A DNA stretch of 64,000 nt from Rubripirellula sp. (GCA_965216875.1 OZ244207.1:6464001-6528000), one strand, 5' to 3'. Shown: positions 1 through 64,000, counted from the first letter of the stretch. Notes: generated by a model from the letters alone, not told the origin. Numbers and translations are program-made.

Positions 1-702
1 AAGCCTTTGATGCAAGACTTTTTGACGACGTTCAAGCCGCTAACGGAACGTCCGTCTGCAGCAGCAAAGATCAGGGAAACGGCCGCGCTAGTGTTGGATC
101 GTGAGCTGCTTGGTGAAGTGCCAGCCGCAAAGTCAACCGAAGCCAATCGTTCGAAGTTCTATGAATCGCTTTTGGCCTATCGTGATTCTGCCGGACAAGC
201 GTCGTTGCAGCAGGTTCCGCCAGACGAAATCAGTGATGCGGTGCGATGGCGACTGATGCGAGATGGCAGGCAATACCCACAGATGCGCACCTCGGTTGCT
301 CATCTTATCGAAGGTTGGTCATCCGCACCCGAAGCGACGATTGATGGTGCGGAACGTTCCTTGTGGCTTGGTGATGCGGCCAAAGCGGAAAGCTCGCTAC
401 GCGCTCTGATCAAAGCGGCGCCAGCGGGACAGCGTGGTTCGATGATGCGCAAGTCAGCAACACTGTTGGCTTCGACTGAAAACAAGAAAGGAAAAGAACT
501 TGCGGTCACACTTTGGGACGAACTCGCCGCAGGCAGCGCACGCGGAAGTTCACAGTGGCATGAAGCCAAACTTGGCGCCATCGAGTTGCTGAGAACCAAC
601 GGACAGGGTGATCAAGCATCGCGACGGGCAAAGTACATCCTGTTGACTTCGCCGCCGAAAGATCAAGCGTTGCGTCGTCGCTATGAAATGGCAAGCCAAT
701 AG
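1..702 (+). CDS. C-terminal part of a helical-repeat (TPR-like) hypothetical protein; begins before the window
   Basis: Frame is open from base 1; Ala/Leu-rich helical sequence; stop at 700-702. Confidence 0.6.
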   Translation, partial: KPLMQDFLTTFKPLTERPSAAAKIRETAALVLDRELLGEVPAAKSTEANRSKFYESLLAYRDSAGQASLQQVPPDEISDAVRWRLMRDGRQYPQMRTSVAHLIEGWSSAPEATIDGAERSLWLGDAAKAESSLRALIKAAPAGQRGSMMRKSATLLASTENKKGKELAVTLWDELAAGSARGSSQWHEAKLGAIELLRTNGQGDQASRRAKYILLTSPPKDQALRRRYEMASQ

Positions 703-713
703 AGTGAGTTGCT

Positions 714-1148
714 GTGCTTCGTTTCGTGATATTGAAACACACCATTGGTCCTCGTTTTGACCGGACCGACCAAACACACCTCGATTGGATGTTCGAAAGA
801 GAGGGGCACGGTGAATTGCTGCGAACGTTCGCAACGCCAGTGCTTGACCTTTGCGTGCTCGACATTGATGCCGAGGCCACCGAGCTAGCAGGACACCGTG
901 CGGCATACCTCGACTATCAGGGACCGGTGTCTGGGGACCGGGGTGAAGTGCGACGGCTGGTCAGCGGGCGATATCGCATGATCGCCAATTCCGAGGATCG
1001 CTTCGAAGTTGAATTGCATTGGCAAGAAGGCAGCGGCGTGCATTCATTGCATGTCGCGTTTTATCGCAGCTTGGGCGAAACCGATGACCGCAACGATGCT
1101 TGCGATTTGTGGCGATTGCGGTCTTTTCGGAACGAGACGAACCGATAG
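714..1148 (+). CDS. Small protein resembling the LigD N-terminal phosphoesterase domain
   Basis: RFVILKH...HLDWMFE...LRTF...HRAAYLDYQGPVSGDRGEV resembles the stand-alone LigD-N-like pattern (HxDLxLE, HRxxYLdYEG). Confidence 0.6.
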   Translation: MLRFVILKHTIGPRFDRTDQTHLDWMFEREGHGELLRTFATPVLDLCVLDIDAEATELAGHRAAYLDYQGPVSGDRGEVRRLVSGRYRMIANSEDRFEVELHWQEGSGVHSLHVAFYRSLGETDDRNDACDLWRLRSFRNETNR

Positions 1149-1855
1149 ATCGGACCCTTAGGCCGATACGAGTGTTGATCCAGCTCGCCGGTGTGCCCCG
1201 ACAGCACCAAGCTGCCATCGATCAGCTTGACCGATTCGACGGTTACCGGACTGATGGCATAGCGAGGGTGCTCACTCGGGACGGTGATCAATGCGATTGG
1301 GCCTGCTTCGGAAGCATCCCATTGGACATCGATATCACCCGTTGCCGCTTCCTTTGAAATACCGGTTTGGAATTTCTTGAGTGGCAACGGAAGCGCGCCC
1401 GCTTTGAGTTGGGTGATGTTCAAAGCCAACATGTTGGGTTGTTCGGTAAGAGCAACCTCGACTTCACAACTGATCACCGTGTCGATGCGTTTGTTCTTGT
1501 ATCGAACCGCAGCAAGAATGCGGCCGTCTTCGATCTCGACGCGAGGGTCGCTGGCGCCGTTGGCAAGAAGTTTCGGAAACTTTTGAGGCAACTCTTCCGC
1601 GAGCCAGGCGTTGATTTCATCGTCGCTGAACTCGGCTTTCCACCAACCTACTTTTGCTGCGTCTTCTTGAAGTTGTTTGACGTCGGCGAGCATGCGTTTG
1701 CTTGCTTCAGCAGTTTGCTCTGGACGTTGCTTTGTGGCTCGCTCGTAAAACTCCGGGACGTGTTTGGTTTGATTGACCAACCACCAAGATGCACCGCCAC
1801 CGATCAAAAGGAGAAAGACAGTAAGAACCGTCAGTCGCTTGATCCAACGTCGCAT
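1061..1855 (-). CDS. Membrane-anchored hypothetical protein
   Basis: 264-aa ORF with basic N-terminus and one hydrophobic helix (MRRWIKRLTVLTVFLLLIGGGASWW). Confidence 0.7.
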   Translation of the reverse strand: MRRWIKRLTVLTVFLLLIGGGASWWLVNQTKHVPEFYERATKQRPEQTAEASKRMLADVKQLQEDAAKVGWWKAEFSDDEINAWLAEELPQKFPKLLANGASDPRVEIEDGRILAAVRYKNKRIDTVISCEVEVALTEQPNMLALNITQLKAGALPLPLKKFQTGISKEAATGDIDVQWDASEAGPIALITVPSEHPRYAISPVTVESVKLIDGSLVLSGHTGELDQHSYRPKGPIYRFVSFRKDRNRHKSQASLRSSVSPKLR

Positions 1856-1897
1856 CGCGGTGACTCCGGACGAGAAGTTTGTAATCCTTTGTGTTCC

Positions 1898-4800
1898 CTA
1901 GAAACGCAAAGGACGTGGTAGCCAGCCGCGTATCCTTTCTGCAACACCCGGGGTCGGCTCAGGAGGGTCGACCGTTTCGGCTACGACAGGAGGAGGAGAG
2001 AGTTCGGCTTCGCGTAACAGCAATTGTGCCCAATGATTCTTCAAAAGTCGTGCTGAGGGAGTCAAATTCCCCCGTTCAAGTCCTTGTACAGCGAGGAAGG
2101 CTTGGCTTTGCAGGTCGCCTCGCTCCTTTGAAAGCGGGAATTCATGATGAAGGTGAACATCATCGATCCAAATTTTTCCGGCCGACATACTGTCAATGGT
2201 CAATCGCAACGATTCGACCGCCGACGGTGTGATGCCATCCACTTCCAAGACTACTTGCCTGGACTGCCACTTGCCATCGCGAGGGACCTCGATTTCTGCC
2301 GACTTTCGCAGTGGTTGGCCGTTCTGAGTCCCCTCGATGGAAACGCGAAGTTGATGTTTGCTTTCCGCATTTCGTAGTTGCCCGCGACAAGCTAGCGATA
2401 CCGCAATTCGGCCCGATGTCGGTGCCGCAAACGTTTCGCTGACGAGCCAAGTGCGGCTCGAGAATTGGGCATCTGTCGTCAAACAGACTGAACGATCACC
2501 ATCAATTGATTCTTGTTGATCCACGGTCACCGCGTCGGCCGGATGCTGGGCATGCAGCCAGCCCACCAAGCCAACGCCACCCTTCTGTTCGAAGCTTCCA
2601 TTCGATAACGCTTCGTAATCATCAAAGTTGGTCAGCATGCCGATCCGGGCAACGATGGTTGATACGCTTTGTTTGATTTCCGCTAGAGCTTCAGCACCGC
2701 CAGCAACACGCGCCGTGCAGGAGATGGCACTGGAATCGGGAAGCGGAACCTTTGATTGCAGAATGATGCACTGGCCTGGTTGCAGGGTAACCCTTGTTTG
2801 CGAACCAGAGTCGGAGATCGAAGCTGTGTTCGGACCGGCTTCGAGCATTGGTTTCCAACCCGCCGGCGACCCACAATCAATGTCGACTTCCGTTTGCCAG
2901 GGAGCGTCATTGGTGACAACGAGATAGGATCGGTCGTTGGCTGCGGTGAACTGGACGCTTGCAAAACTCAACGCAGGATCAGCCATCGGAACGGCCGTCA
3001 ACTTGCCCCGAGGCAACGCGGTAAAGGACTGCAGCAATTGACTTGCTTGTGGGTTGATTTCACGACCGACCACAGACGATCGCAGCATGAGAATGTCGGG
3101 AGCCTCTTTCCGAATGATCGCGCCAATGTGATTGCTCGAGATCCGACGCAGCGTTGGAGTTGGCGAACTGGTCGTTGCATCATCAACCAACGAGACGACC
3201 GAGATCGAATCGTTTTGATCTGCATCGAGATTGCTGAGCGAATGAGCGAATCGGATTCGTTTCGAGAGTGGACCGTCGGGTGAACGCTTGATGGCTTGGC
3301 GGAACTGGATGTTGGGAAGTCGATTCTTGACGTCAGCGATTGGGTGGCCGGTTGCCTGAACCACAAGCCGATGAGGACGCGGGACTTGTTGCGAGAACAG
3401 CGACAGTTTTGCGATGGATCGATCGGCGATCCATTGCTCAAAGGCCGGTCGGCCTTCCCCGCCAACCCAGCGACGCAGTTGTGCGATCGAAACCGATTTT
3501 GGGTTCACCTTGGACGCGAACAACGCCAAGTCGCAATCATCGATTGTCGAAACGTCTGCGGCTGAATTGCGAAGGTGGATTCCTTCAAAGCAGGTAGAGC
3601 GTGCTGCATGATTGCATACTGATTTCAGCAAGGATGCCTTAGCCTGCCAAACCATCGGATGGTAGCGGGCATAGTTGGGCGTCGCGACTAACGATGCCGA
3701 GCGTCGCAGCAACGTCTGGCTGCTTTCGGGTGTTTGTTGAAGTGCCGTTTCCAGGGCAGTCACCGGCATCGACGGGTCGACGCTCAACAGCACTCGTAGG
3801 TTCGAGTGTTCCCAAACGGCCAAGAGTAGGTCCAAGGCATCGTCGTCGATGGAGGGTTCATCACGGATCGGCGAGAACGCGTCACATCGGATCAGGCACC
3901 GACCCTTGTCGACCACCGGAATCACGAGGCTGTTGAACCCCGATGCCTGGGCGTAATCGCGGAGACGGCCTGCGGCACTCCAAAGCCGTTGCATGGCAAT
4001 CGTTTGTGGTTGGCATTCGATCACGCCACGTTGACGCGCGACATCGGACGTCAGAGCCAAATACCAATCGATATCGGTGAGTTCGATCGCGCCTAGGCGC
4101 GTTTGAAGATCGACCGCAGGTTGATCGTCGTCATTGAACTCGGAAAGGTGATCGGGTCCAGCGGTCACAATGATCGATTCGAATTTCACGGGATGATCTG
4201 CGTTGACGTTGGTCAATCGAATCTGATCATCGTTTCGTGGGTACACCACAAAGGTGTGCTCAATCCAATCGCCGAGTGTCGGCGATTCGATTGATTCATT
4301 CAGCGTGAATGAGACCTCAGGTGATTCCATTTGCGCCGACGGCGCAACGTCGATGCGAAGCTGCAGGTCGTCATCGTTGGGGTAGCGAACCGTGACCCGA
4401 TGCGGCAGTCCTGGTGTCTGCACGGGGACGGTCGCTTGAAAAGATTCGCCTGGCAGGAGTTGTGAGACAGACTCACCGGCGTGCTGGGCTGTGCCAATCT
4501 TCGGCTCGGTTGGGGCCGAACCTGGAATCAATCGGTTAGTCGACTTTGGCAACCATTTGCTGACCGACCAGGTCGCAACCTGTGAGGGACGAATCTCACC
4601 GATCGTTTCCCATGGGGTTGGCGAATTGGCTACGCCTGCGTCTGGAAGCACGACGATGGGGCGAGCGTGGTAGACCGTTGGCGGTGGGCGCCGGCGAAAA
4701 TGCGACCAAAGGTTTTCGGAAGGCTCGAGCCAACACCGTAGTTCGTAAACCCCGGGATCGTGTGGAACGGTATGTCGATGTTCGATTTTGTCACTATGCC

Positions 4801-5551
4801 CATTGGCATCTAATGTGACCGTCCAGCTTTCTTGATTCACGGTCGTGGCATGGCCGACGCGCACCAAGTTGTAGTGCAGGCTCAAGCTTTGCGTGGTTGC
4901 ACTGACCGCTGAATTGGCTTGCACCGAAAACGACAAATCGTCGCCCTTGCGAAACAGCGGCGACTGTTTTGCGAGCTCGATTCTCAATTGGTCCGTTGCG
5001 ACGCGTTGAAGCGACCACGACTCATGTGAGGCGGTATTTGATTTCTTTCCTTCGTACAGAGTCTTGGCAAGCAGCTTGTTGAGCGGGACAAACTCCTGCA
5101 TCCGTGTTGCGTTGCCATCGTCGTCCGTTTGAATGAACTCGACAGCAAGCTGCGCATCATCGGAGGCCTGGACACGAAACCGCGCCCCGCCTTCGCTCAG
5201 TTTTGCTCGGCTATTGAATTGAAAGGCCGATCGACTTTCGTCAACGCGAAAAGCGCCGGTCGTGGCAGGCGAAAGGCTCAGGTTGGCAAGGTCGCGGATC
5301 GACGCATCAAGGGCTGGTTGCCCAGCTTGGTCGACGACACTGACCGAAAAGTTGGATGCTTTGGGGGCCGGAGCGTTCCAGCGCATTCGCAATGTCAAAT
5401 CGACTTGCTCGCCCGCGCTCGCGTTGGAAAGATCGACCACGACCGCAAGCAGCAGGAACAGTAGCGAGAGCCCGTACATCGAGCGCCTCGCGTTGTTCGT
5501 GCAGCGAGTGGATGGGAACGTAACCCATGGCCGACTTGGTCGTACCGTCAT
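1898..5551 (-). CDS. Large exported protein, possibly a degenerate glycoside-hydrolase-like barrel with a C-terminal carbohydrate-binding-like module
   Basis: ORF >1200 aa; signal-like LLFLLLAVVVDLSNASA; C-terminal LSNGSFE...IWIDDV typical of CBM-like beta-sandwiches; start uncertain (5593/5551/5479). Confidence 0.55.
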   Translation of the reverse strand: MTVRPSRPWVTFPSTRCTNNARRSMYGLSLLFLLLAVVVDLSNASAGEQVDLTLRMRWNAPAPKASNFSVSVVDQAGQPALDASIRDLANLSLSPATTGAFRVDESRSAFQFNSRAKLSEGGARFRVQASDDAQLAVEFIQTDDDGNATRMQEFVPLNKLLAKTLYEGKKSNTASHESWSLQRVATDQLRIELAKQSPLFRKGDDLSFSVQANSAVSATTQSLSLHYNLVRVGHATTVNQESWTVTLDANGHSDKIEHRHTVPHDPGVYELRCWLEPSENLWSHFRRRPPPTVYHARPIVVLPDAGVANSPTPWETIGEIRPSQVATWSVSKWLPKSTNRLIPGSAPTEPKIGTAQHAGESVSQLLPGESFQATVPVQTPGLPHRVTVRYPNDDDLQLRIDVAPSAQMESPEVSFTLNESIESPTLGDWIEHTFVVYPRNDDQIRLTNVNADHPVKFESIIVTAGPDHLSEFNDDDQPAVDLQTRLGAIELTDIDWYLALTSDVARQRGVIECQPQTIAMQRLWSAAGRLRDYAQASGFNSLVIPVVDKGRCLIRCDAFSPIRDEPSIDDDALDLLLAVWEHSNLRVLLSVDPSMPVTALETALQQTPESSQTLLRRSASLVATPNYARYHPMVWQAKASLLKSVCNHAARSTCFEGIHLRNSAADVSTIDDCDLALFASKVNPKSVSIAQLRRWVGGEGRPAFEQWIADRSIAKLSLFSQQVPRPHRLVVQATGHPIADVKNRLPNIQFRQAIKRSPDGPLSKRIRFAHSLSNLDADQNDSISVVSLVDDATTSSPTPTLRRISSNHIGAIIRKEAPDILMLRSSVVGREINPQASQLLQSFTALPRGKLTAVPMADPALSFASVQFTAANDRSYLVVTNDAPWQTEVDIDCGSPAGWKPMLEAGPNTASISDSGSQTRVTLQPGQCIILQSKVPLPDSSAISCTARVAGGAEALAEIKQSVSTIVARIGMLTNFDDYEALSNGSFEQKGGVGLVGWLHAQHPADAVTVDQQESIDGDRSVCLTTDAQFSSRTWLVSETFAAPTSGRIAVSLACRGQLRNAESKHQLRVSIEGTQNGQPLRKSAEIEVPRDGKWQSRQVVLEVDGITPSAVESLRLTIDSMSAGKIWIDDVHLHHEFPLSKERGDLQSQAFLAVQGLERGNLTPSARLLKNHWAQLLLREAELSPPPVVAETVDPPEPTPGVAERIRGWLPRPLRF

Positions 5552-5775
5552 TCCATGGGAAAACAATCGGCAAAGACATCCCTGTCTGGGCATCGATCGC
5601 TTCGGTGGGTTGGGAACGGGTCAACAGAAAGGACCCTACCGCTGCCAAGCGTCTCACGTAAAGGTGAAAACAGGCGGTACGCGGAAATCCGCGACCTCGT
5701 CGGTTTCATGTCGTCGGTTTCACGACACAACGTCGAGCCGAGCCAGGAACAACCCGAGATAGGAAACGACCCGAG

Positions 5776-6600
5776 CTAAGAAACAAGTTCACCCGTCGGC
5801 CAAGGGTTTGGCCACTCGCCGAGACATCCCAAATAGGCCTGATAGGCTTCGGAGTCGTCGGCACGCTCTTCAATCCAGCGTTTCGCTTCGGCAACGAGTT
5901 CGATTTCCTGCTCGAGCGAGATCTTACCCATCACCACTTGTGTTCGCAGGAACACAAAGTAGGTATCGAGCACATCGCATCGGCAGTAGTCGCTAATCGC
6001 ATCAAATTGACCGGCGTCGTATTGTTGTTGGACTTGATCGCCGCGAATGTCCATCTTGCCTGGTTTGCCAAGCATTTGCGCAACAAGATTCAGTCCACCG
6101 TGGCACCTCGCTGCGCCGAAATTGGTCAGCGCGTCTTGCAGATCGAAGTGCATGTCAACGTTGTACCGGTTCCTGGGGCTTCGATAGCCGTCCGATTTGA
6201 ACCATCGTGGGATCGAAATGCCGTATCGAAACGCGGCCAATTCCATCAGCGGCATATCAAAGGATCGGCCATTGAAGGTGACCCATTGCGGTTGCTTGTA
6301 GGCTTCCCAACCGCGCCAGAACTTTTCGGTCATCACATGCGGTCGAAACTCGGGCTCGTCCAAAGAAACCAAGTCGATCAACCGCAAATCATCGGCAACT
6401 TTGGCAACGACCACCGCAACCGGAACTTGATAGGTGTACGGAACGAAGGTGGTTCCGTTGTTTTCCATCAACTCGTCTTGGTAGGTTGCGATCGCTTCTG
6501 TGGGGGTGTAGCCAGCACCGGGATAACGCACCTTCGAGACAAGTTCGCCGTCAGCGACACTTTCAACGTCAAAAATCAGATGCGATACTTTTTCGGCCAT
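5776..6600 (-). CDS. Stand-alone PolB-type 3'-5' exonuclease
   Basis: DEDD motifs LIFDVES, VTFNGRSFDMP, HFDL, YCRCDVLDT. Confidence 0.85.
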   Translation of the reverse strand: MAEKVSHLIFDVESVADGELVSKVRYPGAGYTPTEAIATYQDELMENNGTTFVPYTYQVPVAVVVAKVADDLRLIDLVSLDEPEFRPHVMTEKFWRGWEAYKQPQWVTFNGRSFDMPLMELAAFRYGISIPRWFKSDGYRSPRNRYNVDMHFDLQDALTNFGAARCHGGLNLVAQMLGKPGKMDIRGDQVQQQYDAGQFDAISDYCRCDVLDTYFVFLRTQVVMGKISLEQEIELVAEAKRWIEERADDSEAYQAYLGCLGEWPNPWPTGELVS

Positions 6601-6763
6601 CAATTTGCTCGCAGTCTTTACGCGGGTTGCATACCACACCCTACCACAGATACGCCCGTTTTACGTTCCCCCCGCAATGTAGCCCCCACAGGAATTGCTG
6701 GATGCAGCGGGAAATGCAGCAAACTGGCACCCTTACGAAAACGCCTCGGCAACGGACAAACAG

Positions 6764-8029
6764 ATGAATCGCCTCAGTGATGCTAGCGTCAAGATTAACC
6801 GTCAACGCCTTTTGGATCGCTTCTTGAAATACGTCCGCATCGATACGGCAGCGGACCCAGCAAGTGACCAGTACCCAAGTTCGTCGCGGCAACGAGACTT
6901 GGCCGTGGTTTTGCGCGATGAGCTTGCATCGATGTCGGCCGTCGATGTCGAGTTGGATGACAACGCGCTCGTTTGGGGAACAGTGCCAGCTACCGATGGT
7001 GGGCAAAGCCCCGCCGTTGCCTTGGTGGCTCATGTCGACACATCGCCCGAAGCACCGAGTGAGAATATTCAACCACAAGTGATCGAAAACTATTCGGGTG
7101 GCGACATCCCCTTATCAAATGGGGAAACAATCTCGGTGCAGTCTTGTCCTGCCCTAAAGGAACTGGTGGGTGCGACATTGATCACCACAGACGGATCGAC
7201 TTTGCTCGGTGGTGACGACAAAGCGGGCGTCGCCATCATCATGGAACTGGCGCAAACGTTGATCGAGAACCCGCATCTTCAGCACGGGTCCGTGCGCGTG
7301 TTGTTTACGTGCGACGAAGAGATTGGTCGAGGAACCGACAAGATCGACCTCGACAAACTGGGGGCCACGGTTGCCTACACTCTCGACGGGGGTGGCGCGG
7401 GAATGATCGACGTCGAAACCTTTTCGGCAGACGCGGCGACGGTAACGTTTACCGGCCACAACATTCACCCGGCAATCGCAAAAGACCGTATGGTCAATGC
7501 GCTGCGTGCCGCAGGGAAATTCGTTGCATCCTTGCCGCTCGAAACTGATGCTCCGGAAACGACCGATGGAAGACAGGGCTTCATTCATCCCTATACCATC
7601 ACCGGCGGCGTCGGACTGGCGAAGGTCGAATTGATTTTGCGATCGTTCGAAACCGAAGACCTTGAGAAGTACGCCAATCAAATCCGAGCGGCAGCCGATT
7701 CTGTTGTGGAAGCGGTGCCAGGGTTAAGTGTGAACGTGGATGTCCACCGTCAATATCGCAACCTACGCGAAGGGCTCGCAAAACTTCCCCAAGCGGTTGA
7801 ATTGGCCGAGCAAGCGTTCACAAATCTCGACCGCACTTGCACCAAGACGATTGTTCGCGGTGGAACGGATGGGAGTCAACTCACCGAAAAGGGGCTGCCA
7901 ACGCCAAACTTATCAAGTGGTCAACACAACATTCATAGTGTTCGCGAGTTCGCATGCCTTGATCAAATGATCGAAGCGGTCGAGCACGTGGTTGAACTGC
8001 TCGCGCTCTGGAGCAACCAACGAAGTTGA
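6764..8029 (+). CDS. pepT: Peptidase T (M20B tripeptidase)
   Basis: RFLKYVRIDT, AHVDTSP, TTDGSTLLGGDDKAG, FTCDEEIGRG, RGGTDG, HNIHSVREF. Confidence 0.95.
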   Translation: MNRLSDASVKINRQRLLDRFLKYVRIDTAADPASDQYPSSSRQRDLAVVLRDELASMSAVDVELDDNALVWGTVPATDGGQSPAVALVAHVDTSPEAPSENIQPQVIENYSGGDIPLSNGETISVQSCPALKELVGATLITTDGSTLLGGDDKAGVAIIMELAQTLIENPHLQHGSVRVLFTCDEEIGRGTDKIDLDKLGATVAYTLDGGGAGMIDVETFSADAATVTFTGHNIHPAIAKDRMVNALRAAGKFVASLPLETDAPETTDGRQGFIHPYTITGGVGLAKVELILRSFETEDLEKYANQIRAAADSVVEAVPGLSVNVDVHRQYRNLREGLAKLPQAVELAEQAFTNLDRTCTKTIVRGGTDGSQLTEKGLPTPNLSSGQHNIHSVREFACLDQMIEAVEHVVELLALWSNQRS

Positions 8030-8098
8030 CCATCTGTGGTGTTCTCTGCCGATGCATTGCGAGTTGGCGTCGCAGCGAACGCGCAAGGCCCGAAATCT

Positions 8099-8126
8099 CG
8101 TGAGCCGAACGCTCTAGCGTCGGGCC
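8099..8126 (+). repeat. REP-like repeat family C (GTGAGCCGAACGCnCTAGCGTCGGGCC)
   Basis: Near-identical copies at 28008-28036, 51197-51229 (reverse) and a partial copy at 57024-57040; all intergenic. Confidence 0.75.
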
Positions 8127-8131
8127 TTAGC

Positions 8132-8959
8132 CTATTGGTGCAATTTCAAAGTCAGTCGATGCGCTTCGGTCTCGACAATGCCCTCCACTTTTGGCGACGC
8201 GTACACGGCGGAACCTGTGTAGACCGTCAGATTGTCGGCCATCGTTGCGATGCCGTCGTTGTGAGTGTGCCCGCAGAGCACGTTGATGTTGCAATCGGGT
8301 CGGTCGTTTGCAAGCTGACGCAATACGTTTCCGAGTTCGCCGCAAACGAAAAAGGGTGCCCAGTTATCGTCAGTGGTCTTTCCCTGGTACCAACAGGCCT
8401 CGCGAAAGGGTGGCACATGCGTGATCACCAGGATTTCCGCAGCCGACTCGGGGATAGATAACAACTTCTGGGCAAGCCGCTGGGCCGCTTCTTGGCCGAG
8501 ATGGTTGAGCATCGTTTGCCACTGATCCATGGGGCTTTGCTGGAAATCTTCAATCAAGGCAAAGTCGTTCAAGCGAACAATCGAACCCTCGTAATCGCCC
8601 AGTGTCGCGTCGCCCCATCCATCGTCGCCAACCAAATGGACGCCTTCGTCAATTTCGACCGCACCGGTGTCGGTCAGGTAGATCAAGTGCGGGTTGTCAC
8701 GAGCCATGTCGATGACTTGGCGTCGCGTTTGGGCGAACGAGCTGTGATAGAAGTCGTGGTTGCCAAGCACGAAATAGATCGGTTTGCCTAACGACTCGTA
8801 AAGACGTTGGAGCTGAAAAGCAACATCTTCCCCCTCGGAGATGTCGCCGGTGATCAAGAAGGCATCTCCCTTTGCATCTCGATTGGATGTGATCCAGCGA
8901 TCCCACGCCGTCACCGCGACGTGGTTCAAATGGGGATCGGTGTTCCAAACAAGCCGCAT
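8132..8959 (-). CDS. Calcineurin-like metallophosphoesterase (Icc/CpdA-like)
   Basis: Motifs TDPHL, ITGDIS, LGNHD, ITHVPP, LCGHTH. Confidence 0.9.
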   Translation of the reverse strand: MRLVWNTDPHLNHVAVTAWDRWITSNRDAKGDAFLITGDISEGEDVAFQLQRLYESLGKPIYFVLGNHDFYHSSFAQTRRQVIDMARDNPHLIYLTDTGAVEIDEGVHLVGDDGWGDATLGDYEGSIVRLNDFALIEDFQQSPMDQWQTMLNHLGQEAAQRLAQKLLSIPESAAEILVITHVPPFREACWYQGKTTDDNWAPFFVCGELGNVLRQLANDRPDCNINVLCGHTHNDGIATMADNLTVYTGSAVYASPKVEGIVETEAHRLTLKLHQ

Positions 8960-9177
8960 AGCGTTTCGATCATCAGGCTGGAAGCGACGCGCGCGTTGTG
9001 AATCGCGGTAGCTTTCGTGGGTGGGACGGGTTGAGGACAACGAGTGTTGTCTATCCAACCTTGGGCGCGAAGTGTGGGCGAACATGTTCTGGCGCGCCAC
9101 ATTCACCCTGGCGATCCGCGAAACTTTAGAATAGCCCGCCTCTTGTTCGCTTACACAAATATCTTGGGGAAATTGAC

Positions 9178-9567
9178 ATGGACCGCGTTTGTCACTTTGA
9201 AGTGCCGTATTCGGAAAAGGAACGGATGGAAAAGTTCTACGGCGATGTTTTTGGGTGGCAGTTTCTTCCCGCCCCTGGCGGTATGCCCTACACCTTCGCC
9301 ATCACGACTGAGGTCAACGACCAGCACAAGCCAGAGAAACCAGGGGGCATCAATGGCGGAACGTACGAGCGAAACGAAGCGGGTTCCCATTCGCCCGTGT
9401 TGGTCTTGGAAGTCGATTCCTGTGAACAGCGGATCAAAGACGTCGAAGCAGCCGGCGGCTCAAACCTCATGGGGCCCGTGCCGGTGGGAGACATGGGGAT
9501 CTATGCCCAAGTGAAAGACACCGAGGACAACATCATTGGCTTGTGGCAACCGCTTGGCCCCAGTTAG
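9178..9567 (+). CDS. VOC/glyoxalase family protein
   Basis: VCHFEVP, FYGDVFGW, GGINGG, GIYAQVKDTEDNIIGLW. Confidence 0.9.
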   Translation: MDRVCHFEVPYSEKERMEKFYGDVFGWQFLPAPGGMPYTFAITTEVNDQHKPEKPGGINGGTYERNEAGSHSPVLVLEVDSCEQRIKDVEAAGGSNLMGPVPVGDMGIYAQVKDTEDNIIGLWQPLGPS

Positions 9568-9607
9568 TGCCGATAACTAGCTGACTTTGGTTAACCCATC
9601 GATGGGG

Positions 9608-12600
9608 TCAACCAACGGCGTTGGCGGTTTCATCGCGTAAGGTTTGAACGCACCCAATCCAATGCGAAGCGATGCGTTCGATCTCCTCGACGCGCTCTCG
9701 ACTGACGTTCTCGGGTTCGTCCGAGTCCGACTCGATCGATGCTGCTTTGCTAACGTCGTCGGCTTCGGCGACATAGGCCAAGCATGATTTCAAGGTGTGC
9801 GACGCAGTTTTCAGTGAGGCGGCGTCGCGGGTTTCGACGGAGCCACGAATTCGCTGGATGAGGTCGGGGACTTCTTCCAAGAATGCTTCGCAGATCGCGA
9901 GCAGCATGTCGGGGCGATTGCCACTGCGAGCTTGAATTCGTTGTCGCCACGATTCGGACGACGTCTCGTTTTCGTCCACGACTCGTGCGCCGGTCGTTTC
10001 ATTGGTCGAGCGATCGTCGCTGGTTGTCTCGGTACCGGCGGAGTCTGCTGCATCGGATGTCTGCTTGGCGATCTCGGCAACAAGTTTGTCTCGGTCGACT
10101 GGTTTGGTGATGAAGCCGTTCATTCCGGCATCAAAGCACAGTTTTCGGTGTTCGTCGGTGACGTGCGCGGTAAGCGCGATCACAGGCGGCGAACTCTTAG
10201 ATTGCCTGGCCAACATCGCTCGAAGACGCTGTGTCGCTTCGGTGCCGTCCATGTCGGGCATTTGCAAGTCCATCAGCACACAGTCGTAGTCTTTCTGGCC
10301 GGCCATGGTGATTGCTTCGGCGCCACCGGGAGCGACGTCGACTTGGAAACCGGCTGTCATCAGTTGATCGCGAATGACGGTTTGGTTGACAGGGCTGTCA
10401 TCGACCAATAACAGAAGTTGGCTTTCGCGGATCTTTCTTGCTTGTCGCGCCGCATCATCTTGTAAGTCGAAATCAAACTCATCGCCTTCACTCGAGTTGG
10501 AATGCATGGCGGCAGCGATGAGTTCGTCGGGCAATACCGGTTGCGAAAGAATGGCGTCTTGGTCTTGGGCTTGATCGGAAAGGGGTTCGCCGAGCCGTGT
10601 TACCCAGACGACTTGATCGCCGCTGCGCCGCATCGATTCGAAATGGGTCGACGCGATCTGTTGCGGACTGACGATCCAAGTCAATCGGCGTGTGGCGTCC
10701 TCGGGGATCTGCGTCACAGTGGGGATTGCGTATGCCCCCAGGATTTGCGCAATCGATTGATCGATGACCAATTGGCCAGTGTCGACAAGGCAGCAAACCT
10801 TCTCGTCGATCGCGCGTTTGGGTGTGGTCGTTGTTTCGGCGAGCGGCAACTCGAGATGGCACGTAAAGGTGCTTCCGCTTTCCACCTTGCTTTCCAGTTC
10901 GATTCGGCCACCCATCCTTCGGGCTAGCTCGTTTGAGATGGAAAGGCCAAGGCCGGTACCACCAAATCGGCGAGTGGTCCCTTCTTCGCCCCGTTCAAAG
11001 GCTTCGAAGACGGCTTCGCGTTTGTCAGCTGGGATTCCAACGCCGGTGTCGGAAACGGCGATGCAAATGTTTGCGTGTTCGTTGTTGGTTGCGGATCGAT
11101 CGCCCGAGAGTTTCAAGGTAACGCTGCCCGACGGCGTGAACTTGATGGCGTTGCCGCCGAGGTTCATCACGATCTGACGAATCCGTTTCGGATCTGCAAC
11201 CACATGACGCGGCGTGTCGGGATCGACACGAATTGCCAATTCGAGCGGTTTGCCGACGGCCCGAGCGGCAATGGATTTGAATGCGTTGGAGACAACCGCA
11301 TGAACGTCGATTGGTTGCGGGTTGATTTGAACCTGGCCGGCTTCGATGGCCGAGAAGTCCAAGATGTCTTCAATCACATCACTAAGCTGGGACCCGCTCT
11401 GTCGAATCATGTCGACGTATTGGCGACCGCGAGGTGAGAGAGGCGTGTCGAGAATCAGGTCGGTCAACCCGGTGATGCCACCGAGCGGTGTCCGCAGCTC
11501 GTGGCTGACGCCCGCCATGAACTCGCTTTTCGTGCGGCTGGTCGCTTCGGCTGCCGCTTTGGCTTCACGAAGCGTTTCCATGGCCTGTCGCTGTACGGTC
11601 ACATCGCGAACGATGATTGCCATTCCCTGCGAGTCGCCCATCGGAATGGCATTGATCGTTACCTCACTATCAAACTGACTGCCATCGCGTCTTTGCAGTG
11701 TCATCTCATGGCGCTCGGTCTGCGCAAGCTCGGACCAATCTACGGGATCACCATGGTCCACCACGATCGGTTGTGCGATGTCACCGAGTGGTCTGCCGAC
11801 AAGTTGTTCGGTCGGTATTTGAAAAAGATGTGCGGCCGACGGGTTGGCTTCAACGACCGTTTGATCCCGATCGGAAAGGATCACCGCATCACCCGCGGTT
11901 TCAAAGAGCGCGCGTTTTCTCGCTTCGCTGTCTCGCAGTGCGATGGCGCTTCGATGCTTTTCCGTGACGTCCCAAAAGATGACCTGGATGCCAACGCATT
12001 GACCCGATTGATCGAATTCGGGCGCCTTGAAGACTTGGACGTATCCCGTGCCACCATCGGGAGTCGGGTGTTCTTCGACGTGTTCGACCGGCTTGCCTGT
12101 TTCCATCACACGAAGATCGTCGGCACGATATCCATCGGCCAACTCGGGTGGGTAGAACTCGGAATCGGGTTTTCCGATCACATCGGACGGATCGCGGGCG
12201 AGTTGTTTGCAGAACGTTTCGTTCGCGTAGGTGATCGTGCCATCCCGGTCCTTGCGTAGGACTTGAAGGTGCATCCGATCGATCAACGACTGCAAGTTGG
12301 TTTCGCTTCGGTCCAGGAGATGCTCGGTGGTTTGTCGCCGTTGGACTTCATCGCGAAGCGATTGATTGAGTTGACGCAGTTCATCGGTGCGGCGACGAAC
12401 CTTTTGTTGCAGATCACGGCGCAACCCGACACGCCGCCGCCGTGCTCGCATCAAGTTAATGTGAAACAGTCCGGCGGCCGCCAGGGTGAGTGTGGTCCAG
12501 ACCCGCGCCGGATCGATCACCGACATGGCCGCTGCTTTACCGTCGACCTCGTGAACGGTTTGGTTGTAATTGTGGCTGACCAGGTGGTAGAGGCCCGGAA

Positions 12601-12814
12601 TGACCACGGCGACCATCAAGGTGGCTGTCAGGAGGGAAACGTGGCGGCGATGCAGCAATCGCCAGGCGATCGGCAAGATCAGGGCATGCACGGCGCAGAT
12701 CGCCAGTTCGGCGGGCGCGAAAAAGTCGGCGATCGCAAGGCACAGGGCGATGGCGATCCAGACCGTCGGTTTGGCGAGAGCGGATTTGAGCAGGGACATC
12801 AAGTTGGCAATCAC
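9608..12814 (-). CDS. Membrane hybrid sensor histidine kinase (TM, 2xPAS, HisKA, HATPase, REC, Hpt)
   Basis: SHELRTPL, NAIKFT, DTGVGI, GGTGLGLSI, LVDDSPVN...MDLQMPDMDG, SHTLKS. Confidence 0.93.
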   Translation of the reverse strand: MIANLMSLLKSALAKPTVWIAIALCLAIADFFAPAELAICAVHALILPIAWRLLHRRHVSLLTATLMVAVVIPGLYHLVSHNYNQTVHEVDGKAAAMSVIDPARVWTTLTLAAAGLFHINLMRARRRRVGLRRDLQQKVRRRTDELRQLNQSLRDEVQRRQTTEHLLDRSETNLQSLIDRMHLQVLRKDRDGTITYANETFCKQLARDPSDVIGKPDSEFYPPELADGYRADDLRVMETGKPVEHVEEHPTPDGGTGYVQVFKAPEFDQSGQCVGIQVIFWDVTEKHRSAIALRDSEARKRALFETAGDAVILSDRDQTVVEANPSAAHLFQIPTEQLVGRPLGDIAQPIVVDHGDPVDWSELAQTERHEMTLQRRDGSQFDSEVTINAIPMGDSQGMAIIVRDVTVQRQAMETLREAKAAAEATSRTKSEFMAGVSHELRTPLGGITGLTDLILDTPLSPRGRQYVDMIRQSGSQLSDVIEDILDFSAIEAGQVQINPQPIDVHAVVSNAFKSIAARAVGKPLELAIRVDPDTPRHVVADPKRIRQIVMNLGGNAIKFTPSGSVTLKLSGDRSATNNEHANICIAVSDTGVGIPADKREAVFEAFERGEEGTTRRFGGTGLGLSISNELARRMGGRIELESKVESGSTFTCHLELPLAETTTTPKRAIDEKVCCLVDTGQLVIDQSIAQILGAYAIPTVTQIPEDATRRLTWIVSPQQIASTHFESMRRSGDQVVWVTRLGEPLSDQAQDQDAILSQPVLPDELIAAAMHSNSSEGDEFDFDLQDDAARQARKIRESQLLLLVDDSPVNQTVIRDQLMTAGFQVDVAPGGAEAITMAGQKDYDCVLMDLQMPDMDGTEATQRLRAMLARQSKSSPPVIALTAHVTDEHRKLCFDAGMNGFITKPVDRDKLVAEIAKQTSDAADSAGTETTSDDRSTNETTGARVVDENETSSESWRQRIQARSGNRPDMLLAICEAFLEEVPDLIQRIRGSVETRDAASLKTASHTLKSCLAYVAEADDVSKAASIESDSDEPENVSRERVEEIERIASHWIGCVQTLRDETANAVG

Positions 12815-12912
12815 GTGTGAGCAGGCACAAGTAGTATAGCCTGACTGTTCCCGACAACCGATCCAACCCGTCGCTGTTCACTAAGCTGATTGATTCTCCG
12901 AAGTCTCAAGTT

Positions 12913-12941
12913 TTGACTGCAGGGATCCGTGACATAGCTTT
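12913..12941 (+). promoter_or_regulatory. Putative sigma70-type promoter of flp copy 1 (TTGACT-16nt-TAGCTT)
   Basis: Same -35/-10 spacing and identical CGTGACATAGCTTT core as 13706-13734. Confidence 0.6.
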
Positions 12942-13023
12942 TGCATAGAGAGCAGATTGGTGTTCAGTCTGCTGCCGGTACGTTTCTTTCAACATCCGTG
13001 AGAGAAACATCCGGTCAGCCTAG

Positions 13024-13133
13024 CTTTCCTGAACAAAGGCAAATCGCTCGTGAGAGCGAGACGCAAAGCCACGGGTCCTTCGGACATGGTTGGGAGAACC
13101 ATGATCGGTGGATCGCCGGGCTGCCGTGGAAAC
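13024..13133 (+). ncRNA. c-di-GMP-I (GEMM) riboswitch aptamer, copy 1
   Basis: GGCAAA, stem TCGCTC/GAGCGA with GTGA tetraloop, GACGCAAAGCCACGGGTC...GGATCGCCGGGCTGCCG, closed by TTTCC/GGAAA; G at the G20-equivalent position. Confidence 0.9.
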
Positions 13134-13266
13134 GATTCGCATTGTTCCCCAGGGCTTGTCCAAATTGGTCAGAGATCAGGCTGCGACGCGAGTGATTGGA
13201 TCCCAAGGGATCGCCCACCTAGTCATCGTGTGTCCCAACGGTCACACACCACCTGTGAGGAACAAA

Positions 13267-13443
13267 ATGAAGAACTTCGCTGACAGCATCGTTAATTTCT
13301 TGAAAGAAGAAGATGGACCAACCGCGGTTGAGTACGCCGTGATGTTGGCATTGATCATCGTGGTTTGCTTGGCAGCGGTCGGAACGATCGGTACCGAAGC
13401 AAACACGAAATTCGGTGAGGTTTCAGCAGGCCTCGCTAACTAA
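13267..13443 (+). CDS. flp: Flp type IVb pilin, copy 1
   Basis: FLKEEDG/PTAVEYAVMLALI Flp motif; GAGG RBS; 58 aa. Confidence 0.95.
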   Translation: MKNFADSIVNFLKEEDGPTAVEYAVMLALIIVVCLAAVGTIGTEANTKFGEVSAGLAN

Positions 13444-13505
13444 GACTACCCCTCTTGGTGGTGTCTTAGCTACCGGGATCTACCTGGTGCGATTCACGTT
13501 GTTGG

Positions 13506-13540
13506 ATCCGGCTCGTTTCTTGCGAGTCGGATTTTTTTTT
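13506..13540 (+). terminator. Rho-independent terminator after flp copy 1
   Basis: ATCCGGCTCG-loop-CGAGTCGGAT followed by a T-run. Confidence 0.85.
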
Positions 13541-13705
13541 GCGCGTTCGGGTCGCGGCGACCACCCCTTAGCCGCCGTCGCTGGCACACACATCGCGCTG
13601 ATTCATTCTCTCATGGTGTTAACCCTTAGTTGCTCGTTGCAATCGATACAAGCGGCTTATCCGGGCAACGATTTACACCGTTAAGGCTTCTGTGACCACA
13701 CTTTT

Positions 13706-13734
13706 TTGACGGGACCAATTCGTGACATAGCTTT
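13706..13734 (+). promoter_or_regulatory. Putative sigma70-type promoter of flp copy 2 / tad genes (TTGACG-16nt-TAGCTT)
   Basis: Conserved with 12913-12941. Confidence 0.6.
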
Positions 13735-13810
13735 CCTGTAGAGAGTGAGCGGATCGGTGTTCGGTCCGCTGCCGGAGCGAAGGTTATCCCTGAGGCTCCG
13801 GTCAGCCTTG

Positions 13811-13911
13811 CTCCCTGACAAAGGCAAACCGTTCGAGAGAGCGGGGCGCAAAGCTACGGGTCCGTGGGTCGTCACAAGATTGGCCTCAGGATCGCCGGGC
13901 TGCCAAGGGAA
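13811..13911 (+). ncRNA. c-di-GMP-I (GEMM) riboswitch aptamer, copy 2
   Basis: GGCAAA, stem CCGTTC/GAGCGG with GAGA loop, GGCGCAAAGCTACGGGTC...GGATCGCCGGGCTGCC, closed by TCCCT/AGGGA. Confidence 0.9.
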
Positions 13912-14059
13912 TGTTGATTCAAGTTCAACATAGCCAAGGTGCGTCAGACGAAAGTCGGAGACGAGGCTGCCCCACCACTGGGAGCGACTCAACGTCGAGT
14001 CGTCTCATTTAGTCGTCGTCGTGTGCACTGACACACATCTCACTCGCGAGGAGAGAGAC

Positions 14060-14236
14060 ATGAAGAATTTCGCTGATAGCATTGTTAACTTCCTGAAGGA
14101 AGAAGATGGCCCAACCGCTGTTGAGTACGCCGTCATGCTCGCTTTGATCGTTGTTGTTTGCTTGGCAGCTGTCGGTACCATCGGTACCGAAGCGAACACC
14201 AAGTTCACAGCAGTCGGCACAGCACTTGCCAACTAA
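14060..14236 (+). CDS. flp: Flp type IVb pilin, copy 2
   Basis: Same Flp motif; GAGGAG RBS; 58 aa. Confidence 0.95.
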   Translation: MKNFADSIVNFLKEEDGPTAVEYAVMLALIVVVCLAAVGTIGTEANTKFTAVGTALAN

Positions 14237-14446
14237 TTCTGCGGTCGCCCATCTCTTCGGGAACCGTTTGGTTCCCGTCGAGAACGATCCCTGGGCGAAC
14301 CCACGAGAATTGTCTCGACGCACTTCGGTGCGGTGCCTTCTTGGGGGCGTCGCGCCGACCGCGCCGAGGCCAAAGACCTGCCGTCAAGGCAACCCACCCG
14401 CCCGCACGGGCAAACCCAACCCGCCAACACATGCGGGAGGCCCACC

Positions 14447-14557
14447 ATGAACTACCCACTACTACCTGCCGATGCCGCTGCCTACGCCTGGCAACTGTCT
14501 TGCTGTCTCGTGACGCTCCTGTTCGCGATGTTCAGCTGGATGGTCGGACCTCGGTAA
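14447..14557 (+). CDS. Putative 36-aa single-TM small protein
   Basis: GGAGG 6 nt before ATG; MNYPLLPADAAAYAWQLSCCLVTLLFAMFSWMVGPR. Confidence 0.55.
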   Translation: MNYPLLPADAAAYAWQLSCCLVTLLFAMFSWMVGPR

Positions 14558-14661
14558 ACCCACCCAAATCACAACATTCTGACGCGTTTGAATGGATCTT
14601 CACCATTGAGACGCGTCGGTGAACAAGCTCGCTAAGAAAAAGAAAACACGGGGATAATCCT

Positions 14662-15219
14662 ATGGCCACCCTAATGAACGCCTTTGCCGAAAACTGGATT
14701 GTTTGGTTCGTCACCATCGTTCTGGTTGTCGCTGCCGTGATCGACGGCAAGATTTTGAAAGTACCAAACTGGTTGACCTTCCCCTTCATCATCTGCGGAT
14801 GGATTCACTGGACCATCCAAGACGGTGGCAGCGGATTGGGTTGGAGCCTGCTGGGAACCTTCGTTGGCATGATGCTGCTATTGGTGTTGCGAAACGTTGG
14901 GGGCATGGGAGCTGGCGACGTGAAACTGCTCGCCGGCGTCGGTGCCTGGCTTGGTGCGGTTGTCACCCTATACGCCTTCGCCGCAACCGCTTTGGTCGGT
15001 GGTGTCATGGCAGTGATCATGATTCTTCGCAGTGGCAACTGGCAAAAGCACTGGGCGATGGCCCACCAAATCCTTCACGAGTGGAAGACAGTCAAGAATC
15101 CACAGAAGCTCGCTGCGATTGCACGCGAACGCAAGCCAACCATGAAACTGTTGCCCTACGGCATCCCAATGGCGATTGGCTCGATCGGATACTTCGCTCT
15201 GGCCGGCATGTTGGTCTGA
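14662..15219 (+). CDS. cpaA: Prepilin peptidase CpaA/TadV (A24)
   Basis: AVIDGKILKVPNWLT, GMGAGDVKLLAGVGAWLG, LPYGIPMAIG. Confidence 0.93.
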   Translation: MATLMNAFAENWIVWFVTIVLVVAAVIDGKILKVPNWLTFPFIICGWIHWTIQDGGSGLGWSLLGTFVGMMLLLVLRNVGGMGAGDVKLLAGVGAWLGAVVTLYAFAATALVGGVMAVIMILRSGNWQKHWAMAHQILHEWKTVKNPQKLAAIARERKPTMKLLPYGIPMAIGSIGYFALAGMLV

Positions 15220-15482
15220 GCTGACGGGTGATTTTGGCCCCCCGCCAGGAAAAGGCAGCTGTCGGGGGAGTCAACCACCACTGTGTGAATCTGTGACGAT
15301 TGCGTGATGGTTCGTGATTGCGTTGTCTTCACCGATCATGTTGATCGTAGCCCGCCGATCGTGCGGATTGCAGCGATACCATGCCTTGCTCCGAAAAACA
15401 CCTTTGAGTGGGTATCTCGTAATTGTCTGCGAGATCTGCCGCTCATGACCGCGGCACATTTACCTAGGTCCTACGAATAGCC

Positions 15483-16559
15483 ATGCGTAACAAATCACTT
15501 TTCTTAATGGTCGCTTGTGTCTGCGGCACGATCGCCGCAATTGGTGTGAACCAATGGATGCAAGCCCAAGACAAGGGTGGCGGTGCTCAGACCGTTGGCA
15601 TCCTTGTCGCTGTTGCAAATATTGACAAGGGCGCCGAAATCAAGGCCGAGAACGTAGAGCTTGAAGAATGGCCCGCCGGGAAGATTCCCGATGGTGCAAC
15701 TGCAAACTACGAAGACGTCGTCGGCAAGTTCGCCAAGACTCAGTTCTACAAGGGCGAAGCTCTGATGGCGGTGAAGCTGACCGAGAGCAGCCACAAAGTC
15801 ATTCCTAAGGGATACAACGTCGTTGCTTTGAAGGCACGAGACGTCAGTATTGCCAACGTCATCCAACCCGGTGACCTGGTGAACGTGATGTCCTACTTCA
15901 ATAAGAGCGAATTGATTCCTCGTCCGATCACAAAAACGGTTTTGATGGGCGTGCGAGTCTATGCAATCAACGGCGACACCGAGCGACACGTCGGCGAAGA
16001 CAAGCCAAAGACCGTCAACGACATCCAGCTGCTGATTCACAAAAACGACGCGGAAGCGTGGACCTACGCAAACGAAATCGGAAAGATTCGTTTGGCCATC
16101 GGCAACGATGATGATTACGGATCCGACATTGCCGAAGATGGTTCGAGCATCGCTGGAAAAGAGTTCGTCGATTGGATGGACGCTTACCAACGAGAGCAAG
16201 AGGCACGTGCCCGCGAGGCGGAAGCCAGTAAGCGAGAGGCAAACAAGCCTCGCACCGTGCAAACAAAAGCAGCTGCTCCTTCGGGACCAACGCGAAGCAA
16301 AGATGGTTTCGCGATCACGAAAATGGTCGAAGGCCGCATGACCAAATACTGGATTGAACCGGGCAAGTTGCCTGTCATCATCGAAGACACCGGACCTTTG
16401 AGTTCAGTGATCCATGACGAACCACCCATGGACACCAACTCCGCAGGCTCGGGAAGCGATCAACAGCCTCAGGGCGAAGATGATCGTGACGTTGATTACA
16501 GCTACCTCAACGGTGAAGACAGCCCGTTTTACCAACCGCCTGCTGGCGGCGAGTTTTGA
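15483..16559 (+). CDS. cpaB: Flp pilus assembly protein CpaB/RcpC
   Basis: N-terminal anchor, SAF-like region (VAVANIDKG...EEWP), IQPGDLVNV; position in locus. Confidence 0.88.
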   Translation: MRNKSLFLMVACVCGTIAAIGVNQWMQAQDKGGGAQTVGILVAVANIDKGAEIKAENVELEEWPAGKIPDGATANYEDVVGKFAKTQFYKGEALMAVKLTESSHKVIPKGYNVVALKARDVSIANVIQPGDLVNVMSYFNKSELIPRPITKTVLMGVRVYAINGDTERHVGEDKPKTVNDIQLLIHKNDAEAWTYANEIGKIRLAIGNDDDYGSDIAEDGSSIAGKEFVDWMDAYQREQEARAREAEASKREANKPRTVQTKAAAPSGPTRSKDGFAITKMVEGRMTKYWIEPGKLPVIIEDTGPLSSVIHDEPPMDTNSAGSGSDQQPQGEDDRDVDYSYLNGEDSPFYQPPAGGEF

Positions 16560-16712
16560 GCCAATTTCGTATGGCTCGTCAATGTTGATGAGCCGTACTT
16601 CCGTTTGTTTAACTTTTGACAACCGTTACCCGCATGGACCTTCACGCCGAGCACTTCTGCTCGTGAGTGAATTTCGGACGGATCCGAAAGGTCCCGCAAG
16701 GATGCATCCGCG

Positions 16713-18242
16713 ATGGAAACGACCCGATTGCCGGCGAAACTTTTCGTAGCCCTGCTACTGGTCGCTGGCTTGACAGCGACAGGTCCCCAGCAAGTCCGCG
16801 CACAACAGCGTGGGCCGATCATGCTGGCGTCGAACGAATCGACGGTTAGCCACAACATTTCGCAATCGATTGAGCGATTGGAGATGTTGGTCAAGAGCAG
16901 CCGCATTTTGACTTTGGAAGAGCGGATTCCAAAGTTCCAGGTTCACAACGAAGAGGTGTTGGGTGCCACGCCGGTTTCCCAAAACCAAATTCAGATCTTC
17001 GCCAAGAATCCTGGTACCACACAGCTGAACCTGTGGGACACCAACGACAAATTGTACACCGTCGATGTGGTTGTCCTCGCAGATGCTCGTGAGGTCGAGG
17101 GTATCCTTGGATCCCAGCTGCCACTGGCATCGCTCAAAGTCATGCCTCTCAGCAGTGGTGCGATCGTTTCCGGATCGGTTACCAACGTGGATGACGTTGA
17201 CCGAGCGGTTGCCATCGTCGAGCAGTTCTACACTTCGGTCGTCAACAACATCAAAGTGGTTGGTGTGCAACAAGTGTTGCTGCACACACGAATCATGGAA
17301 GTGTCGCGAACCAAATTCCGCGACCTCGGTATCGACTTCGCGCTGATCAACAACAACAAGCTGTTGGTCAACGCACCCGGTAACTTGATCAATGCTCCCG
17401 CAAGTACGCTTGCCGGAGCCGTGCCTGAAGCAGACGCCGCACAGGTTCGCATCTTCACAGGCGACTTCGAAGCACTCATTGCCGCTTTGCGTCGCGAAGA
17501 CTTGATCAAATTCCTGGCCGAGCCAACGGTGGTCGCCACGCACGGTCGTCCGGCTCGATTCACGGTCGGTGGTAAAGTGCCTTACGTTGTTCCATCGGGT
17601 GACGATGCGGTGACGATCGCTTACGAAGAATATGGAACGTCGGTTGACTTCTTGCCCTTCGTGGTGGGGCCCGGCCGAGTCCGTTTGGAAGTTCGACCTG
17701 AAGTCAGCGAGCCTGATAACTCACGTTCGATCGAAGCGGCTGGTATTGTCGTTCCCGCCTTTAGCCAACGCTATGTCGAAACGGCAGTCGAATTGCAAGC
17801 CGGTCAAACCTTTGCGATTGCTGGTTTGCTGCAAAGCCGAACCGAATCAAACCAACGTGCGACACCATTCCTTGGTGAGATTCCTTACCTCGGTGTGTTC
17901 TTCCGTCGCATGCAAGAACGACGCAATGACATTGAATTACTCGTGACCGTAACGCCAGAGTTGGTTGATGCCATGGACCCACACGAAGTACCACCGGGTG
18001 GACCTGGTTTGAACTCGAACTCGCCAAACGACCACGAGTTGTACTTGAAGGGGCATTTGGAAGTTCCAAACTTGCTGGGCGGCGACGGAAGCTGCTACGG
18101 CGATGGATTTAGTGAAGTCGGACCTGTTTACGGCAGCGAAGTTTCCTCGGGCATGTATCCCCACAACGCGATTGTTCCTGGACAGTCGCCAACCGTTGTG
18201 GGCGAAGGCGTGACCGTCACTGCACCACCCCAACAGCAGTGA
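16713..18242 (+). CDS. cpaC: Pilus secretin CpaC/RcpA
   Basis: QQVLLHTRIMEVSR, LAEPTVV...GGKVP, VRPEVSE, PFLGEIPYLGVFFR, ELLVTVTPELV. Confidence 0.93.
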   Translation: METTRLPAKLFVALLLVAGLTATGPQQVRAQQRGPIMLASNESTVSHNISQSIERLEMLVKSSRILTLEERIPKFQVHNEEVLGATPVSQNQIQIFAKNPGTTQLNLWDTNDKLYTVDVVVLADAREVEGILGSQLPLASLKVMPLSSGAIVSGSVTNVDDVDRAVAIVEQFYTSVVNNIKVVGVQQVLLHTRIMEVSRTKFRDLGIDFALINNNKLLVNAPGNLINAPASTLAGAVPEADAAQVRIFTGDFEALIAALRREDLIKFLAEPTVVATHGRPARFTVGGKVPYVVPSGDDAVTIAYEEYGTSVDFLPFVVGPGRVRLEVRPEVSEPDNSRSIEAAGIVVPAFSQRYVETAVELQAGQTFAIAGLLQSRTESNQRATPFLGEIPYLGVFFRRMQERRNDIELLVTVTPELVDAMDPHEVPPGGPGLNSNSPNDHELYLKGHLEVPNLLGGDGSCYGDGFSEVGPVYGSEVSSGMYPHNAIVPGQSPTVVGEGVTVTAPPQQQ

Positions 18243-18314
18243 CCGAGGCGGGCTAGTCGGTGAACGTTGGACTAGCTCGAAAGCAACCCTAGAAGTGACC
18301 GGACATATGTCGTT

Positions 18315-19535
18315 ATGAGCAATGTACTAAGAATCGCGTTGGTCGATCCGAATGACGGAAGTCGCGAAAGCCTCAAAGCAATGCTTTTGGGTATGGACAC
18401 CGTCTGGTTGGAGGCTGATTGTTCGCGGTACGAGTTCTTTCCTGATGTGATCGAGCAGACCGCACCCGATGTTGGTGTTGTCGCACTCGATGCGGATCCG
18501 GACAAGGCAATCGATCTCGTTCAGCGGCTTTCGTCGGAAGCACCTGATACCGCTATCTTGGCGGCCAGCGAAAACACCGATGGACACCTGATCCTGCGCA
18601 CCATCCGCGCCGGTGCTCGCGAATTCTTGACATTGCCTCTTTCGGATGAGGACTTGGCGGGGGCTCTCGAGAGAGTGAGCCAACAAAAGTTCGGTTCGAG
18701 TGAAGGTGGCGCACGCTCTTGCGAAGTCATTGCCATCGCTGGTGCGACCGGCGGTGTTGGCAGCACAAGTACCGCAGTCAATCTTGGTTGCGTCCTGGCC
18801 GAGGATTCGCGCAACAGTGTTGCACTGCTCGACCTCGACCTGGCACTCGGTGACGCCGATGTGTTTCTCGATTCGATTCCGGATTACACGCTCGCCGATG
18901 TGGTTCAAAACATCTCGCGGCTCGACATCCAACTGCTCAAGCGATCGTTGACGAAGCACAGCAGCGGCCTGTACCTGCTTCCGCGTCCTGTCGAACTGCA
19001 CGACACGCTTGCCATTACCGACGATAACTTGCGGAAGGTGATCGGGCTTCTGAAAGCCTCGTTCACTCACTTGATTATCGACCTTTCAAAAACGTACAGC
19101 GCCGTGGACATGGCGGCGATCGAGAACGCATCTCGTGTTGTGTTGGTGACCCAGCTCGATCTCCCCTGTCTGCGTAACGTTGTCCGTTTGATGATGAGCT
19201 TCGAAGAAATCGAAGGTCTTCACAGCAAGGTTGAAATCGTGGTCAACCGTGCCGGTCTCGATTCAGGCCAAATCAGCCTGAAGAAGGCAAAGGAAACACT
19301 CGGCCGCGAAGTCTTTGCGCTGCTTCCCAACGACTATCGAACGATGGTCGAAGTCCGCAACAACGGTGTGCCGTTGATCGTGCAAGCACCCAAAGCGGCC
19401 ATTACGACCGCGATGCGCGAGCTTGCCGTCAAACTCGAAGGTGAACCCGAGAGTGCGATCGAAGGTGAGGACGGCGACTCAAAGCCATCCGAAAGCAAGT
19501 GGAAAAAATTCTGGCCCGGCTCGGCAAAGTCGTAG
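18315..19535 (+). CDS. cpaE: Pilus assembly protein CpaE/TadZ (receiver-like + MinD-like ATPase)
   Basis: RAGAREFL, GATGGVGST..AVNL, LLDLDL. Confidence 0.92.
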   Translation: MSNVLRIALVDPNDGSRESLKAMLLGMDTVWLEADCSRYEFFPDVIEQTAPDVGVVALDADPDKAIDLVQRLSSEAPDTAILAASENTDGHLILRTIRAGAREFLTLPLSDEDLAGALERVSQQKFGSSEGGARSCEVIAIAGATGGVGSTSTAVNLGCVLAEDSRNSVALLDLDLALGDADVFLDSIPDYTLADVVQNISRLDIQLLKRSLTKHSSGLYLLPRPVELHDTLAITDDNLRKVIGLLKASFTHLIIDLSKTYSAVDMAAIENASRVVLVTQLDLPCLRNVVRLMMSFEEIEGLHSKVEIVVNRAGLDSGQISLKKAKETLGREVFALLPNDYRTMVEVRNNGVPLIVQAPKAAITTAMRELAVKLEGEPESAIEGEDGDSKPSESKWKKFWPGSAKS

Positions 19536-19547
19536 AGCGTTGTGGTT

Positions 19548-19587
19548 GTAGGCCGGATCAATAAGCGACAGCGACGCAGATCCGGCA
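19548..19587 (+). repeat. REP family D (GTAGGCCGGATC...GATCCGGCA)
   Basis: Reverse copies at 57331-57370 and 62754-62810; palindromic with GTAG end. Confidence 0.85.
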
Positions 19588-19778
19588 GTTTCTCAAACAA
19601 CCGCAGATACGGTTCTTGCCTTCGCGACAATCGACGACGCGTCAATTGTCATGCGGAGCATGACCTACAAAGAGGACGCGGAGCGTCCGAAGAGAACGTT
19701 ACCACGCAGAGCGTGGTAACGAGGTGGACAACCGCACGCTATCGCGTTGCGGCTCGAGAGTGCCGTCAAACCTAGGCA

Positions 19779-21239
19779 CTACTTGCGCGACTCGATCCAC
19801 TCGATCAGTGTTTGCACCAGCGCTCCGGTTGCACCGCCATCACGGTGTGGCTTAGGTCCGTCCGCAAACGCGGGACCCGCGATGTCGATATGGACCCACG
19901 GCGTCTCGCCCACAAAGTTTTCTAAAAACTTGGCGGCGGTGATTGCGCCTCCCCATCGCCCTTCCCCGATGTTCTTGATGTCGGCGATGCTGCTTTTGAT
20001 TTTTTCGTCGTACAGCTTGAACATTGGCAATTGCCAAACCGGCTCACCGACCTGGTTGGCTGCCGCTTCGACTTCGTCGCAAAGCGCTTGATCATTCGTC
20101 ATCAGCCCCGCGACTTCCATTCCGAGCGCGACCAGACAAGCGCCGGTGAGGGTTGCCAAGTCGACCATCGCAGCGGGTTGATGTTGGATCGCGACATCGA
20201 GCGTGTCTGCCAAAACGACGCGGCCTTCAGCGTCCGTGTTGAGGATCTCGATTGTCTTTCCACTTCGGGTCTCGATCACATCGCCAAGCTTGTAGCTGTC
20301 ACCCGAGACCATGTTTTCGGCCAAGCCACAGAAACCGAGCACGTTCTTTTTGATGCCGAGTTTGGCCATGGCATGCATCACGCCGACAACGGTTGCAGCG
20401 CCAGCCATGTCGCACTTCATGTCGGTCATCGACGCACTTGGCTTAAGAGAGAGCCCGCCGCTGTCGAACGTGACCCCTTTGCCGACCAATGCGAGCGGGG
20501 CTTCATTACCGCCGCCATTGTGACGAAGGATCAGCAAACGTGGTGGGCGAGTTGATCCGGCACCGACCGCCAGCATGGCTCGGCAACCTTCTTTGACAAG
20601 ACGTTCTTCATCCCAAATCTCGGCTTCCAGCCCCACCGACTTGGCAAGTTCTGCGGCACGATCCGCAAAGCTTTCGGGGTAGATCACCGCCGGTGGTTCA
20701 TTGACCAAACGACGGGTGTGGTTGATCGACTGGCCAATTGCTTGCCCGCGATCGATGGCCGACTGGTCGATGCCAACGAACTCGAATTGATCGGGAACAT
20801 CGAGTCCACCTTCGCTCTGGTAGATGCCCTGTCCCTCGCAAGCGACCAGGCAACCGGCGACGATGGCGTCGTGCAGCGAAGCGTCAAAAGCACCGGCCAA
20901 GGCAATGGCGATGCTCTTTCGCGGACGGTCGATCAGTTTACGGACGGCCGTCGAAGCGGTTTGGTAGGCGAGTTGCCGTGAAGCTTGATCGGGCGAACCG
21001 ACGCCGATCGCCACCACGGTGGAAGGGCCCGATTCAGCCGAAGCGGCGATCACGTTGATCTCGCCACGCTTACCACGCACTTGCCCCTCGGTGACCAATC
21101 GCTCGATCGACCCTTGTTCGGGGAGCGATCCTTGAAGGCCACCTTCTTCCGAAATCGCGACCACCACTACCGAGGCATCGCTACTTGAAAGGTCGGGGAC
21201 AGATTTTAGATTCGGCGTTGGTAGGGGCAGGCTTTCCAT
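19779..21239 (-). CDS. pepA: Leucyl aminopeptidase (M17)
   Basis: VGKGVTFDSGG, MKCDMAGAA, NTDAEGRVVLAD, DLATLTGA, WVHIDIAG. Confidence 0.95.
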   Translation of the reverse strand: MESLPLPTPNLKSVPDLSSSDASVVVVAISEEGGLQGSLPEQGSIERLVTEGQVRGKRGEINVIAASAESGPSTVVAIGVGSPDQASRQLAYQTASTAVRKLIDRPRKSIAIALAGAFDASLHDAIVAGCLVACEGQGIYQSEGGLDVPDQFEFVGIDQSAIDRGQAIGQSINHTRRLVNEPPAVIYPESFADRAAELAKSVGLEAEIWDEERLVKEGCRAMLAVGAGSTRPPRLLILRHNGGGNEAPLALVGKGVTFDSGGLSLKPSASMTDMKCDMAGAATVVGVMHAMAKLGIKKNVLGFCGLAENMVSGDSYKLGDVIETRSGKTIEILNTDAEGRVVLADTLDVAIQHQPAAMVDLATLTGACLVALGMEVAGLMTNDQALCDEVEAAANQVGEPVWQLPMFKLYDEKIKSSIADIKNIGEGRWGGAITAAKFLENFVGETPWVHIDIAGPAFADGPKPHRDGGATGALVQTLIEWIESRK

Positions 21240-21465
21240 GACGGTATCAATGAAGGTAGCGTAGTGTTTAGATTCAGCGACCCATTCTGCCGCTCGTTGG
21301 CGTCGCGCCAGTTGATTTTGGCTCGCTGCGTTAGTCTAGCGCTCTGTCGACGGTTATCCTACCCCGGCAATGCGACCTCGCCGGACCCTCGCTTCTGCCT
21401 GATTCACACGCTCCTCAACGGGCGGCTTTGACACCACTGCATGACTATCACCGGTTGAACGACGG

Positions 21466-23298
21466 ATGAAACACCGCAGCACCCAAGAGGTGATTAACGA
21501 CCTGCGCGCCGGCGATCGCTTGATCGAAATCGACGACGAAGTCGATCCGCACCTTGAGATGGCCGAGATCCAGCGACGCGTTTATTCCAGCGGCGGACCC
21601 GCGTTGCTGTTCAACAACGTGAAGGGATCGTCGTTTCGTGCTGCGTCGAACCTGTTCGCATCACTCGACCAAGCTCGCTATCTCTTCCGCGACACTCTTG
21701 ATTCGGTGCGGCGGGTGATCGAGGTCAAACTCGACCCCTCTGCCCTGCCCCGCAAGCCGTTTCGCTACGCCGGTGTTCCGTTGACCGCGCTTCGGATGCT
21801 GCCGAAGAAATGCCGAAGCGGTCCGGTGACAGCCAACAAGACGTCGGTTTCATCATTGCCAATGATCAAAAGTTGGCCTGACGACGGTGGGGCGTTTGTT
21901 ACCCTGCCTCAAGTCTTGAGTGACGACCCGACCGACGCAGGGAATTTGATGCGCGTCAACTTGGGCATGTACCGCATCCAGTTGTCTGGCAATCAATACG
22001 AAGTCGATCGCGAAGTGGGTTTGCACTACCAGATTCATCGAGGCATCGGTGTGCATCATCGCGCGGCTCTGGACGCCGGCCAACCACTCAAGGTCGCGAT
22101 CACGGTGGGCGGCTCGCCAGCGATGAGCCTTTCGGCCGTGATGCCGCTTCCGGAAGGTTTGACAGAACTGACGTTCGCGGGGGCTCTTTCGGGGCGTCGA
22201 ATCCGTCTGGTCGTCGGCGATCATGCGCCCGTCTACTCCGATGCCGACTTTGCGTTGGTGGGAACGATCGATCCAAACCAAACCAAACCGGAAGGTCCCT
22301 TTGGCGATCACTTGGGCTATTACAGCCTCGAACATCCCTTCCCAGTGATGAAGGTGGATCATGTCTGGCACCGCGATGACGCGATCTGGCCCTTCACGGT
22401 CGTGGGACGCCCGCCGCAAGAAGACACAACGTTCGGTCAGCTAATTCATGAACTAACCGATCCGATCATTCCAACGGTCATTCCCGGTGTGAAGGCAGTG
22501 CACGCTGTGGATGCGGCCGGAGTGCATCCGTTGCTGCTCGCGATCGGCAGCGAGCGGTACATGCCTTATCTCAACCATCCTGCGCCCCAGGAATTGCTCA
22601 CGCAAGCCAATGCGATTCTTGGCAATGGGCAATTGTCACTGGCCAAGTACTTATGGATCACTGACGACCCCCAGGACCAACTGGATATTCACAACATCGA
22701 ATCGTTCTTGGCTCACATCTTGCGGCGGGCCGATTGGAAACGAGATCTGCACTTCCAGACCCAGACCACGATCGACACGCTTGACTACAGCGGAACGGGT
22801 TTCAATCAGGGGTCGAAACTCGTGATCGCCGCGACGGGACAGCCGATTCGTGAGTTGCCAACCGAACTGCCCAGTGACCTCGCACTGCCTGATGGCTTTT
22901 CCAGCCCACGAGTCGTTGCACCGGGCGTGCTTGCGATCGAGGCACCTCGTTTCACCGACGATTCGGCGCATCGACACCTCCGAGCCTTCTGTGAATCGAT
23001 ACCGTTCCCATCAGGACTGAATGCATTCCCACTGGTCACCCTGGTTGATGACAGCGACTTTGTTGCGCGTTCGATGCAGAATTGGTTGTGGGTCACATTC
23101 ACCCGCAGCAACCCGGCGGCCGATGTGGATGGAATCGACGCAACCACATCCCACAAGCATTGGGGTTGCCGCGGTTCCTTGGTGATCGATGCTCGCATCA
23201 AGCCTCACCACGCGCCCCCGTTGGTCGAGGATCCTGAAACCAGTGCCAAGGTGGATGCGCGTGCGGCACGTGGCGGTCCGCTTGCCAAATACTTATGA
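21466..23298 (+). CDS. UbiD-family (prFMN) decarboxylase
   Basis: GPALLFNNVKG, NLGMYRIQ, EGPFGDHLGYY, VVGRPPQED, IDTLDYSG. Confidence 0.92.
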   Translation: MKHRSTQEVINDLRAGDRLIEIDDEVDPHLEMAEIQRRVYSSGGPALLFNNVKGSSFRAASNLFASLDQARYLFRDTLDSVRRVIEVKLDPSALPRKPFRYAGVPLTALRMLPKKCRSGPVTANKTSVSSLPMIKSWPDDGGAFVTLPQVLSDDPTDAGNLMRVNLGMYRIQLSGNQYEVDREVGLHYQIHRGIGVHHRAALDAGQPLKVAITVGGSPAMSLSAVMPLPEGLTELTFAGALSGRRIRLVVGDHAPVYSDADFALVGTIDPNQTKPEGPFGDHLGYYSLEHPFPVMKVDHVWHRDDAIWPFTVVGRPPQEDTTFGQLIHELTDPIIPTVIPGVKAVHAVDAAGVHPLLLAIGSERYMPYLNHPAPQELLTQANAILGNGQLSLAKYLWITDDPQDQLDIHNIESFLAHILRRADWKRDLHFQTQTTIDTLDYSGTGFNQGSKLVIAATGQPIRELPTELPSDLALPDGFSSPRVVAPGVLAIEAPRFTDDSAHRHLRAFCESIPFPSGLNAFPLVTLVDDSDFVARSMQNWLWVTFTRSNPAADVDGIDATTSHKHWGCRGSLVIDARIKPHHAPPLVEDPETSAKVDARAARGGPLAKYL

Positions 23299-23358
23299 TC
23301 GTGCATCCGGTCCCCAAGCAAAATCGATCGTCGTTTTTCTAACGTTTGCCCATTCGCA

Positions 23359-24165
23359 ATGCCGCAACTTCAAGAGCTTTTTCAGTGTGACCATCCGGTG
23401 GCTCTCGTCACCGGCAGCGGTGCGCCACGTGTTGGTCGAGCCGTTGCCAAGCGTCTTGCCAAGCTCGGCTGTCACATCGCGTTACACGCCAATGCAAGTG
23501 TCGAGCAAGCGAATGAAGTCGCCGAGCAGATCAAGCGCGACGCCGGCACTCAAGCAATGGTGACGACCGGTTCACTTGCCGAAGACGAAACGGCCGAACG
23601 CATCGTAGCCGAAACCACCGAGACGTTTGGTCGAGTCGACATTTTGGTCAACAGCGCCGCCATTTGGTTCCCCACCAAACTGGAGCAAGTCTCCGCCGAC
23701 GAAGTCCGCAAGTATTTGCAAATCAATACCGTCGCGTCGCTCCTTTGTGCCAAGGCGGCCGGATTGATCATGGTTGACCAACCGACAGGCGGATCGATCA
23801 TCAACATTGGCGATTGGGCAACCACGCGACCTTACCTTGATCACGCCGCCTACTTTCCCAGTAAGGGAGCGGTCGAAGCGATGACCCGTTCTCTCGCCGT
23901 CGAACTTGGATCTCGCAACGGCAAGGTGCGAGTCAATTGCATCCAACCTGGTCCCGTTCTTTTTGCTGATGACGTCGACGAAGCAACGCGAAAGAAGGTC
24001 GCGACCAGCACGTTGACCGGAAGAACGGGGACGCCTGATCACATCGCGCATGCCGTCGAGTTTCTGTGCGAAAATGATTTTGTCACCGGCGTCTGCCTCC
24101 CTGTCGATGGTGGCCGAAGCGTCTTTGCCCCCGACGGTTTACAAGTCGGAATGAACCTAGGGTGA
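23359..24165 (+). CDS. SDR oxidoreductase, pteridine-reductase/FolM-like
   Basis: ALVTGSGAPRVG, LVNSAA, YFPSKG, RVNCIQPGP, VDGG. Confidence 0.85.
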   Translation: MPQLQELFQCDHPVALVTGSGAPRVGRAVAKRLAKLGCHIALHANASVEQANEVAEQIKRDAGTQAMVTTGSLAEDETAERIVAETTETFGRVDILVNSAAIWFPTKLEQVSADEVRKYLQINTVASLLCAKAAGLIMVDQPTGGSIINIGDWATTRPYLDHAAYFPSKGAVEAMTRSLAVELGSRNGKVRVNCIQPGPVLFADDVDEATRKKVATSTLTGRTGTPDHIAHAVEFLCENDFVTGVCLPVDGGRSVFAPDGLQVGMNLG

Positions 24166-24182
24166 GCGGCAAGATTCTAGCC

Positions 24183-24231
24183 ATCACCCTCCCGCTTGCG
24201 GGAGGGTCCGACGCAAAGTCCGGGGAGGGAA
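24183..24231 (+). repeat. Repeat family A, partial copy (CCCTCCCGCTTGCGGGAGGG...)
   Basis: Matches the first half of 41786-41913 and 57051-57170. Confidence 0.85.
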
Positions 24232-24326
24232 TGGCCGGGCTTTGGATGAAGCACCGATTGAGCCACCGAGGGCACTGAGAGCACGGAGTAAGAAACCCAT
24301 GGGGAGAGTAAAAAACACGCAGTCGC

Positions 24327-24929
24327 CTACCCGCGCCGACTGACGTACACGTTATCTCTTATATAAAACCGATACGGTAAATCAGCCGCTTTGCTCAGCC
24401 CGATGCGTGTGGTGGTGACCACTTGCTCGTCTTCAAAATCGACTTGCGCGTCTCGGATATCGATGTCACTCCCGCGGACAAGATCGACACCGTCATCATC
24501 GCGGTCGACGCCGAGGGCTTGGCACAACATGGCAGGTCCGCTCGTGAGTCGCCGATGCTCGTCGAGTCCACGGGACTGCTGCATTTGTTCGATTCCCCAA
24601 ATGGGCTCAATGGCGCGAATCAAGACAGCACACCCGTCGCCCTGTCGCTCGGTTACGGCGTTCAAACAGTACTTTGCATGGATCGGGTAGACGTAAAGCG
24701 TACCCGGTTTGCCAAACATCGACGCATTGGAAGGCGTTTGGCCGCGCGCGCTGTGGCTGGCCAAATCGTCACTCGCCAAATAGGCTTCTGTTTCGATAAT
24801 CATGCCGCCGATCCACCGTCCATCGGATCGCCGCATCAGCAACTTTCCGAGTAGATCACGAGCGACTTGCAACGTCGAGCGATCGTAGAATGTGCGTGGC
24901 AGTCGTTTTTTTCGCGGAGCTGGTTTCAT
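24327..24929 (-). CDS. mpg: 3-methyladenine DNA glycosylase (MPG/AAG family)
   Basis: FYDRSTLQVARDLLGK, IIETEAY, MFGKPGTLYVY, AVLIRAIEP, GPAMLCQALG, RIGLSKA. Confidence 0.93.
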   Translation of the reverse strand: MKPAPRKKRLPRTFYDRSTLQVARDLLGKLLMRRSDGRWIGGMIIETEAYLASDDLASHSARGQTPSNASMFGKPGTLYVYPIHAKYCLNAVTERQGDGCAVLIRAIEPIWGIEQMQQSRGLDEHRRLTSGPAMLCQALGVDRDDDGVDLVRGSDIDIRDAQVDFEDEQVVTTTRIGLSKAADLPYRFYIRDNVYVSRRG

Positions 24930-26109
24930 CAATAAAGAACAATCACGAGTTCTGAAAGCACGTTGGATTTTTCCCGTTTCGGCACCGCCAATCAACGGTG
25001 GTTGGATGCGCGTCGAAAACGGAAGCGTCGTTGAACTGGGCGGCGGCTCCGCGCCTTTTGGTGCGCAAGATCTGGGTGACGTGGCTCTGTTACCCGGATT
25101 GGTGAATGCTCACACCCACTTCGAATTCTCTGACTGCCAGCAACCGATCGGCGATGCTGGCACACCACTTTACCAGTGGATCGGCCAAGTGATCGCAGCG
25201 CGTGGTGTCGCATCGGTCGAAAGCAAACAGGCCGCAATTGAACTTGGGATTCGCCAATCGATTGCGGCGGGCGTTCGACTCGTTGGTGAAATCACGACGC
25301 CGCCTTGCCAGTACCTCACGGCATCCGATTGCGCGATCGTTTCCTTCGCCGAAGTGCTCGGCTTGGCAACCGAACGCGCCACGGAGAAGCTTGCTGCAGC
25401 ACAGCGGCATTTCGACAGCCGAAAGGTCGAGTTGGGTTGGAGCCCGCACGCGCCGTACTCCACACGATGGGATACGATCGAACACTGCGTGAGGGATTCC
25501 AAAGCCACGGGGCGCGGATTGGCGATGCACGTTGCCGAGTCGCCCGACGAACGTGAGTTGCTTGAAAATGCCAGCGGACCATTCGCTGACTCGCTTCGTC
25601 AAATCGGTGTCTTTCAAGAAGAGCTCTATCCTTGGGGCGACGACGCGACACTTAACTTGCTCCAGTTACTCGGCCAGGCGTCGCGTGTGTTGCTCGTTCA
25701 CGGCAACGACTTGCAGGATGCTGAAATTGAGTGTCTCGCCAAGCACAGCCAGATCACGGTGGTCTACTGCCCACGGACTCACGCCTTCTTTGGCTACGAC
25801 CGCCACCCCGTCGACAAGCTTCTCGGCAAAGGTGTTCGCGTTGCGCTCGGTACCGATTCGAGGGCCAGCAACCCGGATCTGAACCTTTGGCGCGAGATGC
25901 AATTCTTATGGCAGCACCGCCAGGATCTCGAACCGCACGAGGTTCTGGCGATGGGGACGGTCGCCGGTGCGGACGCTCTCGGAAAGACAAAGTTCGGCAG
26001 ATTGGCTCCAGGAACACGGTCCGATTGCGGTGCGGTAGAAACAAAAAGTGCGAAGATCGACGGTGTTTTCGACGATTTGGCGACTGGCGACTACCGAGTT
26101 GTGATGTAG
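24892..26109 (+). CDS. Metal-dependent amidohydrolase, possibly aminodeoxyfutalosine-deaminase-like
   Basis: PGLVNAHTH, SPHAPYS, MHVAES, LVHGN, ALGTDS; start uncertain. Confidence 0.8.
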   Translation: MRGSRFFRGAGFINKEQSRVLKARWIFPVSAPPINGGWMRVENGSVVELGGGSAPFGAQDLGDVALLPGLVNAHTHFEFSDCQQPIGDAGTPLYQWIGQVIAARGVASVESKQAAIELGIRQSIAAGVRLVGEITTPPCQYLTASDCAIVSFAEVLGLATERATEKLAAAQRHFDSRKVELGWSPHAPYSTRWDTIEHCVRDSKATGRGLAMHVAESPDERELLENASGPFADSLRQIGVFQEELYPWGDDATLNLLQLLGQASRVLLVHGNDLQDAEIECLAKHSQITVVYCPRTHAFFGYDRHPVDKLLGKGVRVALGTDSRASNPDLNLWREMQFLWQHRQDLEPHEVLAMGTVAGADALGKTKFGRLAPGTRSDCGAVETKSAKIDGVFDDLATGDYRVVM

Positions 26110-26191
26110 CCCACGCTTTGCGCACTTCCGCCGATTCGTCTGGCCGTCGCGGCCCCGATTTGGTAATTCTTTTCGCGCCCTTTCAATCAAT

Positions 26192-26230
26192 TCCCGGAAA
26201 GGATGTTGGCAATCCCGGAATGGATGTTGG
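26192..26230 (+). repeat. 18-bp direct repeat x2 with 21-bp period upstream of the SDR gene
   Basis: TCCCGGAAAGGATGTTGG (26192-26209) and TCCCGGAATGGATGTTGG (26213-26230). Confidence 0.8.
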
Positions 26231-26248
26231 AGTAATTGGGAAACGGAG

Positions 26249-27094
26249 ATGCGTGATCTAGCTGGAAAACGAGCCGTCGTGACGGGTGCCGCCTCGGGCA
26301 TCGGCCGAGCCATTGCGCTCGAATTGGCCCGTCAGGGAACGCATGTCTGTTTGTGGGATCGAGATGCCGAGGGGCTCGCCGAGAGTCAATCACTCTGTGA
26401 AGCGATCGGTGTCGAGTGCAAAACAATCACCGTTGATCTTTCTTCGCGCGACGCGATCACCGAAGCGGTTACTGATGTCTTTTCTTCGTGGCCCGCAATC
26501 GACATTCTGGTCAACAACGCTGGCGTTGGGTTCGAAGGTCCGACGCAACGGATGACAGCGGATCAATGGGACGCCGTGATCGGCATCAACTTGCTGGCTC
26601 CGATTCAGATCATTCACGAGATGTTGCCAATGTTGCTCGGGCGACCCGAGGCACACATCTTGAACGTTGCCAGCATGCTTGGACTTAGTCCAGTGCCGCG
26701 TGGTGCAGCGTATTGCACGAGCAAGTTTGGCCTCGTTGGGTTGTCGGAATGCTTGCGGATGGAATACCGGCGAACACGGCTGGGTGTCACCGCTTGTTGT
26801 CCCGGATTCGTTCGCTCGAATCTGTTTGTGCATGGCCAAGGCGGCGATCCGTCTCGTCCGATCAGCAAGCCGTCACCCATTCTGTTCACATCGCCCGAAC
26901 AGGTTGCCAAGAAATCGGTGAAAGCCATTCGCAAGAATCGCGCCAAAGTCCTTGTCACACCGCTCGCTCATTTCTTGTGGTTTGCGAACCGCTACATGCC
27001 ATCGCTACTTGAACTGGCAAGCATGATTGGTCGTCGTAAAGGCCCGTCCACCGAAGCGCTCTATCCACTCGCACCGCACGGCCAATCGACATGA
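26249..27094 (+). CDS. Classical SDR oxidoreductase
   Basis: TGAASGIG, LVNNAG, YCTSKFG. Confidence 0.92.
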   Translation: MRDLAGKRAVVTGAASGIGRAIALELARQGTHVCLWDRDAEGLAESQSLCEAIGVECKTITVDLSSRDAITEAVTDVFSSWPAIDILVNNAGVGFEGPTQRMTADQWDAVIGINLLAPIQIIHEMLPMLLGRPEAHILNVASMLGLSPVPRGAAYCTSKFGLVGLSECLRMEYRRTRLGVTACCPGFVRSNLFVHGQGGDPSRPISKPSPILFTSPEQVAKKSVKAIRKNRAKVLVTPLAHFLWFANRYMPSLLELASMIGRRKGPSTEALYPLAPHGQST

Positions 27095-27999
27095 GCCCGG
27101 ATGAGGGCATTCGAGTCGACGCCGATTTCACGAGCGAAGGTTGTCGCTGCGCCGCGTGGCTCTATCGTCCAGAACGCGTTCCCGCTGGAACAAAGTTGCC
27201 CATCGTTGTGATGGCCCACGGATTCGCTGGCCAGCGCCGGTTTCGACTACCAAGTTATGCAAAACGGTTTGTCGACCGAGGCATTGCCGTGTTGGTTTTT
27301 GACTATCGCCATTTTGGGGATAGCGAGGGCGAGCCTCGTAACGTGGTGAACCATTGGCGTCAGCAGCGGGATTGGCGAGCAGCGATCGAACATGCCGGAA
27401 CGATCGAAGGCATCGATGCGACGCGAATCGGATTGTGGGGGTCCTCGTTCAGCGGCGGGCATGTGGTGGCGCTCGCGGGCAGCGATCTTGGAAGGGACAT
27501 CCGTGCCATCAGCTCGCACGTACCCATGCTTAGCATGGTCCGTTCGCTCCGCATCAAACCCAAGACCTTGCTTCAAGCCGTTGGGCATGGGCTCTGGGAT
27601 TGCACCAAGGCGATCTTCGGCGCCTCACCTCACTATGTGCCAGTGGTTGCGCCGCCGGCGAAGTTCGCAGCACTGAACCAAGAGGGCTGTGACGAGGGAT
27701 ACCACTCGATGGTTCCCGAATCAGAGACGTGGGCAAATCAGGTCGCAGCACGGTCGCTGGTAACGAGCCTCTTGTTTGATCCCGGGCGGAAGGCATCCAA
27801 CGTTCAATGCCCTGCCCTGTTTGTGATTGCCAATCACGACCAAGTGATTCGAACTCGCGTTTCGACAGCGATCGTCAAGAAAGTTCGCAACGCGGAACCG
27901 GTTTACGTCGATGCCGATCACTTTGAAGTTTATCAAGGGGAACACTTCGATCGAATCTCAACGCTACAAGCCGACTTCTTCGAAAGATGTCTCCGGTGA
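27091..27999 (+). CDS. Alpha/beta hydrolase
   Basis: VVMAHGF, FDYRHFGDSEG, nucleophile elbow GSSFSGG, DHF; ATGA overlap with the SDR gene. Confidence 0.9.
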   Translation: MSPDEGIRVDADFTSEGCRCAAWLYRPERVPAGTKLPIVVMAHGFAGQRRFRLPSYAKRFVDRGIAVLVFDYRHFGDSEGEPRNVVNHWRQQRDWRAAIEHAGTIEGIDATRIGLWGSSFSGGHVVALAGSDLGRDIRAISSHVPMLSMVRSLRIKPKTLLQAVGHGLWDCTKAIFGASPHYVPVVAPPAKFAALNQEGCDEGYHSMVPESETWANQVAARSLVTSLLFDPGRKASNVQCPALFVIANHDQVIRTRVSTAIVKKVRNAEPVYVDADHFEVYQGEHFDRISTLQADFFERCLR

Positions 28000-28007
28000 G
28001 CCGACGG

Positions 28008-28104
28008 CGTAAGCCGAACGCGCTAGCGTCGGGCCCTCTATCGTTCGTAGTACCGAGCTTTAGCCGGAATCTTACGCAATCCGCCTAAAGGCGAGACTAC
28101 AAAC
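28008..28104 (+). repeat. Adjacent REP family C and family B (GTAGTACCGAGCTTTAGCCGGAATC...GACTAC)
   Basis: 28042-28073 is identical to 51059-51090. Confidence 0.85.
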
Positions 28105-28139
28105 GGTGCTCGATCCGACTCGTGGGCCGAACTCGCAAC

Positions 28140-29723
28140 TCAATACACGTCGCGGACGTAGCGCTGATTCTTGGTCATGTTTGCGACATAGGCTTTGGCG
28201 TCCTCGTTGCTCATGCCGCCTTCTTGAACAATGATGTCGACGAGTGCTTTGTCGACATCGGCGGCCATTCTCGAGGCATCGCCACAAACGAAGAAGTAGC
28301 CACCTTCTTCGAGCCACTTCCAAAGTTCCGCGGCGTTCTCTCTCATGCGATCTTGAACGTAGACCTTAGCGTCACCATCACGACTGAACGCCGTGTCGAG
28401 TCGAGTGAGCGTTCCTTCATCGACGTATTGTTTCAGTTCGTCCTCGTAAAGGAAGTCACACGCGGCGTGTTGGTCGCCAAAGAACAACCAGTTCTTGCCG
28501 TTGGTTTGGTCGGAGTGGCGTTGTTGGAGGAAGGCCAAGAAGGGAGCGATTCCCGTTCCCGGTCCAACCATGATCATCGGAGCGTTGCTGTCCGCTGGGA
28601 CGGTAAACCCGCCGTGGTTCGGTTGAACAAAGACGCGAAGTGGCCCGCCTTCGCCGACGCGCTCGGCAAGCATCGTGCTGGCGACCCCTTTACGCTCGCG
28701 GCCTTCGCGATCGTATGTCACCTTGCCAACGGTCAAGTGGACCGAGTTGCCCACTTTGCTCATGCTGCTGGCGATCGAATAGAGTCGCGGGTTGAGTGGT
28801 TCGAGGGTCTCGATGAATTCGGTTGGTGTGATCGTCGCGCCCTCCGCGATCTCGACAATCTCAAGGACATCGCATCCTTCGGGCGTACCGCTGCCCAGCA
28901 ATCCGACAAGTTTCGATTTGGCTGTCTCGGATGCGGTGCGTTCGATCAGCAACTCGAGCAATTCGTCACTTGGGTCTCGCAAGCAACAGTCCTCGACGAT
29001 CGCTTCCAGCAGACTCTTTTTCGTTCCTGCGCTTTCGATCGAAATCGACGGGTCGGCACCGAGCAGTTTGATGACCGATAGCGCCAAGTCATTGCAGTTG
29101 GTGGGATAGATCCCCAGTGCATCACCCACGTTGTAGGTCATTCCCGATCCATCCAGATCGATCACCACGTGTCGCGTGTCCTTGGCGGACCCTTCTTTGT
29201 TAAGTGGGCGCGACTCAAGCAATTTCGCCGAGTAAGGGTTTTGTCGTGACCAACCGTTCGGCTTGTCGCTTCCGTTCGTTTTGGGCGCTGATCCACCGCC
29301 CCCTTCGCCGTCGCTCTCCTTGAGCACCTTCTTGATCATTTGTTTGGTTTCTTTGCCGCCGGGGCTACAAAGAGTCAAGTTGGTTTCTTCGCCCGAAGCG
29401 ATCGCTTCGGCGTAAGATTGGCAAACGTAGCCGCACGAACCGCAGTCAAGTTGGGCCATGGCCGCCATCAGCTTTCGCGGCAGCGGTTTTTCTTTGGCGA
29501 GGTCCATTCGGTCGACGATCGGAAGCGCCGAATCATGCCACGGGAAATCTTCTTCCTCTTCAACAGCAGTGCCACCAATCGCATCGGTCGCGATTCCCGC
29601 GGCGGCCAACGCTTCGCCGGGTGCCATGTCGGTTTGGATGCCCATCAATCCAGAGAAAAAACCATTTAGCCAAGCGCGTTGTTCTTCGTTAAACGGTGCG
29701 GTTTCAGGAATGAAGCTACTCAT
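28140..29723 (-). CDS. CysJ-like flavoprotein (FeS domain + FAD/NADPH reductase); probable electron donor to NirA
   Basis: LDCGSCGYVC...C FeS motif; PRLYSIASS, GVASTML, GPGTGIAPF, WLFFG, AFSRD, VYVQDR, CGDA, RYVRDVY. Confidence 0.88.
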   Translation of the reverse strand: MSSFIPETAPFNEEQRAWLNGFFSGLMGIQTDMAPGEALAAAGIATDAIGGTAVEEEEDFPWHDSALPIVDRMDLAKEKPLPRKLMAAMAQLDCGSCGYVCQSYAEAIASGEETNLTLCSPGGKETKQMIKKVLKESDGEGGGGSAPKTNGSDKPNGWSRQNPYSAKLLESRPLNKEGSAKDTRHVVIDLDGSGMTYNVGDALGIYPTNCNDLALSVIKLLGADPSISIESAGTKKSLLEAIVEDCCLRDPSDELLELLIERTASETAKSKLVGLLGSGTPEGCDVLEIVEIAEGATITPTEFIETLEPLNPRLYSIASSMSKVGNSVHLTVGKVTYDREGRERKGVASTMLAERVGEGGPLRVFVQPNHGGFTVPADSNAPMIMVGPGTGIAPFLAFLQQRHSDQTNGKNWLFFGDQHAACDFLYEDELKQYVDEGTLTRLDTAFSRDGDAKVYVQDRMRENAAELWKWLEEGGYFFVCGDASRMAADVDKALVDIIVQEGGMSNEDAKAYVANMTKNQRYVRDVY

Positions 29724-29783
29724 GACTTCGAAAGTTCTTGCGGGGTGCTTGGTTGAGTGTGTTGATTCGGTTGTTGGTGGGTC

Positions 29784-31604
29784 TTAGACCGCGACCGCGG
29801 CGAGCGACTTGAGCTCTTCGTCACTGTGGCGTTTGGCGAAGTCGACAAAGGACTCGTCGTCTTGTCGATTTGCCAAATACCCGCCGATGATGGCGGAAAG
29901 CAGCGAGGGAATCTCGTCATAGGCAACCGCCGAGAACAGCAGCCGCGCGATGCCTTGGCGGTCGCCCCATCCACCGCCAAGGTGAACGTGGTAGCCGTCG
30001 ACCATGTCATCGCCTTGCTCGACTTGGCATCCTTGCAGTCCGATGTCGCCGATGTAGTGCTGAGCACAACTGTGATGGCACCCCGTGACGTGGATGTTCA
30101 AAGGTTGGTCGAGTTCGAAGTTTTGTTCGAGCGTTAGTGCGATTTCCATCGCATGACGCTTGGTGTCGGCTCCGGCAAACTTGCAGCCGGCGCTTCCCGT
30201 GCAAGCGACCAGGCCAGCACGGAACGAACTTGCCCGGTAATCGAGACCGATCTCTTCCAATTCGCGGCCAACGACTTCGATGTCTGAGTCGCGGATGTTC
30301 GGGATCAGAAGGTTTTGCCATACGGTCAAGCGAATGTCGCCGTTGCCGTAGGTGTCGGCGATTCTCGAAAGACCGCGAGCTTGATCGGAAGTCAAACGTC
30401 CAACGGGAAGGACAACGCCGACGTAGTTTCGACCTTCTTGTTTTTGCTTGTGGAATCCAATGTGAGCCAACCGCTGTTCTTTGTTGGGTACCGACACTCG
30501 CGATGCTTCCACACGGCGAAGCGGGCGGCCCATCGATTCCTCGACAGCCGCGATGAACTTGTCAAATCCCCAGTCGTCGAGAACGTACTTCAGGCGGGCT
30601 TTTTTGCGGTCGGTTCGGTCGCCATTTTCGACGAACACGCGGACGATCGCTCCGGCAACTTCGACGCACTCGTCCGGTGTCAGTAACACGCCCGTGTCAC
30701 GTGCAAAGTCTTTGTGTCCGGTGATGCCGCCAAGGGTCAATTGGAAGTAGACGCCCGCGGGCAGGTCATCCGTCGCGCTTTCGGGTAGGACTTCGGCAGC
30801 GTGGAAGCCGATGTCGTTGGTGTCGTCGAGCGCACTGACCCGGCCGCTGCCGTCAAACGCAATGTTGAACTTGCGAGGCAAACCGTACATCTCGCGATGG
30901 TTCAAGATGTAGTGGTGCATCCGTTTTGCAAGTGGAATGGTCTCGATCAGTTCGTCTGGATCGATACCCGAAAGTGGACTGGCGGTGCAGTTGCGAATGT
31001 TGTCGCCGCCACTGCCGAGGTTAACGATGTCGAGTTCACGCAGTCCGTACAGGATGTTCATTGCGTTGTCGGCTTTGATCTCACGAAACTGCAAGTTGGC
31101 TCGCGTGGTGACGTCGATGAAACCTCCAGCACAACGGTCGCCCAAGTCGGCAAGACCACGAAGCTGCCACGATTGCATCGAACCACCTGGGATTCGCATG
31201 CGGCACATGTAGCTGTCTTGAGCGGGGGCGACGTAGAACAGACCGTGGAATTTGGTCAGGAAGACGTCCGTTCCTTTCGGAAACTCGCCCGCATCGCTGC
31301 GAGCTTGCATTTCGTCCCACATGTCCAGCGGGTTCTTTTTTTGCTTGGCAGCTTCTTCGTTACAGAGTTTCTTGCCGCCAGCAATGGTTTTCTGCTGCGC
31401 TTCCAGCGCGATCTTTTCCGGGCCCACTGGCAAGGCTTCGCCATTGACCGTTGCACCACCGCTACCGATTTGGACGCTGACGCCAGGGCCGCCGCTTCCG
31501 CTTAGCACTGGCAAACCGCTTACGGCGCGTGCGACGTCGGCACCAAAGGTGAAGCCGGCGAGGTATTGTTTTTGTTCTTCTGAAAAGGACTTGTTGTCAC
31601 TCAT
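29784..31604 (-). CDS. nirA: Siroheme nitrite reductase NirA
   Basis: YMCRMRIPGG, TTRANLQ, DNIRN, LPRKFNIA, CTGSAGC...GCHHSC. Confidence 0.92.
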   Translation of the reverse strand: MSDNKSFSEEQKQYLAGFTFGADVARAVSGLPVLSGSGGPGVSVQIGSGGATVNGEALPVGPEKIALEAQQKTIAGGKKLCNEEAAKQKKNPLDMWDEMQARSDAGEFPKGTDVFLTKFHGLFYVAPAQDSYMCRMRIPGGSMQSWQLRGLADLGDRCAGGFIDVTTRANLQFREIKADNAMNILYGLRELDIVNLGSGGDNIRNCTASPLSGIDPDELIETIPLAKRMHHYILNHREMYGLPRKFNIAFDGSGRVSALDDTNDIGFHAAEVLPESATDDLPAGVYFQLTLGGITGHKDFARDTGVLLTPDECVEVAGAIVRVFVENGDRTDRKKARLKYVLDDWGFDKFIAAVEESMGRPLRRVEASRVSVPNKEQRLAHIGFHKQKQEGRNYVGVVLPVGRLTSDQARGLSRIADTYGNGDIRLTVWQNLLIPNIRDSDIEVVGRELEEIGLDYRASSFRAGLVACTGSAGCKFAGADTKRHAMEIALTLEQNFELDQPLNIHVTGCHHSCAQHYIGDIGLQGCQVEQGDDMVDGYHVHLGGGWGDRQGIARLLFSAVAYDEIPSLLSAIIGGYLANRQDDESFVDFAKRHSDEELKSLAAVAV

Positions 31605-31606
31605 GT

Positions 31607-33880
31607 TTAGACACCCAACGTTTTAGTGCTGTCTTGGCGAGCGTCGATCGGCTCGATGGTCACTGCGCAATCCTTGTAGCTCGGTTGACGGCTATAGGGA
31701 TCGAAATGTCGCAGCGTTAGTTGATTGGTTTGGTCGTAGTGCATCGGCATAAAGGCTTGGCCCTTGGCGACAGTTGGCGAAATCAATGCATTGGCAATCG
31801 TCTCCCCACGACGCGAACGGATACAAACTTCTTCACCATTGGCGACGCCCATCTGGTCGGCATCGTCAGGATGGATTTCGATGTATGGTTTGGTCGGATA
31901 AAGCTTGCGAAGCACAGGGCTTTTGCTGGTCCGTGTTTGTGTGTGCCACTGGCTTGCCGTTCCGCGTCCCGTCAAAAGCAAGTACGGGTAGTCGTCATCG
32001 GGCGATTCCGGCATCGGTGTGATGTCATCAACGATCAACTTTGCTTTACCGTCGGCGTGATAGAATTTGCCGTCTGCAAAGAGGCGTCGTTGTTGTTCCG
32101 GTTCCGCTCCGCCTTTGGCTTGTTCGGCACTCCAAGGCCATTGCAGTCCGCCCAGTTTGTCGATTTGTTCGTAGCCATTGACGCCGGTGATGTCACAGGG
32201 CTGTCCTTCGCTTGCCCGTTGCATGATCCGAAAGACCGCCTCGGGATTGGTCCACTCGGCAAACATGTCGCCGACGCCCCAGTAATGGGCGATGCCTCGG
32301 AAAATATGGAAGTCGGCCAGGGCTTGTCCCGGTGCGGGGCGAACCTTCTTGAGCAGTCCGTATCGCCGTTCGCTGTTGATGAAGGTTCCTTCCTTTTCAC
32401 CCCATCCAGCGGCTGGCAAGATCAGGTCAGCTTGTTCGGCAGTCTCGGTCGAGTCGTACATGTCTTGCACGACCAGGAAATCAAGTTGCTCGATCAATTC
32501 GTGGAAGTCGCCCTGGTCGATCCAGCTATGTGCGGGGTTGGTGGCGATGACCCACAAGCCTTTGATTTCACCGTTGCGAATGCCGTCGACGATTCGGTCG
32601 TAACTCCAACTGCCTTCGGTCGGGATGGTTTCGACATCGATGCCAAGGACGTCGGCAACCTTTTGGCGATCCGCTTCGCTTTCGAATTTGTGATGCCCGA
32701 ATAGGTTCGTCGTGTTGCTCCAAAGTCGCGAACCCATCGCGTTGCATTGACCGGTAATGCTGTTGGCACCCGTTCCCGGCTTGCCAATGTTCCCGGTGAT
32801 CAAGGCAATGTTGATGATCGCTTGAGCCGTCCGCGTCCCCTCGTAGCTCTGGTTGACACCCATCGTCCACCACAGCGAGGCTGCGTCGGCGTCGGCAATG
32901 GTGTCGGCGGCGCGACGGATGGTGTCGGCAGGGATGCCGGAGGTTTCGGCAACCGTTTCGGGGCTAAAGCTTTCGACGTGTTGGCACAGTTCGTCAAAGC
33001 CCGTCGTGTTGGCATCGACAAACGCCCGGTCGACTTTGCCCGATTGGATGATGTGATGAGTGATCGCGTACAGCAGCGCCAAATCAGACTTTGGCTCGAT
33101 CTGCAAATGTTGGGTCGCTGCCATCGCCGTTTCGGTTCGGCGCGGATCAATGACAATGATCTCGGGAGATTTTTCGTTTCGCAAGACGCGTTCCCACATG
33201 ATCGGGTGGCCGATACAGGGGTTGGAGCCAACGAACACGATGCAATCGCTTTGTTCGAAATCGTCATAGGTGTATGGCGGTGCGTCAAAGCCGAACGATT
33301 CTTTGTAGGCCGTCACGGCAGTGGCCATGCATTGACGTGTGTTTCCGTCGCCGTGCTTGATGCCCATGCCAAATTTGGCGACCGCACCAAGCATCGCCAT
33401 TTCTTCGCAGGGGATTTGGCCAGTGCTTAGGAAAGCGATCGAGTCGTTGCCATGTTCGGCCTGGATCGCTTTCATCTTGGACGTGAACAGCTTGAACGCT
33501 TCATCCCAAGAAACGGCTTTGCGTGTTCCGTCACTTTGTCGAACAAGTGGCTCGGTTGCCCGGTCGTCGGCTTCCAGCACACGCAGCGCTTCCCAGCCTT
33601 TTGGACAGGCCATGCCGAGGTTGACGGGATAGGCTGTCTCGGGAGTTAGGCCGATGCCTTCGCCGTCGCGGACGTGCAATCGCAAGCCGCAACCGGTCGC
33701 GCAAAAGCCGCAAGCCGCAGTGGTTGTGGCGTCAGCCTGCATCGACTCATGCGTCATTCCCAAGCCGTGTTCGCCGGGATGCAACAGAAGTTCGCGCGTC
33801 ATTTTGCCGTCACGTTGCTGGAGCAACTGTGGCAACTGGACCGATTTGCGAGATTCGTTTGGCGTCAGTGTTTGGCTCAT
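31607..33880 (-). CDS. nasA: Assimilatory-type molybdopterin nitrate reductase catalytic subunit (NasA/NarB-like)
   Basis: CGFCATGC...CPKG [4Fe-4S]; [37 protein letters not shown]; no Tat motif. Confidence 0.9.
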
Positions 33881-35601
33881 CGCAGCGTCCCCGGCATTCG
33901 GTCGTAAACCACGCTGCTGAAATACAACAGCCTTTCAAATCCCTCGCCGACGGCAAGTGTCAATGCACCGCCGATCGCCAATGGCAACGCTAGCGAAGGC
34001 AACGCGATCACCGAGACCGTTGCGGCAATCAGAAGCCCGAGCGATGCGAGTCCCATTGCGATGCGAGTCTTGACCAGTGGCTTGAGTTCCCGAGCAACCA
34101 GAGCGCGGCTGCGGCGATCGTAGTCGTCGCCTCCGATCCCGCCGGTAGGCTTGAATTGCAATCGGTTTTCCCAGTCGAGTTTGATTCCCAAAGCCGCGAC
34201 GCCAACGATCAACGCGATCGCTGTTAGCGGGCTCGATGCTTGAGCGTAGATCATTGCGACGGCGGTCCAGGCTGCACCGGCAGCGAGCGTTGTTCCAAAG
34301 AACCGCTTCAAGGTTCGTGAGTGACGCCATAGCACTCGCTTGGTTGCGATGTAAATCATCGCACTGCAGTACAACCCAGCGACACCAAAGAGAATCGATG
34401 TGCCAAGCAAAGCCTTGGCAACCCAGGTTGGGACCCAAGCATTGACCGTTTCGGCAAGGCCTTCGCTGATCACAGGCAACCACAGGAGTCCAACGGCAAG
34501 GGCAAGGATCCCGGCGAACTTCCCAAGCACCACCGCTTCGCGGCTAAGCCAGCTTGTCCGAAGTCCGAGGAAGATGCGCCAGGACCGCAAAGGTTGTCCG
34601 AGGTGCATCGGTGCAAGGTTCAAACCAATCGCAGCGATGACAAAGGCGACAAGTGCATTGATACGGGTCGCCATGATCGGCATCTCTTCGCCGCCGAACC
34701 AAAGGATTGAAGCGGCGATCCGTTCAATCAACAACATCCCGACAGAGATTTGAGTTCCAACCAACATCAGGGCGAGTGGCCAATGGTCTTCGGCCACCTC
34801 GTCGACACCTTGGTCGTGCGGTTGAGCGTCGAGGAACGCTTCGACGTTGCCCGATGGGCTGGCATAGTTGGTCGTTGGCTGGGTGATGTCTGAGGGTGCA
34901 GTTCCCGGCGCGACTTGAGCGGGGAATTGTGCGACTTCGTTTTCGTCGACGATTTGAATCGAGATCGCTTCGTTGGGACACGATTGAACACATGCGGGTG
35001 CTTCGCCCACACTGAGCCGTTGGTGACACATGTCGCATTTGCGAACGATCCCAAGTCGATCGCTGTACTGTGGCACTTCGTAGGGGCACATCATCGTGCA
35101 GTACTTGCAACCAATGCACTGGTCGTCCAAGTGACGGACGATGCCGGTTTCGGGATCTTTGTCGTACGCTTTGACGGGACATCCGCTCAAGCAGCCTGGT
35201 TCGACGCAGTGATGACAAGCGGAGGTGACGTGTTGGATTCGCGATTCCGGCTGGCCGATGGTCACCGTGCCGACACGCCGCCAGCTTTCGTTCTCTTCCA
35301 GCCCGTTCATCGTGTGACAGGCAACCACGCAGGCTTTACAGCCACTGCATGCGTCAAGGTCAACGCGAAAGGCGTACTGTTGCCCTGGTCCAGGCGCGGT
35401 CGCGGGCAACAAACTGCGATAGTACGCCGCTTGAGCCGGCTCTTGTTCAGGAAGGTCGCCCGCATCATGCAACGCACTAAACCGCTCGACCGCAGTCAGC
35501 GTTTGCTGCTCGGACAATAACATTTCGACCAAATCGAACTTGGGCTCGTTCGATGCGTCGTCGCTATGTTGATCGGTTGGTGAAGGGAGCGTTGTGGACA
35601 T
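33877..35601 (-). CDS. DmsB/NrfC-type 4x[4Fe-4S] domain fused to a DmsC/YnfH-type membrane anchor
   Basis: [59 protein letters not shown]; about 8 TM helices; 4-nt overlap with nasA. Confidence 0.88.
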
Positions 35602-35607
35602 GAGTTC

Positions 35608-36525
35608 CTAGAAGTACAGCGCGGTGACACTTGCTAACTTGTCGCCATCAAAGAAAGGAATGGCCAACCCGCTTGTTGGTTTGGTCGGCAATTCGCCTAG
35701 CGTTCGGCCCGCAGCCAGACGCTCGGGATCATCCGTCAGAGCCGCAGCACCGCGAGATGCGGCGAGTCCCGGCAAGCCGGCATCGGCCGGCAACGTCGTC
35801 TGTTCAGGCAGCGCGAACGGAGCACCGGCGTCGCTGAACGCACCGCCGACCAACGAAAAGCCAGCATCGGTGACGTTCCAGACTTCCATGGCTTGGGCAA
35901 GTGGCGAGACGGCAGAACTGATCAGCAAGACCGAGCTATGGAAGTTGTCCGATGCGATCGGAATACCAATCGCGGTTTTGAGCAATTCGGCCGATGCACC
36001 GGCGGCTCGCAGGAACCCAGGATGGTTTGGCAGGTCGTCGTGAATCACACTCGAACGCTGTTGCCAAACTTGGCCAGGCAGTCCGTTTCCTTTTTCGAAA
36101 CGAACGAAGGAGCTCACGTTCTGGAAACGCTCCATGCGGCCATAGAAGCCAGCCTTGAGCGAAACTTCTTCGTAGATGCCGATGGGTTCCCAAACTTCGA
36201 AGACGCCGACAACGTTGTCTTGGCCGTCGCAAAGCTTCTTTGATGAAAGGACAACGACCGAAACGATTTGTCCGCTACGGTAAACCGGTATCGCGATCGA
36301 CGCCGAAGCGTCCGAAGGAAGCGATCCTGCGTCGGTGCACACTTCGGCCGAGCCCGATTGGATCGCTTTTTGCGCGATCGATTCGGCCGGCGCGCCGATG
36401 GCGCCCGCGATTTGGTTATCGGCGATGTCATAAACATTGACATCGCACAAGAACGAATTGGATGGTAACGAGGAAATAGACAAGAGATCGAAAAACCGGG
36501 AACGAGGGAGGGGGCCGATTGTCAT
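35608..36525 (-). CDS. Stand-alone GAF-like repeat protein
   Basis: Repeated GLPGQVWQ..AIGIPI and GLPGLAAS..GLAIPF units; no output domain recognised. Confidence 0.7.
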   Translation of the reverse strand: MTIGPLPRSRFFDLLSISSLPSNSFLCDVNVYDIADNQIAGAIGAPAESIAQKAIQSGSAEVCTDAGSLPSDASASIAIPVYRSGQIVSVVVLSSKKLCDGQDNVVGVFEVWEPIGIYEEVSLKAGFYGRMERFQNVSSFVRFEKGNGLPGQVWQQRSSVIHDDLPNHPGFLRAAGASAELLKTAIGIPIASDNFHSSVLLISSAVSPLAQAMEVWNVTDAGFSLVGGAFSDAGAPFALPEQTTLPADAGLPGLAASRGAAALTDDPERLAAGRTLGELPTKPTSGLAIPFFDGDKLASVTALYF

Positions 36526-36546
36526 CTTGACGTCGCGGGTCGTTGT

Positions 36547-37413
36547 TTAGACCGTTTCAGCAACTTCATTGGCGGATTCGGAAGACTCTTCTTCCGCTTT
36601 CTTCGCTTCCAAAGCTGCCAGATCCTCCTTGAGTTTTTTGTGATCCTGATCTTCGAGGAAGTGGATCATGTCGCCCCGTAAGTCGTAGTAATCGGGATGC
36701 TCAAGCACTTCGGCTCGGACGCGCGGGCGATCGAAAGGCATGTCAAAGATCTTGCCCACGCGAGCACGCGGCCCGTTGGTCATCATCACGACTCGGTCGC
36801 TCATAAACAGAGCTTCGTCGACATCGTGGGTGATCATCATGGTGGTGACCTTGTCACGCACCAGGATTTCAAGAAGCACTTCTTGCAGTTCCATCCGCGT
36901 CAACGAATCGAGCATGCCGAACGGTTCGTCAAGCAATAGCATCTTGGGGCGCAGAGCGAACGCGCGAGCGATGCCAACACGTTGTTGCATCCCTTGGCTG
37001 AGGTCCGATGCTCGCATGTTCAGGCTGTTGCCAAGACCGACAAGCGAGAGGTAGTAGCCCGCCAGGTCGCGGCGATCGGCCTTGGTCGCATGCGGGTAGA
37101 CTTGGTTGACTCCGAGCATGACGTTTTCCATCGCTGTCATCCAAGGCATCAAGCAAGGCGACTGGAAAACGACACCGCGGTCAGGACCTGGGCCACGAAT
37201 TTCGTGGTGATCGACCACGACACCGCCGTGAGTGATGTCGTTGAGTCCGGCGACCATGGTCAACACGGTGCTCTTGCCACAACCGGAGTGCCCGAGCAGG
37301 CAAACGTATTCGCCTTGTTCCATGTTCAGGTTGAACTGCTCGACAATGATCGCAGGACCATTGGGCGTGTCGTAGGTTTTTCCGAGATTGAACATCTCGA
37401 CGTAACCGGCCAT
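36547..37413 (-). CDS. nrtD: Nitrate ABC transporter ATP-binding protein
   Basis: [43 protein letters not shown]. Confidence 0.88.
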
Positions 37414-37460
37414 TTCTGTTTCTTTCGCTTAGGTGGAGGGGGATTGCGAAGTCTTGTTTG

Positions 37461-37500
37461 GCGTTGCTGTAGCGTTGGGAGCGTTGCTGTAGCGTTGGGA
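37461..37500. repeat. 20-bp perfect tandem duplication
   Basis: GCGTTGCTGTAGCGTTGGGA x2. Confidence 0.9.
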
Positions 37501-37501
37501 G

Positions 37502-38443
37502 CTAGGCGTTCGGATTGATGAACGCTTTGCTCGGCAGCGACAGGTCGGCGGGCTTGATGTCGGGCAAACGGAATTCAGTCGTCGATTCCGCAGATTCCTT
37601 ATCACGCGAGCGTTGGCGCACGGCGACCAGGTAGTTGGTCACGGCATTTCGCAGTCCTTTGAATGTTTCGTTGTGGTTCAACTCGGTTTTGTTGCGAGGA
37701 CGATCGAGTTCGACCGTGAACGCAGGGCCAAGTGAAGCGCGAGGGCCGGGGTTGAGTGGGACGATGCGGTCAGCAACGAGAATCGCTTCGTCGACGTCGT
37801 TGGTGATCATCACGCACGTTTGTCGCTCCTCTTCCCAGATCTTGAGGATCTCTTCCTGCATCACACTTCGCGTCAGCGCGTCGAGAGCCGAAAGCGGTTC
37901 GTCCAACAACAGGACTTTTGGTTTCATCGCCAGCGTCCGTGCCAGCGATGTACGTTGACGCATGCCGCCAGAAAGTTCATGAGGCCGACGATGGGCAGCG
38001 TGGCTCAGACCCACCATCTCGATGAACTTCTCGACATGATCTTTGCGTTCTCCCTTGCTCCAATCTTTGAAGACACGATCAACCGACAAGGCAATGTTGC
38101 CCCGAACGGTCAACCAAGGCAGAAGCGAGTAGTTCTGAAACACGAGGCCGCGATCCGGTCCAGGACCAGTGATCACTTCGCCATCCATCGTGATTTCCCC
38201 AGCATCGGGGCGAATCAATCCGGCAAGCAGCTGAGTGAACGTCGTCTTACCGCTACCCGAAAACCCGACCACCGCAAGAAACTCGCCTTCGCGAATATTC
38301 AAGTTGATGTTGGTCAGGACTTCGTTTCGAGTGACGCCGCTACCGTAACCCTTGCTAACGTTCCGAAGCTGCATCAGCGGCTCGGGTGTCGACTCGGTTA
38401 AACGGTTGGAGATTGCGGGACGTGGAAGGACAGCAACGCTCAT
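37502..38443 (-). CDS. nrtC: Nitrate ABC transporter ATP-binding protein
   Basis: [43 protein letters not shown]. Confidence 0.85.
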
Positions 38444-38503
38444 CGTGTTTCTTCAGTTCGTACAAGTTGGAGATGAGAAAGGAAAACCCATGCGAGGCGG
38501 AGC

Positions 38504-39622
38504 CTATGCGGGAGCTGGGTTGCCGAAACTCACCAGGTTTCGCAAGCAGATCATGATTCGGTCGAGGCACAGACCAATCAGGCCGATGATGATCACGCTG
38601 AATGCGATACGTGCGTAGGTAACGCTGCTACCGTTTTGGAATTCGTCCCAGACGAATTTTCCAAGCCCAGGGTTTTGGGCCAACATGTCAGCGGCAATCA
38701 GAACCATCCAACCCACGCCAAGACTGATCCGCATTCCAGCGAACATCAGTGGCAAACTTGCAGGCAAGATGATCTTGAAGAGTTGCTGCGACCACGAAAG
38801 CTTCAGCACTTTCGCGACGTTCATGTAATCCTTGTCCACGCTGGCAACGCCAAGAGTGGTGTTGACCAAAGTCGGCCATAACGAGCAAAGACAAACGGTG
38901 GTTGCCGAAATCAGAAACGCTTTGGGGAACAGGGGTTCGCCATCGGTTTGACCGCTGTAGGCCCAGATGATGACCAGGCCAGCGAGCGGCAACCATGCGA
39001 GTGGGCTAACCGGTTTGAAGACCTGGATCAATGGAGTCAACGCCGCGTTGAACCAAGGGCTCATGCCGCAAAGCACACCCAGTGGTACAGCGATAAAGGT
39101 GGCGATCGCAAAACCAAAGAAGACCGTTTTGAGGCTTGTTTTGATCTGGTCGACAAAGGTGGGTGCACTCGAGGGTTGATAGTTGGCTGCGATGACAGCT
39201 TTCTTTTTCAACGCCAATGCATTTGCCTGGCAGAGTTCTTTGTCTTTGCCGCTGACGGTTCCTGCTTTCTTTTCGTAAGCCTTGGCTTGGGCCATGAAGG
39301 TGACCGCTTCTTTCAGCTTGGCTTGTTTCTTAACAGCATCCTGAGCCTTCTGCTCTTTGTGCATCGCAAACAGTTCGGAACCTGCTGCCCACGTTGATGC
39401 GGGACTTGGCAATTGCATGCTGTCGGTCACGACGTACTTTGCGGCCAATGTCCAGCCACCCAGGAACAACGAGATCGCGGCGATAGGCAGGAACACAAAC
39501 TTTGCGATGCCTTTGAACTGTTCCTTTGGATCTTCGCCGGCGGCTAGCCGCACAAAGGGTTCCAAAATGGGGAGCCCTGCGACGTTGCAGAATCGCAGTG
39601 CATTTCCTCGCCAATTAGCCAT
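38504..39622 (-). CDS. nrtB: Nitrate ABC transporter permease
   Basis: PVSPLAWLP, LWPTLVNT, GMRISLGVGWMVLIAA, GLGKFVWDEFQNG. Confidence 0.9.
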   Translation of the reverse strand: MANWRGNALRFCNVAGLPILEPFVRLAAGEDPKEQFKGIAKFVFLPIAAISLFLGGWTLAAKYVVTDSMQLPSPASTWAAGSELFAMHKEQKAQDAVKKQAKLKEAVTFMAQAKAYEKKAGTVSGKDKELCQANALALKKKAVIAANYQPSSAPTFVDQIKTSLKTVFFGFAIATFIAVPLGVLCGMSPWFNAALTPLIQVFKPVSPLAWLPLAGLVIIWAYSGQTDGEPLFPKAFLISATTVCLCSLWPTLVNTTLGVASVDKDYMNVAKVLKLSWSQQLFKIILPASLPLMFAGMRISLGVGWMVLIAADMLAQNPGLGKFVWDEFQNGSSVTYARIAFSVIIIGLIGLCLDRIMICLRNLVSFGNPAPA

Positions 39623-39810
39623 GATCTTGTCGTTAACTTTCGTGGAGGGGGTCTAAGTTAAATTGGTTGTTCGGTGTTTGTTTTGTTTGGCAATCCACGG
39701 CCAGGCCGGACACAGGGCACCGGACCCTGCATCCGACCCGTATTGGCCGCTTCACGAACCAAGTGACCGAGGCGGTCAGCCACAAGGTTCGACAGCTTGC
39801 AAGGTTGGTG

Positions 39811-41301
<1,491 letters not shown>

Positions 41302-41420
41302 GGGAGGCAACCTTACGTTCGTGGGGTGCAAAAGTCATTGGGTGTAATACCTCTTGCGAGCCGCCACTGCCGAGGTTGCAACATTCCCGACCGGTGCTCG
41401 GAAACGTTACAACGGGCCTA

Positions 41421-41440
41421 AATGCAACAGCCGTGCCAAA
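41421..41440 (-). promoter_or_regulatory. sigma54 -24/-12 promoter of the nrt-nas-nir unit
   Basis: Minus strand TTGGCACGGCTGTTGCA matches TGGCAC-N5-TTGCA exactly. Confidence 0.85.
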
Positions 41441-41560
41441 ACCACTTTGAGAGTTTTCTTTCGCATTCGCGAAGCGTGTTGATTCCGCCCCAGTGCGCAA
41501 CAATGTGAACCTTCCCCACCTTGTTGCTGAACATTCATCTCCGTTTCTTTTCCAAAGACC

Positions 41561-41615
41561 CGCTGGTTCATTGGGCAGCTGCCTGAGAATTAGGCGAGTG
41601 CCGAAAATCCGCGCA
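41561..41615. promoter_or_regulatory. Three 17-bp GC-N11-GC boxes (NtrC-like enhancer)
   Basis: CGCTGGTTCATTGGGCA, TGCCTGAGAATTAGGCG, TGCCGAAAATCCGCGCA, about 120-175 bp upstream of the -24 element. Confidence 0.5.
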
Positions 41616-41785
41616 ACTGCGGTAGGGGTGGCAAGGTAGGTTGTGGGGTAGTGCCCGTGAGCCCCCGGACGTGAGGCCTCGGGCGCGGCCCCGTTGGCAC
41701 GGTTTTGTGCCGTGTTAGGGGCCCAGCGTTCAGGGCCAGGGCGCTTACGCTTTACATGACCGCCAGGATTCACGGCCTTTCCCGC

Positions 41786-41913
41786 GCTCCAACAATCACC
41801 CTCCCGCTTGCGGGAGGGTCGGACGCAAAGTCCGGGGAGGGAACGATCTCAAATTATGCAACCCTCTCCGGGCCTTAGAGCCCGACTCTCCCAAGGGAGA
41901 GTGTTGACATGCG
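41786..41913 (+). repeat. Repeat family A, full copy (~125 bp, multi-hairpin)
   Basis: Nearly identical to 57051-57170 apart from a variable middle. Confidence 0.9.
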
Positions 41914-41919
41914 CAGTTT

Positions 41920-42345
41920 CTAGCCCGCAGCGCGTTGCGACTCGTGCGCTGCTTTGAGCATCACCGTGCTCAACGTGGTGTAGGTCTCCGTCCAGGCTTC
42001 TTTCACCTCCTCGGTAAAGTCGTCACCAAGACCTTGTTCGAGCGTCCACAACAAGGCGGCTCCTACGGTTTCGTAACTGTCGTCCGGGACACCGTAGCCG
42101 ACGTGCCGGCGACCAAGGTCTTCCACCGCCGGAATGATCGATTCGAGTCGGGTTAAGGATGTGACAGCGAGGTTCAAAGTGGCCATTAGCTTCTTGCCCT
42201 GCTCACTCATGTCTCCTTTGAAGAGCGATTGGAGCGAGGGGTCGAGGGTAAAGAGCCGGCCGTAAAAGAGTTGTGCGGCTTGCTCGGAGATGGGTTTGAC
42301 CTTTTCCCAGCTGGTTTGGACCAATTCAATTTGTTCGGGGGTCAT
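41920..42345 (-). CDS. Single-domain globin (Vgb / flavohaemoglobin-globin-like)
   Basis: MTPEQIELVQTSW, FYGRLF, LGRRHVGYGV, YETVGAALLWTLEQGLG, AW. Confidence 0.93.
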   Translation of the reverse strand: MTPEQIELVQTSWEKVKPISEQAAQLFYGRLFTLDPSLQSLFKGDMSEQGKKLMATLNLAVTSLTRLESIIPAVEDLGRRHVGYGVPDDSYETVGAALLWTLEQGLGDDFTEEVKEAWTETYTTLSTVMLKAAHESQRAAG

Positions 42346-42470
42346 TGGGTAGTTCTCTCGTTGGAGGGATCAAAGTGGTAAGGCGATTCGTTAGGAGCGA
42401 ATCAACTCGAAAGGATTGGGGGACCGGCATCCATGCCGACGCGACATCCCTGTTCGTTCATGCCAATCCA

Positions 42471-43112
42471 TTAAGGAAGGGGAACACGGACGAGGACGCC
42501 CCCCATGACGTCATCCTTGCCAAACTCTGGATAGTCATCACCGCGATTGGAGTGATCGTTGTGGCAACTCCAGCAAGCTTCGGCGACAGCTCGGTCGGGA
42601 TAGACCGCGACGAAGTAGTTTTTGCCACCGAGCGTTTCTTCGCCGTAAAAGTTCTCGCCGGGGTTGTCGCTCAAGAAATCAAGCGCCTTGGTCTCGAACT
42701 CGCTCTTCGGTTTGTGCTGTTCATTCAATGGCCACTTGCTGCGCAGTGAATAGGTGAAGCCAGCTTCCGGGTTTTCATCGACGAGCTCGGCGCCCATCCG
42801 GAACATTTGTGCCGGAAGCGGGATCGCGTTGTCCGTGTCGGACCAGTACTCGTCGGCGGTGACCGGAGCGTCCTGTTTCTTGAGATTTGTGACGACATGT
42901 TTGGCGTAGACCGTTCGGTCAGCCATCATCACGGCATGCACGCCATCGGCAAACATGCGTGGCGTGATACCAGCAGGCGGTGTCGACGACGCTTCCGAGG
43001 AACTGCAACCGGTCAGCATAAGGGTGGTCAGGACGATGACGACGCAAAGGCCGCCCACGCATTGTTCGATCTTGAACTCGCGTGATGCCGGGCGTTCGAA
43101 GAGACGGTTCAT
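42471..43112 (-). CDS. Exported monoheme c-type protein, DUF3365/Tll0287-like, probable lipoprotein
   Basis: Lipobox LTGC; LPAQMFR; CWSCH; DVMGGVLVRVP. Confidence 0.8.
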   Translation of the reverse strand: MNRLFERPASREFKIEQCVGGLCVVIVLTTLMLTGCSSSEASSTPPAGITPRMFADGVHAVMMADRTVYAKHVVTNLKKQDAPVTADEYWSDTDNAIPLPAQMFRMGAELVDENPEAGFTYSLRSKWPLNEQHKPKSEFETKALDFLSDNPGENFYGEETLGGKNYFVAVYPDRAVAEACWSCHNDHSNRGDDYPEFGKDDVMGGVLVRVPLP

Positions 43113-43277
43113 AGTAGGTTTCTTTCACTTAGGTTGAGGGATCATGTTCGGTTTTGTTGACGCGAAGTCGTTCGCGGTACCAGCTCTCGCCAGAATCCTT
43201 CGGCAGGAAGTCAGTACCGCGAACCTTCGCATGCGATCGTTGCAATTACGGTGGGTGCATCGTTTTTCGGTTCACGT

Positions 43278-44717
43278 TCATTTCCCCGTGTTCGACTTTT
43301 CTCGAGTCCGCTTGCGCGCCTTGCGGGCCTGTTCTTTCAGCTCGAACCAGTCGTGAGCCATCCGCACACTCTCGTTTCGCTCAAGCGGAACGTCGGCGAA
43401 ACAGGAGTCAACGAGTTGGGGGTCCGAAAGCGCGCTCAACGAATACTCAAGTCCGTGGCAGTGCCCACAAACTTCTCGAGCCATCGTTTCGTTGGGCCGC
43501 AGGTTTGCGTTTTGGTCGTGGTTGACCCACACATCCCCGTCCTTTTCCAGACGTGGCATGTGGCAAGTCGCACAACTGACTCCGCTGCCAGCTGGAAGCT
43601 CGCCAGCAAGCTCTTTGTTCCAGAGATCTGCGTGAGCTGTGGTGTCGTAGGCGATCGTGTGTGCGTCGGCATGACACTGTTTGCAAGCACCAACGGATGC
43701 CCACTCGGTGTCAAATCGATGCCCGCCATGGCAACTGTTGCAAGTCAGCTCTCGATGGGCCGAGTCGGTGTGCATCGGCAGCCGGGCAAGCGATGGTGAC
43801 ATCGGCGAAAGGCCGACTGCCAATCGCATCCCGTGGCGACCGGTGACAAAGGACTCGGTTTGCGCTTCGTGACATTGACCACAGGCGTCCATCGAAACCG
43901 CATCGGACCAGTCTTTGGATTCGACGTCCGCGTGACAGGCACTGCAATTCACACCGGCAGCGGCGTGAGCCGTGCTGGCCCAGTCGTCAAGGATCGATTG
44001 GTCAAGTTGCTGATCGGTCGGACCGTCGTGTTGATGTGCTTGGAGTGATTGATCGTTGGCCTGTTTGGACTCCTTCCCTACTAGGGATGAGTCCCACGAC
44101 GTGAGGAAATTGCGAAGGGGAACGCGCGCTTCGGCAAGGTGATCGCTTTGTCCGAAGTGATCGTTGAGGTATTTCTCGTAGAGCGCACGATTGTCGTGGT
44201 AATTGTGACATCCAGCCGTCGAGCAACTGGTGTAAGAAAGGTCTGCGTGGCTCGGTCGGGAGTCGGCGACATCTTGATGACAGTGCCAGCAGTAGTCGTT
44301 GGGGACGGTTAGACCCATGGCCGAGGTTTGTTCGGGAACATGTTCCCGATGACACGTCAAACAGTTTTGTGCATCAAGCACAAGCAGCATGTCGGCGTTG
44401 GTCGGATCGTTGAATTTTTTGGCAGGATGCGTGTCGCTGGCGATTCGTAGTTGGTCGGCATGGCATCGATTGCACGCGTCCTGCATCACGGCGCCGACGG
44501 CCCCGGCGGCCGATTGGTCTTCCATCGCAGGCGCATGACAAGCATTGCAATCCAATTCGATTTGGTAATGACCGTGCGTGGTCTTGCCCGGCAGGAACGT
44601 GGTTTTGATCGATGATGCAGGTGCCAACAGCGCGTAGCTAAGGTAGCCTGCGATCACGAGGTTCAGGACCAACCAAGTTGTCCAACTGCGAGCATGTTTG
44701 CGAAGCATCGTTTCCAT
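43278..44717 (-). CDS. Membrane-anchored/exported multiheme cytochrome c (10 CxxCH + 1 CX4CH)
   Basis: CNACH, CNRCH, CLTCH, CWHCH, CSTAGCH, CSACH, CGQCH, CNSCH, CKQCH, CATCH, CGHCH; N-terminal hydrophobic helix; start follows the upstream stop at 44723. Confidence 0.9.
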   Translation of the reverse strand: METMLRKHARSWTTWLVLNLVIAGYLSYALLAPASSIKTTFLPGKTTHGHYQIELDCNACHAPAMEDQSAAGAVGAVMQDACNRCHADQLRIASDTHPAKKFNDPTNADMLLVLDAQNCLTCHREHVPEQTSAMGLTVPNDYCWHCHQDVADSRPSHADLSYTSCSTAGCHNYHDNRALYEKYLNDHFGQSDHLAEARVPLRNFLTSWDSSLVGKESKQANDQSLQAHQHDGPTDQQLDQSILDDWASTAHAAAGVNCSACHADVESKDWSDAVSMDACGQCHEAQTESFVTGRHGMRLAVGLSPMSPSLARLPMHTDSAHRELTCNSCHGGHRFDTEWASVGACKQCHADAHTIAYDTTAHADLWNKELAGELPAGSGVSCATCHMPRLEKDGDVWVNHDQNANLRPNETMAREVCGHCHGLEYSLSALSDPQLVDSCFADVPLERNESVRMAHDWFELKEQARKARKRTREKSNTGK

Positions 44718-44722
44718 CACCC

Positions 44723-46765
44723 TCAGTCGCTGAACCAGTAGAAACTGAGAATGTGAAACGCAATCAGCAGCGGCAATGGCCAGAACAGCCAGAGGTGCAA
44801 ACGCGTCAGTCGGGGCCGCCAACATCGCAGCAGCATCGCCCACGATCCCTCCAATCGTGACTCGATGCTGCTGGCGATGCCGGCAAGCGTCCCGAAGATG
44901 GCCGTTCCAATGAAGACCAGCGAAAGAACCAAATTCAAGTTCTCGCCAAGGCGAAAGCCGGTATGCACGGCGATCGCAACAATGGCGGCTGTCCCCAAAA
45001 TGGCGTGTACGGCACGCCATAACCCATAGCTTCCAAACTGAAATCGGCTGATGCGTTTTCGCAGCGAGAAGATCATCCCCACAAGCATCAAACCGAGAAG
45101 CGTGAATCCGCTGAACTGACGCGCCACATCATCGCGCCAAAGCCAATCGATTTTTCGGTGTCCGTCGCGAACGCTTTCGGCCAGTGGGATAGGCGATGCG
45201 AGGATCAAGCCCACCAACAAGATCAAGCCAACGATCGAAGCAACCAGAACGGGTGTCGCGGCGGGTACTCGCGTCCCTTCCGATTTCTGCCCGGCAAGTT
45301 CGCATACTAACGATCGACAACTTCCGCACGCCGTTGATGCACCTGTGGTCTCGGCGAGTGCGTCCGGGCACGTCGTGCCGGCGGCAACCAAGTTTGCTAG
45401 CGCACCTTTGGTGACAGCGCGGCACGCGCAGACAATGCTTGATGCGGGCCATTGGGTTACCGAAAGCGTTCCGGTTTCTGGCCAGGGATTGCCAGTCAAT
45501 CGGAATCGCCGACGATGCCACGGCCACAATCGCGTCTGCCGGTGCACGGCCTGTCGAATCTGTGGCAACTCTTTCCATTGTCCGACACTTGCTGCGCCGA
45601 CGACGCAACCTTGATGAAGGATCAATTTGCGATAACAGTTGTCGGCCTTGAAAGTCAGCGTGATTCCATCCGGTTCGTCACCGATGGCGCGACCAAGCGC
45701 CGCAACGTCAACGCCAAGCAGCTTCAGTTCGGCCGACTCATCGGCACCCTCGAATGTTTCGTCGCCGCCAACGAGACGCGAAGCCAAGACATCCGCCATG
45801 CGGTAACAAGGAGCAACCAAGCCATACACGTGATCTCGGAAGCTTGCGCACTCACCGATCGCATGAATCGTTGGGTCACTGGTCGCAAGGTCCTCGGCAA
45901 TGGAAATTCCGCCACGCGGACCCACATCAAGTCCACACTCTCGAGCCAATTCGTCGTTCGGAATGACGCCCGCTGCAATGATCAAGATGTCGGTTTTGAG
46001 CGGTTTTGCATTGTCGAATCGAATCTCAAGTGTTTTGTCGTCCGTGGCCGCGATCGATCTGGCTCGACGCGTCAAATGAACATCTACTCCCAACGTTTCA
46101 ACGCGTTCTTTCAACAGTTCAGCGGCGCGCCAATCGAGTTGTCGTGGCATCAACCGGCCAGCCATCTCGACAACACTTGTTTGCAGTCCGAGATCAAAGA
46201 GGACTTTGGCTGCTTCCAATCCGAGCAGACCGCCTCCCATCACGACTCCGATCTTGGCCCGCCTTTCACGGACAAATTCGCCGATTCTCTCGAGATCGTC
46301 TAAAGTTCGATAAACGAAAACGCCCGGTTGATTGGCACCTTCGAGTTTGGGCAGGCGGGCACGCGAGCCGGTTGCCAAGACAAGCTGGTCGTACGGATGG
46401 ACATTCGCCTGGTCGTCAATGATGCAGCGTTGCTGGCGATCGATCTTGACGATCCGACGGCCAGTATGAAGTGTGATCTGATGGGTTTCGTACCAATCGG
46501 AGTCCGCAAGTTCGAGGGATTTGGGCGAACTGCCTTGCAAGCACTTTGAAAGATTCACCCGGTCGTAGGCAGGTGTTGGCTCTTCGCCAAAGATCGCGAC
46601 ATGAAAGTTGTCGATCGCGTTGCTTGAAACCAAACGCTGGCACAACCCATAACCAGCCATCCCGCCACCAACGATCAATAGTCGTGGCAAGACGCGGCTC
46701 GGGCGCACAGTCGAATCGTACGTCGATTGACTTGGTTGCGATGCAGCTTCGGTTGCGACAGCCAT
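44723..46765 (-). CDS. NirB-like FAD/NADH oxidoreductase + BFD [2Fe-2S] + C-terminal membrane domain (putative di-heme b)
   Basis: IVGGGMAG, YDRVNLS, LATGS, GGGLLGLEAA, AIGECA, LKLLGVDV; CAC..CGSC; ~5 TM helices with two His-x13-His pairs; no siroheme domain. Confidence 0.85.
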   Translation of the reverse strand: MAVATEAASQPSQSTYDSTVRPSRVLPRLLIVGGGMAGYGLCQRLVSSNAIDNFHVAIFGEEPTPAYDRVNLSKCLQGSSPKSLELADSDWYETHQITLHTGRRIVKIDRQQRCIIDDQANVHPYDQLVLATGSRARLPKLEGANQPGVFVYRTLDDLERIGEFVRERRAKIGVVMGGGLLGLEAAKVLFDLGLQTSVVEMAGRLMPRQLDWRAAELLKERVETLGVDVHLTRRARSIAATDDKTLEIRFDNAKPLKTDILIIAAGVIPNDELARECGLDVGPRGGISIAEDLATSDPTIHAIGECASFRDHVYGLVAPCYRMADVLASRLVGGDETFEGADESAELKLLGVDVAALGRAIGDEPDGITLTFKADNCYRKLILHQGCVVGAASVGQWKELPQIRQAVHRQTRLWPWHRRRFRLTGNPWPETGTLSVTQWPASSIVCACRAVTKGALANLVAAGTTCPDALAETTGASTACGSCRSLVCELAGQKSEGTRVPAATPVLVASIVGLILLVGLILASPIPLAESVRDGHRKIDWLWRDDVARQFSGFTLLGLMLVGMIFSLRKRISRFQFGSYGLWRAVHAILGTAAIVAIAVHTGFRLGENLNLVLSLVFIGTAIFGTLAGIASSIESRLEGSWAMLLRCWRPRLTRLHLWLFWPLPLLIAFHILSFYWFSD

Positions 46766-46905
46766 AGGCGGAGGGAGAACCCATGCAAGGGCGCAGTTGC
46801 CGCCTTCAACTGATGTTATTCATGTAATGGGCCAAGCTGTCGGGATCGCAGACAACGTTTGCAACCGCTCACGCAAACGTTGTTAAAGCGAGCCGGAATG
46901 CAGGT

Positions 46906-46923
46906 AATGCAACCGCCGTGCCG
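46906..46923 (-). promoter_or_regulatory. sigma54 -24/-12 promoter of the oxidoreductase-cytochrome-globin unit
   Basis: Minus strand TCGGCACGGCGGTTGCATT, nearly the same as the nrtA promoter. Confidence 0.8.
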
Positions 46924-47053
46924 AAACGGATTCGGATGTCGTCTCAAGATCGTCTGTCGCCGGAACGAAGAGCGCAACCGTCAGTCATGGGCGCGATCCG
47001 AGCCACAGAGCGGTGTGAATTAGAAAATGTCAGTGCTCAAAACTAAGCCTGAG

Positions 47054-47091
47054 TGCACGTTAACTTTGCACGGTTGCGCAATCGTTAGGCC
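47054..47091. promoter_or_regulatory. Two 17-bp GC-N11-GC boxes (NtrC-like enhancer)
   Basis: TGCACGTTAACTTTGCA and TGCGCAATCGTTAGGCC, 21 bp apart, about 130-170 bp from the -24 element. Confidence 0.5.
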
Positions 47092-47369
47092 GCTGAAGAG
47101 GCCAAGTGCTCGTTGACTAGGCAAACTTTGCCGATTGCGACGTTCAGCCCGCTTTTCAGGGCCAGCTCCGAGAAACGAATCGCGAATACCGCAGGAATTC
47201 GCAACGATTTCGCCACGATCTACCGATGCATGAAAAACATCGCCTCAATCGGCGAGCGTACGATCGCACGATGGATTGTGTGTTTTTCAGGCGGTGAGCG
47301 ACACAGAATCCATGTTGCTGCGACGAAATCGATAGAGAAGAACAAATCCAGGAAGGGAGTCTCACTGCC

Positions 47370-48971
47370 ATGCGCGTTAAACGAACACGCCGCCGGTGGA
47401 TTGTGGCCGCGGCCATTTCCGCTGGTTTCTTCGCCAGCCCTGTGCTGGCATACGACGGAGAGGGAGGCGATGCAGCGCTTCAACCTGTCCCACTCGAAGA
47501 CCCATCCGCTTCCGACCAGGTTGTTGATCAACCTGTCGTGATGGAAGAGGAAGCCGAAGCGGTCGCGATTGCCGAACCGGTCGCATCCGTACCTTGCAAT
47601 TGCTGCAACAGCTACTGCTGCACCAAGAAGAAGAAGGAAGCGGCTACCGCAAAGATGAAAGGTGCCTACAAAGGCGTCTTCTATCAAAACGACTATAGCT
47701 ACCTCAATGACCGCTGCTACGATGGCCCCAGCTTCCTGGGCGATCGTCTGAAAGGTCTCCACTGTGGCAAACTCGACATTGGTGGCGAAGCACGCGTTCG
47801 TTTCCACAGCGAGAACAACCACCGTGGTCTCGGTCTGACCGGACGCGATGACCGCTTCTGGTTGACACGTGTTCGCGCGTTTGCCAACTACCGCGTCACC
47901 GAGAACATTCGCGTTTACGCTGAATACCTCTACGCCGACTCGGGCGGGGAAACGTTCAACAATCGACCGATCGAAGAAAACCGCGGTGAGTTGCAAAACG
48001 CACTCGTTGACTTGCAGCTAACCGAGCGTTTGTCGACTCGAATTGGTCGTCAAGAACTGCTCTACAGTGCACAGCGATTGGTTTCGCCGCTGGACTGGGC
48101 CAACACTCGTCGCACCTTCGACGGTGTTCGCGGAATCTACAAGGGCGACACCTGGACGCTTGATGGGTTCTTCGTGCATCCCGTGCGTCGTACAGCTGCT
48201 TTCGAAGACAAGATTGACAAGACCAATAACGACATCGACTTCTGGGGCATCTACGCCACCAGCGACAAGTACGAAATCGGTTTGGTCGAAGGCTACTACT
48301 TGGGTCTGAAGCACGACATCTTGAACTTCGATTTCCACACCTTTGGAAAGCGAATTTCGGGAACAAGCGACCGAGGCATCATGTATGACCTCGAAGGTGG
48401 CTTCCAAGTTGGCGAAAACAGCAACGGTTCAAGTCACGGCGCTTTCTTCTCGACCACTGGTTTGGGCAAGAAACTCAGCATCTGCACTCGATGCGGCGAA
48501 TGGAACCCAATCGTCTGGTTCTTCTACGATTACGCTTCGGGCGAGAAGGATTTCAACCAAGTCGGTGTTGGCGACGATGGCTTCCATCACCAATTCCCAC
48601 TGGCTCACAAGTACAACGGTTTCATGGACTTGTTCGGACGTCGTAACTTGCACGACATCAACGCACAGTTCATCACTCCGATCTTGGGATCGAAAGTCAA
48701 GTTGCTGCTGTGGTACCACTACTTCCGATTGGCAGAGCGAACCACGCCATACAACGTGAACATGACTCCGTTCAACACCGTGGCTGCTGCTGGAAGCCGT
48801 GACCTGGGTCACGAGATCGACGTGTTGTTCAACATCAACCTCAACCCACGTAACAACGTTTTGGTTGGTTACTCGTTCTTCAGTGCTGGTGACTACTACG
48901 ACACCACACCAGGTGTTCCAACCAACGCTGACGCAGACTTCTTCTACATGCAGTATCAAACTCGCTTCTAA
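47370..48971 (+). CDS. Alginate-export (AlgE)-family outer-membrane beta-barrel porin
   Basis: Signal peptide; RIGRQELLY..QRLVSPLDWANTRRTFDG; DYASG; FPLAHKY; DLGHEID; terminal F. Confidence 0.85.
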   Translation: MRVKRTRRRWIVAAAISAGFFASPVLAYDGEGGDAALQPVPLEDPSASDQVVDQPVVMEEEAEAVAIAEPVASVPCNCCNSYCCTKKKKEAATAKMKGAYKGVFYQNDYSYLNDRCYDGPSFLGDRLKGLHCGKLDIGGEARVRFHSENNHRGLGLTGRDDRFWLTRVRAFANYRVTENIRVYAEYLYADSGGETFNNRPIEENRGELQNALVDLQLTERLSTRIGRQELLYSAQRLVSPLDWANTRRTFDGVRGIYKGDTWTLDGFFVHPVRRTAAFEDKIDKTNNDIDFWGIYATSDKYEIGLVEGYYLGLKHDILNFDFHTFGKRISGTSDRGIMYDLEGGFQVGENSNGSSHGAFFSTTGLGKKLSICTRCGEWNPIVWFFYDYASGEKDFNQVGVGDDGFHHQFPLAHKYNGFMDLFGRRNLHDINAQFITPILGSKVKLLLWYHYFRLAERTTPYNVNMTPFNTVAAAGSRDLGHEIDVLFNINLNPRNNVLVGYSFFSAGDYYDTTPGVPTNADADFFYMQYQTRF

Positions 48972-48997
48972 TCGAGCGACTGCGGAAACGTAGAACA

Positions 48998-49047
48998 GAA
49001 AACAAAACGCTCCCGTGGATACGATCCGCGGGAGCGTTTTTTGTTTG
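48998..49047. terminator. Bidirectional intrinsic terminator
   Basis: AAAACGCTCCCGTGGAT-ACG-ATCCGCGGGAGCGTTTTTT between convergent genes. Confidence 0.85.
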
Positions 49048-49071
49048 CTTGATTGGCGCTGCGGCGACTCG

Positions 49072-50943
49072 TTACTTCAGGCCAACGCTCAGCCAACCGC
49101 TCGAGGCGTCCACCAACGCCGTTTCGAAGACACGGCCACGCAAGGATTTGATTCTTGCTTCCTGCGAAATCTCCATCGAACGGTCGAGCAAGGTTTCGGG
49201 AAAGACCTTGCTGAACTTGGTTTGGATCGCTGGCTTCAAGCCTGCCTGTGTGACGGTCAAGCGTTTGCGTCCGGGGAAGTTCACTTCGACTTCGCCATCA
49301 CGGACCAGGATGAGCTTGCCTTCTTCGGTAGACGCGACTTGATAAATCGCGGTGATCTCCATCGAGCGTTTGAGTTCGCGCCGCCCTTGAGTGAATTTTG
49401 TCCCGCGGACACCGATGCGGATTTTCTGGTCGCGAGCTTCGAACACAATCGGTTGCAAACTTGCAAAGCTGATTTCGAACGACGGCTCGGTAGGTTCGCC
49501 CTCTTTCTGAGGTGAGGACATGTCGCGACCCACCGCCTTCATCAAGCGATTGAGTTGGCTTTCCTTGAGCGTTCGTCCCGCCAGAACAGGGCTGAACGCG
49601 TTGTTGATCACCGACTCGTGAACTTGGAACAAGGCTCCGAAATCGGCATCGACGTTCGGTGGGGAGACAACCGTCGAAAGTTGGTCGCCAGTTCGAAACA
49701 CCGAATCGACACTTACCCAATCGCTTGTCGACGTCCATGCGCGCGACGGCTCGGAAAGGGACAAGCGTTGCAGAAGCGACCTCAGGTTGTCGAGCCGTCC
49801 GGGAGGTCCACCCGCCAAGGCGTCGTCGGTTCGTTGCGTGAAGTTGTCGGCAACTTGTCGACGCATTCTCGACAGCGCGATGCGATCGGCGCGAGGCTTC
49901 TGCTGTGCTGCTTTCTTGCGAGCGATGTTTCGAACCAACCGCATCTTGTGTTCGATCGCACGTATGTCGGTTCGCAATGCGGCTTGAACTTGTGTGGGTT
50001 CCATGTGAACGCCCGAATCATCAAAGTTCACGATTCGCGTCGCCGTGACGTCACCGCAGCCAACGGTGCGAAGACGCACCGGTCCGTTGTAACCGGTGTT
50101 GTTGCTGGTCACCGTGCCAGCAAGCGATACCTCAAGACGAACGCTACCGGTTGCTGGAAGCAAGTCGGCCGAGACCACACCGTTCATGGTCGCTTGTCCA
50201 ACGATCCGAGTGCCCAAGATGCAGTCGTAAACCGGACGGGTTTGAACGACGTCTTGGTGAACGGCTTCTTGTACCAGACCTTCGCTAATCAAGATCGCGA
50301 CATTGGGATGGTCAAACGTGTTGCGGACCGCGGTGATGGCGCCGGGGGCTTGCCCCGACGAGTGAATCGAAGCAACCAATGCCGAAATCGCTGCAATGTC
50401 GCCGGACGAAGGCGAAGCATCGAGCTGGCTGATGCGGCTTGCCAACGATTCAAGTTGTTTGCTGATCCCTTCGATTGCCTTTTCTTTGTTGCGAAAGCGA
50501 AGTGAATCAATCAGCTGTGAAAGGTTGTCACGCAGTTTCGTAAGCGGTTCGAGCTCGAGCCCCTCGTGGGTTCCGATCAGCCGATATCGCAGTGCCACCG
50601 CTTCACGACCAATCACCGGTACTTCACTACCTTCGGTGAGTGCTTGGTGAAGCGGATCAAGTTCCAAGTAATCAAGCCAAGATTGTTCGTTGTCGCCAGA
50701 TGTGTTCGTGCCGAAGAAAGACTTGACCGCTGAAATCTGATCCAGCACGAGTGGGCGGGCCGATTCGTAGTCGGGAAGCCGCGAAGCATCCAAGTCGGTC
50801 GCTGCCGCCTTGATTTCGGCCACCATTTGCTCACGTTCGGCGTCGGTCAACGTTGCTGCGACCGGTTGGCAGCAGGCAACCGAGAACAGGCCGGCTGCGG
50901 CAAGCAAAGCAATGGGGGAACGAAAAAGTGAATGCAAAGGCAT
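49072..50943 (-). CDS. Exported hypothetical protein
   Basis: 623-aa ORF with a signal-peptide-like N-terminus. Confidence 0.75.
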   Translation of the reverse strand: MPLHSLFRSPIALLAAAGLFSVACCQPVAATLTDAEREQMVAEIKAAATDLDASRLPDYESARPLVLDQISAVKSFFGTNTSGDNEQSWLDYLELDPLHQALTEGSEVPVIGREAVALRYRLIGTHEGLELEPLTKLRDNLSQLIDSLRFRNKEKAIEGISKQLESLASRISQLDASPSSGDIAAISALVASIHSSGQAPGAITAVRNTFDHPNVAILISEGLVQEAVHQDVVQTRPVYDCILGTRIVGQATMNGVVSADLLPATGSVRLEVSLAGTVTSNNTGYNGPVRLRTVGCGDVTATRIVNFDDSGVHMEPTQVQAALRTDIRAIEHKMRLVRNIARKKAAQQKPRADRIALSRMRRQVADNFTQRTDDALAGGPPGRLDNLRSLLQRLSLSEPSRAWTSTSDWVSVDSVFRTGDQLSTVVSPPNVDADFGALFQVHESVINNAFSPVLAGRTLKESQLNRLMKAVGRDMSSPQKEGEPTEPSFEISFASLQPIVFEARDQKIRIGVRGTKFTQGRRELKRSMEITAIYQVASTEEGKLILVRDGEVEVNFPGRKRLTVTQAGLKPAIQTKFSKVFPETLLDRSMEISQEARIKSLRGRVFETALVDASSGWLSVGLK

Positions 50944-51058
50944 CGCAGTCGCCTGGGGGATTCGGAGAGTCTGGGCGGTCCAGGGGCTATTCTAAGTCGA
51001 GCTGCGATTAAACGTGAGGCCAGTTCCGCAATGGCGAGTCAATATTCATGGCGCTCTG

Positions 51059-51229
51059 CGTTCGTAGTACCGAGCTTTAGCCGGAATCTTCAGGCTCTTC
51101 CGCCCTAAGGGCAGGACTCGAATCGAGAGGCTGTGGATTCATGGGAGCCGTGATCGCGTAAGCGGCCGGGCCTTGCACCCCTTTTGCGAATCTCGGGGGC
51201 CCGACGCTAGCTAGCGCGTTCCGCTCACG
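51059..51229. repeat. REP family B (51059-51125) plus a family C pair (51141-51229)
   Basis: Matches 28042-28104 and 8099-8126/28008-28036. Confidence 0.8.
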
Positions 51230-51234
51230 CCAGG

Positions 51235-51864
51235 TCAGGGCAACGGCGTCTGGAAACTCAAGGCATCGCACAAGCGAGTCAATGCGGGGTCGAAATCCTC
51301 ATTCTTGCCATGCGTCCAGACCTCTACCAACAGATCGATGTCGCCATCGTTCATCCGGCCATAAAGTCGGCTCGTGTGACGGAAGATGGGGTCGTTGGGA
51401 TCAAGCCAATCGATTGCGACCTGGTCATATCGCCGTGTGACGACATCGGCGTCTAGCAGAGGGGTGTCGCTACCGGTCGGCGTGGTGTCGGCGTCGCCGG
51501 TTTGTTCGAGCGTCTGGGATTCGTCCTGGTTGAGTTTGCTCAGGTCGACTTCGCTCTTCAGCGGTGGCCACTGCTTGAACAGGAAGGGGCGGATTCGGAC
51601 GATCAGATTGGATGATTCGCAGACGTAAGTGACACGCCGCGCTTTGTGGTCTTTTGCGGTTGCAAGAAGCGTCCAGCCATCGCTTGGTGCGACGGAGATT
51701 CCGAGGGACTGGAACGAGACCGATTCACCGGATCGGCGAACGATGTCGACTCCTTGCGGTTCATCATTTCCTCGAAAACCGTAGTACCCAAGCATCAGGA
51801 TGACGCCGATCGTGATCAGCGTCATGGGCGAAAGTTCGATAGGAGGCCGTTCGGGGCGATTCAC
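51235..51864 (-). CDS. Membrane-anchored hypothetical protein
   Basis: 209 aa with one N-terminal TM helix; follows the cyclase gene. Confidence 0.65.
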   Translation of the reverse strand: MNRPERPPIELSPMTLITIGVILMLGYYGFRGNDEPQGVDIVRRSGESVSFQSLGISVAPSDGWTLLATAKDHKARRVTYVCESSNLIVRIRPFLFKQWPPLKSEVDLSKLNQDESQTLEQTGDADTTPTGSDTPLLDADVVTRRYDQVAIDWLDPNDPIFRHTSRLYGRMNDGDIDLLVEVWTHGKNEDFDPALTRLCDALSFQTPLP

Positions 51865-51898
51865 TTCACGCGTCCACGCGTTTTAGCTTGCAGAGGTT

Positions 51899-53716
51899 CT
51901 AAAGCTTAGGCAGATCGATCACACCATTCCATGTATCGGGCGGCACACGGTTGTGTCGCAAGATCGTAGCCAACAAAGCATCCTTGGGGCGATCCCAAGC
52001 GGGCAAGGCGTGAAGTTTTTCGTACGCATCGTTCCAACGTCCGGCGATAAGGTCATCGAGACTTTGTTCGTAGGCCAAGATCTGTTGATCCGAAAGAACG
52101 GGGCCCTCGTTTTCTGGTGACAGCAGTTCAAAGATGTCGACTGGCGTGTCCAAGCCCGCTGGGCGAACGCGCGCGAGTCGGCGAGTTCGAAAACGCTCGT
52201 CATTCGAATCGGCAATGGCTTTGGCTGTGGCTTCATCAAGGATCACTTCGGATCCGAAATTTTTCGTGACCCCTTCAAGACGACTGGCCAAGTTGACCAC
52301 CGGGCCGAACGCCGTCACTTTCACTTGGTCAACGGTACCGATTCGCCCCGCGACCGCTTGTCCGGTTGCGATGCCGATCCCGCAATGAAAGCCCTCGTCG
52401 GCCGCAGCATCGTGATTGCTTTGACGTATCTTCATTGCTGCCATCGCAGCACGAATGGCGGAATCAGACTGTTCGAGCGGCCAGCCCCAAAAACCCATTG
52501 CCGCATCGCCGTGAAAGTCGCCAATCACGCCACCCGTATCAAGGATGTGACGCGTCATGACGCCGAGCGCGTCGCTGACAAACTCCAACAACTCGAGCAA
52601 GTGACTCGCGTCGCGTTCGCTACGCCTTGAAAAGCCACGCAAGTCGCAGAACATCACTGATAGTTCGGCAACGCGCGGTTCCAAAACGGCATCGGTGTCG
52701 CGTCCGGCCAGAGCTTGCATCACCACCGGTGCAAAGAAATGCCGAATAGCAGCTTGCCGTCGTTCCAAACGCCGGCTTTGACGAAGGTTTGCAATGGTTG
52801 TGCCAACGAGTTCCGCAAACTTGACATCGTCCTGAAGCTCATCCGGCACAGCCTGCAACGACTTGCTGACGTCAAAGCCGGGTGTCGACATCAATTGCCC
52901 GGTGACATACAGGGCCCAGCCAGGACACGCCTCGCTGCGCAAGGGAACGCAAAAGGCCCAGTCAGCATCTTCACTCGCCGTGTAGGTCGAAAGGTCGTGT
53001 CGAATACCCGTCCACACGTTCAAGACGCTCTCGCGTTTTTCAACCGCACCACGAACAAGCTTCGCACTGACCGGCGGCCCTTCGCTTCCCGGTACGCGGC
53101 TGTCGTAGTGCAGAATCTCCACTTCCTGTTCATCAAGTGAAGGTTGATCGACTGAACGTTCCGATCCAATCGATTCGGGCCCAACGGAGACGATGGCAAC
53201 GGCCGATGCCGACGGCGTTGCTTGCAGCAGCACACCCGTCACACGAACAAGCAACTCTTCGTCACTTCCGCTGCTGGTGATCAAGTCGGGCAGTCGGCTG
53301 AGCATTTCGATGCGGCCGGCTGCGTCCCGGAAATGACGTCGCCGAAGGATCGAAAGGTCGTAAGCGTGCTCGGTCACTTCACCAGCGGCGGATGAGTCTG
53401 ATGCGCCCGGTCGATTGGCGAGGGTGAAGGTGGTGTGCCCAATCACAAAGTGCTCGCCGGCCACCATCACGAATTGCGCCGACTTTTCGCCTCGATGGAA
53501 GACCGAGTTTCGTGCCGAGGGCATGCAACTGACGCGAACACGGTCGCCGGACAATGGCGTCAGCCGCACATGGGCGCGCGAGATCATCGAGTCCCAAGGG
53601 ACATTCCAATCAGCGTCGGCTCGTCCAAGGATCACTTCAGCCCCCGAAGTTGCATCGGGCAATTCTCGGCGCCAGCGGTTTTCGTGGGCTGGTCCCTGTG
53701 CGATCAAGTCGGGCAT
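51899..53716 (-). CDS. FHA + GAF-like + class III nucleotidyl cyclase
   Basis: FHA ILGR..ISRAH..RN; cyclase MFCDLRGFS, GDAAMGFWG, GIGIATG, VNLASRLEG. Confidence 0.9.
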   Translation of the reverse strand: MPDLIAQGPAHENRWRRELPDATSGAEVILGRADADWNVPWDSMISRAHVRLTPLSGDRVRVSCMPSARNSVFHRGEKSAQFVMVAGEHFVIGHTTFTLANRPGASDSSAAGEVTEHAYDLSILRRRHFRDAAGRIEMLSRLPDLITSSGSDEELLVRVTGVLLQATPSASAVAIVSVGPESIGSERSVDQPSLDEQEVEILHYDSRVPGSEGPPVSAKLVRGAVEKRESVLNVWTGIRHDLSTYTASEDADWAFCVPLRSEACPGWALYVTGQLMSTPGFDVSKSLQAVPDELQDDVKFAELVGTTIANLRQSRRLERRQAAIRHFFAPVVMQALAGRDTDAVLEPRVAELSVMFCDLRGFSRRSERDASHLLELLEFVSDALGVMTRHILDTGGVIGDFHGDAAMGFWGWPLEQSDSAIRAAMAAMKIRQSNHDAAADEGFHCGIGIATGQAVAGRIGTVDQVKVTAFGPVVNLASRLEGVTKNFGSEVILDEATAKAIADSNDERFRTRRLARVRPAGLDTPVDIFELLSPENEGPVLSDQQILAYEQSLDDLIAGRWNDAYEKLHALPAWDRPKDALLATILRHNRVPPDTWNGVIDLPKL

Positions 53717-53937
53717 GAACGGTCGGTTTGGTAGACGCGATGAATGGTGGATCCCTTTCCCTCGGAGGTGGAAGCGAATCCGGAACGATCGAAGCGAACG
53801 AGTCCCGCGAAACGAGCGTGAAACACGGATTTTACATCGTACATCATTCAAACCCCATCGGAGGGCCAAACTGATCTGGACACTCCACCCCCTGAAAAGC
53901 GAAAGAGAGCTATCACGTACCCGAAAGCCCAGCAACC

Positions 53938-54471
53938 ATGACGCAAGAGCAAAGCCGCTACTCCAATCTTCGCGACAGCTTCACCGCACTTCGCGAGTTT
54001 ATCGTCGTTGTCGCGATGCTTTCGTTGTTGTTTGTGCCTGGACGTGTTCGCGCCGTGCTTGACGATGCGGGGATCCGGTCGCTCGCCGGCGTCGAGTTCG
54101 ATACCCAAGAATTGGAAAAGTCCGAGCGGGCCGTCGAAGATGCGCAGCGTAACGTCGCCAAGTTGCGACGAGAGCTTTCGATTGTCAAAGATTCGCTCTT
54201 CCAGGCCAAGCAAACCCAAGGGATTCAGGCTCGCTTTGATTTGGAAGATGCGTTTGCGCACCTCGATACGGCTCAACGCGAAATCATCGAGACTGAAGCA
54301 AACTTGAATCAGTGTGCCGAGACGAACCTCAATATCTTGCAGCGGCACGGCATCAACCGAGAGCAGAAAGCGATCGCGCAGCAATCCTACGAAGTGCCGT
54401 TTGATCTCGATCATGATCATCCAACGCAACCCTATTCGACCAAGCTCGACGACGCGTTGTTGCAACGCTAG
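53938..54471 (+). CDS. Hypothetical protein with TM helix and coiled coil
   Basis: FIVVVAMLSLLFVP followed by a heptad-like charged region. Confidence 0.6.
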   Translation: MTQEQSRYSNLRDSFTALREFIVVVAMLSLLFVPGRVRAVLDDAGIRSLAGVEFDTQELEKSERAVEDAQRNVAKLRRELSIVKDSLFQAKQTQGIQARFDLEDAFAHLDTAQREIIETEANLNQCAETNLNILQRHGINREQKAIAQQSYEVPFDLDHDHPTQPYSTKLDDALLQR

Positions 54472-55736
54472 GCGGATTGCGAGGCAGAAGTCTCGGTCGC
54501 CGCAATGGCAGCAGCGCGGCCGGTGCTGAATGCCGCCTGGAAATTGAAGCCGCCGATCGGTCCGTCAACGTCCAGGACTTCACCGGCAATGTAAAGTCCG
54601 TCGGCAAGACGACTGGCCATCGTCTTTGAGTCCACTTCATTCAGGGCGACACCACCTGCGGTCACTTCCGCTTTCTCGAAGCCTTTGGTTCCGCTGATCG
54701 GCAGTTCAAGACGCTTGAGCTGTTCGGCTAACTTGTGAGCCGACTTGCTGGATAATTCCGCAAGTGTCGTCTGAGGCGTCAGACGTTGGTCGCCGACCGA
54801 GCCAACGACCGCATCGATGACCCGTTTGGGCAGGCTTTCGGAAAGCAGTGTCGACAGTCTTCTCTTCCCTGCTTCACCCTCTCGCTGCTGAAACTGTTGT
54901 TGCAACTGCTCGTGGCTGATGGAGGGGACTAAATCAACGGTCAAGCGAACGTCGCCAAACGAACGGGCTGCCGTGATCGCACCGGAAACATCCATCGCGG
55001 CTGGCCCCGAGAATCCAAAGTGCGTGAACAGCCACGAAGACTCACGCTGAGCCAACTCTTTTTTCCCCTTTCCTTTTCCCACCGGCCGAACGGTTGCAAC
55101 CACGTTGTCGAGCGTGATGCCGGAAAGGTCATGCGTCCACGGAAAGCCACCCACCAGCGGAACGAGCGCCGGGCGCGGAGGCACAATCGTATGCCCTACA
55201 CGGCGGAGCCAATCGTAAGCATCGCCGGTCGTACCGCATCCCGGCCAGCTCTTGCCTCCAGACGTGATGATTAACCGGTCACAGGTCAGCGTTTCTTCGT
55301 CGAGCGACACATTCCATTGATGGTTCTGGTGTGCGATACCGCGCACAGGACAATCGCGCCGTAGTTGGACGCCGCAGTCGACGGCCTGTTGGTGAAGTGC
55401 ATCACGGACGTGAAGAGCACGGTCGCTCTGGGGAAAGATCTTTCCGGTCGATTCGATTTTGGTTGGCACGCCCAGCCGCGAAAACATGTCGACAACGGCG
55501 TCGGGAGGAAAGCCGCCAACGCTCGGTTGAAGGAAGCGTCCCGCTTTTCCAAACGCCTTTGTAATCCCCCTCGCATCGGTGTTCTGCGTCAAATTGCAGC
55601 GTGTGCCACCCGACATCAAGATTTTGACGCCCGTCTTGGGATTCTTTTCGAGCAGGGTCACACGAGCGGACCGTTTGGCGGCTTCGGCGGCCGCGACCAG
55701 ACCAGCGGCTCCCGCACCAACAACAATAATGTGCAC
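54468..55736 (-). CDS. HI0933/YhiN-family flavoprotein
   Basis: VGAGAAG, KILMSGGTRCNLT, GGKSWPGCGTTGD, LFTHFGFSGP, AEVTAGGV, GGFNFQAAFSTG. Confidence 0.93.
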   Translation of the reverse strand: MHIIVVGAGAAGLVAAAEAAKRSARVTLLEKNPKTGVKILMSGGTRCNLTQNTDARGITKAFGKAGRFLQPSVGGFPPDAVVDMFSRLGVPTKIESTGKIFPQSDRALHVRDALHQQAVDCGVQLRRDCPVRGIAHQNHQWNVSLDEETLTCDRLIITSGGKSWPGCGTTGDAYDWLRRVGHTIVPPRPALVPLVGGFPWTHDLSGITLDNVVATVRPVGKGKGKKELAQRESSWLFTHFGFSGPAAMDVSGAITAARSFGDVRLTVDLVPSISHEQLQQQFQQREGEAGKRRLSTLLSESLPKRVIDAVVGSVGDQRLTPQTTLAELSSKSAHKLAEQLKRLELPISGTKGFEKAEVTAGGVALNEVDSKTMASRLADGLYIAGEVLDVDGPIGGFNFQAAFSTGRAAAIAATETSASQSA

Positions 55737-55902
55737 TAAATCCCTTTATTCCGTACCATCGTTAATTGCGACAATTTTATCCTTGCCCCTATGCAAAACT
55801 GTAGTGAATATCGATTGATAAGTAAGACGCAAGCGCCCGAGGTGGATAAGGAAGAGTAGCCTCGAGTGCAGCCATTCGAAAACGCATGCGTTCGACGTCA
55901 TT

Positions 55903-57012
55903 ATGTCTACAGCTCAAAATACCCTTCCGGAAAAAAAGTCATTCTCCTTCGCTGAAGCTCGCAGTCTGATAGGAGATCTGAATCGGCCTAATCCTGTGAT
56001 CTACTGGACCGATTTCTTGGTTTCCATTCTGATCGGACACGCGGCCATCACCACGATGGACGTTCTCATCCGTCGCTATCCGGATGTACCTTGGCTCGTA
56101 CCCGCTGTCATTGCGTTGTACGTCACGACGGTGATCGCCTATATGCGGTCATTGATGTTCATTCACGAGCTGATCCATCTGCCCAAGGGCAAGTTCCTGG
56201 GTTTCCGTTTCATCTGGAACGCGCTCTGCGGGATTCTGTTCTTCGTGCCGTCGTTCTTGTACTACCCGCACGTTGATCATCATCGACGCAAGCACTACGG
56301 GACGGAACATGACGGCGAATACTTGGCGCTCAGCCACAACGGTCGGTGGATGATCGTCGGCTTCATTGTGCAGGCGCTCGTGATTCCATTCCTGGGTCTG
56401 GCGAGATTCTTGATCATCAGTCCGATTTGTTGGGTGATTCCGGGTGCACGACGTTGGGTGCATATTCACGCATCGACCATGCTGGTTGATCCGACCTACG
56501 AACGTAAGGATGCCAATCCAAAGTTGATGCGTACCGTCGTCCTGCAGGAAGTCTTCTGTTTTGCGTGGTGCGTCTTCTTTATCTGCCGCGGCCGGATTCT
56601 CTTTGGTCACTGGCTCGACCAATTCCTATTGATCGCCTACTGCGTCGGAGTCGGTTTGCTGGTACTCAATGAACTGCGAACGCTTGGCGCGCACCGGTGG
56701 ACGAACGTCGAAGGCGAAATGACCTTCGAAGAACAACTCTTGGATTCGGTCAACTATCCCAACAACGGATGGATCACCGAGATCTGGGGACCGGTCGGGA
56801 CGCGTTACCACGCTCTGCATCACTTGTTCCCCAGCCTGCCGTACCACAACTTGCCAGAAGCACACCGACGCCTTAGCGAAGGGTTGCCGGCCGAGTCGCC
56901 TTATCACAAGACATCGGCCAAGAGTTTGACCAGCGAGATCATGGCACTGTGGAAACGGGCTGCAAAACAGCGCAAGGAAAAGTCATCCACCGTTGACTTG
57001 CAGCATTCCTAA
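55903..57012 (+). CDS. Membrane fatty-acid-desaturase family protein
   Basis: His boxes HELIH, HVDHH, HALHH; TM helices. Confidence 0.88.
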   Translation: MSTAQNTLPEKKSFSFAEARSLIGDLNRPNPVIYWTDFLVSILIGHAAITTMDVLIRRYPDVPWLVPAVIALYVTTVIAYMRSLMFIHELIHLPKGKFLGFRFIWNALCGILFFVPSFLYYPHVDHHRRKHYGTEHDGEYLALSHNGRWMIVGFIVQALVIPFLGLARFLIISPICWVIPGARRWVHIHASTMLVDPTYERKDANPKLMRTVVLQEVFCFAWCVFFICRGRILFGHWLDQFLLIAYCVGVGLLVLNELRTLGAHRWTNVEGEMTFEEQLLDSVNYPNNGWITEIWGPVGTRYHALHHLFPSLPYHNLPEAHRRLSEGLPAESPYHKTSAKSLTSEIMALWKRAAKQRKEKSSTVDLQHS

Positions 57013-57023
57013 CGCAGTTTGCA

Positions 57024-57370
57024 GTGAGCCGAACGCGCAAGTTAACGCGAGCTCCAACAATCACCCTCCCGCTTGCGGGAGGGTCGGACGCAAAATCCGG
57101 GGAGGGAATCCATACAAACCCTCTCCGTGCCTTAGAGCCCGACTCTCCCAAGGGAGAGTGTTAACATGCGGACTTTCGAAGTGAGCCCTTCTTCCCTAGT
57201 TCTAGCTAGCCACGCTCGTCAGCGAGTGGTGGTTGTGGAAAGCGGTCAATCGATGAAAACCACCTTCAGGCGAAGCTAGCGACGGCACGAGATGACGTGC
57301 ATGACTTCTCGGCTTGCAGCATATCGAACATGCCGGATCCGCGTCGCTGCCGCTCCTCGATCCGGCCTAC
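57024..57370. repeat. Composite repeat cluster: families C (57024-57040), A (57051-57170), E (57207-57229), D (57331-57370)
   Basis: Each unit has other copies in this window. Confidence 0.8.
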
Positions 57371-58326
57371 ACTGCCAAACCGCCAGTGCGGAAGAAACGT
57401 CGCCGAATCCACCAGACGAACCCGAGTCCTGGCAAGATCATTGTCAGCAGCCACGGTGTCACTGCGATCAATCCGACCACCATGTCTTGGGCAAAGCGTG
57501 AAAGGTCGGCCACCGAACCATTCCATGAGGAAGAGGCTCGTGACGAAAACGTCGGTGCAGCCGCTGGTTGGTACTCTTTCTGTTCACGGCATCGAATCGT
57601 GATCGTGGCGAGGCTTGTTCGGTCCTTGAGGTAACGGATTCGGCCTTCCATCCGCTCGATTTCTTCACGGACGCGAGACAGCTCTCGTTCGATTTCCAAG
57701 ACGTCAGCCAATTTGCCGCTTCGCTCCTGCAACATTTCGACGATCCGGCCTTCGAGCGTGCGTTTATTCTTGATTCGAGCTTCGATGTCGACGAATTCTT
57801 CAGTCACATCTTGGGCGTTTTCACTTCTTGATTCAGCGAAGCCCAACGCGCTGATCCCACTCAAGAATCCACTGTACTGGCTCGCGGGAACACGTACCGT
57901 CCAAGTTCCCGATTGTTGATCTTGATAGCGACGATCGGTGTTGGAGCTGGCGACAAATCCACCGTATTGCTCGACCAAGGTCGGTAACTGGGATTCGAAT
58001 CCTTTGTAGTCGTCGACCACCAAGCCAATCGTTGTGTTGTAAATGATCTTGCGGTTGCTTGCCGCTTGCTCCGTTTTTCGCGGCTGGTCGTCGCTTGCTG
58101 TCGCGTCAGCAGCTTGAGTCGCGAATCGAACGGCACCCTTAGTCACGGCGGTCGGCAGGCTATCGACCACAGCCTCCTCGATGATCGCTTCCGATTTGGG
58201 AAAGGATTCGGCGGGCATCATGTCGGTCGACACCGCGACGTATTCGCTTCCGCATCCAACGACAAAAACGAGTAACCCGATGACACAGAGCGTGTTTGAG
58301 GAACGTTGCGAAGTTTTGCGTGACAT
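57367..58326 (-). CDS. DUF4349-like lipoprotein
   Basis: Lipobox VVGC; RKIIY, VRVPA, QDVTEEFVDIEAR, IERELSRVREEIE; C-terminal TM. Confidence 0.85.
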   Translation of the reverse strand: MSRKTSQRSSNTLCVIGLLVFVVGCGSEYVAVSTDMMPAESFPKSEAIIEEAVVDSLPTAVTKGAVRFATQAADATASDDQPRKTEQAASNRKIIYNTTIGLVVDDYKGFESQLPTLVEQYGGFVASSNTDRRYQDQQSGTWTVRVPASQYSGFLSGISALGFAESRSENAQDVTEEFVDIEARIKNKRTLEGRIVEMLQERSGKLADVLEIERELSRVREEIERMEGRIRYLKDRTSLATITIRCREQKEYQPAAAPTFSSRASSSWNGSVADLSRFAQDMVVGLIAVTPWLLTMILPGLGFVWWIRRRFFRTGGLAV

Positions 58327-58435
58327 CAGGCTTGCTTTGCTACGAGGAAGGTGGCGTTGCAAGTACGACGACGCAGCCAACGGTTCGGATTTGACTTTTG
58401 TCAAAAAAGTTCCGTGAGCTCGAAAGGGTGTGGAT

Positions 58436-60241
58436 CTACACCAGATTGTCCAAGATCGAAGCCTGATTCAGGTGCAGTGAAAATGGGTTCGTATCGCTGT
58501 CAGAATGGAGCCGAACCCGCTCGCCGAGCTTCGTTTGGTCTAACGGAATCGCTGCCGCAGATTCGACGGCCGGTCCGAGCCTGACCATGACGTTCCCGCA
58601 TGAAGTTCCGTTGTCGTAGTGCAAGGCATACAAGCCTTGTTCGATATCGGTTTCCACCCGCAGGTGTTGGTCATCAAGAAGGCCCCTGCCGATCCATTGC
58701 TTTCGGATCGAGAGCAAGTCTTGGTACCAGCGTCGCAGTTCGGCGCTGCCATCGGTCGCGCAACCGATTTTCGACTCACTATAGGCTTTGGCATCGACCG
58801 GCAGGATCCCGCTCGACCAATCGTGTTGCGGGTATTCGCGTCGACGCCCTTCGACCACCGCGTCGCGCAGAGCGGCGTCACCAAAATCGACAAAGAAGCG
58901 AAACGGGTTTTCACACGCAAACTCTTCGCCCATGAATAGCATGGGGATCGCAGGCGAAAGCAGCAGCAAAGCGGCGGCAGCTTTTTGAGTATCAAGGGAT
59001 GTCAGTTGGTGGAATCGTTTTCCGAGCGGGTGGTTGCCAATGAAGTCGTGGTTTTGGATGGAGTAAATCATTGGGTGAGTGTCAACACGCTCGCCCTTCT
59101 CTACTCTTCCGCGTTGACGGTGCAGCGTGCCCTCGTAGACAAAGCCCATGTGCATTGTCTGGTGAAGGTCGCTGCCAGTTTCATAGCTGCGATGGCAAAG
59201 CTGTTCGCCGGGACGCACGACCGCAAAGACGCTGTGCAGAAAGTCGTCGCACCATTGAGCATCAAAGCCGACACCCCCTTCTGACGCAGGGCGAATCATT
59301 TCCGGATCGTAGACGTTCGATTCTGCGATCAGAGCGGCGGGGCGTTTGTTGTGCTTTGACCATTGGTTAACCGCTTCGGCGATTTCATACGCGACATGTG
59401 TTGGACTGTCGTCGCACATGCAGTGGATAGCATCGACACGTAGAGCGTCGAGGTGGTATTCGTCAAACCAGTGGATCGCGTTGGCGATAAAGAAATCACG
59501 CACCGCGCGCTCGTTCGATGCTCCATCAAGGTTGGGTGCGTCGCCCCAGGGTGTCGCATGCTTGTCCGAAAAATAGTCGCCCCAATGCCCAAGGTAGTTT
59601 CCCTCGGGGCCAAGGTGGTTGTAGACGACGTCCAAAACGACCGCCAAGCCTTTGGCGTGAGCGGCGTCAACAAGGGACTTCATCGCATGGGGTGTGCCAA
59701 AGTTTTCAGTGGGCGCAAACAAGCTGACGCCGTCATAGCCCCAGTTCCAACGACCTGCCGACGCGGCGACCGGCATGAGTTCGATCGCGGTCACACCGAG
59801 GTCAACAAGTTCGTCCAACCGTTTGATCGCTGCGTCAAACGTTCCACCCTCGGTGAAAGTGCCGATGTGCAGTTCGTAGATGACCCATTCACGCAGTCCA
59901 ATCCCTTTCCAATCTCGGTCGGACCACGGAAACTCGCGGGCGATGACTTCGCTCGCTTGGTGAACCCCCACCGGTTGGAACCTCGAGGCCGGATCGGGTC
60001 GCCAAGTCCCGCCGCCGTCGCCAATGAAATAGCGGTCACCGGCGCGCACGCCGTCAAATTCGCCCGAGTGAAAGCCGCCCGCTTCTTGTGTTAACGCAAG
60101 TTGCAGATTCCGCTCGGGGATTTGCACATAAAGCTGTTCATGCGCTGGCGCCCAAATCCGAAAGCGACACCGGTTGTCATCGACTTGGACGGCGCCGAAG
60201 TGTCGATTCAGTTCATGGGGCGGGAAGGTCGGGAGATTCAT
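58436..60241 (-). CDS. treZ: Malto-oligosyltrehalose trehalohydrolase (GH13)
   Basis: PDPASRFQP.GVH, IYELHIGTFT, WNWGYDGV, DVVYNHLGPEGNY, LRVDAIH, QNHD.IGN, LFMGEE. Confidence 0.92.
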   Translation of the reverse strand: MNLPTFPPHELNRHFGAVQVDDNRCRFRIWAPAHEQLYVQIPERNLQLALTQEAGGFHSGEFDGVRAGDRYFIGDGGGTWRPDPASRFQPVGVHQASEVIAREFPWSDRDWKGIGLREWVIYELHIGTFTEGGTFDAAIKRLDELVDLGVTAIELMPVAASAGRWNWGYDGVSLFAPTENFGTPHAMKSLVDAAHAKGLAVVLDVVYNHLGPEGNYLGHWGDYFSDKHATPWGDAPNLDGASNERAVRDFFIANAIHWFDEYHLDALRVDAIHCMCDDSPTHVAYEIAEAVNQWSKHNKRPAALIAESNVYDPEMIRPASEGGVGFDAQWCDDFLHSVFAVVRPGEQLCHRSYETGSDLHQTMHMGFVYEGTLHRQRGRVEKGERVDTHPMIYSIQNHDFIGNHPLGKRFHQLTSLDTQKAAAALLLLSPAIPMLFMGEEFACENPFRFFVDFGDAALRDAVVEGRRREYPQHDWSSGILPVDAKAYSESKIGCATDGSAELRRWYQDLLSIRKQWIGRGLLDDQHLRVETDIEQGLYALHYDNGTSCGNVMVRLGPAVESAAAIPLDQTKLGERVRLHSDSDTNPFSLHLNQASILDNLV

Positions 60242-60320
60242 GGGCGTCCAGGTTCGGCCGAGGAGTCGTTAAACTGAATACCCACACCTTCGAGTTTCTG
60301 ATGTTGTCAGGCAATCCCTC

Positions 60321-61544
60321 ATGAAATCGATACTGACAAAGGCGACGGCGACGTTTGGACAGTTTCTGGTCCTTTGTGGTCTGCTCGCGATGCCAAAGTA
60401 CAGCGAGGCGGATGAAGCCGTTCGCGCACTGCGGATCGCGACCTACAACGCTTCGCTTTATGGCGACAAGTCAGGCCAGGTCCTCAAGCGATTGCGCACT
60501 GGAAAGGATCCACAAGCAAGCAAAGTCGCAACGATCGTACAAACGGTTCGCCCCGATATCCTGCTGATCAACGAAATCGATTACGAAGCTGACGGTGCGG
60601 TCGCCGACACGTTGGCACAAAAGTACTTTGCGGTCTCGCGCGGCGGCCAAAAGGCCATTCACTATCCCCATGTTCTGGCGATCCCAAGCAATACCGGTAT
60701 CGATTCGGGATTGGACCTCAACCGTAACGGGCAATTGAAGGAACCCAATGATGCCTGGGGATATGGAACGTACCCTGGTCAATACGCGATGGCGGTGTTC
60801 AGCCGTTTTCCAATCGACGAGGAAAACCTGCGTACCTTCCAAAAGTTCCTATGGAACGAAATGCCGAGTGCCCTGCGACCGGTCGATCCCAAAACAGGAC
60901 AGCCTTATTACGCCGACGCTGTTTGGTCGGAGTTGCGGTTGTCGAGCAAGAATCACGCTGACGTTCCCGTCAAGGTTGATGGGCAATCGATTCACATATT
61001 GGCAAGTCATCCGACTCCGCCAGTTTTTGACGGCGACGAAGATCGCAATGGTTGTCGCAACCACGATGAGATCCGTTTTTGGGTTGAGTATCTGAACGCC
61101 AAAGCCGATTACCTAGTTGATGATGGTGGAGTTTCGGGTGGACTGAATCAAAAAGCGTCGTTTGTGATCATGGGGGATCTGAATTCGGATCCCGAGGCGG
61201 GTGATTCGCGTCGCGAAGCCATTGAGTCGTTGATCAAACACCCGCGCGTGACCGATCCTCAGCCAACAAGTGAGGGTGGAGCCGAGCTGCCGCAAAGCTC
61301 TTTCACGGGCGATCCGGCCAGACACACGGCGCAATTCGGACGAAACCGATCCATGCGTATCGACTATGTCTTGCCTAGTCGTCAGCTCAAGTTGATCGAC
61401 AGTGGAGTCTTTTGGCCCAAGCGGCAATCGCCACAGTACGGATTGATCGAAGCGAGTGACCATCGCATGGTTTGGATCGATATTGCCCTTCCCTCTTCGG
61501 CCATTCCGCAACCGTCCAACCCGAAACAGTCCGACCAGCAATAG
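60321..61544 (+). CDS. Exported endonuclease/exonuclease/phosphatase-family protein
   Basis: RIATYN, INEID, HPTPPVFDG, GDLN, RIDYVLPS, SDHRMVW. Confidence 0.9.
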   Translation: MKSILTKATATFGQFLVLCGLLAMPKYSEADEAVRALRIATYNASLYGDKSGQVLKRLRTGKDPQASKVATIVQTVRPDILLINEIDYEADGAVADTLAQKYFAVSRGGQKAIHYPHVLAIPSNTGIDSGLDLNRNGQLKEPNDAWGYGTYPGQYAMAVFSRFPIDEENLRTFQKFLWNEMPSALRPVDPKTGQPYYADAVWSELRLSSKNHADVPVKVDGQSIHILASHPTPPVFDGDEDRNGCRNHDEIRFWVEYLNAKADYLVDDGGVSGGLNQKASFVIMGDLNSDPEAGDSRREAIESLIKHPRVTDPQPTSEGGAELPQSSFTGDPARHTAQFGRNRSMRIDYVLPSRQLKLIDSGVFWPKRQSPQYGLIEASDHRMVWIDIALPSSAIPQPSNPKQSDQQ

Positions 61545-61550
61545 ACAGAT

Positions 61551-62711
61551 ATGCCGAAGACTGTTCTCGCGATGATCAGTTCGATGCGTGGCGGCGGCAG
61601 CGAACGCCAGACGCTTCACCTATTGCGACACTTGGATCGATCAACATTCAGGCCGCATCTCTACGTGACCTCGCGCGACGGGGCACTGATGGACGATGTT
61701 CCAAGCGATGTTGTGATCCACGCCTATAGTGACCAGCAAGCATCGAGCGGATTCTATTACCCCGGTCGCGCCCTCAACCAGCAGGTGGCGCACCTGCGCG
61801 AGGTGATCACAGATCATTCGATCGATGTGATCTACGATCGAACGTTCCACATGACCCTCGTTGCAGGTCAGGCTGCGGCAGAGCTTGGTGTGCCAAGGGT
61901 CTCGACCATCGTCTCTCCGCCAGATCGAGCGTTGCCGCTGGTCGAAAAACGGTTTGTTGGTCTCAAGCGACGACGGCTCGCTCGAGCTTATCGACAATCC
62001 AAAACGGTGGTGGCAGTCTCTCGACAAGCAAGTGAATCGGCCGAGCGGTATTACGGTTTGCCACCTGCAAGCGTTGAAGTGATCGCAAATGGAGTCGATG
62101 TCGATCGTTTGCGTCAAACAGCCAGGTCAGGTCACGCCAAGCCAAGTGATCGCTTGCGGTTGGTTTGCGTTGGTCGGATGACTGAAGAAAAAGGCCACGC
62201 CGATCTGATCGAAGCCATCAAACGTCTTGATGAGGCTTGGCCCGAAACGCTTTCACCGATCGAGTTGACCCTTGTCGGTGACGGTCCACTGCGCGAGTCT
62301 TTGGCACAGCAATGCCAGTTGGCGGCCTTCAAAAAGCATCGCGTTCGGTTCATCGGAGCGGTGTCGGATGCGGCATCCGAAATCGCTGCCGGCAACGCGC
62401 TTGTGTTGCCGTCCCACTTCGAAGGTATGCCCAATGTCGTGCTCGAAGCGATGGCGTTGGAGGTTCCGGTGATCGCAACGAGAGCGGGTGGAACGGTCGA
62501 GCTCGAGCAAGACGAGCCGACGCTCTTTTGGGCGGACCCCGCTAATCCGCTACAGCTTGCTGATGCAATTTTGGCGTTTGCAAAGGACCAAAACGCGGGC
62601 GGCGAAGCAACCGCGAGGCATGTGAAAGCAGCAGACGATTTGATCTCGCGAAATCACGACATTCGGTCCAATGTCCGCAAGATCGAAGATCTTTTGGGTA
62701 AAGCCCTTTAG
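61551..62711 (+). CDS. Glycosyltransferase family 4
   Basis: GGGSER, VIANGVD, VGRMTEEKG, PSHFEGMPNVVLEAM. Confidence 0.92.
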   Translation: MPKTVLAMISSMRGGGSERQTLHLLRHLDRSTFRPHLYVTSRDGALMDDVPSDVVIHAYSDQQASSGFYYPGRALNQQVAHLREVITDHSIDVIYDRTFHMTLVAGQAAAELGVPRVSTIVSPPDRALPLVEKRFVGLKRRRLARAYRQSKTVVAVSRQASESAERYYGLPPASVEVIANGVDVDRLRQTARSGHAKPSDRLRLVCVGRMTEEKGHADLIEAIKRLDEAWPETLSPIELTLVGDGPLRESLAQQCQLAAFKKHRVRFIGAVSDAASEIAAGNALVLPSHFEGMPNVVLEAMALEVPVIATRAGGTVELEQDEPTLFWADPANPLQLADAILAFAKDQNAGGEATARHVKAADDLISRNHDIRSNVRKIEDLLGKAL

Positions 62712-62753
62712 CCACGCTCGCGAGTGCGTGGAATTGGGAAGTGTTCAAGATCA

Positions 62754-62810
62754 TGCCGGATCTGCGTCGCTGTCGCTCCTTGATCCGGCCAACACGATGA
62801 TCCGGCCTAC
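62754..62810 (-). repeat. REP family D with a duplicated end; family E copy at 62709-62731
   Basis: TGCCGGATCTGCGTCGCTGTCGCTCCTTGATCCGGCC..GATCCGGCCTAC. Confidence 0.85.
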
Positions 62811-62825
62811 GCACTCAAAGCTTGG

Positions 62826-63674
62826 TTAGGAACGAACCAGTTCTTCGACGAGCGGAATCACATCTTTGTCGTAAGTGAAGCCGACCGATTCACCGCTGTC
62901 GGAAAAGACTTTGACCAACTTGCCATCTTTCCCATAGATCAGCACGGCGGGAATCGAATCAAGTTCGGTCGCTGAATAGATTTCGTCACTCGGCGTGCGA
63001 CTGATGTACGTAGTGAATTCGGCTCCAACACTTTGCACGAATGATTGGACGCGCTCGGCATAGTATTCGGGCGGCCGTGATTTTCGACCGTCGTAGTCCA
63101 TGTCGACGGCAACGCATTGGACCGATTCGCCATGTTCTTTGTGCAATCGAACCAATCCGGGAAATTCTTTCAGGCATGGTTCACAGGCGAGCGACCAGAG
63201 ATCGACGACCGTGATTTGGCCTGAACCGGTGGCGACCGTTTGGATTTCATCCCAAGTCCCGTACTCCACGGGGCTCGTTGTACTGGCACCGGCTTCCGCA
63301 GGCGGTTCGGTTGACAGGTCGGCATCGGATGGCAATTCGAGCCCGCCTGATTTCGACGCGGGAGTCTCGGAGGACTGGCCAGGATCGGCATCGCTGGGAA
63401 GCTCAAGGCCACCTGGCGGTTGAGGGGCGGTGGTGTTGGAATCGGCTGCGGACGGATCAGCGGAAGAGGCCGAGCTATCTGAAGACGCACCTTCATCGGT
63501 CGCTGTTCGTTCCGGCGGAGAAACGACATCGTTTTCGGCGGAATTCGATCCGCCGCCACAACCGACGCTCGTCACCAGCATCAAAACTGCCAGCGAGAAG
63601 GGAAAAAGGGTCGAGATTTCTGTCAGTCGGTTGGGGCGACCAAGTTGATCGTCCGCATGCATATTTTCACTCAT
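62826..63674 (-). CDS. TlpA-like thioredoxin-fold lipoprotein
   Basis: Lipobox SVGC; low-complexity linker; VVDLWSLACEPCLKEFP; start uncertain. Confidence 0.8.
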   Translation of the reverse strand: MSENMHADDQLGRPNRLTEISTLFPFSLAVLMLVTSVGCGGGSNSAENDVVSPPERTATDEGASSDSSASSADPSAADSNTTAPQPPGGLELPSDADPGQSSETPASKSGGLELPSDADLSTEPPAEAGASTTSPVEYGTWDEIQTVATGSGQITVVDLWSLACEPCLKEFPGLVRLHKEHGESVQCVAVDMDYDGRKSRPPEYYAERVQSFVQSVGAEFTTYISRTPSDEIYSATELDSIPAVLIYGKDGKLVKVFSDSGESVGFTYDKDVIPLVEELVRS

Positions 63675-63838
63675 CGACCTATCCGTCTGTATTTCGGCGG
63701 GTGAAGCTAGTTCTTGGTGATCCGTTCGAATTTGATTACGCCAGATCGCCCGATCGACTAGATTGTATCGCGTGGGTGACAATCCGGACACAACAATCAA
63801 CTTGAAAGAGAGCCGAGCGAAATACCGTGGATGGGGAC

Positions 63839-64000
63839 ATGTCGACAACGCAGCTGGTGGTCGCCTCGAAGCAAGGCGATAACGAGGCGCTGGGACGATT
63901 GCTCGAGCAGTATCGCGGTTACCTGCTGATGCTAGCTCACCGCTATCTGTCCGATCGCTTGCGGCGTCGTGTGGATCCGGCCGACATCGTTCAGCTGACC
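63839..64000 (+). CDS. ECF sigma-70 factor, planctomycete-type (partial, runs off the window)
   Basis: My translation: MSTTQLVVASKQGDNEALGRLLEQYRGYLLMLAHRYLSDRLRRRVDPADIVQLT; not in the ORF track. Confidence 0.85.
   Translation, partial: MSTTQLVVASKQGDNEALGRLLEQYRGYLLMLAHRYLSDRLRRRVDPADIVQLT

Follow-up and report, generated by a model that had tools for sequence, protein, structure and literature searches.

The window analysed in this study is a stretch of 64,000 nucleotides from Rubripirellula sp. It contains four co-oriented genes, all on the minus strand, which encode a flavo-FeS-cytochrome b fusion protein, an 11-haem cytochrome c, a c-haem lipoprotein and a single-domain globin (hereafter the module). 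These genes, the domains of the fusion protein and the surrounding features are as follows.

47370..48971 (+): alginate-export-family outer-membrane porin, divergent (PF13372, E = 1.9e-55)
46909..46922 (-): sigma54-type -24/-12 element, cGGCAC-N5-TTGCA, about 145 nt 5' of the fusion start (pattern match)
44723..46765 (-): flavo-FeS-cytochrome b fusion gene, 680 aa (domain profiles and alignment)
45536..46684 (-): NirB-type FAD/NADH two-dinucleotide-binding reductase domain, residues 28-410 (Pyr_redox_2, E = 1.8e-51; Pyr_redox; Rubredoxin_C)
45305..45436 (-): BFD-like [2Fe-2S] domain, residues 444-487 (PF04324, Fer2_BFD, 30 bits, cut-off 26)
44726..45283 (-): five-helix membrane tail, residues 495-680, with a predicted dihaem b site at H587, H601, H657 and H671 (alignment, AF2)
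43278..44717 (-): 11-haem cytochrome c gene, N-terminally anchored, 479 aa (haem motifs, profiles, fold comparison)
42471..43112 (-): Tll0287-like / sCache_haem c-haem lipoprotein gene, 213 aa (PF11845, lipobox, CWSCH)
41920..42345 (-): single-domain globin gene, 141 aa (PF00042)
41424..41437 (-): sigma54-type element 5' of nrtA, given as context outside the module (pattern match)

A sequence-only reading of this DNA had placed the four genes behind a promoter nearly identical to that of nrtA. All four genes were found, and the cores of the two elements, GGCACGGCGGTTGC at 46909-46922 (-) for the fusion gene and GGCACGGCTGTTGC at 41424-41437 (-) for nrtA, were identical at 22 of 24 aligned bases. 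The pattern GGCAC-N5-TTGC matched four times in the whole window, and two of the matches were these elements. The mean count in shuffled sequences was 0.98, and a count of four was reached in 2 of 100 shuffles. The element cGGCACggcggTTGCA showed one mismatch against the sigma54 consensus TGGCAC-N5-TTGCW, with GG at -24 and GC at -12, and rpoN is encoded in the genome (369 bits, above the cut-off). On the basis of these features, a sigma54-dependent promoter is predicted for the fusion gene. Of 18 genome loci (the window included), 7 had a sigma54-type element 5' of the fusion gene, as had 4 of 35 metagenome loci (expected, 0.013 per 380 nt); the strict pattern was missing from 11 of the 18 and 31 of the 35. 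The element recurs, yet only in a minority of the relatives.

An NtrC-type activator gene adjoins the module at one related genome locus (L018). In the window, a GAF protein is encoded near the module. Of 44 related loci of at least 10 kb, 16 carried a homologue of the porin, and the porin was directly upstream of the fusion gene in seven metagenome loci. It is possible that the porin, as a recurrent neighbour, plays an accessory role.

The fusion flavoprotein and its membrane tail

Residues 29-491 of the fusion protein aligned to model positions 1-465 of 794 in TIGR02374 (NirB) with a score of 442 bits, against a cut-off of 578. Both Rossmann glycine motifs, as well as the [2Fe-2S] cysteines C446, C448, C480 and C483, were invariant in the alignment of 72 fusion sequences. 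The Pfam search gave no match to the NIR_SIR domains PF01077 and PF03460 in the fusion protein. Since the sirohaem/[4Fe-4S] half is missing and the TIGR02374 score lies under the cut-off, a true NirB was ruled out. The NADH/FAD oxidoreductase with a membrane tail described in the sequence-only reading is indeed present, as a NirB-type FAD/NADH part and a BFD [2Fe-2S] domain joined to a five-helix tail.

Both the sequence and the AF2 model (pLDDT 93.7) placed five helices in the tail, with an RKR-rich loop on the cytoplasmic side. The four histidines H587, H601, H657 and H671 were invariant in 72 fusions, in 73 tails and in all 143 additional cluster representatives; they form two pairs, and the members of a pair share a helix, with a spacing of 14 residues. 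The nearest membrane-protein fold was cytochrome b561 CybB (5oc0; Z = 10.6, rmsd 3.2 over 130 aa), and a designed dihaem bundle, the Hyd-1 cytochrome b, FdnI, cytochrome b561 and Dcytb gave Z-scores of 8.5-10.3; generic helical bundles, however, outscored the cytochromes b in the VIA search (talin, Z = 12). Foldseek with the tail model gave no significant match, and DUOX1 appeared only at E = 0.7. DUF4405 (PF14358) scored 16.8 bits on the tail, under its cut-off of 26.7. DUF4405 and Ni_hydr_CYTB/PF01292 each matched three of six tails weakly, with best E-values of 0.004 and 0.0056, both sub-threshold. The ferric-reductase domain PF01794 gave no match in the fusion protein at E<=0.01, nor in the six tails at E<=5. 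The tail is predicted to bind two haem b. According to the available part of PMC11334425, haem b binding has been shown for DUF4405 relatives, which were proposed to be transmembrane electron carriers.

The tail family comprised 416 representatives at E<=1e-30. The placement of the tail was read from 150 of them, and the tail was C-terminal in all 150 members among the matches listed. Of 11 members tested, 10 had a Pfam match, and the BFD domain was found in all 10. The architectures included BFD+tail proteins of about 225 aa (4 of 5 tested) as well as fusions of two types, one with a NirB-type module and one with an FNR-type FAD/NAD module plus cNMP or EF-hand domains; in the tested members the tail came after either a BFD domain or an NAD(P)H-flavin module.

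The diversity of these architectures bears on the substrate. We favour below a conduit that delivers electrons to a nitrogen oxide. The same conduit could instead serve another substrate. This might be Fe(III) or some other metal, a redox protein of the periplasm in need of repair, or oxygen as in NOX; the closeness to nas genes would then reflect co-regulation or a demand for iron or haem. This alternative seems to us rather unlikely. The tail family is joined to varied NAD(P)H modules, including FNR-type modules with EF-hand and cNMP regulation, which recalls the regulation of NOX5 and DUOX. In addition, roles in iron reduction and protein repair are given for DUF4405, PepSY and MsrQ relatives in the available part of PMC11334425.

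The cytochrome, the lipoprotein and the globin

The cytochrome gene had been described as starting 6 nt after the fusion stop; its ATG in fact lies 5 nt past the stop codon. The protein carries 10 CxxCH motifs and one CX4CH motif behind an N-terminal membrane anchor, in agreement with the 11-haem exported cytochrome that had been proposed. All 11 motifs were invariant in 67 homologues, and the eleventh site is CxxCH in one orthologue. No family-level match was obtained in Pfam or NCBIfam. Local profile matches to multihaem N-oxide enzymes had E-values from 4e-9 to 1e-6, and the best Foldseek E-value was 0.015. The C-terminal half gave Z-scores of 6.3 (over 187 aa) with Kuenenia HOX (4n4j), 6.3 with IhOCC (4qo5), 6.0 with HAO (6m0p), 4.8 with ONR (8rv0) and 4.2 with NrfA (6v0a/1qdb). 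The structural likeness to HAO and NrfA is modest (Z 4-6). The cytochrome contains no CxxCK motif and gave no match to PF02335 (NrfA) at E<=0.01; since only local profile matches and a Z-score of 4.2 remained, its assignment as NrfA was ruled out. NrfA is a pentahaem protein that has CxxCK at its active-site haem and a catalytic Tyr, His and Arg, and the HAO family has an octahaem core in which the catalytic haem is five-coordinate.

These observations point in two directions. Since the final five to six haems overlay those of the HAO/ONR/NrfA core, the C-terminal half may be catalytic, which argues against a substrate other than a nitrogen oxide. On the other hand, 11 non-motif histidines were invariant in the homologues, for 11 haems. 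It is therefore possible that all haems are bis-His and that the cytochrome is a mere wire, as would suit the alternative substrates. It is worth noting that the C-terminal half is as similar to the oxidising HAO enzymes as to the reducing ones, so that electrons might run inward, from periplasmic hydroxylamine, NO or Fe(II) oxidised by the cytochrome to NAD+. Inward transfer against the membrane potential to NAD+/NADH (-320 mV), however, is uphill for these donors unless it is driven, and no pump or quinone site was evident in the domain search. We consider inward flow the least probable of the explanations weighed here.

The CxxCH lipoprotein of the sequence-only reading carries an LTGC lipobox and a CWSCH motif, and belongs to the Tll0287-like family PF11845 (67 bits, cut-off 24.1). 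The CxxCH motif was invariant across 78 orthologues, 62 of which contain the two motif cysteines only. Apart from the cysteines of the motif and the lipobox, none was conserved in the 78 orthologues. His/Cys axial ligation as in Tll0287 was ruled out for lack of a conserved spare cysteine; a conserved Met and a conserved His would be candidate haem ligands. As far as the accessible text of bioRxiv 10.64898/2026.02.01.703092 goes, stand-alone Cache_haem proteins behave as redox proteins of unknown role and bound NO only weakly, while Cache_haem domains fused to signalling modules are NO sensors. The weak binding again favours a substrate other than a nitrogen oxide. The fused forms, together with the GAF protein and the predicted sigma54 control nearby, would be consistent with a sensor of periplasmic NO or redox state made up of the lipoprotein and the cytochrome, which the flavoprotein would only poise. 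We find such a sensor very improbable. The four proteins contain no signalling output domain, nor is one conserved beside the module; a set of 11 haems with an NADH reductase would be costly; and the redox role given for the stand-alone proteins in the same text fits a sensor poorly.

The globin, likewise anticipated as a single-domain protein, is 141 aa long and matches PF00042 with 61 bits; it has the globin fold without a reductase domain, as in the bacterial single-domain (M-family) globins. The nearest solved structures were 3wfw (E = 1e-31) and 3s1i (E = 2.5e-30), followed by 3ubc. A globin of Hmp type was rejected, the closest being instead the Methylacidiphilum HGb and neuroglobin types.

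Conservation of the gene set and nitrate assimilation

Co-conservation of the genes had been named as a check. The fusion, cytochrome and lipoprotein genes were adjacent in all 17 informative genome loci, with the globin gene next in 12; the related genomes in these counts are not independent samples. Metagenome loci (80) were fetched with the cytochrome profile alone. Among them, the fusion gene was directly upstream of the cytochrome gene in 73 of 74, the lipoprotein gene was within 600 nt downstream of the cytochrome gene in 52 of 57, and the globin gene was present in 37 of 43. The core of fusion, cytochrome and lipoprotein genes is tightly co-conserved, and the gene set is conserved in planctomycetes and relatives. 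The globin gene is a frequent extra of the module, dispensable in some lineages. The module is rare, being present in 14 of 301 genomes of the order.

The expected neighbourhood with nas/nir clusters held in part. Genes of nas/nrt type were found in the window itself, at 10 of 18 genome loci and at 17 of the 27 metagenome loci that span at least 10 kb, and in many lineages the module lies inside nas/nrt operons. In 8 of the 18 and 10 of the 27, however, the module stood apart from nas genes, with unrelated flanks, as would be expected for a substrate other than a nitrogen oxide. Against that alternative stand the location within nas/nrt operons, the promoter element common to the fusion gene and nrtA, the globin accompanying the module in most loci, and the occurrence of a NasA orthologue in 13 of 14 module-bearing genomes versus 102 of 287 genomes of the same order without the module. 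With 13 of its 14 genomes belonging to nitrate assimilators, the module is almost restricted to this group; most nitrate assimilators do without it, as in the 102 NasA-positive genomes without the fusion gene. The module may be under nitrogen control. Against a nitrogen-oxide substrate, cytoplasmic NirA and a flavoprotein are already encoded in the cluster, and the need for another route for nitrite is not obvious. Some relatives have genes for a true NirB-NirD at another site.

The NasA of the window has an unusual FeS-DmsC membrane partner. It would therefore be conceivable that the fusion protein, like NasC of Klebsiella or NasB of Bacillus, is the NADH-dependent donor subunit of assimilatory nitrate reductase, with the tail as an anchor beside FeS-DmsC/NasA and the cytochrome genes as passengers. 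The fusion gene directly follows nasA in one genus (loci L024-L027), and one homologue is named 'Assimilatory nitrate reduc...'. We regard this donor role as improbable, since the 102 genomes just mentioned have NasA without the fusion, the cytochrome gene follows the fusion gene with or without nasA nearby (73 of 74 and 17 of 17 loci), and BFD+tail forms occur without any nas context. A mere anchor would also leave the four invariant histidines unexplained.

The putative electron path and known systems

We propose that the four genes form a quinone-independent conduit from NADH to the periplasm, which reduces a nitrogen oxide during nitrate assimilation. We give this reading a probability of about one half. 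The conduit architecture itself is well supported; the periplasmic substrate would be nitrite, NO or hydroxylamine. Electrons would pass from NADH to FAD in the NirB-type domain, and from the BFD [2Fe-2S] cluster, about 20 residues ahead of the first membrane helix, to a cytoplasmic-side haem b (H587/H657) and then to a periplasmic-side haem b (H601/H671). The acceptor would be the 11-haem cytochrome, whose N-terminal helix may pack beside the tail. The Cache_haem lipoprotein, without the Cys ligand of Tll0287, might be a terminal carrier or the substrate site. The cytoplasmic globin would deal with NO or O2 inside, possibly kept reduced by the fusion flavoprotein. The order NADH, FAD, [2Fe-2S], haem b pair and periplasmic multihaem is that of the sequence-only reading; the domain order matches it, the [2Fe-2S] cysteines and the tail histidines are invariant, and the haem b sites are predicted. 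Electron export with proton consumption outside would dissipate the membrane potential, so that an assimilatory or detoxifying task would fit and a respiratory one would not. No account of such an NADH-to-periplasm route was found in the literature searched, in line with the earlier remark that it was not recognised as characterised.

More tentatively, the combination of BFD-[2Fe-2S] and four-His tail might define a widespread class of exporters, so far unrecognised, that move electrons from NAD(P)H to the periplasm without quinones. In planctomycetes, verrucomicrobia and others, these would power periplasmic nitrogen-oxide reduction by an 11-haem HAO/NrfA-related enzyme and a Cache_haem partner. 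We hold this wider proposal to be doubtful. If it is true, the class would be a bacterial counterpart of NOX made from different parts, and nitrogen-oxide reduction would have a periplasmic branch that was not known before.

Compared with NirB (TIGR02374), the fusion protein has the same FAD/NADH and BFD [2Fe-2S] domains, whereas the whole sirohaem/[4Fe-4S] catalytic half is replaced by the five-helix, His-bearing membrane domain. The Bradyrhizobium NasC-Flp-Bjgb operon is said to serve nitrate assimilation and NO detoxification, its assimilatory nitrate-reduction genes being accompanied by those for an FAD/NAD(P)H reductase and a single-domain globin; unlike the module, it reportedly has no membrane cytochrome b, multihaem cytochrome or Cache_haem protein. 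The globin of the module is nearest to Methylacidiphilum HGbRL/HGbI and neuroglobins.

The lipoprotein shares PF11845, the conserved CxxCH and the stand-alone architecture with Tll0287 and the sCache_haem proteins, but has no Cys for His/Cys ligation. It has a defined set of genomic partners here, which stand-alone forms are said to lack in the accessible text of bioRxiv 10.64898/2026.02.01.703092. The cytochrome is periplasmic like NrfA, octahaem ONR, HAO and HAO-like reductases, and its last five to six haems superpose on theirs (Z 4.2-6.3). It differs in its 11 haems, its N-terminal membrane anchor, the absence of CxxCK and its predicted donor, which would be NADH via the fused cytochrome b and not quinol via NrfH, NrfBCD or CymA. 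The predicted fold of the tail resembles the four-helix bundle with two His pairs of CybB (PF01292) and DUF4405. The tail is, however, sub-threshold for these families, begins with one more helix and forms one polypeptide with its NADH-FeS donor, while quinol or flavinylated partners serve the known relatives.

In NOX/DUOX and the FRE ferric reductases, electrons pass from NAD(P)H via FAD to two haem b across the membrane, and the ferric reductase/NOX domain PF01794 has six helices with two His pairs on helices 3 and 5. The fusion protein has the reversed domain order with the dehydrogenase first, a NirB-type instead of FNR-type dehydrogenase fold, an extra [2Fe-2S] relay, and a membrane fold of five helices, which bears two His pairs and gave no PF01794 match; its predicted acceptor is a multihaem cytochrome c and not oxygen or iron. 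The predicted logic, however, is shared, namely a cytoplasmic pyridine-nucleotide flavoprotein fused to an electron-exporting dihaem membrane domain, and some members of the tail family likewise carry EF-hands or FNR-type modules. We rate the module as a new form of the flavocytochrome-b electron-export theme.

Gene organization and conservation of the module

The window is part of an 8.26-Mb planctomycete chromosome. The four co-oriented genes described in the sequence-only reading were all found on the minus strand, at 41920-46765, and their domains were matched as follows:

44723-46765, minus: gene 1, the fusion, 680 aa, with Pyr_redox_2 (E = 1.8e-51), Pyr_redox, Rubredoxin_C and BFD-like [2Fe-2S] domains
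43278-44717, minus: gene 2, the cytochrome c, 479 aa, with ten CxxCH motifs and one CX4CH motif
42471-43112, minus: gene 3, a Tll0287-like lipoprotein with a lipobox and a CWSCH motif
41920-42345, minus: gene 4, the globin, 141 aa

Since the fusion aligned with positions 1-465 of the 794 positions of the NirB model (442 bits; cut-off, 578), it corresponds to NirB's reductase half and lacks the sirohaem half. Its residues 495-680 form a hydrophobic tail. The cytochrome gene starts 5 nt past the stop codon of the fusion gene, one fewer than had been claimed; the next two gaps in the row, before the lipoprotein gene and before the globin gene, measure 165 nt and 125 nt. The sigma54-type element cGGCACggcggTTGCA is located about 145 nt 5' of the fusion gene, and nrtA is preceded by the same core. 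The two cores are identical at 22 of 24 bases, in agreement with the earlier claim of nearly identical promoters. These two elements are among the four matches to GGCAC-N5-TTGC in the 64 kb (0.98 expected), and rpoN is encoded in the genome. A scan of 41300-47400 with simple sigma70 and terminator patterns gave nothing useful. GC-rich palindromic stretches between the globin stop codon and the nrtA promoter (41780-41920) could be terminator or repeat elements. In databases, the parts of the module are named 'FAD-dependent oxidoreductase', 'nitrite reductase [NAD(P)H]', 'cytochrome c3 family protein' and 'ammonia-forming cytochrome c nitrite reductase'.

Of 401 genomes sampled across the phylum, 6 have the tail at strong E-values (five more matches, weak and partial, are other proteins); in the order, 14 of 301 genomes have it. 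Eighteen loci from other genomes were compared, 17 of which were informative because one (L023) ends just after the fusion gene. The fusion gene was directly followed by the cytochrome and lipoprotein genes in all 17, and the globin gene came next in 12. The globin gene was absent from four loci of one genus and from one other locus; no globin was found elsewhere in the four of these five genomes that were searched. The cytochrome profile, used as the sole query against metagenomes, gave 427 confirmed loci, of which the best 80 were retained. Among these 80, where the flank was sufficient, the fusion gene was immediately 5' of the cytochrome gene in 73 of 74, the lipoprotein gene was at most 600 nt 3' of it in 52 of 57, and the globin gene was present in 37 of 43. 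The core of the module is the fusion, the cytochrome and the lipoprotein. The sequence-only reading had placed all four genes together beside nitrate assimilation genes; the core proved to be co-conserved, the globin is not constant, and nas/nrt genes are nearby in only part of the loci. Away from nas genes, the flanks of the module are unrelated between loci, and the module is therefore a self-contained unit. Two loci of one genus have a gene for a SoxA/TsdA-like dihaem cytochrome c upstream of the module, adjoining it in locus L029 (7127-7984, plus) and two ORFs, about 2.2 kb, before it in locus L013 (5697-6560, plus).

The membrane tail and its domain partners

Four histidines of the tail (H587, H601, H657 and H671) are invariant in six orthologous tails; they form two pairs, each on a helix of its own with a spacing of 14 residues. 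In 72 full-length fusions (Planctomycetota, Verrucomicrobiota and Omnitrophota) these histidines are likewise invariant, as are the four cysteines of the BFD domain and both Rossmann glycine motifs. The histidines are also invariant in 73 tails from the genome and metagenome loci and are kept in 143 of 143 further 50%-identity representatives. The AlphaFold2 model of the tail (pLDDT 93.7, pTM 0.88) showed five long helices and one short amphipathic helix. In this model the invariant RKR loop fits the cytoplasmic side, so that the two histidines of a pair would lie near opposite faces of the membrane.

In a Pfam search of the six tails, DUF4405 and prokaryotic cytochrome b561 each matched three of six weakly, below threshold. 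Foldseek gave no match of the tail model in the PDB at E ≤ 0.001. An exhaustive structure aligner ranked generic helical bundles at the top (talin, Z about 12). The best membrane-protein match was the dihaem cytochrome b561 CybB (5oc0; Z 10.6, rmsd 3.2 Å, 130 aa), and Z scores of 8.5-10.3 were obtained for a designed two-haem bundle, the cytochrome b of hydrogenase-1, FdnI, cytochrome b561 and Dcytb. Between helical bundles, Z scores of this size suggest that the tail is related to dihaem cytochromes b and fall short of proof. According to PMC11334425, DUF4405 proteins bind haem b, and transmembrane electron transfer has been proposed for them.

A search of 1.84 billion representatives with the tail profile gave 1317 proteins at E ≤ 0.001, of which 416 passed E ≤ 1e-30. 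The tail was C-terminal in 150 of the 150 matches listed, and 67 of the 143 new identifiers among the listed matches were 650-699 aa, the length of the fusion. Eleven members of other lengths were scanned for domains. Four of the five members of about 225 aa consist of BFD and the tail; many of the short entries may be metagenome gene fragments. Three long members are of the NirB type, and three carry cyclic-nucleotide-binding or EF-hand domains followed by BFD and an FNR-type FAD/NAD module. The tail thus stands behind a BFD [2Fe-2S] domain in 10 of the 11 scanned members (all those with a Pfam match) and in the 72 aligned fusions, and the partner of the BFD-tail unit is usually an NAD(P)H flavoprotein of either of two unrelated folds. 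This consistent position behind BFD, with two unrelated flavoprotein folds, gives independent support for an electron-relay role. The representatives P0261, P0298 and P0383 (863-1013 aa), which combine cyclic-nucleotide-binding/EF-hand, BFD and FNR-type FAD/NAD domains with the same four-histidine tail, are similar to NOX5/DUOX in regulatory layout, whereas their domain order is reversed. Atlas look-ups gave, as a lead, a 229-aa BFD-bearing cluster (score 0.86).

The cytochrome, the lipoprotein and the globin

All eleven haem motifs of the cytochrome are invariant in 67 homologues, the CX4CH site being a plain CxxCH in one orthologue. Eleven additional histidines outside the motifs are also invariant, and this count fits eleven bis-His haems. 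From the known active sites of NrfA and HAO, ten bis-His haems plus one catalytic-pocket histidine would fit equally well, so that the number of histidines does not discriminate between these arrangements. The AlphaFold2 model (pLDDT 81.6, pTM 0.80) begins with a membrane helix, continues with a five-haem part of lower confidence and ends in a confident C-terminal part. Since a proline follows the possible cleavage site, the N-terminal helix is likely an uncleaved anchor.

The structural matches of the C-terminal part are of modest strength: Kuenenia hydroxylamine oxidase (4n4j; Z 6.3, rmsd 3.8 Å, 187 aa), an Ignicoccus octahaem protein (4qo5; Z 6.3), Nitrosomonas HAO (6m0p; Z 6.0) and octahaem nitrite reductase (8rv0; Z 4.8). 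NrfA (6v0a/1qdb; Z 4.2) matched model residues 260-443, a stretch with the five most C-terminal haem motifs. With Foldseek, no PDB entry matched the model at E ≤ 0.001, and the best match (E 0.015) agreed weakly with the HAO/NrfA matches; the matches of the cytochrome profile to the PDB were local. From the model, a catalytic role of the cytochrome is possible, and the seventh haem (C279-H283) is a candidate for the catalytic one. The undecahaem proteins of the literature, UndA and OccP (922 aa), are unrelated to it. Cytochrome clusters labelled Pseudomonadota were another lead from the Atlas.

In 78 orthologues of the lipoprotein, the CxxCH motif, the histidine three residues after it and three tyrosines are invariant; two methionines show 94% and 97% conservation. 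None of the cysteines outside the motif is conserved in these orthologues, so that the His/Cys ligation of Tll0287 is not retained in the module lipoprotein. A sequence search of the PDB found no relative of it. A 2026 preprint (10.64898/2026.02.01.703092) defines this family as haem-c Cache domains, reports redox protein behaviour and weak NO binding for a stand-alone Cache_haem member, and describes the stand-alone genes as having no informative partners and their role as an open problem. The module gives this stand-alone class the partners it lacked. It is very unlikely that the module is a sensor, since an output domain is absent.

Among solved structures, those closest to the globin are 3wfw, 3s1i and 3ubc from Methylacidiphilum (E 1e-31 to 1e-29), followed by neuroglobins; Vitreoscilla haemoglobin and flavohaemoglobins are farther. 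Having no signal peptide, the module globin is cytoplasmic.

Nitrate assimilation and the proposed electron path

On the same strand, 3' of the module, are nrtABCD and the genes for a GAF protein, an FeS-DmsC fusion, NasA, NirA and a CysJ-like flavoprotein. The neighbouring features considered here are:

35608-36525, minus: GAF-domain protein, 305 aa, between nrtD and the FeS-DmsC gene
33877-35601, minus: FeS-DmsC fusion, 574 aa, 4Fe-4S dicluster (DmsB-like) part with a DmsC-like membrane anchor
31607-33880, minus: NasA of the assimilatory type, without a Tat signal, preceded by the FeS-DmsC fusion
47370-48971, plus: alginate-export-family outer-membrane porin, divergent from the module
49072-50943 and 51235-51864, both minus: ORFs of 623 and 209 aa upstream of the porin, without a match in a Pfam scan

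The GAF protein is kept at the same place in relatives (25-43% identity). The FeS-DmsC/NasA pair is also kept, and its sequence suggests a membrane-anchored, possibly quinol-fed assimilatory nitrate reductase. Porin homologues were present in 16 of 44 related loci of at least 10 kb, and the porin gene was directly between nrtD and the fusion gene in seven metagenome loci; the porin is a candidate nitrate/nitrite channel. A porin-cytochrome conduit was set aside because AlgE-type barrels are typically narrow.

Besides the window itself, 10 of 18 genome loci contain nas/nrt genes, as do 17 of the 27 metagenome loci (among the best 80 of 427) that are at least 10 kb long. A single co-oriented row of FeS-DmsC, NasA, NirA, flavoprotein, fusion, cytochrome, lipoprotein and globin genes was frequent. 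NasA was matched at E ≤ 1e-100 in 124 of the 301 genomes of the order; nine of these, with only 32-37% identity, were set aside, leaving 115 with an orthologue. The orthologue was present in 13 of 14 module-bearing genomes versus 102 of 287 module-less genomes, counts that span related, non-independent genomes and are hence given without statistics. The module is nearly confined to nitrate assimilators, and most assimilators are without it. It is accessory and not the required donor of NasA. That the fusion is a NasC/NasB-type electron donor of NasA is improbable in view of the 102 NasA genomes without it and its fixed pairing with the cytochrome.

A strict sigma54 pattern 5' of the fusion gene was found in 7 of 18 genome loci, window included, and in 4 of 35 metagenome loci versus a background of 0.013 per 380 nt; the pattern is enriched and far from universal. 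An NtrC-type activator is encoded beside the module in one locus. In one genus the cluster is nasA-fusion-cytochrome-lipoprotein without nirA, and a search of that genus for a NirA orthologue found none. The idea that the module replaces nitrite reductase there was dropped because NirB fused to NirD in one open frame is encoded elsewhere in those genomes (L037, 1-2613, plus; three sister genomes alike).

In the proposed mechanism, whose steps beyond domain assignment are inferred, NADH would reduce the FAD of the fusion, and electrons would pass to a [2Fe-2S] cluster tethered at the membrane surface, then through the predicted inner and outer haems b of the tail to the haems of the anchored cytochrome. 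The end point might be a catalytic haem in the HAO/NrfA-like half or the Cache_haem lipoprotein, where a nitrogen oxide would be reduced. An NADH-to-periplasm conduit as such seems quite probable. Three features underlie the proposal of nitrite, NO or hydroxylamine as the substrate: the module is associated with nas genes and nas-bearing genomes, its promoter element recurs before nrtA, and a globin gene accompanies it in most loci; we put the probability of this full reading at about 0.5. The varied tail fusions and the module loci without nas genes would suit the same conduit with another acceptor (iron, oxygen or periplasmic proteins), an alternative that we regard as possible and rather doubtful. 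Inward electron flow would be energetically uphill and is hardly to be expected. Under the proposed outward flow, membrane potential would be dissipated as electrons are exported and protons are taken up outside, which argues for an assimilatory or protective role.

If the full reading is correct, the module would connect cytoplasmic NADH directly with c-type cytochromes in the periplasm, bypassing quinones, and the stand-alone Cache_haem proteins would gain their first functional context. Nitrate assimilation, commonly depicted as taking place entirely in the cytoplasm, would then include a periplasmic step, with a bearing on how heterotrophs that are abundant in the sea and in soil release NO, hydroxylamine and N2O. 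The BFD-tail unit would count as a portable module that has been fused to several dehydrogenases using NAD(P)H and to several regulatory domains.

Full-text literature searches, covering main texts and few subscription journals, found no description of the fusion or the module. Described electron-export pathways run mostly via the quinone pool or flavinylated carriers. Electron export by NAD(P)H flavocytochromes b is already known, as are periplasmic multihaem N-oxide enzymes; the combination of dehydrogenase type, FeS relay, tail fold, c-type acceptor and Cache_haem partner is new.
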